Positions 1-64,000 of a stretch of 64,000 bases of DNA are shown here, one piece after another. The position numbers and the translations under genes were made by a program. Source of the DNA: a virus. The notes beneath the pieces are model-generated. The model was given only the letters and a program-made list of their open reading frames with translations, searched no databases and was not told the origin of the DNA. Within the stretch, counting starts at the first letter, position 1; the number at the start of each line of letters is the position of its first letter. Location: the IMG/VR virus record IMGVR_UViG_3300027302_000005, positions 1 to 64,000 of that record; one strand, 5' to 3'.

Positions 1-238
1 GCCGGATGCCTCCTGTAAACACCGTTTCTTTCCTTATCTGACACAATAAGAGATGAGGGCAGATGATGTTATCCTGTTCAGGAAGTACTAAGCCACTTCC
101 CAACATTGTTAAAGATTTTTCTTATATGATTTTATATAGACAAATGGAGAATGATCGAAAGAACCGAAAAGAGAGGAGGGCAAGCGTAGAAGGTTTGACA
201 TGCAAAAAGCCCAAGCTTATTAGGCAAGGGCGTTTTCT

Positions 239-257
239 ACAGAATTAGAAAATCTTT
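239..257 (+). repeat. 19-bp direct repeat ACAGAATTAGAAAATCTTT, copy 1
   Basis: Identical 19-mer at 3487-3505; both copies are followed downstream by GAAATATC. Confidence 0.85.
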
Positions 258-283
258 CTGGAAAGGTGGGGCGGGGTGAAATA

Positions 284-454
284 TCAACAACGAATAACAG
301 ATTGACTAAAGAGTTTACCCTTAATCCCTAAATTTCTAGCCTTTCTCACAGCCAACAACAATGCACATTCCCTATTGTTGGCGGCAATTGTCCCGCCAAA
401 CTCAGAAACATTACCGGCTTTTTCAAAACCAAGGGAAAAGTTATAGATTTTCAT
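284..454 (-). CDS. small hypothetical protein (56 aa, MKIYNFSLGFEK...), not in ORF track
   Basis: AGGAG RBS upstream of ATG at 454; frame open to TGA at 284. Confidence 0.6.
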   Translation of the reverse strand: MKIYNFSLGFEKAGNVSEFGGTIAANNRECALLLAVRKARNLGIKGKLFSQSVIRC

Positions 455-647
455 GTCACTTGCTCCTGTTGTTTAGTTTCTTTACTTGTTCATATGCTAC
501 ACTGAAACAAGAAGCCTTACCATAAGTAAGGCGTCTCGCAAACAATTCTAGATGTTTCCCTGTCAATAATCACAGGCTTATTGTGCTTGTCTATTTGCAC
601 GATATACCGATTAACAACAGGGAAACGCTTCATTTGTCAAGCCTCAA

Positions 648-836
648 TCATTCCGACTTTTCAGCATATCGGCCTATATCGTTGCCGTTAATGTCCCGGA
701 TTGTCTGATAAAACCCCGGAACATCGCCGGATTGCTCAATCTTGTTGGCAATCTCCCGCAAGATGCGAACCACTTCTACCTCTTTCGCATCTTCAAAGGC
801 TACGTTTTCAGTGTCAAACCAAAGTTTAAAAACCAT
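648..836 (-). CDS. hypothetical early protein
   Basis: Natural-looking ORF downstream of the promoter at 872-900. Confidence 0.75.
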   Translation of the reverse strand: MVFKLWFDTENVAFEDAKEVEVVRILREIANKIEQSGDVPGFYQTIRDINGNDIGRYAEKSE

Positions 837-871
837 GATGTTTCTCGCTGCGTGCTGTGTTAGTAATTGTT

Positions 872-900
872 AATTTATAGCAATCCTTTGCCCTTGTCAA
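872..900 (-). promoter_or_regulatory. sigma70-type promoter TTGACA-N17-TAAATT containing the TTGCTATAAA motif
   Basis: Read directly on the minus strand. Confidence 0.7.
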
Positions 901-908
901 TCCTTCAA

Positions 909-1457
909 TCAATAATCTTGCAACAAGTCGCGAAGTGTTACACGTTGCATGGGCGTAAAAATTTTCCGCATTTGCTTGCCAATGCCACAACACGCATTGT
1001 AGACGCCAAGGGCTTTAATGCTATCGTCATCATACCCAAAGTCGCTACACCAATCAGAAAAACACTGATCGATTGCCCCCGAATCTGACAGAAGTGAACA
1101 CAAAACGCTTGCAATATGAGGCGTTACAGGGGAGCGCAAAGCCTCTACAGCCGCGAGATAACGTTTGCCGTAGCTTGTTTCCCCTTTCATATCGTTTTCA
1201 GTAAGTCCGACAAACCCAGATTTTGCGGCCTGTTTTTGGCGTTCAGTTGGTTTTGCGCGTAACCCCGTCCCGGTGTAATAACGGAATGTTTCTTCTATCT
1301 TATCCTTACGAATAATAACGCGCCATTCGTCACATTTCCAATTATTGTCGCGAGTAGTTTCGCCAACAAGGGAAACAGTGTAAGAAATGCCGCACTCCTT
1401 CAACAAGTCTTCAATTGCTTGGTTAGCCTGTTCTGTAGTCAGTTGCTCGGTTTGCAT
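909..1457 (-). CDS. hypothetical early protein (likely start MQTEQ at 1457)
   Basis: Long ORF; the promoter at 1494-1523 lies inside the 5' extension given by the track, which favours the later ATG. Confidence 0.75.
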   Translation of the reverse strand: MQTEQLTTEQANQAIEDLLKECGISYTVSLVGETTRDNNWKCDEWRVIIRKDKIEETFRYYTGTGLRAKPTERQKQAAKSGFVGLTENDMKGETSYGKRYLAAVEALRSPVTPHIASVLCSLLSDSGAIDQCFSDWCSDFGYDDDSIKALGVYNACCGIGKQMRKIFTPMQRVTLRDLLQDY

Positions 1458-1493
1458 GGTTGCAGTTCCTGCGTTGTGTTGTTCAATGTGGCA

Positions 1494-1523
1494 ATTATGC
1501 CCGAGTTTATAGCAATGTGTCAA
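1494..1523 (-). promoter_or_regulatory. sigma70-type promoter TTGACA-N18-CATAAT with TTGCTATAAA in the spacer
   Basis: Read directly. Confidence 0.6.
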
Positions 1524-1543
1524 CTGTTTTTCGCTTGTTTTCG

Positions 1544-2155
1544 CTAGAAAATCTCCCCATCTTCCGTGAATTGGTAATCATTGCACAAGATAGCCTCTTC
1601 TATCTGTTCATCACTGTTCAGGAACTCGTATTCAGCCTCAAGGCTTTTATAAATGTCCCTCGCCAAGTCGCGGAATATGTCTGCCACATCCTCCTCTAAT
1701 CCTTCAGGTATATCATACCTCCCCCCCACCCCTTCAATATACACCGACACATTGAAAGACATTGTCATTTCATGCGAATAGCGGCCACTTTGCGAAATGT
1801 CAACACTAACGCCATAGAAATTAGGCTTTTGCATTTGCGTTAAACGCTTGCAAATGTCGTGCAATTCCGTCCATTGTGGAAACTCTTTTTTAAGGGTTTG
1901 CAATGCACCCTTTTTATAAGAATACGTTCCTGTAAAACTTGCACCATCGCCTTGACTCCAAAACCCTGAAAACATAATGCGGCTAATGTCAAGCCCAAAC
2001 AATGCACAGGCTGTGGTGTATTGTTCTTCAACCCCTTCCCACCATTCATAATCAAGGTTGCCGTTCCTGTACCATTCGCGGGCTTTTTCTTTAGCCTGTT
2101 CGCTCAATTCACTGTAGGCGAAAACTTCAGTTTCTGTTGTGACAGTGTGCGGCAT
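1544..2155 (-). CDS. hypothetical early protein (ELSEQAKEKAREWY motif, a type seen in phage and ICE early regions)
   Basis: GGAG RBS before ATG 2155; acidic protein of about 200 aa. Confidence 0.75.
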   Translation of the reverse strand: MPHTVTTETEVFAYSELSEQAKEKAREWYRNGNLDYEWWEGVEEQYTTACALFGLDISRIMFSGFWSQGDGASFTGTYSYKKGALQTLKKEFPQWTELHDICKRLTQMQKPNFYGVSVDISQSGRYSHEMTMSFNVSVYIEGVGGRYDIPEGLEEDVADIFRDLARDIYKSLEAEYEFLNSDEQIEEAILCNDYQFTEDGEIF

Positions 2156-2197
2156 GATATGCTCCAAAGCTTTTAAGCTTGTTTGTGTATGTCTGGC

Positions 2198-2226
2198 ATT
2201 GTAGCAAATGGCTTGTTTGATAGCAA
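2198..2226 (-). promoter_or_regulatory. sigma70-type promoter TTGCTA-N17-TACAAT; -35 overlaps TTGCTATCAA
   Basis: Read directly. Confidence 0.65.
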
Positions 2227-2415
2227 GCCTATTTTCTACTTTTCGCTAACTTGTTGAACTGTAAATGTCCTGTGCGGATAGTCCATCTGCTTTGAAATAA
2301 ACACTTGACATTCTTTCAATGTCATAGGTTGCAAATAGTCCATCAAAATACGCTTGATAATTTCAGGTTGTTTCGATTTAGACCAAAACAACATAACAGG
2401 AAGATATTGCATGAT

Positions 2416-2610
2416 TCATTCCCCAGTGTTTTTAATCGTGTACTTGTCAAGGGCTTCTCGGACAAAATCAGTAAAGCTAATCCCTTGACGCTGAATATCC
2501 GCTATTTTGTGGATACGTTCAATATCCGCACACTTGTTCGTGTGCAAGCGAATGGGAAATTGCTTGTAAACGCTGAAATCAAAGGCTTGCTTTTTGGGGT
2601 TGTCAGTCAT
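2416..2610 (-). CDS. small DNA-binding protein, ribbon-helix-helix-like
   Basis: Beta-strand KQFPIRL followed by helices ...GISFTDFVREALDKY; RBS GAGAGG. Confidence 0.55.
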   Translation of the reverse strand: MTDNPKKQAFDFSVYKQFPIRLHTNKCADIERIHKIADIQRQGISFTDFVREALDKYTIKNTGE

Positions 2611-2678
2611 AGTTGACTTCCTCTCACGTTCTGTTGTATGTTGCCGCCTATGTCGTCACAAGCGGCTTGATGTTTGGA

Positions 2679-2707
2679 ATGATAGCGGGTTTGCTATCAA
2701 GCGTCAA
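2679..2707 (-). promoter_or_regulatory. sigma70-type promoter TTGACG-N17-TATCAT with TTGATAGCAA in the spacer
   Basis: Read directly. Confidence 0.65.
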
Positions 2708-2897
2708 CAGGTTTTGTAGAAAGTTTTAACTCTTTCGCGGCTACGCTTTCAAAATCTTGCAAAGCAAGCCAAAGAATGTGTCCGGCGTCCCTTGCGAAAT
2801 CATTACCGGAATGCAACTTATCACAAACCGCTTTGATCTTTTTAAATGTGTCTGAGTCTATCAGGTAGATAGTGTCATCTTGTCTAGTTGCACACAT
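2697..2897 (-). CDS. hypothetical early protein
   Basis: GAGG RBS; downstream of the promoter at 2936-2964. Confidence 0.65.
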   Translation of the reverse strand: MCATRQDDTIYLIDSDTFKKIKAVCDKLHSGNDFARDAGHILWLALQDFESVAAKELKLSTKPVDA

Positions 2898-2935
2898 GTT
2901 GTTGCCTCACTTGGTTGTGTTGTTTCGATAGAGTC

Positions 2936-2964
2936 AATTTATAGCAATGTTGAATTGATAGCAA
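2936..2964 (-). promoter_or_regulatory. sigma70-type promoter TTGCTA-N17-TAAATT carrying two copies of TTGCTAT(C/A)AA
   Basis: Read directly. Confidence 0.6.
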
Positions 2965-3486
2965 CCACAAGAATGTAACAGATTGTAAAAGACATAGATC
3001 GGAACGCTTCATTATATATGACTAAAAATTGCGGAATGTTGGCGTTATTAGGCAAAAACAGCGTCATTAGGTGTGAACTGTCGCGCCTTGCGCTCCATTT
3101 CTGGCTGACACCGTTCCAGTTACAATCCTCTGGCCAGTTTGAAAAATCCCTTCCAGTTTCTAAAAATCGCTCTAGTCCCCAAATTTTCCCCATTTCTAGC
3201 TAATTTGAAATTCCTCTAGTTTTCCAAAAACCTATCGAGTCCCTTGCTTTTCAGGAAAACACACTAGTTTTTCTAAACCCAAACACACTTCCATCCCTTG
3301 CTACACAAAGATTTCAATTAAATCTAGGTGAAATCAATTACAAACACAACATTCTTACTAGAAATAATTATTGAAGCTGTTGCTGAAAACACAACAATCG
3401 TTGCTGAAAGAGCAACAGATATACAAAACTCAAGAGCTTACGCACAACACAATAATAAAAAATGGCTCCGACAGGAGACATTTCCC

Positions 3487-3505
3487 ACAGAATTAGAAAA
3501 TCTTT
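3487..3505 (+). repeat. 19-bp direct repeat, copy 2, followed by several AAATATC motifs
   Basis: Identical to 239-257. Confidence 0.85.
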
Positions 3506-3920
3506 TACAGCAGGAAATATCTGGTAAAATATCCACCTACTAAAATATCTACAGAAGTAAGTTTTTGTTTGGAGCTTACATCTGGTACGGAAATATCAAC
3601 TAAGGGTTGAATTACACAACACAAAATAAACAACATCCCTATTGTTGAAGTATTCAACAAGACATTGTAGCTCTGGAAGCGAAGCGAACAGAAGCGAGAA
3701 GCTGTTGGAGGATACAACAAAACAGGTTACAACCAAAGTTGAAGCCTACACAACAACAAGACTGAAAGAACGTAGTTCTTAATCTTAGCCTCAGTCAGCT
3801 TCAGTACGAACACAGCAGTCGAAACTGGTTAGAGAAGTTGTGTTTTTGTATTGCTTTAAATCCAACTCCCCTTCCTTATTTATATTATTTGTTTAATTAT
3901 ATATTCAATTATATATTAGG

Positions 3921-4000
3921 GTGACACTATGTCAGTATGGTGGGTGACACTATGTCAGGTACTAGTGACACTATGTCAGCCACTCATGACAAGATGTCAG
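3921..4000. repeat. four iteron/operator-like palindromic repeats GTGACACTATGTCAG (core TGACA-N3-TGTCA)
   Basis: Copies at 3921, 3944, 3965 (perfect) and 3986 (ATGACAAGATGTCAG); spacing 23/21/21 bp; adjacent AT-rich tract at about 3875-3918. Confidence 0.9.
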
Positions 4001-4003
4001 TGG

Positions 4004-4032
4004 TTGACAACGGAATTGTGTGCTTGTATAGT
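4004..4032 (+). promoter_or_regulatory. sigma70 promoter TTGACA-N17-TATAGT
   Basis: Near-consensus, directly downstream of the repeats. Confidence 0.75.
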
Positions 4033-4077
4033 CCCCCAGATGACAGTGCTGTTGCTGTAACCATAGGAGACACATAC

Positions 4078-4284
4078 ATGATTATCAACCTGAAGATTCC
4101 TGCGTACATTGTTGACTCTATCCAGTCACAGACTGGTGGGGACAAGAGTGTTACAAAGTACATCATGGATTTGTTGAAAGAAAACACAAGGGTTCCAAAG
4201 GAGGAACAAAGAAATGAAGATAAAGAACCAATTCGAGCTAACAAAGCTTATTGTTCGTGCAAGCTGCAATCTGACAACATCTGA
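4078..4284 (+). CDS. small DNA-binding protein, RHH-like (start MIINLKIP)
   Basis: GGAGA RBS before ATG 4078; pattern IINLKIP...SVTKYIMDLLKE. Confidence 0.5.
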   Translation: MIINLKIPAYIVDSIQSQTGGDKSVTKYIMDLLKENTRVPKEEQRNEDKEPIRANKAYCSCKLQSDNI

Positions 4285-4582
4285 GTGGAGTGTGCTGATC
4301 GTGATAGCTGACCACGTAAGCCACTTGAATGAGTGGGAAGGGTGGCCTACAATTGAACAGATTGCAAAGTACAGCAGATTGTCTGAGCGAACTGTACATA
4401 GAAGCGTTAAGAGTTTAGTTCAGAAGAAGATGTTGTGTGTGAAATCTGGAAAGAGCGGTGTGGCTTCTCACTACAAAATTCTTGTGGAAGCTCTTGATAA
4501 AGACGCTTCGTATGGGATACAATCAACAAATCAAACACATTACGAACTTGACGAGGACGAATATGAAAACGCACCATTTTAA
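4214..4582 (+). CDS. winged-HTH protein resembling the N-terminal domain of phage replication initiators (HTH_36-like)
   Basis: LTTSEWSVLIVIADH...WPTIEQIAKYSRLSERTVHRSVKSLVQKKML; GAGG RBS. Confidence 0.75.
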   Translation: MKIKNQFELTKLIVRASCNLTTSEWSVLIVIADHVSHLNEWEGWPTIEQIAKYSRLSERTVHRSVKSLVQKKMLCVKSGKSGVASHYKILVEALDKDASYGIQSTNQTHYELDEDEYENAPF

Positions 4583-4593
4583 GGAGACAAACA

Positions 4594-4857
4594 ATGAAAT
4601 TCGATGACTTCCTAGACACCCTATACGAAGCTGGCTGGCGTAATACAAGTGATGCTCAATACACAAACATTCGTGTTGCATGGGAAAAGATGTTCCCTGT
4701 TCATGCTGAATTGAGCAGGGTGAAGGATGAGCTTGGACAGGCTGAAGATGTGCTAATGAAGATTGGGGATATTGCCCACGACGCTTCAACTGGCCCTGCT
4801 GTTGAAGATACATATTGGACAATTCGTAGAATGGCTTATCATTGGGAGAGTGTGTAA
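4594..4857 (+). CDS. hypothetical protein
   Basis: AGGAG RBS; tight operon packing. Confidence 0.7.
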   Translation: MKFDDFLDTLYEAGWRNTSDAQYTNIRVAWEKMFPVHAELSRVKDELGQAEDVLMKIGDIAHDASTGPAVEDTYWTIRRMAYHWESV

Positions 4858-5186
4858 TGAAAAACAACATTGTAGAGTTTAAGCGGTATCCACACAAAGA
4901 CTTCAAGTTCTTTCTGTATGACCCGAACAATCAGCACATGATGTACTTCAAGTCCAAGGAAGATCGTCAGTCTTTTATTAAAGATACAATTGAATGGTAT
5001 CTTGAAGATGAGTGGTCAAAGGAAGTTGAAGAAATCTGTATGGGTGAAGTTACACACATTGTTCAAGCCACCAATGTTCAACAACGGCCTGAGGAGCTTG
5101 ATGAAGAAGGTTGCGATGGAAGTGGCGACTACTGGCCTGATGATATTGAAACTAAGTGCGATTATGAGATGGTGGAACTGGTATGA
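4857..5186 (+). CDS. hypothetical protein
   Basis: Start overlaps the upstream stop (TAATG). Confidence 0.7.
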   Translation: MKNNIVEFKRYPHKDFKFFLYDPNNQHMMYFKSKEDRQSFIKDTIEWYLEDEWSKEVEEICMGEVTHIVQATNVQQRPEELDEEGCDGSGDYWPDDIETKCDYEMVELV

Positions 5187-5935
5187 ACAATCTTGATGTA
5201 ACAACAGAACGCTACACCCTTATGCTTGGTGATTGTCTTGAACGAATGAAAGAGATTCCCGGTGGAAGTGTTGACATGGTGTTGGTAGACCTTCCATATG
5301 GAACTACACAAAACAAATGGGACTCTGTAATTCCGTTCAATGGTCTCTGGAAAGAATATTATCGTGTATGCAAAGAGAATGCAGCAATTGTGATGTTTGC
5401 AGCACAACCTTTTACGTCATTGCTTGTTGCTTCCAACATCAAGGATTTCAAGTATGATTGGGTGTGGCAGAAGCCTAAAGGCACTGGTCATTTGAATGCC
5501 AAGAAACAACCAATGAGGGACAAGGAAGATATTCTTGTGTTTTATCGTAAGCAACCAACTTACAATCCACAGATGACTGAAGGGACTCCGTATAAGGATA
5601 AAGCAGGTAAAGATCACTCGTCAAACTCCAGCATGACAGGAAGTTATGGAAGCTACACCAACTTTCGTAATGATAACAACGGGTTGCGCTACCCTAAGCA
5701 AGTGATTAAGTTTGGTGTTGTAGAGCGCAACACTGTACACCCAACACAAAAACCTGTAGACTTGCTGGAATACCTTATCAAGACATACACAAACGAAGGA
5801 AATACAGTTCTTGACAATACAATGGGTAGTGGAAGTACGGGCGTTGCTTGTGTGAATACTTCTCGGAAGTTCATTGGTATTGAAATGGATAAGGGGTATT
5901 TTGAGATTTCTAAGAAGCGGCTGGAGACAACATGA
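5183..5935 (+). CDS. DNA adenine/N4-cytosine methyltransferase, beta class (orphan)
   Basis: Motif IV DLPY N-terminal, HPTQKP, motif I LDNTMGSGSTG C-terminal; no adjacent restriction enzyme. Confidence 0.92.
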   Translation: MNNLDVTTERYTLMLGDCLERMKEIPGGSVDMVLVDLPYGTTQNKWDSVIPFNGLWKEYYRVCKENAAIVMFAAQPFTSLLVASNIKDFKYDWVWQKPKGTGHLNAKKQPMRDKEDILVFYRKQPTYNPQMTEGTPYKDKAGKDHSSNSSMTGSYGSYTNFRNDNNGLRYPKQVIKFGVVERNTVHPTQKPVDLLEYLIKTYTNEGNTVLDNTMGSGSTGVACVNTSRKFIGIEMDKGYFEISKKRLETT

Positions 5936-6141
5936 ACTACAAACAAGACATCAGCCCTGAAGCTCTAGAGACAATGGAACTCATTGGTTATTTCTCACCA
6001 ACTGTAAACATTGAAAGACGGCAAGTGAAAGGGTATGTTGATGACTGCAAATGCTATCTTGACAGCAAAGAGCTTCGTGAAATGTCGAAGCATTTCATTG
6101 AGGTGGCAGATTGGCTGGATAAGCGGGCAGAATCGAATTAA
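5932..6141 (+). CDS. hypothetical protein
   Basis: ATGA overlap with the methyltransferase stop. Confidence 0.65.
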   Translation: MNYKQDISPEALETMELIGYFSPTVNIERRQVKGYVDDCKCYLDSKELREMSKHFIEVADWLDKRAESN

Positions 6142-6150
6142 AGATTGCTG

Positions 6151-6179
6151 TTGACACCCCTTCCCCATTCCTATATCCT
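6151..6179 (+). promoter_or_regulatory. sigma70 promoter TTGACA-N17-TATCCT
   Basis: Read directly. Confidence 0.65.
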
Positions 6180-6227
6180 CCCAACATCAGCCGCATATTG
6201 CGGCTTCTTACGAGAGAGAAATACATC

Positions 6228-7115
6228 ATGCGTGGATACAAAGTTTTCAATTCTGACTGGACTTGCCGTGGATTCCAGTTTGCTGTAGGTGAAACCTATA
6301 CCCTACCTAAAGGACAAAAACCAATTGCTTGTAAGCGAGGATTTCACTTCTGCGAACGTGCAGTGGATTGTTTCAATTACTATTCTTTTAACCCCTCTAA
6401 TAAGGTGGCAGTTGTTGAGGCTGTAGGGGAGGTTGTTACAGATGGGGATAAATCCTGCACAAACTCCTTGAGGATTGTTGAGGAAGTTAGTTGGGAGAAG
6501 CTGTTGACTATTGTGAATACAGGGGTTGGTAACTCTGGTTACCAAAACTCTGGTAACCAAAACTCTGGTGACTGGAACTCTGGTAACCAAAACTCTGGTG
6601 ACCAAAACTCCGGTAACCGAAACTCTGGTAACCAAAACTCTGGTAACCGAAACTCTGGTAACCGAAACTCTGGTGACCAAAACTCTGGTGACCGAAACTC
6701 TGGTAACCAAAACTCTGGTAACCAAAACTCTGGTATCCGAAACTCTGGTGACTGGAACTCTGGTAACTGGAACTCTGGTAACTGGAACTCTGGTAGCCTA
6801 AACAGCAACACGCCAGATACAATCAGGATATTTAACAGAGAAATCAAACGCTCCGAGTGGGAAAAGGCAAACATTCCTGACTTCTTTTATTTTAATTTGA
6901 CAACTTTTGTTTTTGAATATGCAATGACACAAGAAGAAAAAGAACAAAACAAGAGATGGGAGAATGTTGGTGGATACTTGAAAACCTTAGACTACAAAGA
7001 AGCATGGCAAGAAAGTTACCGGAAAGCCAGTCAGGAAGATAAGGACAAAGTGAAGAAACTACCTAACTTTGATGCAGATGTATTCTTTGAGATTACAGGG
7101 ATTCGTGTAGAATAA
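6228..7115 (+). CDS. phage pentapeptide-repeat protein (NSGxx repeats) with N-terminal GYKVF...CRGFQF...GFHFC domain
   Basis: 18 NSG(N/D)(Q/R/W)-type repeats between a conserved-looking N-terminal domain and a C-terminal LPNFDADVFFEITGI. Confidence 0.85.
   Translation: MRGYKVFNSDWTCRGFQFAVGETYTLPKGQKPIACKRGFHFCERAVDCFNYYSFNPSNKVAVVEAVGEVVTDGDKSCTNSLRIVEEVSWEKLLTIVNTGVGNSGYQNSGNQNSGDWNSGNQNSGDQNSGNRNSGNQNSGNRNSGNRNSGDQNSGDRNSGNQNSGNQNSGIRNSGDWNSGNWNSGNWNSGSLNSNTPDTIRIFNREIKRSEWEKANIPDFFYFNLTTFVFEYAMTQEEKEQNKRWENVGGYLKTLDYKEAWQESYRKASQEDKDKVKKLPNFDADVFFEITGIRVE
6531..6800 (+). repeat. 18 x 15-bp coding tandem repeat AACTCTGGTRACYRR
   Basis: Counted directly. Confidence 0.95.
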
Positions 7116-7132
7116 TTCTCTGTCAAGAATTA

Positions 7133-7161
7133 TTGACAAGCAAGGATGCTTCCTATATCAT
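7133..7161 (+). promoter_or_regulatory. sigma70 promoter TTGACA-N17-TATCAT with AAGCA-AGGA-TGCTT hairpin in the spacer
   Basis: Read directly. Confidence 0.7.
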
Positions 7162-7196
7162 CCTCCTATTCCATCAACAAACAACGGAACATTGAT

Positions 7197-7385
7197 ATGA
7201 GCATCTACCAAGAAAACGGCTACACCTGTCGTAAGGATTATCTTTCTTCTCTTGCAGAAGAATACGGTGTAGATTACCAAACTGTAGCTTGCTTGGCTGC
7301 ATTACTTGGCTGTGAGGAGGATTTTGACGCTTTGGTTAGTGCTGTAGAAGATATTGCTTGTCAGATTGAAGACGGGGAGATGTAA
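7197..7385 (+). CDS. hypothetical protein (MSIYQENGY...)
   Basis: Downstream of promoter; typical small phage ORF. Confidence 0.7.
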   Translation: MSIYQENGYTCRKDYLSSLAEEYGVDYQTVACLAALLGCEEDFDALVSAVEDIACQIEDGEM

Positions 7386-7386
7386 C

Positions 7387-7815
7387 ATGAACAGTAAGAT
7401 TGAAGAAGTTACAATGTATCGCACAGCAGATGGAAAGCTTCATTGCAGCCTACGTTCTGCTGAGATGCACCAAGAAGACGAGGAGCTTGGTGAGAAGGCT
7501 ACATCATTACTGAGAAGTGGAATAAGTTTGTATCAGTCTTTGCTTGCGATTGACCGTTACAAACGTCTTGAAATGTACGACGAAGATGAACTAAATCTTT
7601 TGAAGAATACATATCACACAACAGGTGTGATTGTCAGTCATTTACAATGTTGTGAAAAGCCTGTATATTTCCCAATAGAAATATGTTGCAACCTGTCAGT
7701 CTGGTTGTATGGTAACGAAGGGCATTGGAGTAGTCCACGTGGATATGGAAGCTGGTGTACTCTCGATGATGTTATCCGCTACCTGAAACGTACATTCGAT
7801 AAAGAGGGGATGTAA
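7387..7815 (+). CDS. hypothetical protein
   Basis: GGAG RBS; operon packing. Confidence 0.65.
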   Translation: MNSKIEEVTMYRTADGKLHCSLRSAEMHQEDEELGEKATSLLRSGISLYQSLLAIDRYKRLEMYDEDELNLLKNTYHTTGVIVSHLQCCEKPVYFPIEICCNLSVWLYGNEGHWSSPRGYGSWCTLDDVIRYLKRTFDKEGM

Positions 7816-7816
7816 C

Positions 7817-8032
7817 ATGGGTACTCGCTATAACATCAGCTTGCAAGACATCAAGAAAGCCGGATTGGTTGTACAATACCGGGAAGATACCCAACTATAC
7901 CATGTTGTCGGTGGGATTTGCGGTTGGGATTTCTCTAGTTACGGTGGGAAGGATTTTTCTGGCCCTAACATTGGAAAACCAGAACTGAATTGGTTCTTCA
8001 AAGGGTTAGACATAACCCCGGAGTATTACTGA
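7817..8032 (+). CDS. hypothetical protein
   Basis: Operon packing. Confidence 0.6.
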   Translation: MGTRYNISLQDIKKAGLVVQYREDTQLYHVVGGICGWDFSSYGGKDFSGPNIGKPELNWFFKGLDITPEYY

Positions 8033-8033
8033 C

Positions 8034-8489
8034 ATGGGAACAAATCACTACCTCGTCTATCCTGAACAAGTGGATGTTGAATGTCGTTGCTGTGGCCACG
8101 TAAAGACAGAACACAAGAAGCTTCATCTCGGTAAGAGTAGCTGTGGGTGGGTGTATAGCTTACATATCTATCCCCACGACAAAGACTTCCCTATCTCATC
8201 CCTTGATGACATGCTTAGTAAGATTAGTGATGTGGTTGAAAAGGGTGGGTGGATTGAAAATGAATACGAGGAGAAGCTTACGAAGGATGAATGGCTCAAA
8301 ATCGTAAAAGATTGCTCCCACCCTATCCCAATTGAGGAGCGCGAAAAGATTGCTGGCTCTAAGTGGCAGTATCATGCGCGTTACAAAAACCCACACGGCC
8401 CAAACAACTTGTACAGGCATCACATTGATGGGTTCTGTATTGGGTATGGTGAAGGGACTTGGGACTTATTTGTTGGAGACTTTTCGTGA
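8034..8489 (+). CDS. hypothetical protein (MGTNHY...CRCCG...LHLGKSSCGW)
   Basis: Typical phage protein motif; operon packing. Confidence 0.75.
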   Translation: MGTNHYLVYPEQVDVECRCCGHVKTEHKKLHLGKSSCGWVYSLHIYPHDKDFPISSLDDMLSKISDVVEKGGWIENEYEEKLTKDEWLKIVKDCSHPIPIEEREKIAGSKWQYHARYKNPHGPNNLYRHHIDGFCIGYGEGTWDLFVGDFS

Positions 8490-8691
8490 ACCGTTTACAA
8501 TTCGTCACTATCAAAGATAGTGATAAAATTAAAGTTGTCAGGTATCACCTAGTCTATAAACACACCCAACCTATTGGTTGGATTGAACACGAGAAAGATG
8601 ATTGGAATAGTTGGTATTTTTATTCTGATGAAGGTGTGCTGCTAGATACTTCAGATATGAAAGCTATTATTGCAAAGATTGAGAGTTTGTG

Positions 8692-8964
8692 ATGTACCCC
8701 TTAATCAAGAAACGTGATTTCACTGTCATCAAGCGTTATTGGGACTATGAGAACAATTGTGAACCAACATATCCATTCCCCTGCATTGTCTGGTGGAAGA
8801 AAGGAAATGACATTGATGGATATTGGTACAAGGGAGAAGCATTGTGTAGAGACTTCCCAAATGGGGAGGTTGTGACGATTGCTTCTAGTAAAGATCACTT
8901 GGTTGACAGGTTGTATGACATTTACATTGAAATGTGGGAAGAGAGGGGCGATGAAATTACATGA
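8692..8964 (+). CDS. hypothetical protein
   Basis: Operon packing. Confidence 0.55.
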   Translation: MYPLIKKRDFTVIKRYWDYENNCEPTYPFPCIVWWKKGNDIDGYWYKGEALCRDFPNGEVVTIASSKDHLVDRLYDIYIEMWEERGDEIT

Positions 8965-9184
8965 AGCTATTGAAACCTTGATGCTTCCAGAGAATTATGA
9001 ACAGTGGACTCGCCCAATAAGCTGGAGAGGGTGTCAACAGGCTTTCTGCTTGAGTTCTGATAAACAGGATGTACAGATTGTACCGGGAAATGGCGGTGGA
9101 AGGAGTTACATGTCGTGTTCTGTCTCTGTATTGACAGGTGAATGGGAAATTGTAAGTCCCGATATTGTCCTTGATGGAGAGTGA
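8951..9184 (+). CDS. hypothetical protein
   Basis: GAGG RBS before MKLHE. Confidence 0.55.
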   Translation: MKLHEAIETLMLPENYEQWTRPISWRGCQQAFCLSSDKQDVQIVPGNGGGRSYMSCSVSVLTGEWEIVSPDIVLDGE

Positions 9185-9473
9185 AATGGGAATCTGGTTA
9201 GGTGTGGTTGTAGAAGCTACGACACGAAATGTCAAGCACATTAGCGTTGTGAAGATTGTTGAGGAAGTGAGTGCTGGACATGATTTTGTGTTCAGTAACA
9301 AACAATCCAGTCTGTTCTTCTCCCTCACAGTACATCAAGTGGTTTTCAGGATTGAACTTGACGGACAACATGCAATAAATTATTTAAATAAATTAAATAA
9401 AGCCTTGCAAGAGAAGTGTGAAAGCCATACAATAACGGCTGACAACTTGATTTTGTTTTAAGTGGAGACAACC

Positions 9474-9884
9474 ATGTTTGATACACACATCTTGCATCAA
9501 CACCGAGGCACACATTTCATTGATAGAAATGTTACAATCAACGAACATCGCGCTCCAACAGATAAGAGTGTTGCTTTGCTAAAAGAGATGGAGCAAGCTG
9601 CTGAAGACAAGCTCATCTGTCGTGGTGAAGTGAAGGATAATCTGCTTTCAGCACAGTGGGATGTGTTTGAAGATTATATGACAATGCGCCTTCGCTGTAT
9701 TGTCAGGGTGAAACTAAACGGTAAGGAACATTTACTGAAGTTCTACATCGACAGGGCTACAATGTATGAAGAACATGCTGTCTATGATGTAATACTGGAA
9801 AAGCTCTCGTCTCTTGTTGCTAAGGAAATCTTTATGGCATCCTCCGGTAACAAACCTGCTATGCAAACTATCTGGAGAAAGTGA
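9474..9884 (+). CDS. hypothetical protein
   Basis: GGAG RBS; upstream promoter TTGCAA-N17-TACAAT at about 9405. Confidence 0.65.
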   Translation: MFDTHILHQHRGTHFIDRNVTINEHRAPTDKSVALLKEMEQAAEDKLICRGEVKDNLLSAQWDVFEDYMTMRLRCIVRVKLNGKEHLLKFYIDRATMYEEHAVYDVILEKLSSLVAKEIFMASSGNKPAMQTIWRK

Positions 9885-10057
9885 TGCACAACTATATTGT
9901 AAAGATATGTGACTGGCACGGTCATAGGACAATTCACTGTGAAACTGAAGATGAAGTGTGGGTTGCGATAGGTAGTAGGGCTTTTGGTGGCCTATATGAA
10001 GTTTATTCCGAAACTGGAAAAGAATTGGCAATGTTCACAGTATTTTAGGAGAAACAC

Positions 10058-10243
10058 ATGAACACCATCTACATCCTTCTATTCATCGTTGGCAGCAGTA
10101 TTGCTCCAGACCGATATGAATCAATGACAAGTATTCAGCAAGAGTTTAGCAGCGAACAGTCTTGTAAAGATGCACTTGCAAGCCTAAATAAACAAGTGTA
10201 TCGTAAGGCTGATGTCCTTTCAGCGCAATGTGCGCGTAAATAA
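10058..10243 (+). CDS. small exported/membrane protein
   Basis: Hydrophobic N-terminus and a Cys pair; AGGAG RBS. Confidence 0.6.
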   Translation: MNTIYILLFIVGSSIAPDRYESMTSIQQEFSSEQSCKDALASLNKQVYRKADVLSAQCARK

Positions 10244-10256
10244 TTGAGGAAACGTA

Positions 10257-10568
10257 ATGAAACCAACTCTTGCTGTCGTATTACTGCTTGCTACATCCAG
10301 TGCTAATGCTGGAACATTTAACGAAACTCCTTGGTGCAACACTGTCCTCAAGTATGTCATGCGTGGCTTTGATGCTGCACATAACAAGAAAAAGACAGTG
10401 GAAAGCATTATTGCCATCCCTTCTCAACAAGAACGTTTGTTGGCATTGCAGGGGTGGCGTGCAGCTAAGGATGGCGTTACCAAGGCTCAGGCTTATGTGT
10501 ATTTTATGACACAGTGTTTGAGTGCTAATTCCAAGAATGATGAAGCCGATGAGAAGGAGAGCTTTTGA
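10257..10568 (+). CDS. signal-peptide-bearing hypothetical protein
   Basis: MKPTLAVVLLLATSSANA is a Sec-type signal peptide. Confidence 0.7.
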   Translation: MKPTLAVVLLLATSSANAGTFNETPWCNTVLKYVMRGFDAAHNKKKTVESIIAIPSQQERLLALQGWRAAKDGVTKAQAYVYFMTQCLSANSKNDEADEKESF

Positions 10569-10861
10569 TGACATCTGATTTCAAAGAACTGACAGACGAA
10601 GAATACGCTCTGTTACAACCTATCCAAAAAGCTCAGTATCAGCGTGCTTATAACAAGCATTTCGGTATCTCTAAAGGAGCATCCGACGAAGCTTTTGTCA
10701 GTAAGAAACAGCTTCGTGATGCTATTCGTGACAAGTGCTTGGAATGCTGCTGTGAGCAACGTGGAGAAATTGCACAATGCCGGATTACGAAATGTCCTTT
10801 GTGGCAACATCGTCCGTATCAGAAGATGAAAATTGTAGACATCGAGGAAGAAGCAGCTTAA
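10568..10861 (+). CDS. Cys-rich (zinc-binding) hypothetical protein
   Basis: AIRDKCLECC...QCRITKCPLWQHR. Confidence 0.7.
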   Translation: MTSDFKELTDEEYALLQPIQKAQYQRAYNKHFGISKGASDEAFVSKKQLRDAIRDKCLECCCEQRGEIAQCRITKCPLWQHRPYQKMKIVDIEEEAA

Positions 10862-11022
10862 ACTGTTGTCAGGAATAGGGCTAGAATCTTTTAGCCCATA
10901 TAGCCACGTAATGACAGAGACACATAACAGCTTCAGGGAATACTAAGGTACTGCTTAGAAGCTATTGTGTTTTATTTCAATCAGGGCTATAATGCTTTTA
11001 CTAAACAGTTGGGAAACACAAC

Positions 11023-11259
11023 ATGCACATCAAAATGACATCACTATCCATCCGTAATGGACATTGGTTAGCTACATTGGAAACTAAGCATCTGTTCTTT
11101 TGGAAGAACAAGATTATGGCTGCTGGAATCATTGGCAGTTCTGGTGAAGTGTTTGTGGACAATGCTTCTGTTGTATCGGATTATGCTGTAGATTGTGAAA
11201 GTGTTAAGAATGCCATTTATAAGCAATGGCGTTGTTTTTACATGCCAGAGGGGGATTGA
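11023..11259 (+). CDS. hypothetical protein
   Basis: ORF after an intergenic gap containing a TATAAT box. Confidence 0.55.
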   Translation: MHIKMTSLSIRNGHWLATLETKHLFFWKNKIMAAGIIGSSGEVFVDNASVVSDYAVDCESVKNAIYKQWRCFYMPEGD

Positions 11260-11260
11260 A

Positions 11261-11554
11261 ATGCCTACACAGTTTTTGGCTGCACAAGTTGTAATTCCAG
11301 ATGATTACGATTGGTGGGATGAAAATGCAGAAGCCTATTACGTTTCTACAATCAATCGTGACTCTGATGTATGGGAAGGGGATATGTATTCTGAAACAAT
11401 TGTGTTTGAGTGGGATATTAAGAGCCAGAAGAAAGGGAAGATTTTGTATCAGACAAGTCATGCACGTAATAGCTTGTACTTGCACAAGCGTATAGTACAT
11501 GGTCTTGAGGAAAGTGGGATGAAATACATCGAAGAAATCAATAATCAGGAATGA
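11261..11554 (+). CDS. hypothetical protein
   Basis: GAGGGG RBS before MPTQF. Confidence 0.6.
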   Translation: MPTQFLAAQVVIPDDYDWWDENAEAYYVSTINRDSDVWEGDMYSETIVFEWDIKSQKKGKILYQTSHARNSLYLHKRIVHGLEESGMKYIEEINNQE

Positions 11555-11558
11555 GAAC

Positions 11559-13220
11559 GTGGCATATCAAAAAGGTAAGACAATGAAACAAGCTGTACGT
11601 TATAACAACCGGGAAAAGCAAGAAACTATTGATGATGTTCTGTCATTGCCTTTCCTTGCAGTTCCAGAACGAGGAATGTGTCAAGAAGATGCTGAATACT
11701 TTGGTATTCGGTCTTCTGTAAGCGAGGCGGATGGAAAAACTATCACAGCAACATACTTCCCTTATTACAACAAGGAAGGTAATCTCACCGGCTTCAAGAA
11801 ACGTGATTGGACAGTTCCGAAAGAAGATGACTTCCATTTCACTGTGGTGGGGAATATCCGCATTTCTTGCCAAATGTTCGGACAGCACGTAGCAAAGCGT
11901 GGCTCTAAGGCAATCTACATTGCTGAAGGGGAGGAAGAAGTGGTGGCTATTCGCCGCTGCATCATCGACTCCTTGAAAGGGAGCCAGTGGGAAGGGAAGA
12001 TAAATCCTTCTGTTGTTGGCCTATCAATGGGAACAGCTAATGCTCAGGAGTGTGTTGCTCACAATGAAGATTTCATTCGTTCCGCCAAGGAAGAAGTGGT
12101 GTTGTGTTTGAACAATGACCATGCAACACCGAAAGAAACTCTGAAAGGTATTAAGAAAGGGAAGGAAGCAACAGAGGATATTGCAGCTTTCTTACTTCTT
12201 GACAATATGTCCACTGTCAAGTTGCCGCCAAACATCAATGATTTCCGTGAAGCCTACATGAAAGGACATGGCAAGTTGATGGGTAAGCGTCTTGCCTTTG
12301 AGCGAGAAACATATTCCCCTGAGAAGATTATTAGTGGGGACAGCGTTTCAATGGAAGAGTTGCTTCTCCCGTTGCAGGAGGGGGTGAAGGTTGATCGGTT
12401 CCCTAGGTTGATGGATAAGCTACACGGCTTTCGCCACATGCCCACAGGAGAGCTTACGCTGTATGCAGCTTTTTCGGGGGTGGGGAAGAGTACCGTTTGT
12501 CGTGAAGTGGCTTGGGAAATTATTCGTCAGACAGAGTTGTCCGTAGGGTTTATCTTCCTAGAAGAAACTCATGTTAAAACTCAACAGGCCATGCTTGCAC
12601 TTGAGCTTGGCATCCCGTTGAACAAGTTTCGCCGTGACCCGTTAGCTTGTGCTACGATGGAAGCTATTGAAAAAGCTAAGAATGCTGTACTGAGCAATGG
12701 ACGTACATACTTCCTTGACCATTTTGGCAGCATGAATGCGGAAAAGCTGATGAACCAGATTAAATATCTGCATTTCATCTGTGGCTGTCAGCACATTGTT
12801 CTTGACCACATTTCTATGGTCGTGTCTGGGCAAGAAAGTAACAACGAACGCAAGGATATTGATATTATTATGACCGAGTTGGCATCTTTTGTGTCAGCCA
12901 ACCCATGCCATATCCACGTTGTTAGTCACCTGAAGCGGGTGGAAGACCCTAATCTGTACAAGAAAAAGAAAGACGATGAAGAACCTCAACCATACTGGAG
13001 AGAATTGAATATTCAGTTGTTGCGTGGTAGTGGCGGGCTTGAACAGATGGCTTTCAATATCATTCTTGTTGAAAACGAAGTGATGCCAGACGGTACACGA
13101 GGGCGGGTGCGGCTGAAGCTTGGCAAGAACCGGGAATGGAGTGAGCTTGGTGTGTGTGATGTATTGATTCAAAAAGAAGACGGAAGGTTGCATAACGCAG
13201 AAGATGATTGTAGTTTCTAA
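11559..13220 (+). CDS. T7 gp4-like primase-helicase (SF4 helicase intact, primase domain atypical)
   Basis: Walker A AAFSGVGKS, FLEE, Walker B IVLDHIS, VSHLKR, LRGSGGLEQ, KNR; N-terminal TOPRIM-like region. Confidence 0.92.
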   Translation: MAYQKGKTMKQAVRYNNREKQETIDDVLSLPFLAVPERGMCQEDAEYFGIRSSVSEADGKTITATYFPYYNKEGNLTGFKKRDWTVPKEDDFHFTVVGNIRISCQMFGQHVAKRGSKAIYIAEGEEEVVAIRRCIIDSLKGSQWEGKINPSVVGLSMGTANAQECVAHNEDFIRSAKEEVVLCLNNDHATPKETLKGIKKGKEATEDIAAFLLLDNMSTVKLPPNINDFREAYMKGHGKLMGKRLAFERETYSPEKIISGDSVSMEELLLPLQEGVKVDRFPRLMDKLHGFRHMPTGELTLYAAFSGVGKSTVCREVAWEIIRQTELSVGFIFLEETHVKTQQAMLALELGIPLNKFRRDPLACATMEAIEKAKNAVLSNGRTYFLDHFGSMNAEKLMNQIKYLHFICGCQHIVLDHISMVVSGQESNNERKDIDIIMTELASFVSANPCHIHVVSHLKRVEDPNLYKKKKDDEEPQPYWRELNIQLLRGSGGLEQMAFNIILVENEVMPDGTRGRVRLKLGKNREWSELGVCDVLIQKEDGRLHNAEDDCSF

Positions 13221-13223
13221 GTA

Positions 13224-13252
13224 TTGACACAAGGATGTGTCTGTGTCATTAT
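13224..13252 (+). promoter_or_regulatory. sigma70 promoter TTGACA-N17-CATTAT overlapping a GACACA-AGGA-TGTGTC hairpin
   Basis: Read directly. Confidence 0.65.
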
Positions 13253-13288
13253 CCTTCTACACCAACAAACAATGCGTGGAGAAATAAG

Positions 13289-13627
13289 ATGTCCTTGACC
13301 AAACTTGAAATGTTGATTATTCGTGCCTGCAAGAGCCAAGACCCTATCAAACGTCTAACCTCGGTGTATCGTCGATTCTATAACTTCGGTGTGACAGATA
13401 GGGAAGATGTTTCACCACACGTTGCCGATATTTTAGGGCAAGTTGTTGATAAGTATTTTCCAATACTTCCTTCTAGGGTAGCTCGTGAACTGCTATCAAA
13501 CGACATTTGGTACAGATACGATAGTCCAACAGAGAAGTGTGTGCGTATGTTTATGAATCGTATCCGTTTTGAACGTGTAGATATGTGTCCAGAAGGTATG
13601 ATTTGGCCAAAGAAATATAGTGGTTGA
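13289..13627 (+). CDS. hypothetical protein
   Basis: GGAG RBS before MSLTK. Confidence 0.7.
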   Translation: MSLTKLEMLIIRACKSQDPIKRLTSVYRRFYNFGVTDREDVSPHVADILGQVVDKYFPILPSRVARELLSNDIWYRYDSPTEKCVRMFMNRIRFERVDMCPEGMIWPKKYSG

Positions 13628-13642
13628 CATCTGCAACAACAT

Positions 13643-13667
13643 GCCCGACAATACGTTCGGGCTTTTT
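13643..13667 (+). terminator. intrinsic terminator GCCCGA-loop-TCGGGC-TTTTT, overlapping promoter TTGACA(13624)-N17-GACAAT
   Basis: GC stem plus T-run. Confidence 0.65.
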
Positions 13668-13684
13668 CTATTTAAGGGTTTGTA

Positions 13685-15793
13685 ATGAACAAAAACGGTT
13701 GGTACTACGACATAGAGGCTGATTCACTCTACTTACAATCCTCGAAGATTTGGTACATCAAATTCAAGTCCTTGGATGGAAAGAAGGAACTGTCTGTCTT
13801 TCCTTTCCGGGAAGATTGCAAGGACAAGATTGTACAATGGATTAACTCATTCGATGACGGTTGTTTGGTTGTCGGTCATAATATCCTGTCTTACGATGCT
13901 TGGATGATGTGGAAGTTTTTTGACATCAAGCCGCGAGTAGGGAAGGGTGGAAAAGACACTTTCAATGGGAAGGTTGTTCAGTTTGTAGATACGCTTGTCT
14001 TATCTCAGTACTTGCAACCAGACCTGCAATCACACTCACTGGATTTTCTGTCTAGTGGTAGTGATAATGAGAAAATGAACTACCGTAAAGCACTGGTTGA
14101 AGCTGGAGCTATGATTGGAAATGAACCTAAAGGACATGAGTTCAGTCTCTGGCATCCACTGATGCAAAACTACTGCGACGATGACGTTGATGCAGGAATT
14201 GGTGTATTCAACCGTTTATGGAACAAAGCTATTGAGATGTACGGTGAAAAGAACTGGATTCACCCATCGTTCCGCCAAGTACAAAAGGATTTCTTTCTCT
14301 ATGCAGCACAGGCATATAGTGGCGTTAAGTTTGACAAGGAAAAAGCACAAGCACTTGTCGAACACATTACCAAGCAAATGGATGAGTTGAAGAGTCAAGT
14401 TGACCCAGTTCTCCCTGCACGAGAACTGAAAGAAGGTGAGAAGAAGGAATACAAAATCCCTGCCAAGCCTTTTACAAAATCCGGCGAGATGTCAGCAACA
14501 ATGGTGAAATGGCTTGACAAACATCAAGCTAAGGTGATTGACGGAAAGATTCATGCTTACGGGCATGTTGTAGACATTGTGGCCAATGAAATCCTACCAG
14601 TACGTCCACCAATGGAAATCGAAGACAATGCTGAATTGAAGCAATATTTCCTAGATCATGGCTGGATTCCAAGTGACGATCATTGGAACTTTAAGAAAGG
14701 AGAAGATGGTAAGCCTATTCGTGACGATAGGAACAACTACATCAAGACAACACCGAAGATTATGAATGCTGGTGTTATCTGTCCTAATCTTTTGAAGATT
14801 GAAGCGGATGTTCCAGCTAAGGTGGTGAAGTTCTTGTCGTATCGTAATAGACGTTCTGTCGTTGAAGGATGGTTGAGCAATTGGCGTGTTGAGTGGGATG
14901 GGAGGTTGAGTGCTGAAATGAGTGGCTACACGCCAACATTCCGTGTAAAACACAAGACAGTTTGTAACGTCCCTAAAGCAGACCCAAAGGTGTTGCTTGG
15001 TAATGAAATGCGTGAACTATTCACCGTTGACCAAGGAAACTACTATGTAGGTACTGACTCTGCTGCATTGGAGAATAGAACACTGGCAGCATACACAATG
15101 AAATACGATGATGGGGCGTTTGCCGACCTTATTCTACGTGGGGATTCGCACACCTTTAATTCGTTTGCTTTCTTCCCTCACCTACATCAGAAGTTTGATA
15201 TTAATCAGGAAGGGTTGAAGGATGTACCAGAGTTTAAGCCTTGGCGTAATAAGGCCAAGACAGGAGCTTATTTGCTGGCGTATGGTGGAGGTGTGGCTAA
15301 GCTGGCTTCAAGTCTAAGTTTGTCTAAGAAAGAGGCACAAGAATCTTACGACAACTACTGGTCAGCTAATCCGGGCTTAGGTAAGTTGAAAGAAAATGTT
15401 GAGAAGTATTACGACACAACAGGGAAGAAAAAGTATGTTCCGGGGTGGGATGGACGTATTCTCTCTATCCGCCGTAAGAACGTACTAATCAACTGTCTTG
15501 GTCAATCACTCGGAGCTATCTGTCAATCTGTAGCAGCTTGTATGATGGACAACAAGCTTGGTGAAATGTACCTTGATGATAAGTTCCGACCATATTATTT
15601 ATACAAAGGACATACAGTAAAACGCACCAGTTTGGTGCATGATGAATACTCTTGGGAAGTTGAATCAGGGGCTGAAGAGGATATACGCTTACTTACAGTA
15701 GAATGTATTATCAAAGCTGGTGAATACCTTAAACTTCCTATCCCGCTTGATGGGGAGGGAAAGATAGGAAATAATTGGAAAGAAGTTCACTAA
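13685..15793 (+). CDS. polA: DNA polymerase family A (T7 gp5-like) with 3'-5' exonuclease
   Basis: Exo motifs YDIEAD, GHNILSYD, YCDDDV; motif A DSAALENR, motif B RNKAKTGAYLLAYG, motif C VHDE. Confidence 0.96.
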   Translation: MNKNGWYYDIEADSLYLQSSKIWYIKFKSLDGKKELSVFPFREDCKDKIVQWINSFDDGCLVVGHNILSYDAWMMWKFFDIKPRVGKGGKDTFNGKVVQFVDTLVLSQYLQPDLQSHSLDFLSSGSDNEKMNYRKALVEAGAMIGNEPKGHEFSLWHPLMQNYCDDDVDAGIGVFNRLWNKAIEMYGEKNWIHPSFRQVQKDFFLYAAQAYSGVKFDKEKAQALVEHITKQMDELKSQVDPVLPARELKEGEKKEYKIPAKPFTKSGEMSATMVKWLDKHQAKVIDGKIHAYGHVVDIVANEILPVRPPMEIEDNAELKQYFLDHGWIPSDDHWNFKKGEDGKPIRDDRNNYIKTTPKIMNAGVICPNLLKIEADVPAKVVKFLSYRNRRSVVEGWLSNWRVEWDGRLSAEMSGYTPTFRVKHKTVCNVPKADPKVLLGNEMRELFTVDQGNYYVGTDSAALENRTLAAYTMKYDDGAFADLILRGDSHTFNSFAFFPHLHQKFDINQEGLKDVPEFKPWRNKAKTGAYLLAYGGGVAKLASSLSLSKKEAQESYDNYWSANPGLGKLKENVEKYYDTTGKKKYVPGWDGRILSIRRKNVLINCLGQSLGAICQSVAACMMDNKLGEMYLDDKFRPYYLYKGHTVKRTSLVHDEYSWEVESGAEEDIRLLTVECIIKAGEYLKLPIPLDGEGKIGNNWKEVH

Positions 15794-15797
15794 CCTG

Positions 15798-15826
15798 TTG
15801 ACAAGGACGTTTCAGCTTGATAAACT
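15798..15826 (+). promoter_or_regulatory. sigma70 promoter TTGACA-N17-TAAACT
   Basis: Read directly. Confidence 0.7.
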
Positions 15827-15860
15827 TCTCACATCAACTACTTGAGGACGTACACCTACT

Positions 15861-16181
15861 ATGAAAATCTATGAAGCTTCTCTGTGCCTACGCTTCTATC
15901 GTTCAGATGGCTGGACACGTAGCGATGTTTTAAATCTATTGGTAAATCCTATTCAAGAGGTGGATGTATCAATTTATTTCGTATGCCCGCGTTGGTTTGT
16001 AAACAGCGAGAAAGATACGATGTATTCTGGTTTCCTGTATCGGGACTATTGTGAGCATAATGACTGTGATTATTATGCTGTGTATCATCCGTCTATCAGT
16101 TTTGATGAAGAGAAGCTGAAGCAGCATGACATTATTCCCTTCGGGAACATTCCATTTGGTAGCGGTACAGGAGATTGGTAA
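15861..16181 (+). CDS. hypothetical protein
   Basis: GAGG RBS. Confidence 0.6.
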   Translation: MKIYEASLCLRFYRSDGWTRSDVLNLLVNPIQEVDVSIYFVCPRWFVNSEKDTMYSGFLYRDYCEHNDCDYYAVYHPSISFDEEKLKQHDIIPFGNIPFGSGTGDW

Positions 16182-16387
16182 TGACTTCTAAGAAAGCAAA
16201 CGTTGGACAATACATCCGTACAACCGTTTCTGACCCTGAGTATTTCTCTCTTGGTCAGGTTGGTGAGATTGCTGAAATTGTTGTTGACAATGAAAGTCCA
16301 GACGGGTATGCTTACTACGTCAAGTTCGACGAAGAAGTGTTCTGGTTCTTGGATTGTGATGAATTTGAGTTAGTAGGAGAACATTGA
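16181..16387 (+). CDS. small SH3/KOW-like hypothetical protein
   Basis: VGQYIR...GQVGEI...YYVKFD pattern. Confidence 0.55.
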   Translation: MTSKKANVGQYIRTTVSDPEYFSLGQVGEIAEIVVDNESPDGYAYYVKFDEEVFWFLDCDEFELVGEH

Positions 16388-16388
16388 A

Positions 16389-16583
16389 ATGAAAAACAAA
16401 CAAACCGGACAAACATCTTTCCCTATTCTTGGAATCATGTTTCTAATCTTCCTTACACTGAAACTTGCGGAAGTTGGTGTCGTAGCAACGTGGAGCTGGT
16501 GGGCTGTCACATCCCCATTATGGGGAGGAGTGTTGTTCATCATCATTCTTATAGCTATCGTGATGTGGCTTGAAGAGAAATAA
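16389..16583 (+). CDS. small two-TM membrane protein
   Basis: FLTLKLAEV...WSWWAVTSPLW motif. Confidence 0.75.
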   Translation: MKNKQTGQTSFPILGIMFLIFLTLKLAEVGVVATWSWWAVTSPLWGGVLFIIILIAIVMWLEEK

Positions 16584-16657
16584 CGTAATAATATAACATT
16601 CCGTTGTGTTATTACAATTAGCGGCGTATGTCCGTATTTAAACTAGGAGAAATAAAC

Positions 16658-17548
16658 ATGGCTTTTAAGCCCCAAGGTAACAAAGACTTCACCCCTCGTT
16701 CTAGCAATGAACCGAAGTACAACTTCCCAATCCCCTCTGATGGGAATCAGGATGCACGTATTTCGTTGATTGTTGATCTTGGTATCCAAAACCAAGAAGA
16801 TGCTGAGGATGAAAAGACAGGTGAAAAACGTCCACGTAAGCCTTGTCAGCAAGTTGCTGTATTTGCTGATTTGGTAGATGAAGAAGTGGATTATGGCGGA
16901 GACATTGGGACTGCACAATACCGCCTGATGCTGAACAAGCAATTCAAGGGAGATATTCAAGGTGTAAACTTTGTTGCAGTCCCACCAAAGGATGCCGATG
17001 GTAATACTATCAAGGGAAAGATGTGGACGATTCATCCAGCCAACCTACTTGCTAAATTAGCCAAGGCCACGGGTAAGGAAGTGATTCTTGGTGGCAATTA
17101 CGAAGACAACATGAATCTTGAACTGTTGCTTGGTCAACCGCTGATGATTAATGTCGAAGTGAAGCAGACAGAATCTGACAAGAAGGATGACAACGGTAAG
17201 CCTATCGTTTATACCAATGTTCGCGCTGCTGGCTACTCCCCTATTCCGAAGAAGAAGGGTGTGCAGCTTGATGTTACTGAATTGAATGTTACACCGAAGT
17301 GTGTTACGTTTGATAATGCTACAGTGGAAGATGTCAAAGTGCTGCGCTACGCTATTCGGAAGAAGATTAAGCTGGCTAACAACTACGCAGGGAGCAAGAT
17401 GCAGGAAGCTATTGAGGAATATGAGGCTAGTTTGGAGCAGGGCAGCAACAACACTCCATCCTCTTCATCTAAGTCAATTAAGGTAGAAAGCAAGAAGCCG
17501 GTTCCGGCTGAAGCTGATGAAGACTTCGAAACCGAAGCACCCTTCTAG
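16658..17548 (+). CDS. single-stranded DNA-binding protein (phage type)
   Basis: LIVDLGIQ...LLGQPLMINV; acidic tail ending DEDFETEAPF; AGGAG RBS. Confidence 0.75.
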   Translation: MAFKPQGNKDFTPRSSNEPKYNFPIPSDGNQDARISLIVDLGIQNQEDAEDEKTGEKRPRKPCQQVAVFADLVDEEVDYGGDIGTAQYRLMLNKQFKGDIQGVNFVAVPPKDADGNTIKGKMWTIHPANLLAKLAKATGKEVILGGNYEDNMNLELLLGQPLMINVEVKQTESDKKDDNGKPIVYTNVRAAGYSPIPKKKGVQLDVTELNVTPKCVTFDNATVEDVKVLRYAIRKKIKLANNYAGSKMQEAIEEYEASLEQGSNNTPSSSSKSIKVESKKPVPAEADEDFETEAPF

Positions 17549-17599
17549 TCTGTAACAACAAGCCACAAGGATGTGGTTATTATTTTAGGAATAACTTAA

Positions 17600-17752
17600 A
17601 TGACTGAAGAAATGGTTATAATTACTCGGAAAGAGTATGAATCTTTGAAAGACGATTCGTTGATGCTAAGTTGTCTTGAAAACGCTGGTGTTGATAACTG
17701 GACTTGGTATGACGAAGCAATGAATGAATATCGAGAGGCTAAGAATGATTGA
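17600..17752 (+). CDS. gp5.9-like host RecBCD inhibitor (50 aa), not in ORF track
   Basis: MTEEMVIITRKEYESLKDDSLMLSCLENAGVDNWTWYDEAM...; GVDNWxxY motif as in T3-type gp5.9; AGGA RBS. Confidence 0.65.
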   Translation: MTEEMVIITRKEYESLKDDSLMLSCLENAGVDNWTWYDEAMNEYREAKND

Positions 17753-18089
17753 ACAAAAACGTAGCGTAGGGAGGCCGAAAAGCGATGATAAACTCGCTCT
17801 TGATGAAATCCTGAAGAATGAAACCACACGCAAGAAGTTCAAGCAAGTGGTGGATGGGCTGGTAGAATCCAAAGTAGCTTTGAAATACAAGCAAGAAACC
17901 CATGCTGAAGATGTAGCAGGGGCTAGTGAAACGTTCAAGCTTTCTAAAGGTTGGATTAATGCCTTGGTTAATGGGCTTGCTGCTGATAAGATTCAGGAAG
18001 TGGCTGAGAAGGGGAGCTTGATTGCTGAAGCTGTTGAAGAATTGGGATACGGTGAGACAATCTCGCCTAGCGAAGCTGGGGAAGAATAA
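17745..18089 (+). CDS. dsDNA-binding protein (T4 DsbA-like), AT-hook-like GRPK N-terminus
   Basis: Helical protein with KKFKQVVDGLV...FKLSKGWINAL pattern. Confidence 0.5.
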   Translation: MIEQKRSVGRPKSDDKLALDEILKNETTRKKFKQVVDGLVESKVALKYKQETHAEDVAGASETFKLSKGWINALVNGLAADKIQEVAEKGSLIAEAVEELGYGETISPSEAGEE

Positions 18090-18322
18090 TGTCATCAACT
18101 ATATATCTAGTTCGTAAGGTTGGAACCGAAGAATATCATTGTGGTGGGAACTATTTCTATGGAAGTAATTGTTATGCTGCACACCACTATTCTTCTTCTA
18201 ATCCTGCCAAGGCTCTTGTTAATCGGTTTAATAGTCCAACAAGCAGATGGGGGCGGCAAGGTGATAAGTTTGAAGTGGTGGAAATGAACATTCTACTTTC
18301 TGAAACTAAAGTTGTTGGATAA
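18089..18322 (+). CDS. hypothetical protein
   Basis: Operon packing. Confidence 0.6.
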   Translation: MSSTIYLVRKVGTEEYHCGGNYFYGSNCYAAHHYSSSNPAKALVNRFNSPTSRWGRQGDKFEVVEMNILLSETKVVG

Positions 18323-18334
18323 GGGGAATAAATA

Positions 18335-18646
18335 ATGTGTGCATCTGGTAAAGGTGAAATTATTAAGTGGGATTCGCTTTCAGAAGAACTTCAAGAATCT
18401 TTTCAATACGGTGATTTTGAAAACGAAGATGACTTTGTTGTAGTGGAGAAAGGAGAGTGGGTTGTTGATTATAAGTATGAAGTATGTACCAACATTTTTC
18501 AGCGTAAGTCTGACGGGAAGTATTTTGCTCAAGACCGTACTCGCTCTGGAAGCCACTATTCTGACTACTATTATGAAGACCCCGAAGACTTGTACGAAGT
18601 GGTGAAGCAAGAAGTTGTCAAGCATGAATGGAAAATGGTGAAATAA
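18335..18646 (+). CDS. hypothetical protein (RSGSHYSDYYY motif)
   Basis: RBS; typical phage motif. Confidence 0.7.
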   Translation: MCASGKGEIIKWDSLSEELQESFQYGDFENEDDFVVVEKGEWVVDYKYEVCTNIFQRKSDGKYFAQDRTRSGSHYSDYYYEDPEDLYEVVKQEVVKHEWKMVK

Positions 18647-19657
18647 ATGTCTCGTGTGCTGCTTGACGATGAGTTGTTCTCATCAATTGATTTGTCTAAA
18701 CGTACAGTGGTGATTGATGCTGACACTTTGTTGTTTCAAGCAGCCGTTTGTCAGCAAAAGACAACCTACCTTGTAACACACAATCAGTCTGGCAACGGTG
18801 GGTGGTTTGTAGAGAACAAGAGGCAATTCAAGGAATGGCTACTAACTGAAGAAGCTGAAGGGTTTACTGAAGAGGATTACACACTCTCACCTGTCACGAC
18901 ATTGCATGGCGAGATTAGCTACGCTTGCCACACGTTCAAACAACGTATTGAAGAGGTTGTCCGTAACACTGGTGCAGACGATTTCCGTATCTGTATTCAA
19001 GGAAGTGATAATTTTCGAAAACACAAGGAATCTAAGTACGTTCGCTACAAGGCAAACAGGTCAGGTGATAAGCCAATTTTGCTAAAAGAGCTTGCTGAAT
19101 GGGTGAAGGTGAAGTACAAAGATAAGTGTCTTGTATCTAAGGGGGAGGAAAGTGACGATGTTGTGACACGATTCTCTTACTGGTTCCTGAAGCAAGCAAA
19201 ATCTCGTGACCAATACAAAGCTGTTATTGCTTTTGTTGATAAAGATATTGCAGCCAATCATGTCGGGTGGAGCTACAACTACAACAAACCTGAAGACGGG
19301 GTGTGGTGGAATAGCAAGAAAGATATGCAATTCAATCACTGTATGATGGTGCTAACAGGAGATGCAGCAGATAACGTTACAGGACTTGGTAAGCTATCAC
19401 CTCAGATTATTGAGAAATACAGCCTGCGCTCTACCAAAGGGGTTGGTAAGGTTAGTGCTGAAGCTATTCTTTCTGGCGCTGAAACTGAAAAAGAAAGGTG
19501 GGAAAGGATTATTGAAGCTTACAGAGCTTCGTGGCCTGAAGACGGAATGAAACGTCTTGAAGAAATGAACTGGTTTATGTGGCTTCGTCGTACAGAAGAA
19601 GAAGATTTCTGTTTAGATAAGTATCTTACTAAAATTGGAGTAGAGATGAATGTTTGA
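18647..19657 (+). CDS. 5'-3' exonuclease (T7 gp6/FEN-like)
   Basis: VIDADTL, NFRK..YKANR, ESDD, DKD, GDAADNVTG, GVGKVSA. Confidence 0.92.
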   Translation: MSRVLLDDELFSSIDLSKRTVVIDADTLLFQAAVCQQKTTYLVTHNQSGNGGWFVENKRQFKEWLLTEEAEGFTEEDYTLSPVTTLHGEISYACHTFKQRIEEVVRNTGADDFRICIQGSDNFRKHKESKYVRYKANRSGDKPILLKELAEWVKVKYKDKCLVSKGEESDDVVTRFSYWFLKQAKSRDQYKAVIAFVDKDIAANHVGWSYNYNKPEDGVWWNSKKDMQFNHCMMVLTGDAADNVTGLGKLSPQIIEKYSLRSTKGVGKVSAEAILSGAETEKERWERIIEAYRASWPEDGMKRLEEMNWFMWLRRTEEEDFCLDKYLTKIGVEMNV

Positions 19658-19988
19658 AACAATCGAAGAAACGCTACACACGTTTGAAGATGGCCTAGAC
19701 TTAGCAGATGTCCTTGCTGTCCTACAACAAATCCAAGCTGAAACCCAAGGGAAATATATCAGTATTGATATACGGACTAATGAATACACAGACTATGATT
19801 ACGTTGTACACCAGATTCAAGTGATCGGTACTCGTCTTTCTACAAAAGAGGAAGAAGAACGAAACCGAAAGCGTTATGCTGAATACCTGACTGGCACTCT
19901 TGAGTCAACGGTTAGGAACCTAATCGACACAGATGCAGAGATTGCTAAAACTGTATTGGAGAAGCTACAGAGTGATTATTTCAAGTAA
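19650..19988 (+). CDS. hypothetical protein
   Basis: Overlaps the exonuclease stop. Confidence 0.6.
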   Translation: MFETIEETLHTFEDGLDLADVLAVLQQIQAETQGKYISIDIRTNEYTDYDYVVHQIQVIGTRLSTKEEEERNRKRYAEYLTGTLESTVRNLIDTDAEIAKTVLEKLQSDYFK

Positions 19989-20218
19989 TAAAGTGTATGT
20001 AGCACGTACACTTGACGGGAAAGATATTGTTGCTCGGAAGGTGAATGTTTCTGGTGATGCAACGTTGTGGGCTTGGTTCCACAAGCAATCTCCCGTCTCA
20101 CCAGCATTGCCAGAGAATGTTCTGAAGCTGCAAAGTGAGATTGTTCAAGGGACATTCCGAGAAGGTTGGTGTACTGAGACGGTTTATGATATTGTGGATG
20201 AAAATAAAGGAGAGGAAA

Positions 20219-20815
20219 TTGACTAAAAAGAAAGAACAAGAAGATAAGTTTTATTACGAACCTTGGAATGATACTGCTATCTGGAAAACCAAAGCAGAGT
20301 TTTTCAAGTATATTCGTGGTACTTTGCGTATGGGGTGGAAAAGGTATCCTTTAAAAATTGAATACCGTAATTCCATGACCATCCCCAACTTTGAAGGAAG
20401 TGGTGTGACGAATCCTAAAGTAAAGAAAGTTGGGCAATGTGACATCTGCAAGAACTGGTTTGCTCAGTCGGCTCTGGAATCAGACCATATCAAACCTTGC
20501 GGTACAATTCGAGATTGGGAGACAGCGGGGCAGTTCCTCCATAACATGTTTTGCGATAAATCCAATATCCGTCTTTTGTGTCAGGTTTGCCATGGCCATG
20601 TCACTTACGCAGAACGAATGAAAATGTCAATGGAAGATGCCATTATCGAGAAACAATGTGTAGCCTTTGGTAAGCTCTCAGCTTCAGACCAAGCTGCCAA
20701 GTTTCGTGAAGTTGGGATAGACCCAACCGAATACAGCACCAAGGAAAAGCGTAGGGATAGGTGGCGTGAACATCTTAAATCTTTAGACAAAGAGAAGAGT
20801 TATGAAAATCATTGA
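20219..20815 (+). CDS. HNH endonuclease (replication-module type)
   Basis: CDIC...ESDHIKPCG...NIRLLCQVCH; likely TTG start after GGAGAGG. Confidence 0.85.
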   Translation: MTKKKEQEDKFYYEPWNDTAIWKTKAEFFKYIRGTLRMGWKRYPLKIEYRNSMTIPNFEGSGVTNPKVKKVGQCDICKNWFAQSALESDHIKPCGTIRDWETAGQFLHNMFCDKSNIRLLCQVCHGHVTYAERMKMSMEDAIIEKQCVAFGKLSASDQAAKFREVGIDPTEYSTKEKRRDRWREHLKSLDKEKSYENH

Positions 20816-21016
20816 CCGACAGATATTCCCGTTATCTGTGTTAAAAGATTGTTACACTGTTGCTAGAACTGACAAGAAGATAATGGAATTGCTTGGGCTT
20901 TCTACAGACATTCCATTACCAAGTAATCAGCGCATCTATCATTTCTGTTTATATGAGCAAGGGATTGTTGTTGCAGAGCTATATCAATTTGATGACAAAG
21001 AGGACTGAGACACAAT

Positions 21017-21961
21017 ATGAAAATTGAACAACCTGAATGGGTGCAAGAATACTTCCATCTTATTGACAACGGCTTCAGTCAACGGGGGGCTGCTGCTGTA
21101 CTAGGTATTCCACGAACTACAATCCAAGACTACTTGAAACGTGTTGAACGTAACAAAGAGATGGCAAGCAATACCAAACCTAAAGGAATGCGCGTGCTTC
21201 TCGTGGATTTGGAGAGCGCACCAACTTTAGCTTACGTGTGGCGACGTTGGAAGCAGAACATCGGTAGTAACCAAGTTGAGAAAGAAGGGAGCTACATGCT
21301 CACAGCAGCTTGGAAATGGCTTGGTGAAGATGAGATGCACTGTGCTTTCGCCAAAGACCCGGTTGAGGGGGATGATAGCAATATCTGTGCATTGTTATAT
21401 GAAGCTATTGAAAACTCAGACGTGATTGTGGCTCACAATCTCAATGGGTTCGATTATCCAATCCTGAATGCTCGGATGATTCAGAACGGCTTCCCGCCAA
21501 TGAAAACCGTCAAGAAGGTTGATACGCTTGCAATTGCAAAGAAGAACTTTCGATTTAACACGAACAAGTTGGATGACTTGGGTAAGTATCTGGGTGTTGG
21601 ACGTAAGATTGAGACTGGTGGGTTTGAGCTTTGGCACAAGACAATCAAAGGAGACAATGAGGCATTCTGTCAGATGATGGACTATAACAAGCAAGATGTT
21701 CTGTTGCTTGAGCAAGTTTATCTAAAGCTTCGTGCCTTTGACACCAATCCAGCAGCTAATGCTGGCCACTACTACGAAGATAACCTTAGTCGCTGTCCTG
21801 TGTGCGGAAGCAGTGAAGTTGTGGAAACAGGAAACAATGTCTACACACCCGTAAGCCGCTTTGCTGAGATGATTTGTAACGATTGTGGGCATCGTAGCCG
21901 TCAACGACACAATATCAGTGACATCGAGAAGCGCAGAGGAATGCTCATCACACCTAAATAA
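21017..21961 (+). CDS. RNase H-fold (DnaQ/YprB-like) 3'-5' exonuclease with N-terminal HTH and C-terminal Zn ribbon
   Basis: VDLESAP, AHNLNGFDYP, DTLAIAK, YNKQDV; CPVCGS/CNDCG. Confidence 0.88.
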   Translation: MKIEQPEWVQEYFHLIDNGFSQRGAAAVLGIPRTTIQDYLKRVERNKEMASNTKPKGMRVLLVDLESAPTLAYVWRRWKQNIGSNQVEKEGSYMLTAAWKWLGEDEMHCAFAKDPVEGDDSNICALLYEAIENSDVIVAHNLNGFDYPILNARMIQNGFPPMKTVKKVDTLAIAKKNFRFNTNKLDDLGKYLGVGRKIETGGFELWHKTIKGDNEAFCQMMDYNKQDVLLLEQVYLKLRAFDTNPAANAGHYYEDNLSRCPVCGSSEVVETGNNVYTPVSRFAEMICNDCGHRSRQRHNISDIEKRRGMLITPK

Positions 21962-22088
21962 AGTCCAATTTTCTGTACACTACCCCCTAAAACAGCACAT
22001 AATGGTCAATAAAGAGGCCATTATGCTGCTTCATCTATCGAACATATCCCTTCGATATGCCCCATCTGTAAATCTTTTCTCAAAGCTG

Positions 22089-22117
22089 TTGACACATATC
22101 TTCCTTTTCAGTAAACT
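22089..22117 (+). promoter_or_regulatory. sigma70 promoter TTGACA-N17-TAAACT
   Basis: Read directly. Confidence 0.7.
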
Positions 22118-22150
22118 CCCCTTATCGAAACAAACAACGCGAGAAGAACA

Positions 22151-22507
22151 ATGTACACAATCTCATTCTCAGCAACATTCCCTGAAGATTTCTATCAAGA
22201 AATCAAGACAACATTTCTTGAGAAGAAGCTATCTTGGCGAAGCATTGATTCTGTTGGGTTGACAATGTGGCAATCAATGGCATTTCGTCGATTTGCAAAT
22301 CACCGAGACAGCTATTACATTGGTGGAAACTACGGAGAGAAGGACACAACACTATTTCAAGATGCTAATTGTTGTGTTACAATGACCTGTACAATTCCGG
22401 CAGAATACAATGAGGAATTTAAGATGCTGTTACAACAGTTCCTTATTAGTTGTGCTGATGATTTTGATCTCTATGTGAACAAAGGGGAAGAATATGAACA
22501 AGTTTAA
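22151..22507 (+). CDS. hypothetical protein
   Basis: Downstream of promoter. Confidence 0.65.
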   Translation: MYTISFSATFPEDFYQEIKTTFLEKKLSWRSIDSVGLTMWQSMAFRRFANHRDSYYIGGNYGEKDTTLFQDANCCVTMTCTIPAEYNEEFKMLLQQFLISCADDFDLYVNKGEEYEQV

Positions 22508-23129
22508 AGTCGGGGATAAGGTGGAACTGAAGCACGACACTTACGGCTTTCTAGCAAAGGCTGGATTTCGTATGGGCAAGGTGTATACAGTTAAAGAGGT
22601 GGACACTGAAACTGATCGGGTATATGTCAAAGAAACTCTTGGTTGTATACATTACACTCATTTTGAACTTTACAAAGAACCAACTCAGGAGAAACAACCA
22701 ATGAAAACCAAACACATCCCTTTCAGTGAAGATTCATGGACAAAGAACAGAACGTGTAGCGTATTCTGGAAGCCTACGAATACAGTGATTCTCTATTTTA
22801 ACCGTTGGTTAGATGGGCATGATAGCCGATTCATTGGTGTGTGTAAAGCAACTGAATCAGAATACTGTGCAACAACTTTTAGCCAGTACGACTTTTCCAA
22901 CATGGAACTGGAAATCCCCGTAACAACCAAGCGTATTCCGTTTGATGCTAGTCGGAAAGATGCGAAGGTGCTGCTTGCTCATGCAAACAGTCGGGTTGAA
23001 TTGATTGAATGGGTACAGATGGAAAAGAGTAGCGTTGTAGTCGGGGTTACTGAAGATAAGCTAGATTGCGGTGGGTTTTTCACCGCAATATATCACCCTA
23101 ATGATCTTGAAATGGAAATTGAAGAATAA
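22494..23129 (+). CDS. hypothetical protein with N-terminal KFKVGDKV (SH3-like) domain
   Basis: Motif; operon packing. Confidence 0.7.
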   Translation: MNKFKVGDKVELKHDTYGFLAKAGFRMGKVYTVKEVDTETDRVYVKETLGCIHYTHFELYKEPTQEKQPMKTKHIPFSEDSWTKNRTCSVFWKPTNTVILYFNRWLDGHDSRFIGVCKATESEYCATTFSQYDFSNMELEIPVTTKRIPFDASRKDAKVLLAHANSRVELIEWVQMEKSSVVVGVTEDKLDCGGFFTAIYHPNDLEMEIEE

Positions 23130-23365
23130 TGTCTGACACAATTTCCTTTACATTGCGACATCACATACAGTATGATGTTGTCAATGCAACAGCGTATGAA
23201 CGTGATATTATTCTAGCTGAATTGAATGGAAAGAAAGTTGAACAACAATTCAATTCAACAGTGGAAGCTCTTATTTGGTTGGTAGAACAAACCACTGGAA
23301 AAAATGTTAAAATCAAACATTATTTCAGTGGCCCTTTTAAGCAGGAGAAGAAAGAAGATGAATGA
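23129..23365 (+). CDS. hypothetical protein
   Basis: TAATG overlap. Confidence 0.6.
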   Translation: MSDTISFTLRHHIQYDVVNATAYERDIILAELNGKKVEQQFNSTVEALIWLVEQTTGKNVKIKHYFSGPFKQEKKEDE

Positions 23366-23915
23366 CTTCAAGGTTGGGGATATTGTAGTTTGGAATGGAA
23401 TGTGTGGTGACAAAACATTTGAAATTGGTAAAAAGGGAAAGGTTATGGAGTATTACACTACACATGACGTAGATTTTTTAAGGGTTGATGTTGCTGGATA
23501 CCAAGACTCTTACTTTGCTTGGCGTTGGGATTTGGTTTCACCAGAAACTACGATTTCAACCACTGTTGAAACAGAGCAACCCACTGAAACCAAAGCTACA
23601 CAAACAGGTGGAAGCACACCAAACCAATATCGTCTTTCTATCAACCTCCCTTTGACAGAAGATCGTACACAATACGTTGATGTTGATCTTGAAGCAATGG
23701 ATGTTATTGATGCTTTGGATTTGTCTGGTAATCTGAAAGATGTTCAGAAAGCCTTGTTCCGTATGGGGAAGAAAGATGGAACGCCAGAAACATATGATTT
23801 CAACAAGTGCATCTTCTTCTTGTTGCGGGAGATGAAGAAACGTGGCATTATTAGTCATGGGAAGTTTTGGGAAGCTACTAAAGCTATTGATGAAGTGCTG
23901 AGTAAATGTGAATGA
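23358..23915 (+). CDS. SH3-like domain fused to a DUF3310 (T7 gp1.7-like) domain
   Basis: GGSTPNQY...EAMDVIDAL...KALFRMGKKDG..YDFNKCIFF. Confidence 0.65.
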   Translation: MNDFKVGDIVVWNGMCGDKTFEIGKKGKVMEYYTTHDVDFLRVDVAGYQDSYFAWRWDLVSPETTISTTVETEQPTETKATQTGGSTPNQYRLSINLPLTEDRTQYVDVDLEAMDVIDALDLSGNLKDVQKALFRMGKKDGTPETYDFNKCIFFLLREMKKRGIISHGKFWEATKAIDEVLSKCE

Positions 23916-24181
23916 AAACCTATAATTACATCCCCTACCAAGAGTATTGTCCGATTGATTGCACTGTAGAATATCGTCGGAAATACAATGTTGGGGATGT
24001 GTTCGAGAATAAAGCTAAGTGCTTGTCATGCGGGGATGTGATTACATCAAAGCATGTACATGATTTTGTCTGGTGTAGTTGTGGGAAGTTGGGTGTTGAT
24101 GGGGGTAGCCACTATGCTAAGCGTAATTTCCAGAATGTTGATGGGTGGGAAGAGATGTCTGTTGCATATGAAAATGTGTAA
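23912..24181 (+). CDS. zinc-finger hypothetical protein
   Basis: NKAKCLSCGDVITS.HVHDFVWCSCG...VDGG. Confidence 0.75.
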   Translation: MKTYNYIPYQEYCPIDCTVEYRRKYNVGDVFENKAKCLSCGDVITSKHVHDFVWCSCGKLGVDGGSHYAKRNFQNVDGWEEMSVAYENV

Positions 24182-24223
24182 TGGTATAATTATTTTCCGG
24201 TACGGTGAAATAGGAGAAAGTTA

Positions 24224-24736
24224 ATGCGGAAGTATGGGCTAAAAGAATTTGAAGAGGATATTGCTTTCTTCAACGAAGCATGTGGTGTGGCGTCTTACGA
24301 TGAAGACAGTAAGCCAGAAGATGTGTATCAAGGTGTTCTAAGGCAATACAACATCATTCAAGAAGAACTGAATGAACTCAAACATGCTGCTGAAACACAA
24401 GACGAAACAGAAATGTTGGATGCTGTTGTCGATGTCCTATTCACATCCTTACGGTTGGTTAGTCTACTTGATAAGCGTTACAATATAATGGCTGGATGTA
24501 AAGCTGTTGCAGAGAACAACGCTTTAAAATATACAAGCAGTAAAGATAGAGCGAGACAGTGGCAGATGACTAAGAAAGAGAAAACGATTGACTGTGAATT
24601 AGTTGAAACTAACGTATTTACAGGCTATGATTGTGGAACGGACTATGACACCTACTATTGCATCAAGAACGCAAAAGGTAAGGTGCTGAAGTATGAAGGA
24701 TTCCCTCAGGTTGATTTAAGCGTTATGAGGAACTGA
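24224..24736 (+). CDS. MazG-like nucleoside triphosphate pyrophosphohydrolase
   Basis: IQEELNEL...EMLDAVVDVLF...NALK...GKVLK. Confidence 0.8.
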   Translation: MRKYGLKEFEEDIAFFNEACGVASYDEDSKPEDVYQGVLRQYNIIQEELNELKHAAETQDETEMLDAVVDVLFTSLRLVSLLDKRYNIMAGCKAVAENNALKYTSSKDRARQWQMTKKEKTIDCELVETNVFTGYDCGTDYDTYYCIKNAKGKVLKYEGFPQVDLSVMRN

Positions 24737-25538
24737 AAAATGTCATTTGATGGGTTTACCGGAGCAATGCTTGTGCTGCTTGCGATGTTTTTCCTGATGT
24801 TGGGGTTTGCTTTTAGTGAAACTGCAACCCTAGATGACTGTGTTTCTATGGGTAAAACACGCATTCAAGGAAAGGTTTACATCTGTTATCCAGAACAACG
24901 GAAAGAGAATAATGCAACAGAAAACTGAAATTGACAACGAATTGGTTGGTTGGCTATATGCTGAAGCTATGAATCTTTGTGCTGTAGCCAATCGTGTTGA
25001 AAATACATGGTTCAGAGAATCTCCGCAGATGAAAGATGACGTGGCTTCGCTACGGAACATTCTGAACCAGTTTAATATGATTCTTTACGGGAAGAAATAT
25101 GATGCGTGATTTCATTGACGTATATGTTGGAAAAGATGTAATGTGGTTTGGTTGTCGCTGTGTTGTTACAGAGATTATTGAACATATTGGGGGCAACCAT
25201 GAAGTATCGCTATCGCTCAATGGGCGAGTGTATTGGGATTATCTTAGTGAGCTTGAAGAGGTGGAATAAAATGGCTGAGACAAAACGCATCATTGTGAGA
25301 ATTACCCTACCAGATGAAAGCGGCTGGACGTTGGAAGATGTCTGCGACGAATTAGAATCAGCCCTTTCTGATGTTGCTGACTATACAGGTGCTGTGGTGG
25401 AGTTTAATTAATTGGGAAGAACAATCCGTAAATCTGAGATTGATGAATACATTTCAGAAGCAGAGGCACGAAAACAAGTCAAGCTGAAGAAGCAGGCTAC
25501 CAAGGAAACACGCAACAAGCGTAAAGAGAAGAAACAAT

Positions 25539-25928
25539 ATGACACAGACATTGAACAATAACGATATTGTTGTAGAACAATGTTGGTATGACAAGGCTAG
25601 TGCCTATCGGGAATGTCCTACTGGTTGGCAACACATTGCAAAGCAAGTGGAAGCCGTGTTGCTTGCTGAAGGGTGTGATGTTGAACAGATGAAAGAGAAG
25701 TTTGGTGAGTTGCGTGTCTACTACATTGAACCGCCAGAATGGGATGATTTGACACAGGATGGATACGAAGATAAGCTTGTTCAGATTGACACATTGATTG
25801 AGATAGCCGATCATGTGTGCCAGCGAACGTGTATGGTTTGTGGAGAAACTGGCGAAGAGCGGGTACACTTTGGTTGGATTGAAGTGTTGTGTGATGAACA
25901 TTGGAATGAATTGAATAAGGGGAATTAA
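25539..25928 (+). CDS. hypothetical protein (QMKEKFGELRVY...CMVCG motif)
   Basis: Recognisable widespread phage motif. Confidence 0.75.
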   Translation: MTQTLNNNDIVVEQCWYDKASAYRECPTGWQHIAKQVEAVLLAEGCDVEQMKEKFGELRVYYIEPPEWDDLTQDGYEDKLVQIDTLIEIADHVCQRTCMVCGETGEERVHFGWIEVLCDEHWNELNKGN

Positions 25929-25930
25929 GA

Positions 25931-26584
25931 TTGTACAATTTCATTAAAGTAAGGGCTATTGGTGTTACACAACCACTGGTAGATTTCATTCCCAACAGTG
26001 AAGGGATTATTAGCTACGCAGCGCGTGTAAGCGCCCCTAACAACCAGACAAACTTTGAGACAGCAGATAAGCTACTTGGTTATTGTGCTAAAAATGCACA
26101 TTGGAGTGTTTTTGAAACGTGTAGCATCACAATGGAAATTGAAGCTCCTCGTGACATTTGCCGCCAGATTCTTCGACATCGAAGCTTTAGTTTTCAGGAA
26201 TTTAGCCAACGTTATGCAGAAGCTGCTAAGTTTTGTTATCGGGATGTTCGCCTGCAAGACCACAAGAACCGACAGAATAGTATTGCAACTGACGATGAAG
26301 AACTGAAGGCTTGGTGGAATGAGGAACAGGAATGGTTGATTGGTCACATCTCTCGCCTGTATGAAGATGCTATTGCTAAGGGTATTGCAAAGGAAGTGGC
26401 TCGTGTTCTCTTGCCAGAGGGGTTGACAATGAGCAAGATGTACATGCAAGGAAGTGTACGTAGTTGGATGCACTACATCAACCTACGTTCAGATAACGGA
26501 ACACAACTGGAACATTGCGATGTGGCACTGAAAGCAAAAGAAGAATTTATCAAATTGTTCCCATCTTTGGAGAAGTTTGTATGA
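25931..26584 (+). CDS. thyX: flavin-dependent thymidylate synthase
   Basis: HWSVFE, RQILRHRSFSFQEFSQRY, KEVARVLLP, TQLEH. Confidence 0.97.
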   Translation: MYNFIKVRAIGVTQPLVDFIPNSEGIISYAARVSAPNNQTNFETADKLLGYCAKNAHWSVFETCSITMEIEAPRDICRQILRHRSFSFQEFSQRYAEAAKFCYRDVRLQDHKNRQNSIATDDEELKAWWNEEQEWLIGHISRLYEDAIAKGIAKEVARVLLPEGLTMSKMYMQGSVRSWMHYINLRSDNGTQLEHCDVALKAKEEFIKLFPSLEKFV

Positions 26585-26952
26585 CACGGTTAGTTAGTTT
26601 TAAGAACATCAGCCTGAGTGACCTCATAAGGTGTCCCGGTTATGACGGAACTGAAGCAAAGACAAAAGAACTGTTGTGGCAGCTTGGTGTAGATACGAAG
26701 CATGAAATAGAAATTTTAGTGGTTCAACACAGAAATATGCAGAATCAAGTAGTCACTTGTGAATACTACATGGGACGGGAACGTACCGACCGTGAGTACA
26801 TTCAATCAGGACATGCCAGTATTGAAGCATTGTATGCCAGTAAACCTGATGCAGAATTGCAGAAGGACATGATTAAGATGAGTCGGCAAGGGCAAGGAAG
26901 TAGGGAGTTTAAGATTAACAAGAGCGATAAGAACAAGGGGATGGATGAATGA
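26581..26952 (+). CDS. hypothetical protein
   Basis: ATGA overlap with thyX. Confidence 0.7.
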   Translation: MTRLVSFKNISLSDLIRCPGYDGTEAKTKELLWQLGVDTKHEIEILVVQHRNMQNQVVTCEYYMGRERTDREYIQSGHASIEALYASKPDAELQKDMIKMSRQGQGSREFKINKSDKNKGMDE

Positions 26953-28814
26953 CAATGAAAGGGAATAATTCGGTTGTAGAATATAACGGCATCATCATTG
27001 ACAACTCACGAAACAACATCATCCCTGAAAAGGGATTGGCAATGCTGACAGCTAAAGGGTTTTACAAGAAAGACCATGAGGATAGCCCGCAACAGTCATT
27101 TGCCCGCGCAGCAGCGTGTTATTGCTTCGGGGATTATGAGTTCGCACAACGCATCTATGATTATGCAAGTAAGCAGTGGTTTACAAATGCAAGTCCTGTT
27201 CTGAGTAATGCTGTAGATGTTGATTGGCCTACATTCACTAAGGAACAGTTTGAAGAAGCAGGTGACTGGTTGGAACGGAATGTTGAACCAGACGGGATGC
27301 CAATTTCTTGCTTCCTTGTCGAAATTCCTGATAACAAACGCGGGATTGTAAACAGCCGTACTGAAACAGCTTGGTTGTCTATGATGGGTGGGGGAGTTGG
27401 GGTGTATGCAGCCAACCGCTCTCCAGATGAGAAGAGTACAGGAGCAATGTCTCATCTTCGTGGATATGATGCTGATACGCTCTCATACAAGCAGACAGCA
27501 AGCCGACGAGGGAGCATTGCAGCGTATCTTGATGTAACACATCCTGAGATTATGCAATTCATTGAGATGCGTAATCCTGTAGGTGGAGATGCAAACAAGA
27601 AATGCTTCAATCTTAATAACGCTGTAAATATTCCAGATTCGTTTATGGAAGCTGTTATCAATGAACAAGAATATGAGCTAGTTGACCCCAAGCATGGCCC
27701 TACAGGGCGTAAGCTGAAAGCAACTGAAGTGTTCGAGAAGATTCTTGAAATGCGTTTTGAAACGGGTGAGCCGTATATTCATTTTATTGATACGACTAAT
27801 CGTTCATTGCCGAATCAGATTAAGAATCCGCTATACAAGGTGAAACAGTCCAATTTATGCAGTGAAGTGACGCTAATGACTTCAGAGAAGCGTACAGCAG
27901 TTTGTTGTCTGTCTTCTCTGAATCTTGAGAAATATGACGAATGGAAAGACACTAATATTGTAGCTGACCTTGTTCGCTACCTTGACAATGTACTGGAATA
28001 CTTCATTCGTCTTGCACCTCCTGAATTGCAGAAGGCTGTCTATTCTGCATCAAAGGAGAGGGCTATTGGTTTGGGAACTCTCGGTTTCCATTCCTACTTG
28101 CAAAGTAAGCTGATTCCGTTTGATAGCGGTGGATACAACAGTGCTGCACAACAGACAAGCATCATCTACGGACGAATCAAGCGCGAAGCTGAAGCTGCTT
28201 CTATGCAATTGGCTCTTGAACGTGGTGAGGCTCCAGATTGTGTTGGTAGTGGGTTCAGGAACAGTCATTTGTTAGCGATTGCTCCTAACGCTTCATCTGC
28301 CGATATTGTTGGTGCAAGCCCAAGCGTTGAGCCTTGGAGTAGTAATGCTTTCAATAGTCAAGGACGTGCTGGCTCATTCCTTATCAAGAACAGGTATCTT
28401 GAACGGGAGCTTGAGAAAGAAGGAATGAACACCAAGGAAATCTGGGATAGCATTATTGCTAATGAAGGTAGTTGTCAGCATCTAAAAGGGTTGTCTGAAG
28501 AAGTGAAGGCTGTATTCAAAACCTTTGAAGAGATTAACCCAATGTGGGTGGTGGAGTTGGCAGCTATTCGACAGCAGTTTATCTGCCAGAGCCAGAGTAT
28601 TAACATCAAGGTTCCTAGCGATATTACACTGGAAGAGATGGCCGATATTCACATTGCTGCATGGAAGAAAGGGTTGAAAACGTTGTACTATTGCCGATCT
28701 AAAGCTGCTAATAAGGCTAGTGTCGGGACAGGGCAAGAAACCCCACTGAATGCTGTTCCAGTACGACAGAAGATTGAGTATGATGAGACAACCTGCCTTT
28801 CGTGTCAGGGCTAA
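26949..28814 (+). CDS. nrdA: class Ia ribonucleotide reductase alpha subunit (no ATP cone)
   Basis: ISCFL, SNLCSE, AVCCLSS, IAPNASS, TLYYCR, C-terminal CLSC. Confidence 0.96.
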   Translation: MTMKGNNSVVEYNGIIIDNSRNNIIPEKGLAMLTAKGFYKKDHEDSPQQSFARAAACYCFGDYEFAQRIYDYASKQWFTNASPVLSNAVDVDWPTFTKEQFEEAGDWLERNVEPDGMPISCFLVEIPDNKRGIVNSRTETAWLSMMGGGVGVYAANRSPDEKSTGAMSHLRGYDADTLSYKQTASRRGSIAAYLDVTHPEIMQFIEMRNPVGGDANKKCFNLNNAVNIPDSFMEAVINEQEYELVDPKHGPTGRKLKATEVFEKILEMRFETGEPYIHFIDTTNRSLPNQIKNPLYKVKQSNLCSEVTLMTSEKRTAVCCLSSLNLEKYDEWKDTNIVADLVRYLDNVLEYFIRLAPPELQKAVYSASKERAIGLGTLGFHSYLQSKLIPFDSGGYNSAAQQTSIIYGRIKREAEAASMQLALERGEAPDCVGSGFRNSHLLAIAPNASSADIVGASPSVEPWSSNAFNSQGRAGSFLIKNRYLERELEKEGMNTKEIWDSIIANEGSCQHLKGLSEEVKAVFKTFEEINPMWVVELAAIRQQFICQSQSINIKVPSDITLEEMADIHIAAWKKGLKTLYYCRSKAANKASVGTGQETPLNAVPVRQKIEYDETTCLSCQG

Positions 28815-28825
28815 GGAGAATAAGA

Positions 28826-29818
28826 TTGTCAGTGTTTAAAGAAAGTGCTTCATACCGCCCATTCACATATCCTTGGGCAATGGAAGCAAGTAAGAAACAT
28901 GCAGTAGAGATGTTCTGGGATGTGCATCAATTAGATTTACAAGATGACTTGCGTCAGTACAATACAGTTGGTGGACTCGCTACAAAGAATGTAAGTCACG
29001 AAACAAACAAGTATATCATTGACCAGTTGCTTTGTGTATTTACTGAAATGGACAAAACCGTTGCAAGCGGATATATTCAGTTGTTGCCATACATTAAGAA
29101 CAATGAAGCTCGTACTTGGTTCTTGACAGCAGCGCAGCGAGAGACGGTTCATCAGCGTGGATATGCCTTGGCTGCTGAGACGTTTGGATTCTCTGATAAG
29201 GATTGGAGTAAGTTTGCTGAATACGCTGAAATGCGTGAGAAGCTAGATGCAATGACTGCTGAAAACCTGAATGGACGAGACGAATATAAGGCTGCTGTCA
29301 TCTTGGCTACAATTCTGCTAGGGGAGGGCATTGGCTTGTTTGGTGCGTTTGCTTGTTTGTTGAATTACAAGCGCCAAGGTTTGATCATGGGCTTTAATGA
29401 TGTCAACCAATGGTCGTTAAGCGACGAACAAGACCATGTGACGCAAAACATTCGCTGGCTGGAAGAGATGCGTAAGGACTTGACTGAAGCTGAGAATTGG
29501 CAACTTAACAAGGTTATTCGTCAAGTTGTACATCGCTTTGTTGAAGCTGAACATCGTTTTATTGAACTTGTCTACTCTCTTGGTCAACAAGAAGACATGA
29601 CAGAAGAACAGTTGAAACAATACATCACATTCTTAGGTCAATTGCGGTTGTTCCAGTTGGATTTGCTGAGCCTTGAGGAAGTTCCTACGAATCCGCTTGA
29701 TTGGATGGAGTGGATGTTGTCTGCCGGTAAACATGATGCTTTCTTTGAGAAGCGCGTTACGGACTACTCTCATCGTAAACTAGATGGGAAAGTGGATTAC
29801 AGTAAATACCGTAAATAA
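28826..29818 (+). CDS. nrdB: class Ia ribonucleotide reductase beta subunit (likely TTG start)
   Basis: Di-iron ligands and radical Tyr: FTEMD, ETVHQRGY, EGIGLF, DEQDH; FFEKRVTDY. Confidence 0.95.
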   Translation: MSVFKESASYRPFTYPWAMEASKKHAVEMFWDVHQLDLQDDLRQYNTVGGLATKNVSHETNKYIIDQLLCVFTEMDKTVASGYIQLLPYIKNNEARTWFLTAAQRETVHQRGYALAAETFGFSDKDWSKFAEYAEMREKLDAMTAENLNGRDEYKAAVILATILLGEGIGLFGAFACLLNYKRQGLIMGFNDVNQWSLSDEQDHVTQNIRWLEEMRKDLTEAENWQLNKVIRQVVHRFVEAEHRFIELVYSLGQQEDMTEEQLKQYITFLGQLRLFQLDLLSLEEVPTNPLDWMEWMLSAGKHDAFFEKRVTDYSHRKLDGKVDYSKYRK

Positions 29819-29822
29819 CTTG

Positions 29823-29852
29823 TTGACAAGCACAAGGATGTGCTGTTATGCT
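29823..29852 (+). promoter_or_regulatory. sigma70 promoter TTGACA-N18-TATGCT with AGCACA-AGGA-TGTGCT hairpin in the spacer
   Basis: Read directly. Confidence 0.65.
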
Positions 29853-29894
29853 TCACTTACTTTAACAGACAAGCCGAATGGTTGGAGAATTGAC

Positions 29895-30458
29895 ATGAAC
29901 AAACCTAAACTGAAAGACATCGGTATTACCACAGAAAACTACCGGGAACATCTGAAAATTGGTGATAAGGTATGGGTGGATGAGGGTGGAGAGAGTGTTG
30001 CTACTGTTGTGGAGTTCGATGATAGGGTTAAAACTGACCTCAAAGTTAAGGTGGATGGGGATTGCGATTCGTGGCCTTGGTTGTATAACATCCACCTCAT
30101 TGACAACGAAGCACCTGAAAGCCATGATACCACTCAATTCAAAGCAATGAAGATTCGTATCAAAGATGAAGAACATTCTCGTCTTGTGCAGGAGACACTG
30201 TTTGGGATGGGGTGTGGGTGGGATTATGACAGTAAAACGGTGAAACACACAGGCGAAGAGGTTCTCTGGGTAGATGATGGAACTATCTCTTACTCTGATA
30301 TGAGTAGTTTCAATGAGTTTCCAAATAAGGAGATGGAACTTGTCACTTCCTACTCTCTTCGGCCTATACCGAAGTCAGAAAAAGACTTGCAAATTGAAGC
30401 CCTGCAAAAGCAGATTGAAGCTTTGCAAGAACAACTGAACGAACTGAAAAATGACTAG
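29895..30458 (+). CDS. hypothetical protein
   Basis: GGAG RBS before MNKPK. Confidence 0.7.
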   Translation: MNKPKLKDIGITTENYREHLKIGDKVWVDEGGESVATVVEFDDRVKTDLKVKVDGDCDSWPWLYNIHLIDNEAPESHDTTQFKAMKIRIKDEEHSRLVQETLFGMGCGWDYDSKTVKHTGEEVLWVDDGTISYSDMSSFNEFPNKEMELVTSYSLRPIPKSEKDLQIEALQKQIEALQEQLNELKND

Positions 30459-30741
30459 AGAAGAACTTTCTTCACATCTTCTGTCCCTTGGGTGGGAGAT
30501 GTCACATTTCGGTAATCTATCCACTCTTGTAACACAAGTGGGGAGACATGGATTGCCAGTTGTTGTAAAATACACTATCCGCTTCACCAAGGTTAGTGCT
30601 ATAATTTACAAGGAAGACGTAGAAGCTCCGTTGACACTTGGTTGGTTTCAACGTAACATCCGGCTAGGAAGCAGTAAGCTGATTGGCATAACGCCTAGAG
30701 AGGATGGGAGTGTTTGTATTGGTGGCGTTGTTATTAAATGA
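30451..30741 (+). CDS. hypothetical protein
   Basis: Operon packing. Confidence 0.55.
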   Translation: MTREELSSHLLSLGWEMSHFGNLSTLVTQVGRHGLPVVVKYTIRFTKVSAIIYKEDVEAPLTLGWFQRNIRLGSSKLIGITPREDGSVCIGGVVIK

Positions 30742-30756
30742 CTAGAGAGAAGAATC

Positions 30757-31020
30757 ATGCTTGAAGCAGTGTATTTGGTAGGGTGTGTTGTATTTGTTGG
30801 TATCTATGGATACTGGTGTCAGACACACATTGAGAACAAAGCCTTGATGTTCTTTGCTTCTCTGGTTGGTGGGATGATTATTGGGACAGCTATTCATGTT
30901 GTTCTGGTTGATTCAGTCAACAACACAAACACAGATGTAGGTTTTTGGATGGAAGCTGCAAAGATGCAGATTATTGACATTGAACAGGAAGATCGTTCAG
31001 TTTTTGAAGCAGGAAATTAA
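30757..31020 (+). CDS. membrane protein
   Basis: Two hydrophobic segments. Confidence 0.55.
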   Translation: MLEAVYLVGCVVFVGIYGYWCQTHIENKALMFFASLVGGMIIGTAIHVVLVDSVNNTNTDVGFWMEAAKMQIIDIEQEDRSVFEAGN

Positions 31021-31159
31021 AAGAGAGTGGTGAAGGAAATGTTTGAAATGATGCGGGTGGAGACGCTACAATCCTTTGTAGCGTTTTCTATTACAGTTGT
31101 TGTCGCTATGGCGATGCTTTGGTTGTTCTACAATAATGACAACGACAGGTGGCCGTAAA

Positions 31160-31573
31160 TCATGGCAACTTAGGATTACTCACGTTCATTCTAGTCTCTA
31201 GCACTTGAATGCGTTGACTCACTTCGCTTATCTTCCCTTCATGCTCTTTGATGTTGGTTAGTCCATCTTTAGCTATGAACAGACCGAGAGCGGCAACAAT
31301 ACTCACTGTCACCCCACCTACAGCGAAAGCTCCCTTCAACCATCCCATCCCTTGATCTATCTGTTGTTTCTTCTTGTCGTAATCTTCCCTGAGCTTATCC
31401 ACTTCCTTGGACAAGTTGTCGTGCTTTTCATTGTAGACAATAGCCTTGTCAATCTTGGTTTGAATATCCATCAGCACTTTCTGGATACCATTCAACACCA
31501 CATCGTTTGTCCCTTTCTCAGCTTCCAGCCTTGTAACACGATTAAGAATATCTTGTTGTTGCTCAGGTGTCAT
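31160..31573 (-). CDS. lysis-associated membrane protein (coiled coil plus one TM)
   Basis: Follows the holin; TM AFAVGGVTVSIVAALGLFI. Confidence 0.65.
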   Translation of the reverse strand: MTPEQQQDILNRVTRLEAEKGTNDVVLNGIQKVLMDIQTKIDKAIVYNEKHDNLSKEVDKLREDYDKKKQQIDQGMGWLKGAFAVGGVTVSIVAALGLFIAKDGLTNIKEHEGKISEVSQRIQVLETRMNVSNPKLP

Positions 31574-31865
31574 TTGATTCCATCCCTCTTGTCTTGGTTT
31601 CCGTATTCTTAGTCATTACGTAAGAGACGCTGCTTCCAGTAATCAACAAACCAATAATCCACAACAACGTTTCATTCAGTGTAGAATATACAAACTGAAA
31701 CTGAATAGCAGGAACACCAATACTAAGGCCAACGATAACACCTAACATTGTGAAAGAGACAATAGCGGCAACCAACACACCTATTACATATCCAAGACGT
31801 TTTGTACTAGGGAAAGATGTCTTTGCATCTGACATTGCTTTCTGAATAAACTCAATCCATTTCAT
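31563..31865 (-). CDS. putative holin
   Basis: 100 aa, two TM segments, directly after the endolysin. Confidence 0.7.
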   Translation of the reverse strand: MKWIEFIQKAMSDAKTSFPSTKRLGYVIGVLVAAIVSFTMLGVIVGLSIGVPAIQFQFVYSTLNETLLWIIGLLITGSSVSYVMTKNTETKTRGMESNDT

Positions 31866-32509
31866 TTCTTTTTATTCTCCGATAGCAAATCAGCCAATAT
31901 CTTCTTTCTCAATGTTTCACGTTCTGGGTGACCAAGAGCAGCACTTCCGTTAATCCCTTTTGTAACAGATAACCAATTGCCAGCATCTACACTGGCATTC
32001 AACAACCTGCTTTGCCACCACCAAGCCCCACATAGAACGGCATACCAAGGCTCTTCCAGAAACTCAGGATGTTGAACTACATCGACACCAGAAGCTTTGA
32101 AGAAAGCTTTATAGTTGTCCTTGAACGTCAGATGGCAAGCCCCTCTTCCCCTGTATCTATACCCATCACCAGACTGTTCATCTCCGTTGCCATATTTATT
32201 GGCATATACACGGTTGGCAATGTTAGCCGGTTTCCCGGCATACAGCTTGGCTAGATAAAGAGAGGGAAACTTACTTGGGAATACAGCCATAAGTCGCTCA
32301 GGGGACGTGTAATTGGTGTTCTCTACCAACCTAGTCCACCCCATTGTCTCATGTCCAAACTGCCCTAAAAAGGCAGATAGACGCTCTGGCGTGGCATTGA
32401 TTCCATCCTTAGTTAGAAGCTGATTGAAGGCTGCTACATAGTCTCTGGTTTCCTTACATTTAGGGAACCAACGTTTCAGTTGTTCTTCGGTTAGTTGAAT
32501 TGCTGTCAT
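31862..32509 (-). CDS. endolysin, glycoside hydrolase family 19
   Basis: AFLGQFGHET..LVEN.NY, IANRVY, GDGYRYRGRG, TKGING. Confidence 0.95.
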   Translation of the reverse strand: MTAIQLTEEQLKRWFPKCKETRDYVAAFNQLLTKDGINATPERLSAFLGQFGHETMGWTRLVENTNYTSPERLMAVFPSKFPSLYLAKLYAGKPANIANRVYANKYGNGDEQSGDGYRYRGRGACHLTFKDNYKAFFKASGVDVVQHPEFLEEPWYAVLCGAWWWQSRLLNASVDAGNWLSVTKGINGSAALGHPERETLRKKILADLLSENKKK

Positions 32510-32530
32510 GTTGTATGTTCCCTATTTATT

Positions 32531-33610
32531 TTAATAACCGATTGCAAACCAAGTGATAGCTCTACCGTTGCTTCCAGCAACAACCTTATCTGCATGAAAT
32601 ACAAAAGAGGATGCACTCATTGTACGCAACGATATAATCATTTCGCAATCAGATTGATTAGCCACGTTGTACAGGGTTGGTGTTACAACAAGGCAAGCTG
32701 TCGGGAAAGAAACAGGAAGGTTGATAGTGGTTTGCTCACCATCTGTAAAGTTACTTCCCTTGTCATACACTCCCCATTGCAGAATCAATCCACCGGGGAG
32801 CTTCTGATACCCGTTAGTTGTCAATCCTTGCTGACCAGAGTCATTGAAGAAGCCAGTGAAGGAGCCGGGAGTCATAAACTTGGTTGTGCTTGTCCCTGTC
32901 TTGGCATCAGCAATAGAAGCAGTCTTTGCAACAAGGTTGGTGGCCAGCTTCAAGGACGTAACGTATGCCAAGTCGTCAGCACCAGCATTCACTTCAGCCT
33001 GTGTAGCAATCTCACTAATACCAGCAGTAGTCTCAGTGGCTTGTCCTGTCTTAGCATCAAACTGACTCTTACGGACGGCATGATTACCACTTGTTGCAGT
33101 ACCAACCAAGAATGTCTGACTGCTATTCCCTGCCTTTGGGGCAAATGTAGCATCACATTCAGCAATCGAATATACAGAGAGATTAGAACGTGCTGCTGTT
33201 ACATTAGACAATCCAGCCAAAGTTCCATAATTGGTAATATGACTTGTAAGGGCTGAATTAACAGTGGAAGCAGCACCATAATCATCAAAAGCACGAGTCC
33301 AATATCCTGTTTCAACGTCAGGGGTTTTGTTAGTGCCTGTCTGAATCGCTTTATAGACGATTCCGTTATATTGAACATAGCTTGCATACCCGGAAGCATA
33401 TTGGTATTCAGTAGTGCTGTCCCACTCACTAACCCCCATCTGGTAGGAATAAGCAATCCCTTTATCTTGACGATTCTGAATCCAGTTCATGTATTCGTTA
33501 GCTGGTTTCTCAACAACCCAACCAGTTTGTTTCTTTACATCACTAGGAACAGAAATACTTCCAGCTTGCGCCCACTGAATGCTAATATCGGGCTTACTAA
33601 TTTTAGCCAT
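32531..33610 (-). CDS. tail fibre protein
   Basis: N-terminal baseplate-attachment domain; ATETTAGISEIATQAE; C-terminal NGYQKLPGGLILQWG...WFAIGY. Confidence 0.9.
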   Translation of the reverse strand: MAKISKPDISIQWAQAGSISVPSDVKKQTGWVVEKPANEYMNWIQNRQDKGIAYSYQMGVSEWDSTTEYQYASGYASYVQYNGIVYKAIQTGTNKTPDVETGYWTRAFDDYGAASTVNSALTSHITNYGTLAGLSNVTAARSNLSVYSIAECDATFAPKAGNSSQTFLVGTATSGNHAVRKSQFDAKTGQATETTAGISEIATQAEVNAGADDLAYVTSLKLATNLVAKTASIADAKTGTSTTKFMTPGSFTGFFNDSGQQGLTTNGYQKLPGGLILQWGVYDKGSNFTDGEQTTINLPVSFPTACLVVTPTLYNVANQSDCEMIISLRTMSASSFVFHADKVVAGSNGRAITWFAIGY

Positions 33611-33627
33611 TATTTAGTTCTCCCATA

Positions 33628-34074
33628 TTACCAAGTAGCCAACGCAGCGCGTTTCCATGTGTTAGTGGCTGTACAGACATAAATATAATCTGAATCGACA
33701 GCCCAATCACCAGATGTTCCTGTAGCAGAAGCAGAAGCTGGAGCAGCGACCCATTTCTTCCCATACAATTTCCAATAAGCTGTTTCAGACGCTGGATTCT
33801 TGTTGGTTCCGGTTTGAATAGAAACGTATATATTTCCACTGTACGTTACAAAGCTGCTTCCATTCTGATATTCAATACTACTATCCCATTCAGGAATCCC
33901 TTGCTGATACAGATAAGCAATAGACTGGTCTTGACGATTCTCTACGTAGTTCCACCACTGGACAGGAGGTTTTTCAACAATCCAACCAAGCTCGATTTTT
34001 GCGTTTGTAGGGGAGGCCACATCCCCTCCCGATGCCCATTTATACGTCAATGACGGACGAGTTTCTTTTGCCAC
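33628..34074 (-). CDS. short tail-fibre-like protein, paralogous to the N-terminus of the fibre above
   Basis: Shares GW.VEKP...NRQD..IAY.YQ.G..EWDS..EYQ...IQTGTNK.P..ET.YW; ends YIYVCTATNTWKRAAL. Confidence 0.85.
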   Translation of the reverse strand: MAKETRPSLTYKWASGGDVASPTNAKIELGWIVEKPPVQWWNYVENRQDQSIAYLYQQGIPEWDSSIEYQNGSSFVTYSGNIYVSIQTGTNKNPASETAYWKLYGKKWVAAPASASATGTSGDWAVDSDYIYVCTATNTWKRAALATW

Positions 34075-34097
34075 TTTATTATTCTCCTAATCCGTTA

Positions 34098-35621
34098 TTA
34101 AACGAAAGCAAATCCAGTACGAGTAGACGGGGTTGTAAACTTCTTTCCGATACTGCTAATCACCCATCCACGCTTCACACCACCTGCTGCCAAAGCTCCT
34201 GTGTGTACAACAGTTACAGCTTCGGACAGGCATTTACCAGAGGTAATAACACCTGTGTTATGTGTAGCAACTAGCGTTCCGTCAATCCAGAACTGAACAC
34301 TCCCATCTGTATTAATCTTAATTCGCAACGCTCTGAAAATATCAACAGCAGCGGTAACAGCCGTGACAGTTGTTTCAGTTGTAGCATCAGAACCAGATTT
34401 ACATTGCCAGTATGTAGATGTGTTGTCAGTGAAGAAATAGGCGGCTGATCGGTCATTGCTAGATGTGGAATCAATACTTGCAAACGGGTCAGCAGCATAG
34501 GAAGCATGTCCACCTGTTGTAGCAGCACTGTAATACCCATTATAGAAGAAACCGAATCGCTGTTCAAAATTGTTTCCAGCAGTCGGTACGTTTCCATACA
34601 GTGAGGCAAACATAATGGTCTGGAAGGTTGCCCCTGTTGTCCACACGGTATCGCTCAGATTCAGATTTAATAAATCTGGCCTGCGAATCAAGGATGCGGA
34701 ATATGTAGTGGATGACGTATTGGAATACAGAGCTACTGCCCCAATTGCCTTTTCATATCCGCTAATAGCTGCGAAATCTGTTTGATAGAAGTTTGTTGAA
34801 TTGGAAGCAGGAGTGATATAAGGCCCATCACCAAACGGGGTTGTTCTGTTTACAAAGTGGTAGATACCTTCTATTGTGGTAGAAATATTAGTTGTATTGC
34901 TACTTACAAGAGAATCTACATAGCTCTTAACTGCCCCTTGAGTTGGATACAATGTATTGCTTGTACCGAGAGACGTAGAAGAATCTTTGTTAGCAGCATT
35001 CTCAGCTACATACCCGATGTTGTTCTGACCAATAGCCCAATTAGCTTGAGTGTTGCCGGGAGTGTCAATCAGTGCTCGTACTGTATCGCCCACTTCAACA
35101 GTTTGTGCAGTGGGGAGAGTGCCAGCTACGCTGATAGTCCAAATATCCCCTTTCTTGATAGCGCCAGCGGTTCCAGAGCCACCAGACGAAGGATAGGAGC
35201 CACCAGAAGCATTGAAGTTTCCACGGTCATTCCACAGGCCAGTGATAACGCTATCAGCGTAGGCTCTGTCACCAAGGGGGTCTAGCACCCAAGCAGAGCC
35301 GTTATAGCCAATCAACCGTCCACTATTAACATCCTTAACAAGCCAGCCATTCTGAGGGGTGTAGAACGTCCATCCAGCGTCAAGATACACAGCCAGCTTT
35401 GTAGATTGTCCACTCCATGCGCCGGAAGCACCAGCAGCAACGATGTATCTATCGCCGGATGTAGGGGAAACGGGTGGAGAGGAAAGCGTATAATCCTTGA
35501 CAGAACATTGCATCAGTGTGTCAATGCGTTTAAGGTTGGCATCCATGCCAGTGTTCCAGCCATCTTCCCCGGCTGTCCAAGCGTATTGAATCCCGTTATT
35601 GGGAAGAGTTGTAGCTGCCAT
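34098..35621 (-). CDS. tail/receptor-binding protein with N-terminal DUF2793-like domain
   Basis: PPVSPTSGDRYIVAAGASGAWSG...GWTFYTPQNGW; C-terminal lectin-like region. Confidence 0.8.
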   Translation of the reverse strand: MAATTLPNNGIQYAWTAGEDGWNTGMDANLKRIDTLMQCSVKDYTLSSPPVSPTSGDRYIVAAGASGAWSGQSTKLAVYLDAGWTFYTPQNGWLVKDVNSGRLIGYNGSAWVLDPLGDRAYADSVITGLWNDRGNFNASGGSYPSSGGSGTAGAIKKGDIWTISVAGTLPTAQTVEVGDTVRALIDTPGNTQANWAIGQNNIGYVAENAANKDSSTSLGTSNTLYPTQGAVKSYVDSLVSSNTTNISTTIEGIYHFVNRTTPFGDGPYITPASNSTNFYQTDFAAISGYEKAIGAVALYSNTSSTTYSASLIRRPDLLNLNLSDTVWTTGATFQTIMFASLYGNVPTAGNNFEQRFGFFYNGYYSAATTGGHASYAADPFASIDSTSSNDRSAAYFFTDNTSTYWQCKSGSDATTETTVTAVTAAVDIFRALRIKINTDGSVQFWIDGTLVATHNTGVITSGKCLSEAVTVVHTGALAAGGVKRGWVISSIGKKFTTPSTRTGFAFV

Positions 35622-35636
35622 TATTATTTTCCATCC

Positions 35637-36410
35637 TTATTGTAAATCTGCAATATACCCACCAACATCGGGGTCGGCTGCTGGCGTTCCATAAGAGCCT
35701 CCATAACCATATCCATACCCGCCATCTAGCGTACTTAATGTAGAAGCATTAGGGTCTTCATAGAAACCAAAGTAATCTTCTTCAAAGAATACATAATCAA
35801 CCGCTACACCGATAGGAATAGGGATGATACTTCCTTGCTCACTAAGCCCTTTAAGGAAATAGGCTTGGAAGTCAGTAAGGTTGTTCTGTACCTCAAGCGT
35901 TATATGAGCAAAAGGTTGTTCAACCAGCGTCGTATTGGCATTACCTGTAACAAAGTTAATCCCGCTGATAATAGCTTCAGGTGTTGCTCTGGTTGTATTG
36001 GCAATAATACGAGCCTTAATCAAAAACCTATACGTTTCATCATCAACTTCAGCACTAGCCCCTTCTGACTGATTAACGCTACGAAACAAACCACCAATCG
36101 TGCTATCAGATATTGTTCCGAAAGTTTCAGCAGCCGTTGCCCCATCAAATCCAAAATAAGGGAAAGCATCGTAATTCACCAATGTTCTGGGTTGACCAAC
36201 AATATCACCGATCAAATCGAGTTGTGCGCCTGTGGCAGTTTCAATACTACGCAACTGCATTAGGTCTTTATAAACCCCTTGAAGCTCATTCAAGGAATCC
36301 ATAATCAGTTTAAGATAGGCATCAAAGACAGGCTTGTTCTTAAACTGTTCCGTCACTCTCCCTCTGCCTTGAGACAAATAATCAACTTCGGTAAAAGCAT
36401 TAGTAGCCAT
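35637..36410 (-). CDS. baseplate wedge protein (DUF2612-like)
   Basis: ATGAQLDLIGDIVGQPR...DDETYRFLIKARII. Confidence 0.85.
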   Translation of the reverse strand: MATNAFTEVDYLSQGRGRVTEQFKNKPVFDAYLKLIMDSLNELQGVYKDLMQLRSIETATGAQLDLIGDIVGQPRTLVNYDAFPYFGFDGATAAETFGTISDSTIGGLFRSVNQSEGASAEVDDETYRFLIKARIIANTTRATPEAIISGINFVTGNANTTLVEQPFAHITLEVQNNLTDFQAYFLKGLSEQGSIIPIPIGVAVDYVFFEEDYFGFYEDPNASTLSTLDGGYGYGYGGSYGTPAADPDVGGYIADLQ

Positions 36411-36427
36411 GTTGCTTTTCTCCGTTA

Positions 36428-37879
36428 TTAACTATTGACAACAATATCAGCAAGAGTGATAGTGGCTCGTTTATAATAATCTACAGTGACATTGGTAGTT
36501 GCAACAGGTGGGTTGACATCGTCCACCTTCAAAGATGTTACATAGTGACCAGCAACAGTGTTGATTGGTGTGTAGAGACGGCTGTATATAACATCATCAC
36601 CAATTCTCAATCCATCAATATAGTCTTTGATAGCTTGCTTAATCTGGTCATCGCCATTAACAGGATAATCAGCATCTGTGGTTACATCTACTTCAATATA
36701 GATGGGCAGATCGGTAGGGCGATCAAACGAAACATCATGGCTCACACCTTGACTGTCAACAACACTTTCTGTCACTGTACCATAGCTCAAGATACCGGCA
36801 GGTTTGTTGTCCCAAATGGCTTGAGCAATATCAATAGTGCTACCACCTAGAACAATAGGGTAGAATGAGTGAGCAGGAACACCAATCCCATTGGTTGTAT
36901 CTGTTTCATTTTCATAAATGATGACTTGTTCAACACCATCAATTTTAAGAATGGCAGCGTAGATAGCTTCGTATGTATTCACACTGTCTTGGAACTTAGC
37001 CAAAGCATATCGTGTACGCAGTTCACTATCTGTCTCAATGTTTGTCCCTTCCACAGCAGCCGAAGGGTTGGTAACTGTATCCCAACCAATAACAGGAGAC
37101 TGAATGCTCTGGATTGTATTAGCAGCTTGGCTATTAGGGCCAGTTTCAGTGCAGGTAGCACTAACACTCTTCTTAACTTTACTGATGTCCCAATCTGTAC
37201 CAACATCGAATGTACAAGTGTATCCCTGATTAACTTCCTGAATCAGTGCTTCGCTATCAACAAGCGTTGCAATCAAGTAAGTGTCATGGTTTGTATTAAC
37301 TTCGGTGATTATAGCGTTGACAATCTCCGATTCAGTAGCAGAAGAATCAGAAGTAATAGAAACAGTAACAGGAGAAGCATTGATACCAGAAATCTGATAG
37401 GTAAAACTATAAACCGTAGAGTTGGCAACAGTTGCCGGAGAAATCTGTACAGCAACACACAACCCTTCATCCAGAGTGATTTCACTGTCAGTGCTAAATA
37501 CTTTCCCCGTAGAAGAAGAACGAACATTACTATCAACAGGGATGATCGTGCCGTAGTCACCATAACATACAAGCTCCGCTGTAGATGCTGTAGCACTCTT
37601 ACGAGCCACACCACCAGTTAATGTGATATTCTCTAAGGCATTCCCTGTGGCTTCATTAATGTCATAAGCCGCATATACATCTTGGGCTGCTTCCCACAAA
37701 TCAGCAATAGGGGCGGCAAACAAATTAATGTATCGACCAAGAACAGATGTATCGCTTGTATTAACAATATCCCCCGGCTCGACAAGAGAAGCAAACTCGC
37801 TTTCCGCTTTAGCCTTCAGTTCCGCAATAATATCATTCAGGCGTTTTACTGAAAAGCCTGTGCTAGAAAGTCCAGCCAT
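36428..37879 (-). CDS. baseplate J-like wedge protein
   Basis: ATGNALE, GTNIETDSELRTR, KPAGILSYG. Confidence 0.92.
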   Translation of the reverse strand: MAGLSSTGFSVKRLNDIIAELKAKAESEFASLVEPGDIVNTSDTSVLGRYINLFAAPIADLWEAAQDVYAAYDINEATGNALENITLTGGVARKSATASTAELVCYGDYGTIIPVDSNVRSSSTGKVFSTDSEITLDEGLCVAVQISPATVANSTVYSFTYQISGINASPVTVSITSDSSATESEIVNAIITEVNTNHDTYLIATLVDSEALIQEVNQGYTCTFDVGTDWDISKVKKSVSATCTETGPNSQAANTIQSIQSPVIGWDTVTNPSAAVEGTNIETDSELRTRYALAKFQDSVNTYEAIYAAILKIDGVEQVIIYENETDTTNGIGVPAHSFYPIVLGGSTIDIAQAIWDNKPAGILSYGTVTESVVDSQGVSHDVSFDRPTDLPIYIEVDVTTDADYPVNGDDQIKQAIKDYIDGLRIGDDVIYSRLYTPINTVAGHYVTSLKVDDVNPPVATTNVTVDYYKRATITLADIVVNS

Positions 37880-37906
37880 TGTGTTTCTCCTTTCTTGTTA
37901 TCTTTT

Positions 37907-38275
37907 CTATGCCGTAGGGACGATATTGAATGTTTGTGTTGCTGTAATAGCTCCGTTCTCTGTCCTCACTTTAAAAGAACAAGAGAACTTCCTATCTGTA
38001 GAAATGGACGAGGAATATGACAAGATTTGCAAAGCATCTGGTTCTTTCAATATCTGTTCTTGCAGCAAAGCATCTACAGCAGCTTTGGAACGATTCTTAC
38101 CAAACACTCTATTCCACCAATCCACACCTAACGTATTGTCCATAAACCACTCCCCTTGGAATGTATTTAAGCGGATACGAATACGTTGTGCCAAATCTTC
38201 AGCACCAATACTGGTTACAGAGCTTTCACCACCAGTGAAGCTAATATCGCCACTGTCATCTAATTTAATATCCAT
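37907..38275 (-). CDS. baseplate wedge/sheath initiator (gp25/gp46-like)
   Basis: LAQRIRIRLNTFQGEWFMDNTLGVDW. Confidence 0.85.
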   Translation of the reverse strand: MDIKLDDSGDISFTGGESSVTSIGAEDLAQRIRIRLNTFQGEWFMDNTLGVDWWNRVFGKNRSKAAVDALLQEQILKEPDALQILSYSSSISTDRKFSCSFKVRTENGAITATQTFNIVPTA

Positions 38276-38285
38276 GTGTTTCTCC

Positions 38286-39053
38286 TTAGACAACAGCAAC
38301 CGTATTGCCATTCCACGTAAATACAGGGCTTGTCACAACACAGCTTGTTGATGCACTGATTGCCACTAACGGCGAAGTGATAGTTGCGGATGTTACAGCG
38401 TTAATCGCCGCAATTGGTGCGGTAATTGTTGCCAGTGTCGTGGCTGTAGCATATATTGCCGGTGCAGAAACAGTGGCAGATGTTGAAGCCGTGACATTCA
38501 CAGTGGGGGCGATAGCTTCAATCTTCACAGGAGATGTTATTTTTATTTCCCCTGTAGGCTTCATCCGTATTTCACATTCATTGTCTGCCCCAATGTTATG
38601 GACAATAACAGCATCTTGTGTTGAATGTGGGAGAGTACGATTGGTTTGCTTATTGATTGACAATCCAAACGGGTGAATACCGGGGATAGCTACAGCATCT
38701 CTCTTGTCAAAACGTCTGTAATCATTAGGCGGTTGAACTGTTCCATCACCAGATTTGAATACATCCATACTGACTTGGCTGAACATCAACCACACCGTAT
38801 CACCCGCTTTAACAGGGAATGTAAAAGCACTTGTGCTGCTGGATTGGAATATCAACGGGACAGAGAGGATAGTGGGATGTTCTTCATCCTCAGTCCAGTC
38901 AGGGAAAACCATATTCACCATTGGCTTGACATCAACACGACATTCTTCTTCGTTTCTAACACCCATCACAATACCGGGCATAGCTGTATATACGCCACGC
39001 ATTTGGTATTCAAAGAAGGCTTTCATTGCGCTTTCAAAAGTCATGTCTGTCAT
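38286..39053 (-). CDS. baseplate central spike (Gp138-like N-terminus)
   Basis: YTAMPGIV, FPVKAGD, RRFDKRDAVAIPG; repetitive beta-helix C-terminus. Confidence 0.88.
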   Translation of the reverse strand: MTDMTFESAMKAFFEYQMRGVYTAMPGIVMGVRNEEECRVDVKPMVNMVFPDWTEDEEHPTILSVPLIFQSSSTSAFTFPVKAGDTVWLMFSQVSMDVFKSGDGTVQPPNDYRRFDKRDAVAIPGIHPFGLSINKQTNRTLPHSTQDAVIVHNIGADNECEIRMKPTGEIKITSPVKIEAIAPTVNVTASTSATVSAPAIYATATTLATITAPIAAINAVTSATITSPLVAISASTSCVVTSPVFTWNGNTVAVV

Positions 39054-40039
39054 TGCTTTTCTTCTGCCTCTACGCTATCACCCCAAAGTTCCATATACCA
39101 TTCTTGCCCGCGAGTATCACCTTTGAAATTGACAGAGCGGACACGATAGAAGTTGTCGAATTGCTTATCGTCCGTAACAACCTTGAATAAGCTATTTGGC
39201 CTCACTTCAGGATTTAACAAAGCTTTAGCTCTTAGGCCATATCGGACAACGCGCAGCTTGCTAATCTTTCTAGGTGTTCCATCTTTCTTTAAGGAAGGTT
39301 TCTTGGATGGAAGGAACAACTCATCCTCTTTATCCAAGGCTTGCCCAACACTCTTACTCACTTCTTCGCTGTCAATGAATGGGATGTCGAGAAGCCCACT
39401 GTCCTTACTAAGAACAATAGCTCTTTCATATTCCCCACCATTCAATCCGTAGCGGTCAGTGACAAGCAGGTTTCCATCTACAATCTTCCATTCAATTGCA
39501 TATGTCTTTGCAATCTCGTCCAATACTTGCTTACCAGTGCCGTAAGCGGGGTAGCCGTACATACACTTGAGAGAGAGCCAATCCCCTTTAGCTGGCTTGT
39601 TGTAAGACAACGACAAGTCGGAAGCAATCTTGGCAATCACATTCTCAAGATAAATATCTTCAGGGAAGGAATAGTTGATTTTCTTGATAGCCAGCTTTGT
39701 ATAGTCAAGAGCCAATTCAAACGTAGTGATTCTGTCGCTTCCTTGGCGAGTGGTGCGGATATTGAGAACATCACCATTGACAATGGTTTTAATGTTCCCT
39801 TTATATCCAGCATCTAATGTAATACTTCCCCACCTTGTACCAATGCTTTCAATTGTACTATCTTGCAGGTTGTAGATGGAGATGGTTCCACGATTGGTTT
39901 TCTCTTTATTGTCTACATACAACTCAATATCAAACTGAATACGTAAGTCTTTAAGCTGGACAATATCCCCATTGACAGGGTTTTTGAATGTAAGGAGATA
40001 GTCTCTATCCCACTGAATGTTTTCATAAGTGGTAGCCAT
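39050..40039 (-). CDS. baseplate hub protein
   Basis: ISIYNL, LDAGY, ALLNPEVRP, GDTRGQEW. Confidence 0.85.
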   Translation of the reverse strand: MATTYENIQWDRDYLLTFKNPVNGDIVQLKDLRIQFDIELYVDNKEKTNRGTISIYNLQDSTIESIGTRWGSITLDAGYKGNIKTIVNGDVLNIRTTRQGSDRITTFELALDYTKLAIKKINYSFPEDIYLENVIAKIASDLSLSYNKPAKGDWLSLKCMYGYPAYGTGKQVLDEIAKTYAIEWKIVDGNLLVTDRYGLNGGEYERAIVLSKDSGLLDIPFIDSEEVSKSVGQALDKEDELFLPSKKPSLKKDGTPRKISKLRVVRYGLRAKALLNPEVRPNSLFKVVTDDKQFDNFYRVRSVNFKGDTRGQEWYMELWGDSVEAEEKQ

Positions 40040-40057
40040 ATTCTCCCCTTTATACAA

Positions 40058-40375
40058 TTAACCAAAAAACCCAAGAAGGAAGTTATCAGCCCAAGATTTT
40101 ATTGTTGTTTCATTTTCTTCAACATTGTCATTCAGCTTTGCAAGATAAAGACAACCGTTTATTCCCACTTCATACATCTCAGGTGAGAAGATGTTATAAT
40201 CACTAACAACTTTCTTACTGTCAAGGACAACAGTCCCGTCTTGTAAAGTGATTGTGACGTAGTAATACTTGCTTCTGAAGTTGTAGTTGAAAGTTAATGT
40301 ACAGGCTACATTGTTGAGGCTAGTAGAATATGTAAATGATGGAAGGTTGTACAGTGGAAGCAATGTGATGTTCAT
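40058..40375 (-). CDS. virion structural protein (baseplate plug-like)
   Basis: Position and size typical of this module. Confidence 0.65.
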   Translation of the reverse strand: MNITLLPLYNLPSFTYSTSLNNVACTLTFNYNFRSKYYYVTITLQDGTVVLDSKKVVSDYNIFSPEMYEVGINGCLYLAKLNDNVEENETTIKSWADNFLLGFFG

Positions 40376-40376
40376 A

Positions 40377-41192
40377 TTAATCCCTTATCATTCCCGGTGC
40401 TGACCTACTGCCTGTATATTTAAACTTCTTCTCTTGCTGCCTACGCAACTCTTCTTCAGCAGCAGCGTTTCTATCTATCTGTGGTTGGTGAGCTTCTTGG
40501 TTTGTTTCAGGAGCAGCATCCGTTGTCTTTCCCTTATCTCCAACCTTATTACCCTTGCCGTCAGTAGCAGACCCCTGACCAGCAACAGTAGAAGGGATAA
40601 TCTTTTCAGCATTAGCCTGAACAACTTTAACTTTGACAGTTTTAACTTGTTCAATGCTGATGTTAGGATAGATTGCATACCCGCTGTCAGGAGAGGTATC
40701 AAAAGACAAATCAGTAATGACACAATTCTCATAGCGTGTAATTTCGCTATCATTCCCAGTAAGAGTGTAGGCAAGAACAGTGACAAGCTCTTTATCTCGT
40801 TGAATACGAATCAACCTGTCCCTGACAACAAACATTGCAGCCTTGACAGAACTATTGTCTTTCGTAGCTGCATAATCTTGTGGAGCTTGAGCATCAGAGA
40901 ATGATGGATTAAGATTACTGTCAATCACCCCCATTGAATCAAAACGAGGGGTTCCTTGATTGTAATACGGAACAGCAGCATTAGCTGCATCTTTCAAAGG
41001 ATTCCAGAAGTTGTAATCACTCACCACTCCTTGAATCTTCAGCTTGATATTTTCAGTAACAATGTTGTCACTGATTTTAGTTCCATCTTCAACGGGATGA
41101 GACGTTACACTTCCTTGATAAGATTCAGAGAAAGAGAGAATGCTATCAAACAAGATAACATCATTGTTTTGTGTTTTTATGACGTAAATCAT
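40377..41192 (-). CDS. baseplate/tube initiator protein
   Basis: VTSHPVEDGTKISDN motif; follows the tape measure gene. Confidence 0.8.
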   Translation of the reverse strand: MIYVIKTQNNDVILFDSILSFSESYQGSVTSHPVEDGTKISDNIVTENIKLKIQGVVSDYNFWNPLKDAANAAVPYYNQGTPRFDSMGVIDSNLNPSFSDAQAPQDYAATKDNSSVKAAMFVVRDRLIRIQRDKELVTVLAYTLTGNDSEITRYENCVITDLSFDTSPDSGYAIYPNISIEQVKTVKVKVVQANAEKIIPSTVAGQGSATDGKGNKVGDKGKTTDAAPETNQEAHQPQIDRNAAAEEELRRQQEKKFKYTGSRSAPGMIRD

Positions 41193-41210
41193 GCTGTAGC
41201 ATTCTCCTTA

Positions 41211-43244
41211 TTAACTGTAAATCCCTAACCCGCCGACACGAAGGACACTTCCCACACCAACACCAAACTCACGCATGTCTCCATTCTTCAATGCGTCAGC
41301 AGCTTGTGCAGGGAGGTCATTGAAGTTGATATTGAAGTTCATTATTGAGCTTTGCGGGTTTGTCAGTCTTTCAGAAATCTTTGGCTTATTTTGCTCATTG
41401 AACTTCTGAAACATTTCTTTAACTTGCTCAGGTGTCTTTCCGCTTGGCGTATTACCATTCATTTCCATTGACTGATAAATCTTCTTCTGAACTTCACCAG
41501 AATTATAGTTGAAAGAGTTTTTATCGAAGAAAGGATTAATCCCTCTTTTCATTTCTTCCCACCCATTCAACACTTTCAGAATAAACGTATCCCAAAGAAT
41601 CATGGCATATTCAATATCAAGCTGCCACCCATGAACCCAATTATCTTCGCCATTCATGTAGTCAGCTACGGATTGGGCTACATATATCAACCCGCCCATT
41701 AAGCCAACCAGCCTAGCCATTGGCGGAATAGCACCCCACAGCAGTTTGGTAAACTGATTCATGGAACTAATAGCACCGCCAATCCCTTGTGTCTTGAGAA
41801 GTACAAATGCTGCGAGTAGGCCGCCTGTTCCGAAGAACCCTGCCAAGAACCCTTTTATATCTTCCTTATTGTTTGATATAACAGTTCCAAGCTCTTTAAG
41901 TCCTTTTATAACAAGCAGCAACCCTTTGAACAACGGGGTAAGAACTGAAACAAGTTTAGTAAGGGCTCCGAACATCTCTGTCAACAACTCATCCAAGCCG
42001 CTTTCCATCATTACTTTGGAAAACTCTCGCATTTTGTTGTTGAAACGTTCTTGTGCAGCAGCAGACATTTTAAGCTGTTTCTGGAACTCAGGAGATGCTA
42101 GGGCAAAATCCCCCATAGCTTGCATTGCCTTAACAACAACGTCAGTGCCAACCTTCCCGTTTTCCATCATCTTGAACAGACCTTGTACATCTGTTCCAGC
42201 AGCCTGAGCGAAGTATTGCATCACACCAGCAGCATGTTCACCCAACTGCCCCTTCAGTTCTTCACTACTTACTTTCTGCTTGTTGAACATCTGTTCAATA
42301 GCTTTGTTAGCAAGATTGATCTTTTCAGCACTCATCCCCAACAAACGGAAATAACTTTGAGCGCCCTTAAAGCTCTTTTGAAGAACTTCAGTACTAAACT
42401 GTTCCTTGCCAGACATGAACATCTTGGCATAGCTCTGACCCATATCAAGGATAGAGATACCGAGTTCATCTGCTGTCTGTTTTACGAACTTTAGATTCTG
42501 ATTGAATGTTGCAGTATCACCGGAGATTGCCTTGAGCATATTCTCCATCTGCATCATTTCACGACCAGTTGCAATCAGTTCTTTGATTGCATACCCGCCA
42601 GCAACAGCATTAAACAATCCCATACCCGTTGGAAGCATAGGGCGAAGGAAGGCAGCAGGGCCAGACTTAGCAATGCCAGATGCTCTCCCCCAATACCCTA
42701 CATACTGATTAGATTCATATCCGTTTCCACGAGGGCGGCCAGCATTCTCTCTAGCCCCACCATATCCAGCACCTGTCTGACTAATAGCACTTGATGGAAC
42801 TTGTCTAAATCTACTAATTCCTGCTGTAGCAGCTTTCAACCTTTCAAAGTTAGCAGCAAGCAACATGATTGCTTGTGCATATTCAGCTACTTCATTCTTT
42901 CTACCAGTGATAGCTTGATGAAGTTTGAAGATGGAAGAAGCAAACCTATCAGCCCACATCTCAGATTTCTGAGCTTGTCCACTAACAGCAACTTGCATGT
43001 TGTTCAGGTGAGTGACGCTTTTCTCAATACCATCCATCCACTTCGTAACACCCTTGGTGTCAGTCATCTTCTGGAATGATTTGAATTGTGCTGTCAGCCC
43101 TGTAAGCTGATTCTTGAGCTTTCCTGTTTGTATTGCTGCTTCTTTCAGTTGTACTTTTAAATCAGCAATCTCAGCACGGAACGCTGTCAACCCTTCCTTG
43201 TCTACTTTAAAACCTACAGTAGCAAATAGCTTTGCCAGTTCCAT
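41211..43244 (-). CDS. tail tape measure protein
   Basis: AIEQMFNKQKVSSEELKGQLGEH tape-measure domain; helical, TM-like segments. Confidence 0.93.
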   Translation of the reverse strand: MELAKLFATVGFKVDKEGLTAFRAEIADLKVQLKEAAIQTGKLKNQLTGLTAQFKSFQKMTDTKGVTKWMDGIEKSVTHLNNMQVAVSGQAQKSEMWADRFASSIFKLHQAITGRKNEVAEYAQAIMLLAANFERLKAATAGISRFRQVPSSAISQTGAGYGGARENAGRPRGNGYESNQYVGYWGRASGIAKSGPAAFLRPMLPTGMGLFNAVAGGYAIKELIATGREMMQMENMLKAISGDTATFNQNLKFVKQTADELGISILDMGQSYAKMFMSGKEQFSTEVLQKSFKGAQSYFRLLGMSAEKINLANKAIEQMFNKQKVSSEELKGQLGEHAAGVMQYFAQAAGTDVQGLFKMMENGKVGTDVVVKAMQAMGDFALASPEFQKQLKMSAAAQERFNNKMREFSKVMMESGLDELLTEMFGALTKLVSVLTPLFKGLLLVIKGLKELGTVISNNKEDIKGFLAGFFGTGGLLAAFVLLKTQGIGGAISSMNQFTKLLWGAIPPMARLVGLMGGLIYVAQSVADYMNGEDNWVHGWQLDIEYAMILWDTFILKVLNGWEEMKRGINPFFDKNSFNYNSGEVQKKIYQSMEMNGNTPSGKTPEQVKEMFQKFNEQNKPKISERLTNPQSSIMNFNINFNDLPAQAADALKNGDMREFGVGVGSVLRVGGLGIYS

Positions 43245-43256
43245 GCCCTTCTCCTA

Positions 43257-43524
43257 TTATTCTTTTTGGCTACGTCGCCTGCTGTCATCTCTCAATGCAG
43301 CATTAACATCCATCATTTCCAGCATGTCATAAAAGTCGGGAACGCTATACACTGTCTGTAATTCGTGATACGTACAGTATCTTTCTTCAGCAGACAAGAG
43401 ATTGAGAATACGAACATCTACTGTGAACTTTTCTTCAATCTCTTTGTATAAGCGTTTTGTACCTGAATCAATTTCAGATTCGCTAGTGTTTAAGCCCCGA
43501 TGCCTAAACCTAGCTTTGAAAAAA
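43257..43524 (-). CDS. tail assembly chaperone C-terminal extension (-1 frame, no own start)
   Basis: Open -1 frame from the T6 run at 43519-43524 to TAA at 43257; encodes ...CTYHELQTVYSVPDFYDMLEMM... Confidence 0.7.
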
Positions 43525-43879
43525 CATCAGAGAAGTTAACTTTCAACACTTCCTTAATCAAGTCAAACAGCACACCATACCGTTGTGCAAACTCCTGATC
43601 AAAGTTGATGGCCATTGTTCCCTTACTGACATTGCTCACCAATTCTTTAATCAGTGCCACGACGTCCACTTTATCCATTTGTCCAATCAAGACATTAATC
43701 GCTTCACCAAGGACAGCATCTTCGCTACCATCGCCTTGTGCGGCCTTCTGCAATTCCATGAATGCAGGGCCAAGTAGCTTAACCAGCTTCACTTCAATAG
43801 CCAGTCCCTTGGTTGCCACAAAAGGTGTAATCTTATAGTCAACGCCACCCAGATGAACATCTACTTGTTCAAGAGCCAT
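43490..43879 (-). CDS. tail assembly chaperone
   Basis: Position before the tape measure gene; FDQEFA..Y...KEVLKVNF. Confidence 0.82.
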   Translation of the reverse strand: MALEQVDVHLGGVDYKITPFVATKGLAIEVKLVKLLGPAFMELQKAAQGDGSEDAVLGEAINVLIGQMDKVDVVALIKELVSNVSKGTMAINFDQEFAQRYGVLFDLIKEVLKVNFSDVFSKLGLGIGA

Positions 43880-43902
43880 TCTTATTTACCTCAGTTAAAT
43901 TG

Positions 43903-44337
43903 TTAGTATAGCAAATCAGTAAGAGCAGTGAATTGTAGTGCATTAACTACAAAACTCCATTCTGTTTCTGTTGCATCATTATCTCTGACCAAATCAGGTG
44001 CAGACATAATATATCCAGTCGATGATATATTTGGTTTTTGCATGTCAGTGGCATTTGCACCACTAACTTCAACTCGGAAGAATGAGTTGGCGTTTACTTC
44101 GGACGAAGCATATAGGTCTTGCAAGATAGCATTTGAAATGCTTGTTTGCAGAAGTTTGACAGTTAGGCGAAAGGGTCGAGTGAATTGTCTCACTCTTGCA
44201 GAATACACGGGGTCTATTCCATCAATATTCTTGAAAGAGTCTGTCCCGCGATTCACTCTAATGGATGTAACGCCTGTTAAGACGTAGCCAGCAATTCTCA
44301 CTTCATTCTGTGACGGGTCATAAACTACTGAAGTCAT
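43903..44337 (-). CDS. tail tube-like structural protein
   Basis: YDPS..., LLQTSISNAIL; paralog of the tube. Confidence 0.7.
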   Translation of the reverse strand: MTSVVYDPSQNEVRIAGYVLTGVTSIRVNRGTDSFKNIDGIDPVYSARVRQFTRPFRLTVKLLQTSISNAILQDLYASSEVNANSFFRVEVSGANATDMQKPNISSTGYIMSAPDLVRDNDATETEWSFVVNALQFTALTDLLY

Positions 44338-44867
44338 TTTATCACCCTGATTGCAGCATCCACATAATTACGACTGATATTAAAAGTTGATTGCATTGCT
44401 GAAGCAATTGCAAGAGCCTCTGTAACACCAGATAAATCTTCGGCATTCCCGCCGATTAAACATTCAACATCGTTACACATGAATGTCCATTGTCTTGTAG
44501 CTAGCGATTGTCCAAACTCAAGTTCAGGCAGTGCTTCAATCCAAACATCCTTGGCAAAGAACATTGTTGTTCCGCTGTTGTCTTTAACAATCAATGGAAG
44601 ATATTGCATTGCGCTAATGTTTGAACCATAAAGTAGTTTTTGAACACCAGAAAGGAAATCATTGCTTTCACTGGATTGTTCAAGAAACACATCCACTTTC
44701 CATGTGCTGTATCGCTGTTGTGTAATGGATACAGTTCCATCCATTGCTCGTTTACTTGTATAAAGCGGGTCAACACGATTGATACGCACAACATTGTCAG
44801 CACTAAAGCCAGATATGTTGATTCCAGCAAATGTTATTCCAACATCACTTGGGGAATATGTGTACAC
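44334..44867 (-). CDS. tail tube-like structural protein (GTG start)
   Basis: TYSPSDV, LEQSSESNDFL, VKDNSG. Confidence 0.75.
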   Translation of the reverse strand: MYTYSPSDVGITFAGINISGFSADNVVRINRVDPLYTSKRAMDGTVSITQQRYSTWKVDVFLEQSSESNDFLSGVQKLLYGSNISAMQYLPLIVKDNSGTTMFFAKDVWIEALPELEFGQSLATRQWTFMCNDVECLIGGNAEDLSGVTEALAIASAMQSTFNISRNYVDAAIRVIK

Positions 44868-44929
44868 TCTTGTTCTCCTATATAAAGAGTAGGGCATCCT
44901 TGCCCTGTATTATTATTCCCTAGAAGCTA

Positions 44930-45457
44930 TCAAGCCTGCCATTCAGTAGGAACAGTTCCACCAAGCAGTTGGATAGCAGCAACATCTTCAGCAGAGATGA
45001 GCGAGTTACCAGCGATAATATCTTCCATCTGAGTGCAGTGGAAAACCCAATCACGGTTGTTCAAGCTGTTACCGTATTGGCTGTTAGGCACAACACCGAT
45101 GTATGCTTCCTGAGCAAAGGCAACAGAACGACCAGAGCCATCCTTCACAGTGAGAGAGAACAAGCCATCGCTATTCTTGCTTGCACGGTCATTAGCGTAC
45201 AGCAGGGTGAGGATGTCATTAGAAGCACTCCCTTGACCCAAGGAAACAGTAACCTTACCGGAAGTGTTAGCCTTATAGACGCGAGTAGCAATGTTATCAA
45301 CACCAGTAACGTGTTCGTAAGTTTCACTATCACGTTCAACATTAATGTGACTATCTTCAGCATAACCGGCAATGACATGAATCAGGCCAGTGGATTCTTG
45401 AGAGATAACAACATTAACATCAGACGGAGAATATGTAGAAGTACGAGTAGAAGCCAT
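44930..45457 (-). CDS. tail tube protein (DUF3277-like)
   Basis: TYSPSDV, LGQGSASNDIL, VKDGSG; follows the sheath. Confidence 0.85.
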   Translation of the reverse strand: MASTRTSTYSPSDVNVVISQESTGLIHVIAGYAEDSHINVERDSETYEHVTGVDNIATRVYKANTSGKVTVSLGQGSASNDILTLLYANDRASKNSDGLFSLTVKDGSGRSVAFAQEAYIGVVPNSQYGNSLNNRDWVFHCTQMEDIIAGNSLISAEDVAAIQLLGGTVPTEWQA

Positions 45458-45473
45458 TTATTATATTCTCCTA

Positions 45474-46769
45474 TTAAGCCGTCACGGTGCCGGTGATACC
45501 ATCCACATACAGGATAGCGCCAGCAAGACGAGCAGTGAACGTAACATCCGGCAATACGCGAGTAGCCCGGACAGCAGACGAGATGTTGAGAACGTTCGGA
45601 ACAGAAACAATCGGAGCAGGCGAATCAGCCAAGCCACCAACTTGTACACCTTCTGCCAGAGCGCGACGAATCTCAGCTTCAATAACAGCAGTACCTTTAC
45701 TGGTGTAGCTAATCTTCTTGCTGTTAATCTGCTGGAACCAAATCCCTTCTTGGATACGAGCCTTCAGCCAGAATACAAACACCATCACATCAATCCATTC
45801 GCTGCTACTGACTTTGCCACCAATCACGACATCACGGCCACCAATAGAGGCTTCGTATGTAGAGCCATTCTTGTTCTTGATGTAATTGGCTTCGGACGAA
45901 GAGAGCGTATCCGCTGTAATACCGGAAAGCGTCTTATAGCACCAGTGGTTAGAGCCGGGTTGAGCAGGAGCGAAATAACCAACCCAAGCACATTCAATGA
46001 AATTGGTATCAGCAGAAGCATTCCAGATATAGAACGTGTTGTCGTAGTTCAGAGCCTTAATCTGGCTGAAAATATCAGACGTAGAAGAAGTTTTCACAGC
46101 ACTAGCTTGGCTAGAGAAAACATACATCTTTTCCAGCACTTCAACAGCAGCAGCAATATCCAGCACATCAGCATCAACATGAGATTCAGTAGACAACATG
46201 AACCAAGTATCATTGACATTCTGAACAGCAGTGATTGTGTCAGCCCATTCTTCCGTAGCAGCGTCATTAGCAGCCGACAGATTGGCGCTAAGCCCCTTCA
46301 GTTCATAGCCAGTACCAGACACAGACGGAGCGATTGTCAGAGTGGTTGTACCACCAGTAGTGATACCAGTAACACCAGCAGAAACAATAGCAGCCTTCAG
46401 ACCAGTAACAATCTCAGCAGCTGTGGCAGAAGAATCAGCCGTGAAGCTAATGCTTTCCCCTTCCAAAGTGAAAGAGTAGGTGGCGTCATTAACAACGGTC
46501 GGCGTAATCGTAACCAACGGAACTTGACGACGACCTACAACAATCTTGTCCAAGCCTTGATCTTGAGCAAAATACTTCTGAGCAGCCTTATACACATTGC
46601 TAGTAGAAGCAAAATCTGCACCAACTTCAGCAACACTGTTGTATTCTTTAGCACGTTCAGCAAAAGCTGTGTGGGCGGCAATAAAGCAAGGGACTGCAAA
46701 CGAAGCCCGCTGCACTGTAGCAGTTTCACGACTAATCGTGACGCTAATCAAATCATTAAGAACAGTCAT
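45474..46769 (-). CDS. tail sheath protein (DUF3383-like)
   Basis: PGSNHWCYKTLSGI, EWIDVM..WLKARIQE, FTARLAGAI. Confidence 0.92.
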   Translation of the reverse strand: MTVLNDLISVTISRETATVQRASFAVPCFIAAHTAFAERAKEYNSVAEVGADFASTSNVYKAAQKYFAQDQGLDKIVVGRRQVPLVTITPTVVNDATYSFTLEGESISFTADSSATAAEIVTGLKAAIVSAGVTGITTGGTTTLTIAPSVSGTGYELKGLSANLSAANDAATEEWADTITAVQNVNDTWFMLSTESHVDADVLDIAAAVEVLEKMYVFSSQASAVKTSSTSDIFSQIKALNYDNTFYIWNASADTNFIECAWVGYFAPAQPGSNHWCYKTLSGITADTLSSSEANYIKNKNGSTYEASIGGRDVVIGGKVSSSEWIDVMVFVFWLKARIQEGIWFQQINSKKISYTSKGTAVIEAEIRRALAEGVQVGGLADSPAPIVSVPNVLNISSAVRATRVLPDVTFTARLAGAILYVDGITGTVTA

Positions 46770-46783
46770 GTTCTATCTATCTC

Positions 46784-47356
46784 CTAATAGTTAAATGTTA
46801 CAGGCAACGTACCGTCTACATTGTTGGCTTCAGTTAGTGTTCCCTTTACGGCTCCATCGTCGATGGACTGGAACGTAATCGTGGAATGTTTATCGTAAGC
46901 CAGCGATACATCCACTGTGAAAACAGAATAGAAATCTGTTTCTCTTTTTTGTTGTGAACGCTTGTTTCCACTCACACGTAGAACACTTAGGCCGTTATCA
47001 GCAAACAACTGCCGATAATAAACACTTCGCATTCTTTGACAGAAATCTTCTGCGTAATTGGCTGCATTAGTATCACTGCCACCTGACTGTTTATCCTTTC
47101 CAACAAATACAAACCTTACCAATCCTTCATATGTTTGGCACATGGTTGTTGTTCTGTTTGAGTTGTGAATAATCACACTCTCATAGGACATACCAACTGG
47201 CGTTTCACTAACAACAAATATATGGCAATAGGGGGAGGCAGGCTCAACACCATTCTGCATATCAAGATAAGCTGTAATGCCGGACAGTGTAGAAGTGAAT
47301 GCTGTATAGATACTATCTTCAATGGAAGTGAATGTACTGTTTGTCACTTTAGACAT
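46784..47356 (-). CDS. tail terminator/neck protein
   Basis: Position; P..PY motif. Confidence 0.7.
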   Translation of the reverse strand: MSKVTNSTFTSIEDSIYTAFTSTLSGITAYLDMQNGVEPASPYCHIFVVSETPVGMSYESVIIHNSNRTTTMCQTYEGLVRFVFVGKDKQSGGSDTNAANYAEDFCQRMRSVYYRQLFADNGLSVLRVSGNKRSQQKRETDFYSVFTVDVSLAYDKHSTITFQSIDDGAVKGTLTEANNVDGTLPVTFNY

Positions 47357-47727
47357 TATGCTTTCTCCTTACGAACAGCTAATGCCATATAATGATCTAG
47401 CACATTAAGATTATAGAGATTCACTTCCCTAACTTCGTACACATCACCATTCCAAGTAACTTCATCCCCTTTCAGCAATCCACTGCCTTCTTGACTTGTA
47501 CGTACAGATTGTGAGATTCCATTAGTCAGGATGATAATACTGTTCTTGCTTCTATCCCCTTCAGGAAGAAGTTTAGTCATCTTTCCTTGAATGTTATTCT
47601 GAATGTTACAAGAGATTGTGAACGTTGAAGCTGTTCCATCAAGCCATCTACCATTAACGTAGCTTCCAGCCCGTCTGGTAAATGTGTAATTGCTCTTCCC
47701 TACGCATAAAAACAACGGAGTTGTCAT
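47356..47727 (-). CDS. head-closure/neck protein
   Basis: GSYVNGRW, LLPEGDR, GDEVTWNG. Confidence 0.75.
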   Translation of the reverse strand: MTTPLFLCVGKSNYTFTRRAGSYVNGRWLDGTASTFTISCNIQNNIQGKMTKLLPEGDRSKNSIIILTNGISQSVRTSQEGSGLLKGDEVTWNGDVYEVREVNLYNLNVLDHYMALAVRKEKA

Positions 47728-48257
47728 TTAATATCCACCTCCTTCTTTCGTTTGCCGTAGGCATCTCGATTAACTATCCTTGCTGTAATGCTGTCGTACA
47801 TTAAGCTTGTTTCACGTAATACACGAGTTTCAGGTGACTTCATGTCTAATGTCAATTCAGAGTTTAGCGGGAACTGAGCGTCGTCAATACTGGTCTTTAC
47901 TGTTTGTACAAGGCCAGCGCCAACCCTGAGCATTTCCTTTTCTACTTTGCCCAGAAACGATAGCTTGAATATGTGTGGTGCAACCCCTTTGATATAAGAA
48001 GCTGCATCTGGAATTGATTGGGTGAAGAATGGGCGAGGAGGGGAGAAGCCCCTTGGTGCAGCAAAACCAGTCTCTTGCATCCAAGCTACACTTGCTACAT
48101 ACATCCCTTGTCTGCTATCACCAGCAGGATATTTTTCTTCGTTAATAAATCCGTATTCAATTTCTTTCTGGTTAAGGTCTTGCAGACGTTTCCACAGAGC
48201 ATCAAGCTCTTTGAAATCGGTTGTCACTTCATAACCAAGTTTTGTACTCTTAGCCAT
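47724..48257 (-). CDS. neck/tail completion protein
   Basis: VAWMQETG..PPRPFF, PLNSELT..K. Confidence 0.75.
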   Translation of the reverse strand: MAKSTKLGYEVTTDFKELDALWKRLQDLNQKEIEYGFINEEKYPAGDSRQGMYVASVAWMQETGFAAPRGFSPPRPFFTQSIPDAASYIKGVAPHIFKLSFLGKVEKEMLRVGAGLVQTVKTSIDDAQFPLNSELTLDMKSPETRVLRETSLMYDSITARIVNRDAYGKRKKEVDIK

Positions 48258-48271
48258 TACATAGCTCCCAA

Positions 48272-48736
48272 TCAGAAGCCAGAATATGAACCAGTTTCAA
48301 CCCAAGTTTCTTTCTCAAGGTAAGATGGAGCGCCATCATCGTTAGTAACACCACGATAAACTTTAGGTGACAATGTATCCGTATCGTTCATATTATCTTG
48401 CATGTCACTACGACTAATACCACCGGCGTAAGGTGTGAACTCAACATCGTAAATAGCTGGATTACTAATTGCCAGCTTCAGGGCTTGCATGTAGTTGTTG
48501 AATGTATCAGCACCATAGACTTCACACTGATAAGCACGTTCACGGCGCATCTTGGCAAGAGAGAACAGGATGATGGGCATCAATTCTCGTGCTGTACGCT
48601 TCTCATTGTTGTTGTTCTTATCCAAGTAATATTGATATGTTGCGTCATCAAGAAATACAAGAGATGTATCTGTATCACCTACAGCGATTCTGAGTCTATC
48701 CACTGCACTCGTAGCCGGAGAACCCGTGTACGCCAT
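48272..48736 (-). CDS. head-tail adaptor
   Basis: DRLRIAVGDTD...YAGGISRSDM. Confidence 0.8.
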   Translation of the reverse strand: MAYTGSPATSAVDRLRIAVGDTDTSLVFLDDATYQYYLDKNNNNEKRTARELMPIILFSLAKMRRERAYQCEVYGADTFNNYMQALKLAISNPAIYDVEFTPYAGGISRSDMQDNMNDTDTLSPKVYRGVTNDDGAPSYLEKETWVETGSYSGF

Positions 48737-48814
48737 TGTATTTCTCCTGTTATTATGTTTCTATTGTTCAAATACACTTCTTTCAAACATACTTGTTAAA
48801 ATGTTCTTGAACAA

Positions 48815-48832
48815 TAGCCCCCGAAGGGGCTA
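48815..48832 (-). terminator. TAGCCCC-TTCG-GGGGCTA hairpin, terminator of the capsid transcript
   Basis: GC stem with UUCG tetraloop, followed by a T-rich tract on the minus strand. Confidence 0.75.
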
Positions 48833-48835
48833 AAG

Positions 48836-49546
48836 CTAAATTGTTTGTTTGAAGTCCTCCATGAACTTTTTACAAAGTTCCTCAGTAACTTCGTTATCTG
48901 GCAGTCTTCCGTGTTTTTCGATAAACGAATTGACAAGCTGTTCTCTAATAACTCTTGCCGATTCTATATCTTTGAAAAACCCTACCACATATTTTCTTTT
49001 TGATTTTAACGAAATTTTTAAAACATACCCATCTCGTTCTGTGTAGTCTAATCCGATTACACCAAATTTGTTCCTACACCCTCGGTTTAGGCAGTTAGCA
49101 ACCCTATTCACGAACCTACAATTCTCTGGTGTATAGTTACCGTCGTTGTCAATTCGGTCGATTTGCAACCCCTCTACATATCCAGCAGAAAAGGCCCAAT
49201 CCCTAAATGTTTCAAACTTACTCCACTCGTCACATAGAGTGATTCCTTTTGCAGTATATGTCTTGTGTTGCGGGTGCACTTTAAAGCACCTGATACGGAT
49301 ATTTCTATACATATCATGCAGTTTAGTACCACAAAGTCCGTGTGAGGTATTATCTTTAAGTCCAATATACTTCCCACATCCACAAGTTTTTGTGTTACCA
49401 CTTGTGAGATTGTTTGCTGGTACAATTGTTTTGTTCCCACAAGAACAGATACATTCCCAAGCAATCCGTTTACCAATGTTGAAATCTGCCCGCTTAATTA
49501 CGAGCAGATTTCCATACTGCTTACCTGTCAAATCCACTACTTGCAT
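48836..49546 (-). mobile_element. free-standing HNH homing endonuclease
   Basis: DLTGKQYGNLLVI...WECICSCG...TCGC; IDRIDNDGNYTPENCRF; AP2-like tail; AT-richer than flanks; own TTGACA near 49600. Confidence 0.88.
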
Positions 49547-49608
49547 TATGTCCACCTCTGATTAAAAAGATGAATATAACACAAGTAGATTCATTGTCAA
49601 CCTATAAA

Positions 49609-50643
49609 TCAGGTCGAGCTATAGAGACGGACAACAGCAGCCGGACGGCGAGCAACAGCCAGCAGGTTCATTTCCGAACGGATGATGACAGAGCCATCAA
49701 TCGGGTCGCGGTGAGTAAACAGATAAGACTCTTGACCTTGGGTATTTATCGTGCTCATCGTGTTAGCCGGAGCGGCATACACACCGAACACATCCATAGT
49801 ACCAGCAGGAACAAGGCGTGCTTCGTTAGCGGTCATAAACGCAGTGCCACCGAAGTCAGAACCACGATATTCGATGAAGCGTACACCACCGTATTCAAAC
49901 ACGCGAGTACCCATCGGCAGATTGCTCTCCAGACGCTGACGCAGCGGCTCTTGAGTGGACGAGTAGTAGGTGTAGGCAGCTTGCACCTTGGCGTGCTTAA
50001 TCAGGTTGCTGAAGAAGCCCGGAGAGCAGAAGGCGATAAAGCCAGTAGCCACTTCACCACCTGCTTGCAGGTTGTCGATGATGTGGGCAATACCTTCTTC
50101 CACTTTACCCATGATGTCAGTGGTGGACGTACCAAACACGAAATCAATTTCCTTACGGGTGATACCAAACTCAGTATAGAAGTTGGTAGAAATCGTACCG
50201 TTCGGGGCGTAGATCGTGCCGTCAGCCAGCAGTTGAGCAAACGCCTTTTCCTTCAGTTGCATATGCGACATACGGATACGTTCGATCTTACGAGCCAGAG
50301 CCAACCCTTCTTGTTCAGCTTGATCGACAGTGCCGTAGGCAGAGCGAGAAGCAATATCTTCCGGCTTCAGAACATCATCCAGCGGGAAGTGAGGAACGTT
50401 GAAGGAATACAGCTTACGCACATAATCCTTAGAAACGTTGTTACGTTCACCACGAATCCGGTCAACCATAACAGCGCCAGACTTGGTGATTTGTTCCATG
50501 CTAACAGTGGAAGTGGTGACACCTTCAGTAGCGGGGAAAATACCAGATTGAGTGATAATACCCCACTGGTTAGGAATCAGATTAATTTCCGGTGTGCGGT
50601 CGATGATCTGAAAAGCATCGGTGTAAGAGCGAACTACGGCCAT
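49609..50643 (-). CDS. major capsid protein (lambda gpE-like family)
   Basis: 344 aa; F.VPHFPLDD; biased codon use; position after decoration protein and protease. Confidence 0.92.
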   Translation of the reverse strand: MAVVRSYTDAFQIIDRTPEINLIPNQWGIITQSGIFPATEGVTTSTVSMEQITKSGAVMVDRIRGERNNVSKDYVRKLYSFNVPHFPLDDVLKPEDIASRSAYGTVDQAEQEGLALARKIERIRMSHMQLKEKAFAQLLADGTIYAPNGTISTNFYTEFGITRKEIDFVFGTSTTDIMGKVEEGIAHIIDNLQAGGEVATGFIAFCSPGFFSNLIKHAKVQAAYTYYSSTQEPLRQRLESNLPMGTRVFEYGGVRFIEYRGSDFGGTAFMTANEARLVPAGTMDVFGVYAAPANTMSTINTQGQESYLFTHRDPIDGSVIIRSEMNLLAVARRPAAVVRLYSST

Positions 50644-50662
50644 TACCTATATCTCCTTATTA

Positions 50663-51364
50663 TTAGATTTGAGCTTCAGCGATAATGCCGACAGCAGCCA
50701 TTTGAGCGTAGATAGCATCCTTCTCAGGAGTGGTATCAATCGAACTACCCAGAGTGAGGGCATTCTTGGCAACAATGGCAGGGCCACGCTCCAGAATCAG
50801 CACAGTGGTATCAGTGGTGGCAGCAACAGAAGTATCGCCATAAGCACCGACAGTTCCGCCAATGTAGATACCGGCAAACACGTTGCTTCCATCGGTTGCG
50901 TTGTTTTCCAGAATCTTGTACTTTTCAGTGCCGGACACAGTGATGGTGAAAGTGTCACCAACGATGAAATCGGTAGAGCCGTCAGCCAGCGTGAAGGCCA
51001 GACCAGCGCCAACGAAAGCCGAAGCTACGTTACCAGTGCCAACCAGCGCACCATTTTGGTTGCGAATTTCAAAAGCACCAGCGTTGCTGGCAGCAGCGGT
51101 AATACGCAGGGTGTAGGTACCGATACGAGCATGAGAGGAAACAGTGATGCTTCCCATCGCGCCGTTACCAGTGTTACCAGAGCCAGCTACGGCAGCAGCA
51201 GCGCCGCTAACCAGAGTTTTACCCAGAACAGTACCGGGGGTGTAAGTCTTCAGGGACGCTTCATAAGCGGTTACAGCCTTGCGGCAGAAGCCAGCGTTAG
51301 GCTCAAACTCGTACTTGACGACATTGCCAATACGTGTACCTTCAGTGGCAATCAATGCAGCCAT
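50663..51364 (-). CDS. head decoration protein
   Basis: PGTVLGK; FTLADGSTDFIVGDTFTITV insert; RGPAIV. Confidence 0.85.
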   Translation of the reverse strand: MAALIATEGTRIGNVVKYEFEPNAGFCRKAVTAYEASLKTYTPGTVLGKTLVSGAAAAVAGSGNTGNGAMGSITVSSHARIGTYTLRITAAASNAGAFEIRNQNGALVGTGNVASAFVGAGLAFTLADGSTDFIVGDTFTITVSGTEKYKILENNATDGSNVFAGIYIGGTVGAYGDTSVAATTDTTVLILERGPAIVAKNALTLGSSIDTTPEKDAIYAQMAAVGIIAEAQI

Positions 51365-51385
51365 GTTTATTCTCCTTGTTTGTTA

Positions 51386-52714
51386 TTACTTAGGTGCGTA
51401 CTTGGCTTTCAGGACAGCCGACGCTTTGTCTTCTTGCACCGGCTCAGCATCGCCACCAGTGATTCCTTTTTCGGCAAAAGCCTTTTCTTCCTCAACAGCC
51501 TTGGATTGCAGGGATGCAACAACTGTAGCGAAAGCAGCATCATCAAGACCGGACAGCGAGGCATGGAGAACCTTGGCTTGATCTTGGTCAACAACAGCTT
51601 CCAGAGCAGCAAGACGCTTGTTAGACGCTTCCTGAGCAGCGGCAGTTTGCATTTGAGCAATCTGAGCCTGAGCATCAGCAACAGCCTTTTGCAGTTCAGC
51701 AGCTTGAGCCTGAGCAGCTTCAAATGCTTCATTCTGAGCATTCAGAGCGGCAGCCAGTTCGCTATTCTTTGCTACAGCAGCTTCCAGATCAGCTTGCAGC
51801 GAAGCAACAGCTTCTTGTTCAATGACATCAGTAGTCATGTTTTTATTTTCCCCTTTAGATTTGAAAGAGAATCGCATAGGTTTCTCCACTAGGTCAGCTA
51901 GATAGTTACTAAAATCTTCTCGTGTCATCACCTTATCGGCAAATCCAATATCAACAGCGTCTTTAGCCATCAACACTTTTGCTTGAGTAGACTTAACAAC
52001 ACCTACGTCGATTCCCGTCATATCCGCAACATACTCAGTAAACTGTTGATATAGAGCATCGACTTTATATTGGATGTCAGCCAAGAAATCTTCTCGGAAA
52101 CTACCATCCTCTTTGAAAGGAATCTTACTATCACCTGCATAAATATAAGTGTCTTCAACACCCATATTGTTCATGGCTTTATTCATATTCCTAAGTTTTA
52201 CAACAACACCAACGCTTCCTAATTCAGCGTCAGGATTGGCAACAATTTCATGTGCAGCGACAGAAAGACCAAAGGCAGCAGAAGCACTTAATCCGTCAAC
52301 ATAGGCAACCAGATGAATACCTTTCTGGTCTGCTTGTTTGCGAAGATAACGACCAGTTTCCATCATCCCATAAGCTTCGCCACCCGGACTGTCAACATCC
52401 ATTACAATTGTCTTGGCTCCCATACTAGCAAGTTTATCAAAGTCATCTACGACTTGCTGATAAGAGCTATTTTGTTCACCGCACATTGCTTCATATTCAA
52501 TATAAGTGAGTGGGCCTTTTACAGACAGCACTCCCACTTGCGTTTCAGCAACATATTGAACACTTCGTTCTTTTGGTTTCTTTTCCAACTGTACAGCAAG
52601 CTCTGCATGATTATTTCGATCATCCAGATAAGTAAACACTCGCTCAAGAGATGCCGGAAGCATCAAATGAGGGGTGTTGTACAACTTGTTAGTCAAGCGT
52701 AACAACTTCCCCAT
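51386..52714 (-). CDS. prohead protease (S49) with C-terminal scaffold
   Basis: DVDSPGGE, SASAAF, GSVGV; Ala/Gln-rich coiled-coil tail. Confidence 0.93.
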   Translation of the reverse strand: MGKLLRLTNKLYNTPHLMLPASLERVFTYLDDRNNHAELAVQLEKKPKERSVQYVAETQVGVLSVKGPLTYIEYEAMCGEQNSSYQQVVDDFDKLASMGAKTIVMDVDSPGGEAYGMMETGRYLRKQADQKGIHLVAYVDGLSASAAFGLSVAAHEIVANPDAELGSVGVVVKLRNMNKAMNNMGVEDTYIYAGDSKIPFKEDGSFREDFLADIQYKVDALYQQFTEYVADMTGIDVGVVKSTQAKVLMAKDAVDIGFADKVMTREDFSNYLADLVEKPMRFSFKSKGENKNMTTDVIEQEAVASLQADLEAAVAKNSELAAALNAQNEAFEAAQAQAAELQKAVADAQAQIAQMQTAAAQEASNKRLAALEAVVDQDQAKVLHASLSGLDDAAFATVVASLQSKAVEEEKAFAEKGITGGDAEPVQEDKASAVLKAKYAPK

Positions 52715-52733
52715 TATTGTATTTCTCCTTTAT

Positions 52734-54212
52734 TCATCCCTTGTTTTCAGCGTTAAGGCTACTATTATCGTCCTCTGCTACAGAATCAGAAGTTCCGTTA
52801 CCGGCTCCCTTATCCATACCATCCCCGCTTCTTGATGTGGGCTTACCAAGCAAGACATTCAATTCTTCTTGGTCAATATCATCTTCAACTTCATCAGGAA
52901 GTCCCAACACTTCAGCAATGTAATTAACATTCTTGGCAGTGGGTGTAATCAGCCCGACAGCTTTGATTCGCTGGATAGCTTTACTGAATGCTTCAAGGTC
53001 AATCTCATCCAAATCCCCATAAACAAACTTAGGCATTTCTTCATCACGCCATCCGTTCATCTTGTACAACCAAGGAATCAGGTCATTATTGAGCGTGTCT
53101 TGAATCTCTTTCAGACGGGCTTCAATGCCCATAGCCAACAGGTTGGTTTTAGAATCAGCAAGGGAATAACTCCCAACACCATCCTGCCCAAGCCGCATAA
53201 CGTCACTAAAGAGAGCAGTAAGAATCTTGTTGTCGTATCTGGTAATCGCTTGAGCAATATATTGTGCTGTCGTATTATCTACGGAAAGAAGCTCAAAATC
53301 GAACATTTTGTTCTTCCCTTCATCATACATGAGCGGCATAACAATACCTGTTTGCTCATTCATCTGAAGGTTGCGAACCATGTTCTTATAGTAGGTATAG
53401 ACTGCTTGGTCGGCCTCACTAGCATCATCAGCCATAAACTTGGGATGCAGCCAGACAATCGGAACACCGTTAATGTTCTTGCTATAACCAACAGCTTCAA
53501 TCTCTTCCAATTCTTTACGGAAGCGATAAGCAATGTAGCAATTGGACAAAGGAGATGTCCCTTCTGGATTATCCTTCGTAGCATCTGTACGGAACAACAT
53601 GAACCTGTCACGAGGGATGAAGATTGGTGTCCCTGTGGGTTGATAACGAATATAGTCACCGTTGTTGACAATGGTCTGTTCAAGCCCAATCAGTTCTCGC
53701 CCATCCTCGCTGAACACCCACTTGGTAATACTATCTTGACTTCGTGGAGCAAGCTTACGTAAGCCAACAAACCCGTCATTATATTTACTACCATTGGCGT
53801 AGCGCCTACGATAAGGAACCTTCTCGATTACGGCATGTCCATATGTAAATACTGTAGTAACTTCCTTGATAAACTCAAGCCAACTTCCTTGCATATCGTT
53901 CATACAGGATTCAATAAACTCTGCACGAAGTTTCTGTTGGTCTGTTGCATCTTCACATGCTTCAACATCCCACTTGACACGACTAATCATTAGTTCGTAT
54001 GCTTTAAGGGCGGCAGAGATTGTTGTATCTTTACGCATTTCCTTGTAGGTTTTAATGCTGGTAGGCCAGCGAAGTTCTCGTCTAGCCTCTTCAAAGATAA
54101 TCCCGCTGCTGACATTCAAGCCGCTATAGCCGATTTCAGTCATCTTCATTCGGGGGATTGGAGCGCCATCAGAACTAAGCTGAGTGAAATCTTCTAGCTC
54201 TTTTTCAGCCAT
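52734..54212 (-). CDS. portal protein
   Basis: 492 aa directly after terminase; DUF935-like features (NPEG.SPL, GSYSLA). Confidence 0.9.
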   Translation of the reverse strand: MAEKELEDFTQLSSDGAPIPRMKMTEIGYSGLNVSSGIIFEEARRELRWPTSIKTYKEMRKDTTISAALKAYELMISRVKWDVEACEDATDQQKLRAEFIESCMNDMQGSWLEFIKEVTTVFTYGHAVIEKVPYRRRYANGSKYNDGFVGLRKLAPRSQDSITKWVFSEDGRELIGLEQTIVNNGDYIRYQPTGTPIFIPRDRFMLFRTDATKDNPEGTSPLSNCYIAYRFRKELEEIEAVGYSKNINGVPIVWLHPKFMADDASEADQAVYTYYKNMVRNLQMNEQTGIVMPLMYDEGKNKMFDFELLSVDNTTAQYIAQAITRYDNKILTALFSDVMRLGQDGVGSYSLADSKTNLLAMGIEARLKEIQDTLNNDLIPWLYKMNGWRDEEMPKFVYGDLDEIDLEAFSKAIQRIKAVGLITPTAKNVNYIAEVLGLPDEVEDDIDQEELNVLLGKPTSRSGDGMDKGAGNGTSDSVAEDDNSSLNAENKG

Positions 54213-54239
54213 AAGGCTTCTCTCCTTTTTGTTAGTTGA

Positions 54240-55571
54240 TTATGCAAAACCAAACCTTGATGTTGATGTAGTTTCAGGAAGTGAGAATGTTGGAATTGAT
54301 ATTCCAGTTGCTAGCATGGAGAATCCATCTCCGCATGTGTCCACAATATCATCGTGGACTCGCCTGCTACCATCAAAGCCTTCTAGTTCTTGGATAAAGG
54401 CATCATTCCATTCACCGGCTACAATCTTGACATTTCCAGATTCACATGCTGCACAGAATGGGGCAAAACGTTGAACTTTAGACTTAGATGTATGTTTTGA
54501 CTTAGCATAAAATCCATGTTCAGCAAGATCACGAACTAATGTGGAGGCATATTGCTTACCCGCGCTGCCGGGGTCTTGAGGTACTACAATAAGTACGTCA
54601 TCTCCGTCTTGTCTTGCGGTTTCAAGAATCCGTTGAAACACTTCACCATGCCTAGCTCTAAATCTTACAACATCCTCAACATAGTAATTTCCGTACTTGT
54701 CTTTCGATATTAAAGTTCCAACTGTCCAGTCAGGGTCAGGCATTAGTTCAGACGGAACACTTCCGCTAATATCCCATGCTCTTACTTTCTTTGTGATATT
54801 TACAGGGGGGAGGGGTATAATTTCACACCACTCTTTCTTCCAATATCCCGTCCCTTCAGCCGACACATTCCAGTTGCCCCACAGAAGCCTAGCTTTTTCA
54901 ACCCTACCAAGAGCTTCAAGCCATCCAACATATTCAGGCTGATTTTCCATAAGAACTGGATTATCGTAGCATGTGGCATTAATGAAAGTGAAGCTCATCA
55001 CAAGCTCACGCTTCACTTTAAACTGTTCCATCAACTCTTCGGGTGTGTCGGCATAGTAGTTAGTATTGTCTCTACGGACAAAATACCTTATCTGGCCACA
55101 CCTTTCTTCGATAGGATACCCTTCCTCATCAAGCCACCAACTAATCCACTTCTTCACCCATGAGCTAGAATCTGGGTTCATTGTGCAACGGACTCTTGGC
55201 TTCACTTCTGGACAACTCGGATTACGGAGGCGGGAGAGAATGTACATGAACATTTCTTCTTCGTACTGAACGCACTCATCAATAAGTGCTTCAGATATTT
55301 CCATACCTTGCCAGTTGTCTTTATCTTTTAAATGTTCAAAGTGCCTAAGATATATCTCAGCACCAGACGAGAAAACAAACTTGTTTTCCATGCTTTTATA
55401 GCGAACCTTCGGGTCAACCCGCTTGAATAAGTCCATCGCCTTATCAAGCAATCCACCCGGCCCTTTTAACTGTGTAGTAGTTCTTCGGGTAAATACCCCA
55501 CGGAAATTCCTATGATGAATGTGTTGCAGAAAGTCCATTACACCCAAGTATGACTTGCCGCTACCTGCTGC
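54240..55571 (-). CDS. terL: terminase large subunit, exon 2
   Basis: Begins AAGSGKS (Walker A); Walker B LIDE, TMNP, RAWD, HDDIVD. Confidence 0.93.
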   Translation of the reverse strand, partial: AAGSGKSYLGVMDFLQHIHHRNFRGVFTRRTTTQLKGPGGLLDKAMDLFKRVDPKVRYKSMENKFVFSSGAEIYLRHFEHLKDKDNWQGMEISEALIDECVQYEEEMFMYILSRLRNPSCPEVKPRVRCTMNPDSSSWVKKWISWWLDEEGYPIEERCGQIRYFVRRDNTNYYADTPEELMEQFKVKRELVMSFTFINATCYDNPVLMENQPEYVGWLEALGRVEKARLLWGNWNVSAEGTGYWKKEWCEIIPLPPVNITKKVRAWDISGSVPSELMPDPDWTVGTLISKDKYGNYYVEDVVRFRARHGEVFQRILETARQDGDDVLIVVPQDPGSAGKQYASTLVRDLAEHGFYAKSKHTSKSKVQRFAPFCAACESGNVKIVAGEWNDAFIQELEGFDGSRRVHDDIVDTCGDGFSMLATGISIPTFSLPETTSTSRFGFA

Positions 55572-55846
55572 CTTTCAGTTTTAGAGACGCTACCCTCTTT
55601 CCACCATTTATGATGTTGTCGGACTATATCTTCATACCGTTAGGTATGCCCCCCGTTTCGATGTCGCTTGACACCTACTGGCTTACACTCATCGGCCATA
55701 GTCTCTGCACGTTCTTAGTAGTCACTTCGTAACTCTTACCTACGCTTGGGTAGACTAAGCTTCGCTCAGGATTGCCCTCGACTTTACGTTAGGGTTTCCC
55801 TGAATTAGAGGGGTTTTTGTTTTTACAAAACAGGAGGCGCTTATTC
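55572..55846 (-). ncRNA. group I self-splicing intron (275 nt, no ORF) in terL
   Basis: Minus strand: P AATTCAGGGAA, Q AATCCTGAGC, R GTGCAGAGACTA, S AAGATATAGTCC; exon 1 ends in U, intron ends in G; P1 GGUGGU pairs with GCCUCC with a U-G wobble. Confidence 0.95.
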
Positions 55847-55939
55847 ACCACCAAAAAATACAATGTCGGCTTTAGAAGTAATAAACATTTCCTGCTTACG
55901 ACTTTTCGGGCCAATCACTTCTTTAGTTTGTTTAGTCAT
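55847..55939 (-). CDS. terL: terminase large subunit, exon 1 (MTKQTKEVIGPKSRKQEMFITSKADIVFFGG)
   Basis: AGGTGG RBS; Q-motif; splices in frame to give FFGGAAGSGKS (474 aa total). Confidence 0.93.
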
Positions 55940-55986
55940 ATCCACCTGCTGTTATTATCCTATAAAAGCAGAATAACACCACTTTC

Positions 55987-56160
55987 CTACTTGTCAATAC
56001 CCTTTACGCAATCAATATCCGTATTATTTCTTTGGCAATAGTCTTCCCACTGTTTGTGGGCAGGGATTTGCTTCCCTAGGATTGGTTGTTCATTATTACT
56101 AACAACACAACCATTCATTATCATTGCCAACCAGACAACTGATACCATTTTCCATTGCAT
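55987..56160 (-). CDS. small putative lipoprotein (start uncertain)
   Basis: Hydrophobic stretch plus MNGC lipobox-like; WEDYCQRN...DC. Confidence 0.6.
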   Translation of the reverse strand: MQWKMVSVVWLAMIMNGCVVSNNEQPILGKQIPAHKQWEDYCQRNNTDIDCVKGIDK

Positions 56161-56492
56161 AACATACTGTCCCATTTATAAGGGAGAAGAGATGGTGTGG
56201 CTGGATTTGAATATCTGTTATCCAGAATGAAAGCACCTTTATCTGTGTTAACGTACAATACACAATGCCCTTCATTTGTCTCAGTAAAACAAATACACAA
56301 ACCAAGCTTATCGCTATCCCAACCAATCTCTAACAACCTTGCTCTCTTCAGCAAGGCATAATCTTCACAATCACCATATTTTCCAGCAATTGTCCAATAA
56401 TCTGGCAGCGAATACTGTTCTAAATCCTTTTTGTATTCTACTGACTTATTCACATCCCTGTGAATCTTTGCAGCAACATCGTACTTATTCAT
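56121..56492 (-). CDS. transglutaminase-like cysteine peptidase (BTLCP, family C93)
   Basis: DYW...GDCEDYALLK...GHCVL...ILDN (Cys-His-Asp triad). Confidence 0.88.
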   Translation of the reverse strand: MNKYDVAAKIHRDVNKSVEYKKDLEQYSLPDYWTIAGKYGDCEDYALLKRARLLEIGWDSDKLGLCICFTETNEGHCVLYVNTDKGAFILDNRYSNPATPSLLPYKWDSMLCNGKWYQLSGWQ

Positions 56493-56509
56493 AGATGTTG
56501 CTCCTTACG

Positions 56510-56875
56510 TCAGGCTTGCTTTACGAGATACGGAGTGAATTCAAATCCTACTTCCGTATTATCTTCGTTCTCAAGCTCTTTACCACCATTCTCTTTCTTG
56601 AGCTTTTCAATGGTGTAGCGTTGCAGCTCTTGACGATCAACTTCTTTCAAGCTATTCATCATTGTGCTGACAATCCATTGAGCATTCTTGGTACGTTCTT
56701 TCATAGGTTCATTGGTATCTCGCATAGCCGCGATAATCAAGTCCATTGCTTCAGGGGCTACGTTACCAAGCTTACGCGCTACCATCGTATTAGAAGCCCT
56801 ACCAAGGGGCTTCTCTTTCAATGTCGGGCGTCCGCCTTTATTGGATGAGACAATAACTTCGTTATTCTCTTCCAT
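56510..56875 (-). CDS. putative terminase small subunit
   Basis: KGGRPT N-terminal motif, helical, upstream of terL. Confidence 0.55.
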   Translation of the reverse strand: MEENNEVIVSSNKGGRPTLKEKPLGRASNTMVARKLGNVAPEAMDLIIAAMRDTNEPMKERTKNAQWIVSTMMNSLKEVDRQELQRYTIEKLKKENGGKELENEDNTEVGFEFTPYLVKQA

Positions 56876-56891
56876 ACTGTCCACCTCTTAT

Positions 56892-57233
56892 TTACATTGT
56901 TTCTTCTGTCTGAAGATATTCACCGTAAGTCTCAAGCCACTGAGACGTATCTGAGATATAATACGATGACAGATTAGACGGAAGCGTTGTCCCATACATG
57001 CGACACAGAAAATGCACACCGTCCAGATAAATCCAATCTGCATTGGGGTCGGGGTTGTTGGGGTCTGGAACTAATGGAACACCAATAGGGTCAAACCCTT
57101 CTCCCCAAAACTTCCCATATCCATTAGAATGGATAAAGCTGTAGTTGCTACCTTCTTGCAACTCAAATCCAGCGGCAACAATAGCAGCATCCGCTGTAGC
57201 TTTATTTGGAAAAATATAATAGCCATCAATCAT
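56892..57233 (-). CDS. hypothetical virion-associated protein
   Basis: ATGA-coupled to the upstream fibre-like gene. Confidence 0.6.
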   Translation of the reverse strand: MIDGYYIFPNKATADAAIVAAGFELQEGSNYSFIHSNGYGKFWGEGFDPIGVPLVPDPNNPDPNADWIYLDGVHFLCRMYGTTLPSNLSSYYISDTSQWLETYGEYLQTEETM

Positions 57234-58486
57234 GGTATGTATCGTCCTAGTTGTGCCAAACGTTGAGGGGATAGCGAGTTTTTATAAATCTCAAGTTTCA
57301 ATATAGGGTTGGAGAACTGATTACCAAATGTTCTTGTACTCCCTATGTATAACGTAACTGCTTGTGTTGGCCTTGTAGCGGAACTACTGTTAATGTACTT
57401 ACCATCTACAGATAATCTGGAAAGACCACGAGAAAATCCAGCAGCAAGAGTGTCAAGTCCTTTACGAGCAGGAAGGGTTGCTAGAACTGTTATACCACTA
57501 GCAGAATTTTGCGTATTCATTTCACCAGAAGCAAAGTTAAAATAAACTTGACCAAGATTTCCAGCATTGAATGCCATAGCAAATAATGAACCAGTGCTAT
57601 TGGCTGGATACGGAAGAATCGCGTAGTCGGCTACAATGGATGTATTATTGGAATCGAACCGCGAAATGTTTGCTGCCGGAATAGACAACGAATCGGCGGT
57701 GAGGGTTACTGTTCCAGAAGTTGTAACAATTACAGGAGGTAGCGATCTAGCAGATGTTTGCTGAATGTTAAACCACCAAAACCCCTTGGCTGTATCTCCT
57801 GCATATGTTGTCGTAGTCGAAGGAACACCAGTATCACTACACCCCACAATTGACATCGTACCTGTGGCGGTAGCAGCAGCAATTGCTGTAGCATAAATCT
57901 CAACAAACCCATTCCTATCATAAATCCCACAGGGAATGTTTGACGGATTAGAAAAGATTGTTTTGTTTGTCAAATCAAAGACAACAGTTTCTCCAGCAAA
58001 TACACTGTTTGTAGTCTTGAACAGGATAGCAACATATCGCCTTCCTTCTGCTTTCACAACTCCGTGAATGCAATACACAGCACCACTAGATGCAGATTGC
58101 GTTCTACTTACTTCATGCACTGCTGTTGTAGCAGTCTCACTAATGAAATAGGCACTCAGTCCAGACATAGGGGAAGCTATTGTAGTTCCCGGTACAGTAT
58201 ATCCTGTTTTAGTCCAAGAAGAATTAGAGGGAGTGTTACTTTGAGTCCACCTAGAAATAACTGCAAACTCTGGTTTATAGGCCCATCCGATACCGGGTGT
58301 CCAAGTAATCGGCATTGTATCCGATGCCAGATTAGTCAAACTGCCGTCTGCATTCCAGCGGTAGCGTGTTTGTGAACGAGAGAATGTTGCACCTAAAGCA
58401 GTAAGAATTGCAGGTGCATCACCTGACTTGGTAAAATCAATAACAATTTCTTGAGGATTTTCAGCAGTCAGGTATTTTACATCCAT
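57230..58486 (-). CDS. head-fibre/spike-like carbohydrate-binding protein
   Basis: TFSRSQ, Ser/Thr-rich beta domains, C-terminal LamG-like. Confidence 0.65.
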   Translation of the reverse strand: MDVKYLTAENPQEIVIDFTKSGDAPAILTALGATFSRSQTRYRWNADGSLTNLASDTMPITWTPGIGWAYKPEFAVISRWTQSNTPSNSSWTKTGYTVPGTTIASPMSGLSAYFISETATTAVHEVSRTQSASSGAVYCIHGVVKAEGRRYVAILFKTTNSVFAGETVVFDLTNKTIFSNPSNIPCGIYDRNGFVEIYATAIAAATATGTMSIVGCSDTGVPSTTTTYAGDTAKGFWWFNIQQTSARSLPPVIVTTSGTVTLTADSLSIPAANISRFDSNNTSIVADYAILPYPANSTGSLFAMAFNAGNLGQVYFNFASGEMNTQNSASGITVLATLPARKGLDTLAAGFSRGLSRLSVDGKYINSSSATRPTQAVTLYIGSTRTFGNQFSNPILKLEIYKNSLSPQRLAQLGRYIP

Positions 58487-59080
58487 TTAGTCCACCACTA
58501 CAGAAAGGGTTAGTTTTTGAATATCGCTGGTAGTAGAAGGGGTGATTGCTGCTTCAGTAACAAGAGCTGCATATACAACGCCGTTTGTAGTACCACTGAT
58601 AGGCATAGCCGCAGGGCCACTGTTATATACAGACTGGATACCACTTCCACCACCAGCATTACCAGTAGCGGCATTGACTAGGCTAACAACCCCAATACGT
58701 TTTGCCACATCATTCTTGTGAAGCACGAAACCTGTCTTATCAGAAATCGTAGATGCTGTCGGGTTAGCATTAAACAACCAGAGAGTGAGGTTTGTAGAGC
58801 GATTATCAATCAAATCACAAGAAGCATATTGCAGAAGCCCAGATTCAATACCTGCACGCAATACACCATTGAGTGTAAGCAACCCACCAATACAATCATA
58901 TGCGCTGTATGCGGCAGCAGTGTTGGTAATGGATGTTACAGAAACACGATTAATCTTTCCGCTATTATACGACTCAACATAAACCTGACCATTTGCTCCA
59001 ACTTTAAGCTGTCGGGTTTGATCGTCCGGGTCACGGATTATGCTCATTTCATTTTCTAGTTTAGAAGCGTCAACGCTCAT
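58487..59080 (-). CDS. hypothetical structural protein
   Basis: AYSAYDCIGGLL...LWLFNANP. Confidence 0.65.
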   Translation of the reverse strand: MSVDASKLENEMSIIRDPDDQTRQLKVGANGQVYVESYNSGKINRVSVTSITNTAAAYSAYDCIGGLLTLNGVLRAGIESGLLQYASCDLIDNRSTNLTLWLFNANPTASTISDKTGFVLHKNDVAKRIGVVSLVNAATGNAGGGSGIQSVYNSGPAAMPISGTTNGVVYAALVTEAAITPSTTSDIQKLTLSVVVD

Positions 59081-59100
59081 AATCCCTATTCTCCTAATAA

Positions 59101-59769
59101 CTATGTGGCAGCACGAGGCTGCAATGTATATTTGATAAAGAATCCGCCAACTTTCACTGTGGCGTTATCGTCTGACAAGATGTATATCTCACCCGGATTA
59201 TTCAACGTCAATTCATTACCAATATAAAAGCTGGTGATTGCGTGAACCTTATATGTTCCAGAGGCTTTGTAGATAAGGGGAGAGGATGCTACAATTGTGT
59301 ATGCGTTCGGGTCGCTAACACCTAAATGAAACTCTACACGAGCCTCCTGATTGTTAGCATTGGTTGTGATGTCAAACTCGATACGGAAATCAACCGTATC
59401 TCCGATTTGAAACTCACTGAAACTAAGCTGATTGGTAGATGTGTTCCAAATGTCTGTAATGTATTTTGACTGATAGACGCGATTTGTGTACTGTCCCAAT
59501 CCATCATTAGTGAGCTTCTTGGCCACGTTAGGAACAACTACCAAAGGGGTAGATTGTGTTGCTGTATCGTTGTAATCAACCCACCCGTGCCATTGCCTTG
59601 AGATGTTATCAGGTAACACCATCTTTACACGTTTGTTTGTAGGGGAAACTGGAACAAATTCATTTGGTAAATGAGCAACAACTGTGTTGCTACCATCCCC
59701 ATCTACAATAACAATTTCATCATTTGAATTGACAGGCCAGCATGTCGATTCCTTAGTTGTATCAACCAT
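59101..59769 (-). CDS. hypothetical structural protein
   Basis: GWVDYND..T; beta-rich. Confidence 0.65.
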   Translation of the reverse strand: MVDTTKESTCWPVNSNDEIVIVDGDGSNTVVAHLPNEFVPVSPTNKRVKMVLPDNISRQWHGWVDYNDTATQSTPLVVVPNVAKKLTNDGLGQYTNRVYQSKYITDIWNTSTNQLSFSEFQIGDTVDFRIEFDITTNANNQEARVEFHLGVSDPNAYTIVASSPLIYKASGTYKVHAITSFYIGNELTLNNPGEIYILSDDNATVKVGGFFIKYTLQPRAAT

Positions 59770-59791
59770 GCTAAAATTCCTGTATTTTGAT

Positions 59792-59842
59792 TGGTGCTGT
59801 CTATCCGATTCGAACGGATGTGGGATTTCTCCGCTGGATTAC
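59792..59842 (-). tRNA. 3' half of a split tRNA (best fit tRNA-Thr UGU): GTAATCCAG-CGGAGAAATCCCAC-ATCCGTTCGAATCGGAT-AGACAGC-ACCA
   Basis: Perfect T-arm, long variable arm, encoded CCA; acceptor strand AGACAGC pairs with GCTGTCT of the 5' half. Confidence 0.9.
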
Positions 59843-60238
59843 CTACCTTTCCCTTTTAGAATTAGTATTCCTGTTCTTGAATGTAGGGGTGAGTGAGTGG
59901 CAATTAGGGCAGAGTATTCTTAGATTCTCTAATGTGCAATTTTCAGCATCGCCATCTATGTGATCTATTTCTGTTAAAATAGAACCATCGGAGTGGCGCT
60001 TATCCCACCCACAGACCTCACATTGTGTCCCCCTAGTGGAATGCAGATATTTTCTTACAAAGCTTTTTAATTGCTTGGTTTTACCTTTCCAGCCAACTAA
60101 GTTCCCAGACAACCACTCCTTAATGTTACTTTCGTATCTGTGATCCGCTTGGCAAGCATTACTACAGTAGATGTTCTTATTCCCATAAGATTTAGGTACA
60201 AAAACATTTCCACAGCTTAGGCACGTGAAGTGGTTCAT
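59843..60238 (-). mobile_element. HNH endonuclease gene inserted in the tRNA anticodon loop
   Basis: CLSC..YCSNAC Zn finger; CEVCG...EIDHIDGDAENCTLENLRILCPNCHS. Confidence 0.92.
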
Positions 60239-60257
60239 ATTTTTTTTTTTCTCTATT

Positions 60258-60292
60258 AAAACCAGTGCAATCGGCCACTATGCGAAGACAGC
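60258..60292 (-). tRNA. 5' half of a split tRNA: GCTGTCT-TC-GCATAGTGGCCGATTGC-A-CTGGT-TTT
   Basis: Acceptor strand, D-arm with GG, anticodon stem CTGG pairs with CCAG of the 3' half. Confidence 0.9.
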
Positions 60293-60299
60293 GAAATAC

Positions 60300-60800
60300 C
60301 CCAGTCTTATCGGCGACGAGGTGGTGCCACGATTCAAGACCGTAGGTAATGAATCAACAAATAAAAAACCCCAACGTAAGCCTACGCCAAGAGGGAGGGG
60401 CCATCTATCTTAAAATAAAGTGTGCTGCGCTCAACCGTTGCTTCCAGCGGTTCCATGTCAATTGCTACAATCGGTGTAGCCCACGCAGCAAAGAGAGAAT
60501 GAGAGCTGCGACCGGGAAACACCCAATCCATATACACCTCTCATTATATACAAGCCATTTAATTATTTAATTAAAATAATTGTATTCGTATGGCTTGGCC
60601 TGAATACTCGGAGTTTAGACAGGTCTTGCTAGGCTTCCCACTTCCCGTTACCTTTGATTAAAGTGAGTTCGGCTTCTCACTAGGAATTTGTTGCACGGCG
60701 GTAGTCAGCATCCTCGCGCTGATACACTACAAGAGTGTTCTGGCGACTTTCCCAACTACAGTCCGGCAACAAGCAGCACCACAACCTTCCGTGAATGTTA
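60300..60800 (-). ncRNA. structured non-coding region upstream of the split tRNA (unassigned)
   Basis: No convincing ORF; several nested stems; lies between the promoter at 60834-60861 and the tRNA. Confidence 0.4.
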
Positions 60801-60833
60801 TATTGTAACACAAAAGATGCTGCCTACAAGACA

Positions 60834-60861
60834 GTTATAACATACTGTTCCAGTTTGTCAA
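60834..60861 (-). promoter_or_regulatory. sigma70 promoter TTGACA-N16-TATAAC with extended TG
   Basis: Read directly. Confidence 0.55.
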
Positions 60862-60865
60862 CCCC

Positions 60866-61069
60866 TTATTCACTATACTTTGTAAATTTATTTCCAAAGC
60901 AAGCCAAAGGTTCTGTTAGATGTTCCAATTGGTACTCATGCCAATCCTTCGGATGGAAAGAAGCTGTACGACAAGTAGAACACATATCTTCAGGTGTTCC
61001 ATCAGGCAGCTTTCTGGCCAATTCAGCCGGGAATAGTTTGTTATCACAACAGACACATCGTCCTGACAT
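60866..61069 (-). CDS. small Zn-ribbon protein
   Basis: GRCVCCD...EDMCSTC; GGAG RBS. Confidence 0.7.
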   Translation of the reverse strand: MSGRCVCCDNKLFPAELARKLPDGTPEDMCSTCRTASFHPKDWHEYQLEHLTEPLACFGNKFTKYSE

Positions 61070-61072
61070 AAT

Positions 61073-61378
61073 TTATTTCTCCAATTTATTATTGTTGTTT
61101 TTAGACATATCGCTGTATGTCTTAACGATTTGTTCCAAGCTTCCGCTGTATTGCAATAGCTGTTCTATCGTAACACGATAGGCTACAACAACATCTCCAT
61201 CACTGCTATCTTTCCCAATCTTGCTTATTTCCAGAACTGGTCTAGAAACCAATGGTGGAGAAGGGATAGCTGTAGCAACATATACTGGCTTGCATGTAGA
61301 GCAAGCTGAAACAGTTCCGGCAAAGAACACAACACCGAGAAGAGGTTTGAAACTCCGTTTAAAACAATTTCCATTCAT
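61073..61378 (-). CDS. o-spanin (Rz1-like lipoprotein)
   Basis: Lipobox VSAC, Pro-rich; directly follows the i-spanin. Confidence 0.75.
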   Translation of the reverse strand: MNGNCFKRSFKPLLGVVFFAGTVSACSTCKPVYVATAIPSPPLVSRPVLEISKIGKDSSDGDVVVAYRVTIEQLLQYSGSLEQIVKTYSDMSKNNNNKLEK

Positions 61379-61385
61379 ATCTTCC

Positions 61386-61739
61386 TCATTTCCAATCTGC
61401 TGTAGCAGCATTGTCTTTCAAATACGTCATAGCTTCAACACAAGAAGAAGGTTTCTTTACAGACAACATCTTCTTCACAACAACAGAATTATTCTTTTGT
61501 TGCTGTTCCAGTTGTGTGTTTAATGCTTCCATTTGCTTTTCATTCTGTTCTGTCCTAGAAGCTATGCTTTGAAGCACGATTCTTTGCTGTTCAGCATTAG
61601 CTCTTGATATAACAAGCTCACCTTCCAGCTTCAGGCTATGCCTATGTACTACCCAACCATAAGCTAGTGACGAACACAATAGGGCTATGTAACAAATACG
61701 AATCCAACCAATCTTCTTAATCAGTTCTAGCCACAACAT
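61386..61739 (-). CDS. i-spanin (Rz-like)
   Basis: N-terminal TM, coiled coil, C-terminal Cys. Confidence 0.75.
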   Translation of the reverse strand: MLWLELIKKIGWIRICYIALLCSSLAYGWVVHRHSLKLEGELVISRANAEQQRIVLQSIASRTEQNEKQMEALNTQLEQQQKNNSVVVKKMLSVKKPSSCVEAMTYLKDNAATADWK

Positions 61740-62100
61740 ACCCCACCTCACTGAACACCTTCTCAAACACATCCCATCTGTTGTACATTTCGTCCTGTGT
61801 TTTCAACACAAACATACAAACATACTTATCATCAATGTACAACAAGATTTTCTCTACGAAGTCCCATAGACAGTCGCTGCTGCCACGAATGATTTCAATT
61901 CGTGCTTTGTTGTGTTTGATACGAAGTTTAAACAACACAGACTGTATGGCATCGGAGAGTATTCCGTTCCATTCAGTGTAGCATTCTGGAAACAACAAGT
62001 TCTTCCCTTCTTTCCAGACAATGTGTTCCTTTGTCTTGTTGTTTGTTTTTACACACAACACAATCTTATCTTCTTGTACACTGTAAGAAAGAGTTTTCAT
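61717..62100 (-). CDS. hypothetical protein
   Basis: AGGTG RBS; promoter TTGACA-N17-TACATT at about 62131-62159. Confidence 0.65.
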   Translation of the reverse strand: MKTLSYSVQEDKIVLCVKTNNKTKEHIVWKEGKNLLFPECYTEWNGILSDAIQSVLFKLRIKHNKARIEIIRGSSDCLWDFVEKILLYIDDKYVCMFVLKTQDEMYNRWDVFEKVFSEVGYVVARTD

Positions 62101-62516
62101 TTACTTCACCTATAAGTAGTATCTAAACGGAATGTAACATCCCTTTTGCTATCTGTCAATAGCTTATTTTTATACAAACACAAATTTCTATAACTTTAAT
62201 TTCTTTATTAAAATAATTATACTAAACAACTAAAAGCAAAGGCGGGCTTGGTTGGCTGAAAAGCCAAACAAAACGCCCTACTCTAGTCATACCTTTAGTA
62301 GCATCTCTAATTCTACACTTATAGCAACATTGTGTTGACTTTGGTGCGGTGTGGTGTACAATTTGAGCATGAAGGGTAGATTGTTGCTACCTGTTGTGGA
62401 TTGTCATGCGACATATGCTATCTCAAGAATATGAAAAAGTTCAACAAATTCAGCGTGTTAAAAACGGTTTGTTAGATAACATATCCTTCCAACACGCTAT
62501 TAACTAGAGGTAAAAA

Positions 62517-63818
62517 ATGACTAACAAAGTAGAGATTTTAGATGCAATCATGTCTTCTGGTAAGACTACTGCTATCTTGAACTGGTTTGATAACAACCTA
62601 AACCAAAGGTACATCTACGTAACACCACTGCTGTCGGAAGCTGAAGGAAGAATTGCTGATACAGAGTATGGTTGTAAGTATGCTAAGTTCTACAGTCCTG
62701 AACATGCTACAACAACCTATTTCGATGAAGATGGTGTTGAACGTATAATCAGTGGGAAAGGTGTAGACTTCCTGAGACTGCTAAAGGAAGGAAAGAATGT
62801 AAGCTGTACACATGCTTTGTTCTCAGAGATGACAAAGCACCATCTTGACTGGATTAAGTCACAGAAGTACATTGTTGTACTGGACGAAGAGCTAGATGTA
62901 ATCTCTGGTCTTGATGGATTCACTAAGACAGACAAAGAGTTCCTGCTTGACAACAACACAATCTCTATTGATGAAGAGAATGGTAAGGTTAGTTGGATAA
63001 AGCAAGTACCTAACAATGGATTCAAGTATGGGAAGTTCAAATGGTTGTGTGATGAGGGGATGTTGTATGCAGCCAAACGTTCACAACACATGATGGTGGT
63101 GCAGCTTCCGATTGAACTGATTGCTGCCGCTGAACGGTTCATTGTCCTAAGTTATTTGTTCAAGGGGAGTGTATTTGATAAGTTCCTACAACTTCACAAG
63201 ATTGATACAGCAGATTTCACTGATGTTGTTGTGGATAGTAGGGGCGTGAAGGAACGGATTGCTTCACTGATTGAAATTGTTGGGTTTGAACACACAAGTA
63301 AGTTCCGAACTGGCTCTTTGTCATACAATTGGTATGATGAGTCTAATAATAAGTTGAAACCGATTGAGAATGCTATTACTGGCCTTGGTAGAAGTTTAGG
63401 AATGAAAGCAGAAGATGTGATGTACACATTCCCTAAGACTTATGCCTATCCTTCAAGAAGCAATAGTAGAAAGATTTCAGCTAAAGGCTACAAGCCAGAG
63501 AGCATTATCAAAGGAGTGAGAGATGAATACGGTAACACTGTAATCAATAAGTGTTGGGTGGATTGCTCTTGTCGTGCAACCAATGAGCTTGCCAACAAGA
63601 AGTTGCTTGTACACTGCCTGAACCGCTATCCTAATGCTGTTGTGCAGGCTTTCTTGCAAGACTATGGATATGGTATTGACGAAGACAACTTTGCTTTGTC
63701 AGAGATGTTGCAGTGGATGTTCCGTGGATGCGTACGCAAAGGTGAGAAAATGTATGTTTGCATTCTCAGTAAACGTATGCTAGGATTGTACAATAAATGG
63801 CTGGAGAGTATTAAATGA
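62517..63818 (+). CDS. SF2 (DEAD-like) helicase-family protein
   Basis: Walker A DAIMSSGKT, YVTPLLSE, THALF, Walker B LDEE, QWMFRGCVR. Confidence 0.8.
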   Translation: MTNKVEILDAIMSSGKTTAILNWFDNNLNQRYIYVTPLLSEAEGRIADTEYGCKYAKFYSPEHATTTYFDEDGVERIISGKGVDFLRLLKEGKNVSCTHALFSEMTKHHLDWIKSQKYIVVLDEELDVISGLDGFTKTDKEFLLDNNTISIDEENGKVSWIKQVPNNGFKYGKFKWLCDEGMLYAAKRSQHMMVVQLPIELIAAAERFIVLSYLFKGSVFDKFLQLHKIDTADFTDVVVDSRGVKERIASLIEIVGFEHTSKFRTGSLSYNWYDESNNKLKPIENAITGLGRSLGMKAEDVMYTFPKTYAYPSRSNSRKISAKGYKPESIIKGVRDEYGNTVINKCWVDCSCRATNELANKKLLVHCLNRYPNAVVQAFLQDYGYGIDEDNFALSEMLQWMFRGCVRKGEKMYVCILSKRMLGLYNKWLESIK

Positions 63819-64000
63819 GTAGCATCAAACAACGCACCAAAGCAAAACGTATGCGAATGTGGGGATGGCGTCAGTTGTACACGATCAACCCATATGACAT
63901 GGGTAGAGATTTTCGTACATTTGTTGGGTATACAAATGGTTGGCATGACACAGAAGGGTGGGGGTATTAAATGAATACTTGTAAAAACTGTAAGTTCTTT

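Follow-up and report, generated by a model that had tools for sequence, protein, structure and literature searches.

A probable intron-less HNH homing endonuclease gene in the anticodon loop of a phage tRNA-Thr(UGU) gene

A tRNA-Thr(UGU) gene of a tailed phage is split within its anticodon loop by the gene of an HNH endonuclease, an observation that we confirmed to the base. The reading that we favour, with a probability of roughly 0.68, is that an HNH homing endonuclease gene of the free-standing type, with no intron around it, lies in its likely target, and that the tRNA-Thr(UGU) gene that holds it is undecayed but dead. The DNA analysed, referred to here as the window, is the first 64 kb (64,000 nt) of an 82,457-bp IMG/VR record (IMGVR_UViG_3300027302_000005) that is rated 89% complete. 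It encodes a large terminase and a portal protein, both on the minus strand, and the only sequencing run containing the stretch in full was a riverine metagenome (run X1). The same phage carries a genuine 275-nt group I intron, which splits the Walker A motif of its terminase gene.

All parts of the split gene lie on the minus strand. The 5' half (35 nt, 60292-60258) comprises the acceptor 5' strand, the D arm, the 5' strand of the anticodon stem and the loop bases U32 U33 U34, and was delimited from the sequence, by ARAGORN in intron mode and by base-for-base alignment with the intact alleles of two other contigs, L079 and L083. The 3' half (51 nt, 59842-59792), delimited from the sequence, by ARAGORN and by the intact L079 allele, holds G35 U36 A37 A38, the 3' strand of the anticodon stem, a 14-nt variable arm, the T arm, the acceptor 3' strand, A73 and an encoded CCA. 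Between the halves lies an insert of 415 nt in total, made up of a 19-nt A-rich leader (AATAGAG, A11, T; 60257-60239), which is its only non-coding part and has no counterpart in the intact L079 allele, and the HNH gene (60238-59843), which was identified from the ORF list, Pfam HNH, phrog_1271 and a family alignment. Its 131 codons occupy 60238-59846 and its TAG stop occupies 59845-59843, the final three bases of the insert. The positions of the halves, leader and ORF and the length of the insert given in an earlier note, which was made from the sequence alone, were all exact. Upstream, a terminator-like hairpin (60392-60369) closes a conserved non-coding unit and is followed by a 76-nt spacer (60368-60293) that leads to the tRNA. 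This spacer module is also found in the related contig L081.

When introns were allowed, ARAGORN returned exactly one gene, tRNA-Thr(tgt) at c[59792,60292] with a 415-nt intron, while no tRNA gene was reported in the window without the intron option and RF00005 had no match across the whole 82,457-bp record. Since standard tRNA finders miss the split gene, split tRNAs of this kind would go uncounted in phage annotation. Joining the halves in silico produced an 86-nt cloverleaf with a 7-nt loop carrying UGU, in which the acceptor has 7/7 pairs, the T stem 5/5, the D stem 3 bp plus a T-T pair, and the anticodon stem four pairs plus U31-U39. The variable arm measures 14 nt in the joined tRNA and, by our count, 19 nt in L079; L083 and L052 have long arms too, and the joined molecule lacks the short variable loop (4-5 nt) typical of class I tRNAs. 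The threonine identity set known from the literature on E. coli ThrRS consists of G1-C72, C2-G71, G35 and U36, and all of these are present in the joined sequence. The threonine identity, with its G1-C72 and C2-G71 pairs, and the unusually long variable arm, both of which had been proposed before, are thus borne out by the joined sequence and by ARAGORN, which also returns the cloverleaf with its 7-bp acceptor.

An uninterrupted allele, which the earlier note had named as the means of fixing the junction, was found in a related phage. We searched JGI metagenome contigs for relatives with the protein of the gene downstream of the tRNA (59769-59101), and four were returned. One of these is L079, with 94% identity in the neighbour protein and 86.2% nucleotide identity in the downstream gene; at the same position this contig carries an uninterrupted 91-nt tRNA-Thr(tgt), which scores 47.7 bits on RF00005 (cut-off 29), and beyond the tRNA come a short spacer and the downstream gene, as in the window. 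Because the L079 sequence is continuous across the junction, the insertion point is placed at U34/G35, between T34 (60258) and G35 (59842), and relative to L079 the tRNA has neither lost nor repeated a base. The UGU join with its break at 34/35 is therefore fixed, and the joins GGU, UAU and UAA, which had been listed as alternatives, are excluded. The uninterrupted L079 allele is decisive evidence against a chance arrangement. Insertion without loss of target bases is expected more often from an established mobile element than from an accidental event.

Additional alleles were found outside these neighbours. L083, a 341-kb phage, carries within a tRNA array a further tRNA-Thr(UGU) with a long variable arm (56.5 bits on RF00005), the D arm and anticodon-arm 5' side of which are identical to those of the window. 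An 85-nt tRNA-Thr(tgt) lies just upstream of an HNH homologue in L052, and in a short contig from run X11 the sequence at 59842 passes without a break to the 5' strand of the anticodon stem, which represents another uninterrupted relative. No RNA sequencing run contained the stretch; four runs labelled RNA-Seq had only 4% of its words, and X11, one of these and probably DNA, yielded only short pieces of related tRNAs together with an allele that lacks the block, which do not bear on expression. Exact-word scans with both tRNA halves gave no match in IMG/VR, and a 25-nt word of the 3' half had no match in 185,579 species genomes, so that no host tRNA was identified in this way.

The inserted gene encodes a complete member of an HNH family. 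It matched Pfam HNH (9.2e-5, 23 bits; cut-off 21.4), and its best phrog match was phrog_1271, HNH endonuclease (1.8e-21). The alignment of the ORF with homologues of 56-66% identity (and one of 93%) extends from the initial Met to the terminal Arg, so that coding is enough to explain the sequence of the insert. Across 13 aligned sequences, the window's own included, the protein keeps 40/40 invariant columns; the kept residues include C6, C9, C25, C29, C73, C76, H93, N105, C110, C113 and H114, so that eight cysteines and the H, N and H of the motif are all in place, and the protein stops where the family naturally ends. The 93%-identical homologue, P0001, is found on two ENA contigs, indicating that the HNH lineage has some age and is not brand new.

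Relatives of this protein commonly lie next to tRNA genes. Cultured relatives with 57-59% identity occur in the T5-like phages HdH2 and vB_Kpn_B01 and in Pectobacterium phage CB7; the HdH2 gene has 56.9% identity over 98% of the query, and in that phage (Escherichia phage vB_EcoS_HdH2) the last base of the annotated HNH CDS is also the first of tRNA-Thr. A relative of the window HNH is encoded at 77 loci in IMG/VR. We counted adjacency for L002-L041 plus L058, corresponding to 29 distinct full-length homologue loci: a tRNA lies within 150 nt of the HNH gene in 28/29 and tRNA-Thr abuts it in 13/29, while Thr accounts for 20 of the 166 distinct tRNAs in the counted loci. The closest six IMG/VR relatives (48-60% identity) all abut tRNA-Thr(tgt), with gaps of -9 to 117 nt; in L002 the ATG directly follows CCA, and the L007 gene has its stop codon within the tRNA. 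A second HNH subgroup is associated with tRNA-Lys(ttt). Wherever the context of family members could be checked (L002-L007 and HdH2), the gene was free-standing. Distant relatives sit inside introns, of tRNA-Leu(taa) at six loci (769-791 nt) and of tRNA-Phe(gaa) at two, where one intron is 773 nt long and the other, a copy in which the HNH is truncated, 377 nt. These intron-borne homologues match only residues 55-128, at 45-49% identity, and one of them, L059, has an HNH with an internal deletion. Judged by sequence, the window HNH is a member of the T5-type family found in the tRNA arrays of phages, and this single family occurs in three states: beside a tRNA, within a ribozyme in a tRNA, and, in the window, in a tRNA with no ribozyme.

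The site at which the tRNA stands varies among the relatives. No tRNA is present there in L082 or in L001/L080, a single contig seen twice; L081 has tRNA-His instead, and L079 has tRNA-Met and tRNA-Thr. A contig from run X2 joins 59789 to 60414, with the whole block absent. The HNH gene is missing at the same locus from L079, L001/L080, L081 and L082, and also from the X2 and X11 contigs. We conclude that this position behind the conserved non-coding unit is a hot spot of small cassettes and, since sister phages lack the tRNA, that the tRNA is dispensable in this lineage. The earlier note had mentioned, as an alternative to a working element, a recent insertion of the homing type that destroyed the tRNA, and this is the account that best fits the intact allele, the sister phages without a tRNA and the placing of the HNH family beside tRNA-Thr(UGU).

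By analogy with T4 SegB, the HNH protein would recognise and cut the DNA of an intact tRNA-Thr(UGU) gene, and its own gene would have come to lie in the cut site or have been copied there by double-strand-break repair. The tRNA halves would then be the homology arms through which the gene is copied into an intact allele, for example the one in L079, and the interrupted allele would be immune because its recognition site is split. The transcript would not be rejoined, leaving an HNH message inside tRNA arms and no decoding tRNA; this loss may be tolerated because the tRNA is dispensable and relatives live without it. The halves may be free of defects either because little time has passed since the event or because they are renewed each time homing copies them.

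To be set against this is the possibility that the insert is a true intron, removed so that the halves are rejoined, by a cryptic ribozyme overlapping the HNH ORF or by host or phage proteins, into a working tRNA-Thr(UGU). We regard it as unlikely. A permissive Rfam scan of 59300-60800 gave no match to RF00028 or to any self-cleaving ribozyme, and no family matched inside the insert at E<=10; the only two matches in the scanned region belonged to other families and were at chance level (E ~6). At E<=0.1, RF00028 detected only the terminase intron in the whole window. As controls, the model scored 90.6 bits on that terminase intron and 19.9 bits (E 0.014) on the ORF-bearing tRNA-Leu(UAA) intron of L042, and given both controls we consider RF00028 a fair test for the window insert. 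The earlier view that no ribozyme core is visible, and that there is no room for one outside the ORF, is upheld by the Rfam result and by the 19 nt of non-coding sequence. The end-to-end homology of the ORF with a family whose checkable members (L002-L007 and HdH2) are free-standing also argues against an intron, as does the absence of the tRNA from sister phages that live without it.

The ends of the insert gave no sign of a processing signal either. The longest pairing between them was 2 bp, and 989/1000 shuffles were equally good. ARAGORN reported no gene in three head-plus-tail constructs of the insert in which a tRNA-like shell was sought, and the ends form no acceptor-like helix with a T arm of the kind that RNase P or RNase Z could cut. 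RtcB, RNA_ligase and RNA_lig_T4_1 had no match in the 89%-complete record, RNA_lig_T4_1 being silent in control genomes as well. The proposal of excision by a protein thus finds neither a ligase in the record nor a closing helix or tRNA-like shell in the insert. A trans-acting ribozyme had also been suggested, and the group I intron of the terminase gene was considered for this role; its guide pairs with GGUGGU and is not complementary to the end of the tRNA 5' exon, so that this idea is unsupported. An archaeal-type bulge-helix-bulge was considered in addition, and an informal inspection of the junction regions, by eye and with a small fold, revealed no helix with two flanking 3-nt bulges. 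Because a sister phage keeps the unbroken gene and no splicing agent was found, the tRNA is most likely broken.

Several features of the junction nevertheless speak for a true intron. As the earlier note had pointed out, the 5' exon ends in U (T at 60258, the base before the insert) and the insert ends in G (59843), and with the break after the third loop base this matches the classical group I tRNA setting '3Ug', in the nomenclature used for tRNA intron settings (10.1101/2020.01.27.920355). By our own figure, U and G ends at a fixed site would be expected by chance in about 1/16 of cases, and in the Williams preprint (10.1101/2020.01.27.920355) the figure for any one nucleotide pair among eight positions is 40.3%. 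A P1-like helix of four pairs can be drawn between exon UUUU and leader GAAA, with a U-G wobble at the splice site, in sequence of low complexity. The distant relatives described above reside in real group I introns in the anticodon loop of tRNA-Leu(UAA) (six loci) and tRNA-Phe(GAA) (two loci), and phage tRNA introns of unknown type are recorded in Lak phages (PMC6784885). A related idea, which we also hold to be improbable, is that of a minimal tRNA intron, ribozyme-free or cryptically catalytic, that consists of a leader plus a homing endonuclease ORF at U34/N35 and that cellular enzymes would cut and religate, so that tRNA-Thr(UGU) and the selfish gene are both kept. The classical group I position, the possible P1-like helix, the unbroken stems, the clean insertion and the age of the HNH lineage count against our preferred reading of an intron-less gene in a dead tRNA.

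The loop position and the U and G ends, together with the existence of intron-borne relatives and the internally deleted HNH of L059, could also point to a remnant, that is, an HNH-carrying group I intron of tRNA-Thr from which the ribozyme was deleted. The tRNA would be just as dead and its origin alone would differ. We judge such a history very improbable: the checkable closest relatives (48-66% identity; L002-L007 and HdH2) are free-standing and the intron-borne ones match only part of the protein at lower identity, no fragment of the core is left, and a deletion of the core on both sides that reached exactly to the start of the leader and to the stop codon is itself unlikely.

The condition of the tRNA halves bears on whether the gene still functions. 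Compared with L079, the window halves have seven substitutions and a 5-nt indel, and no stem pair is broken. Four of the seven substitutions make up two compensatory double changes, one in the D stem (11-24) and one in the T stem (49-65). With L083 as outgroup, the D stem is the same as that of the window and the T stem is different, so that the lineage in which the compensatory changes arose cannot be assigned. By our estimate, about two stem hits would be expected on the window branch under neutrality, and the probability of observing none is ~0.15; zero broken pairs would thus be expected fairly often under no selection, which makes this weak evidence and not decisive. The earlier note had described the halves as little decayed, and this part of its claim stands, with zero broken pairs. 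Its suggestion that they may therefore form a working element, a point that would also favour the true-intron reading, does not follow with any force, since only seven substitutions separate the halves from the intact allele and their undecayed state is weak evidence of function.

Sound arms could also be of use to the endonuclease gene even if the tRNA no longer decodes. They might act as a scaffold, in which the acceptor, D and T arms fold round the HNH mRNA, RNase P and 3' trimming mature its ends, and the stability or level of the message is set in this manner, while the arms also provide homology for copying. The acceptor and T stems are predicted to persist in the minimum-free-energy fold of the 501-nt precursor (z = -2.49), a modest score that includes the tRNA stems themselves. 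The stretch from the upstream terminator to the tRNA yielded no sigma-70-like promoter of its own, and relatives are fused to tRNA ends: L002 with its ATG after CCA, L007 with its stop in the tRNA and HdH2 with its stop overlapping the tRNA start. In PMC2330249, transcript processing is proposed to control the expression of the endonucleases of the T5 and T4 tRNA clusters. A recent insertion with no selection on the arms would yield the same facts, however, and we think a scaffold unlikely.

To our knowledge, a homing endonuclease gene that lies within another gene usually persists only if a self-splicing intron or intein encloses it, and whether the nuclease or the intron comes first in such associations is a standing question. 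At the locus described here the nuclease sits alone at the exact anticodon-loop position used by group I introns, and the empty site is kept in L079. With its three states the family is a natural series in which the origins of target recognition, of insertion and of intron association could be tested, and L079 and the window provide a clean allele pair for a cleavage and homing assay. If the insert were a true intron after all, it would represent a new splicing route for bacterial tRNAs. No published account of an endonuclease gene that sits without an intron in a tRNA gene of a phage came to light in the literature searched, which comprised sources other than subscription journals.

Among known systems, the closest include the homing endonucleases F-TflI and F-TflII of T5, which PMC2330249 describes as ORFs in the tRNA gene cluster. 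The T5 F-Tfl enzymes and the HdH2 HNH share with the window HNH a home in phage tRNA regions, and the HdH2 protein is of the same family and its gene is pressed against tRNA-Thr; in contrast, the T5 and HdH2 genes lie between tRNA genes and leave the tRNAs whole, whereas the window HNH lies inside a tRNA, between 34 and 35. T4 SegB, the homing endonuclease of the T4 tRNA cluster, is reported in the same paper to recognise tRNA gene DNA, to cut inside tRNA genes of phages that do not have SegB, to convert the tRNA region and so to drive its inheritance (PMC2330249). The window HNH would resemble it as an endonuclease that targets tRNA gene DNA, although SegB is a GIY-YIG enzyme and the window protein an HNH. 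The cut sites of SegB lie at the T-arm / 3' end, while the window insertion is in the anticodon loop.

Group I tRNA introns (the classical Leu.3Ug setting and L042, L044, L045, L048, L050, L051, L046 and L059) have the loop position, the U and G ends and an HNH of the broad family in common with the window. They differ in that the tRNA-Leu and tRNA-Phe introns carry, by a rough count, ~170 nt of non-coding ribozyme on the 5' side and ~110 nt on the 3' side, compared with 19 non-coding nt in the window insert, and in that they give an RF00028 signal (shown for L042), of which the insert has none. In phage Aeh1, the free-standing endonuclease gene mobE reportedly splits nrdA with neither intron nor intein, and the halves of the protein are said to reassemble and to keep their function. 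Protein halves such as these can reassemble, whereas the two pieces of a tRNA parted within the anticodon need ligation before they can decode. The 'enigmatic' tRNA introns of Lak megaphages (Devoto et al. 2019, PMC6784885) include inserts that were not classified as known introns, one of them in a putative tRNA-Thr(TGT), and the tRNA alleles occur both with and without the insert. Compared with these, the window insert is nothing but a nuclease gene. Taken together, these comparisons suggest that the nuclease is of a known kind, the HNH of T5-type tRNA regions, and that what appears to be new is a gene of this kind that has gone into the tRNA gene itself without an intron.

The surroundings of the split tRNA gene were compared with contigs of sister phages that share the locus. 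A conserved non-coding unit was found at about 60405-60860 of the window (minus strand), at 3456-3905 in L001, at 2184-2494 in L079 and at 2124-2463 in L081, with a promoter close to the consensus at one end, a hairpin resembling a terminator (60392-60369) at the other, and the variable tRNA cassette site directly downstream. RNAalifold folded the four sequences into a structure of 51 pairs, five of which carried compensatory changes, and Rfam gave no match for the unit. A 43-codon ORF within it is missing by deletion in L079 and L081. We consider the unit a candidate new phage RNA. The stretch from this unit to the downstream gene is a hot spot for cassettes: across L079, L081, L001/L080 (one contig seen twice) and the further sister contig L082 it contained tRNA-Met plus tRNA-Thr, tRNA-His, a hairpin module of ~70 nt alone, or nothing, and its small spacer modules were reshuffled among the sister phages.

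Relatives of the HNH gene were also found joined to tRNA ends in other phages. In two IMG/VR loci the HNH ATG lies right behind the tRNA CCA (L002, 1440/1441) or 3 nt behind it (L004, 1374-1378), while in L007 the HNH stop codon falls within the next tRNA (about 1778-1788) and in the cultured T5-like Escherichia phage vB_EcoS_HdH2 (L086, 1090) it overlaps the first tRNA base. This fusion to tRNA ends suggests that tRNA processing makes or limits the messages of these genes. Behind the HNH stop codon of L004 there is a tRNA 3' fragment (about 1891-1922) comprising the T arm, the acceptor 3' strand and ACCA, for which no matching 5' strand was found in that locus; the fragment resembles a decayed tRNA next to a member of the HNH family. 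A second HNH subgroup (40-47% identity; L008, L012, L019, L020, L022, L027, L029-L031, L034 and L038) consistently adjoined tRNA-Lys(ttt), which in some cases has a length of 84 nt. Calls of tRNA-Ile(tat) with 92-95 nt also occurred in arrays.

Distant HNH relatives reside inside tRNA group I introns. The tRNA-Phe(GAA) intron occurs in two forms, one of 773 nt with a full HNH gene (L046, 1017-1866) versus one of 377 nt with an N-terminally deleted HNH remnant (L059, 1342-1802), and the short form fits the decay stage expected of a mobile intron. ROOL RNAs were present in L046 (1878-2469, 263 bits) and L050 (2389-2985, 239 bits), in both cases within phage tRNA arrays and neighbouring HNH-bearing tRNA introns.

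In the window itself, a group I intron of 275 nt without an ORF (55572-55846, minus strand; Rfam RF00028, 90.6 bits, E 7e-22) interrupts the Walker A motif of the large terminase gene, whose exons lie at 55939-55847 and 55571-54240 (minus strand). The base at -1 is U and the last base of the intron is G. In the ORF list of the window the terminase is represented by its 3' exon alone, which matches the 642-position terminase profile from position 183 to 618. A second ORF (226 aa, 20135-20815, plus strand) matched HNH weakly (14.5 bits, or 22.8 including in-frame neighbours). At 6574-6686 (minus strand) Rfam reported a plant microRNA precursor family below its threshold (44.7 bits; gathering score 110), probably a chance hairpin.

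The joined halves of the window tRNA, with a variable arm of 14 nt, have counterparts in L079 (2888-2978), the 341-kb phage L083 (1946-2030) and L052 (1401-1485). Judged by sequence, they form a long-variable-arm class of phage tRNA, predicted to be of threonine type, tRNA-Thr(UGU); a limited literature search found no paper on this class. Besides the long variable arm, the class has a D stem of 3 bp and a GTGGCCGA-type D loop, features reminiscent of class II tRNAs, yet G1-C72, C2-G71, G35 and U36 are all present.
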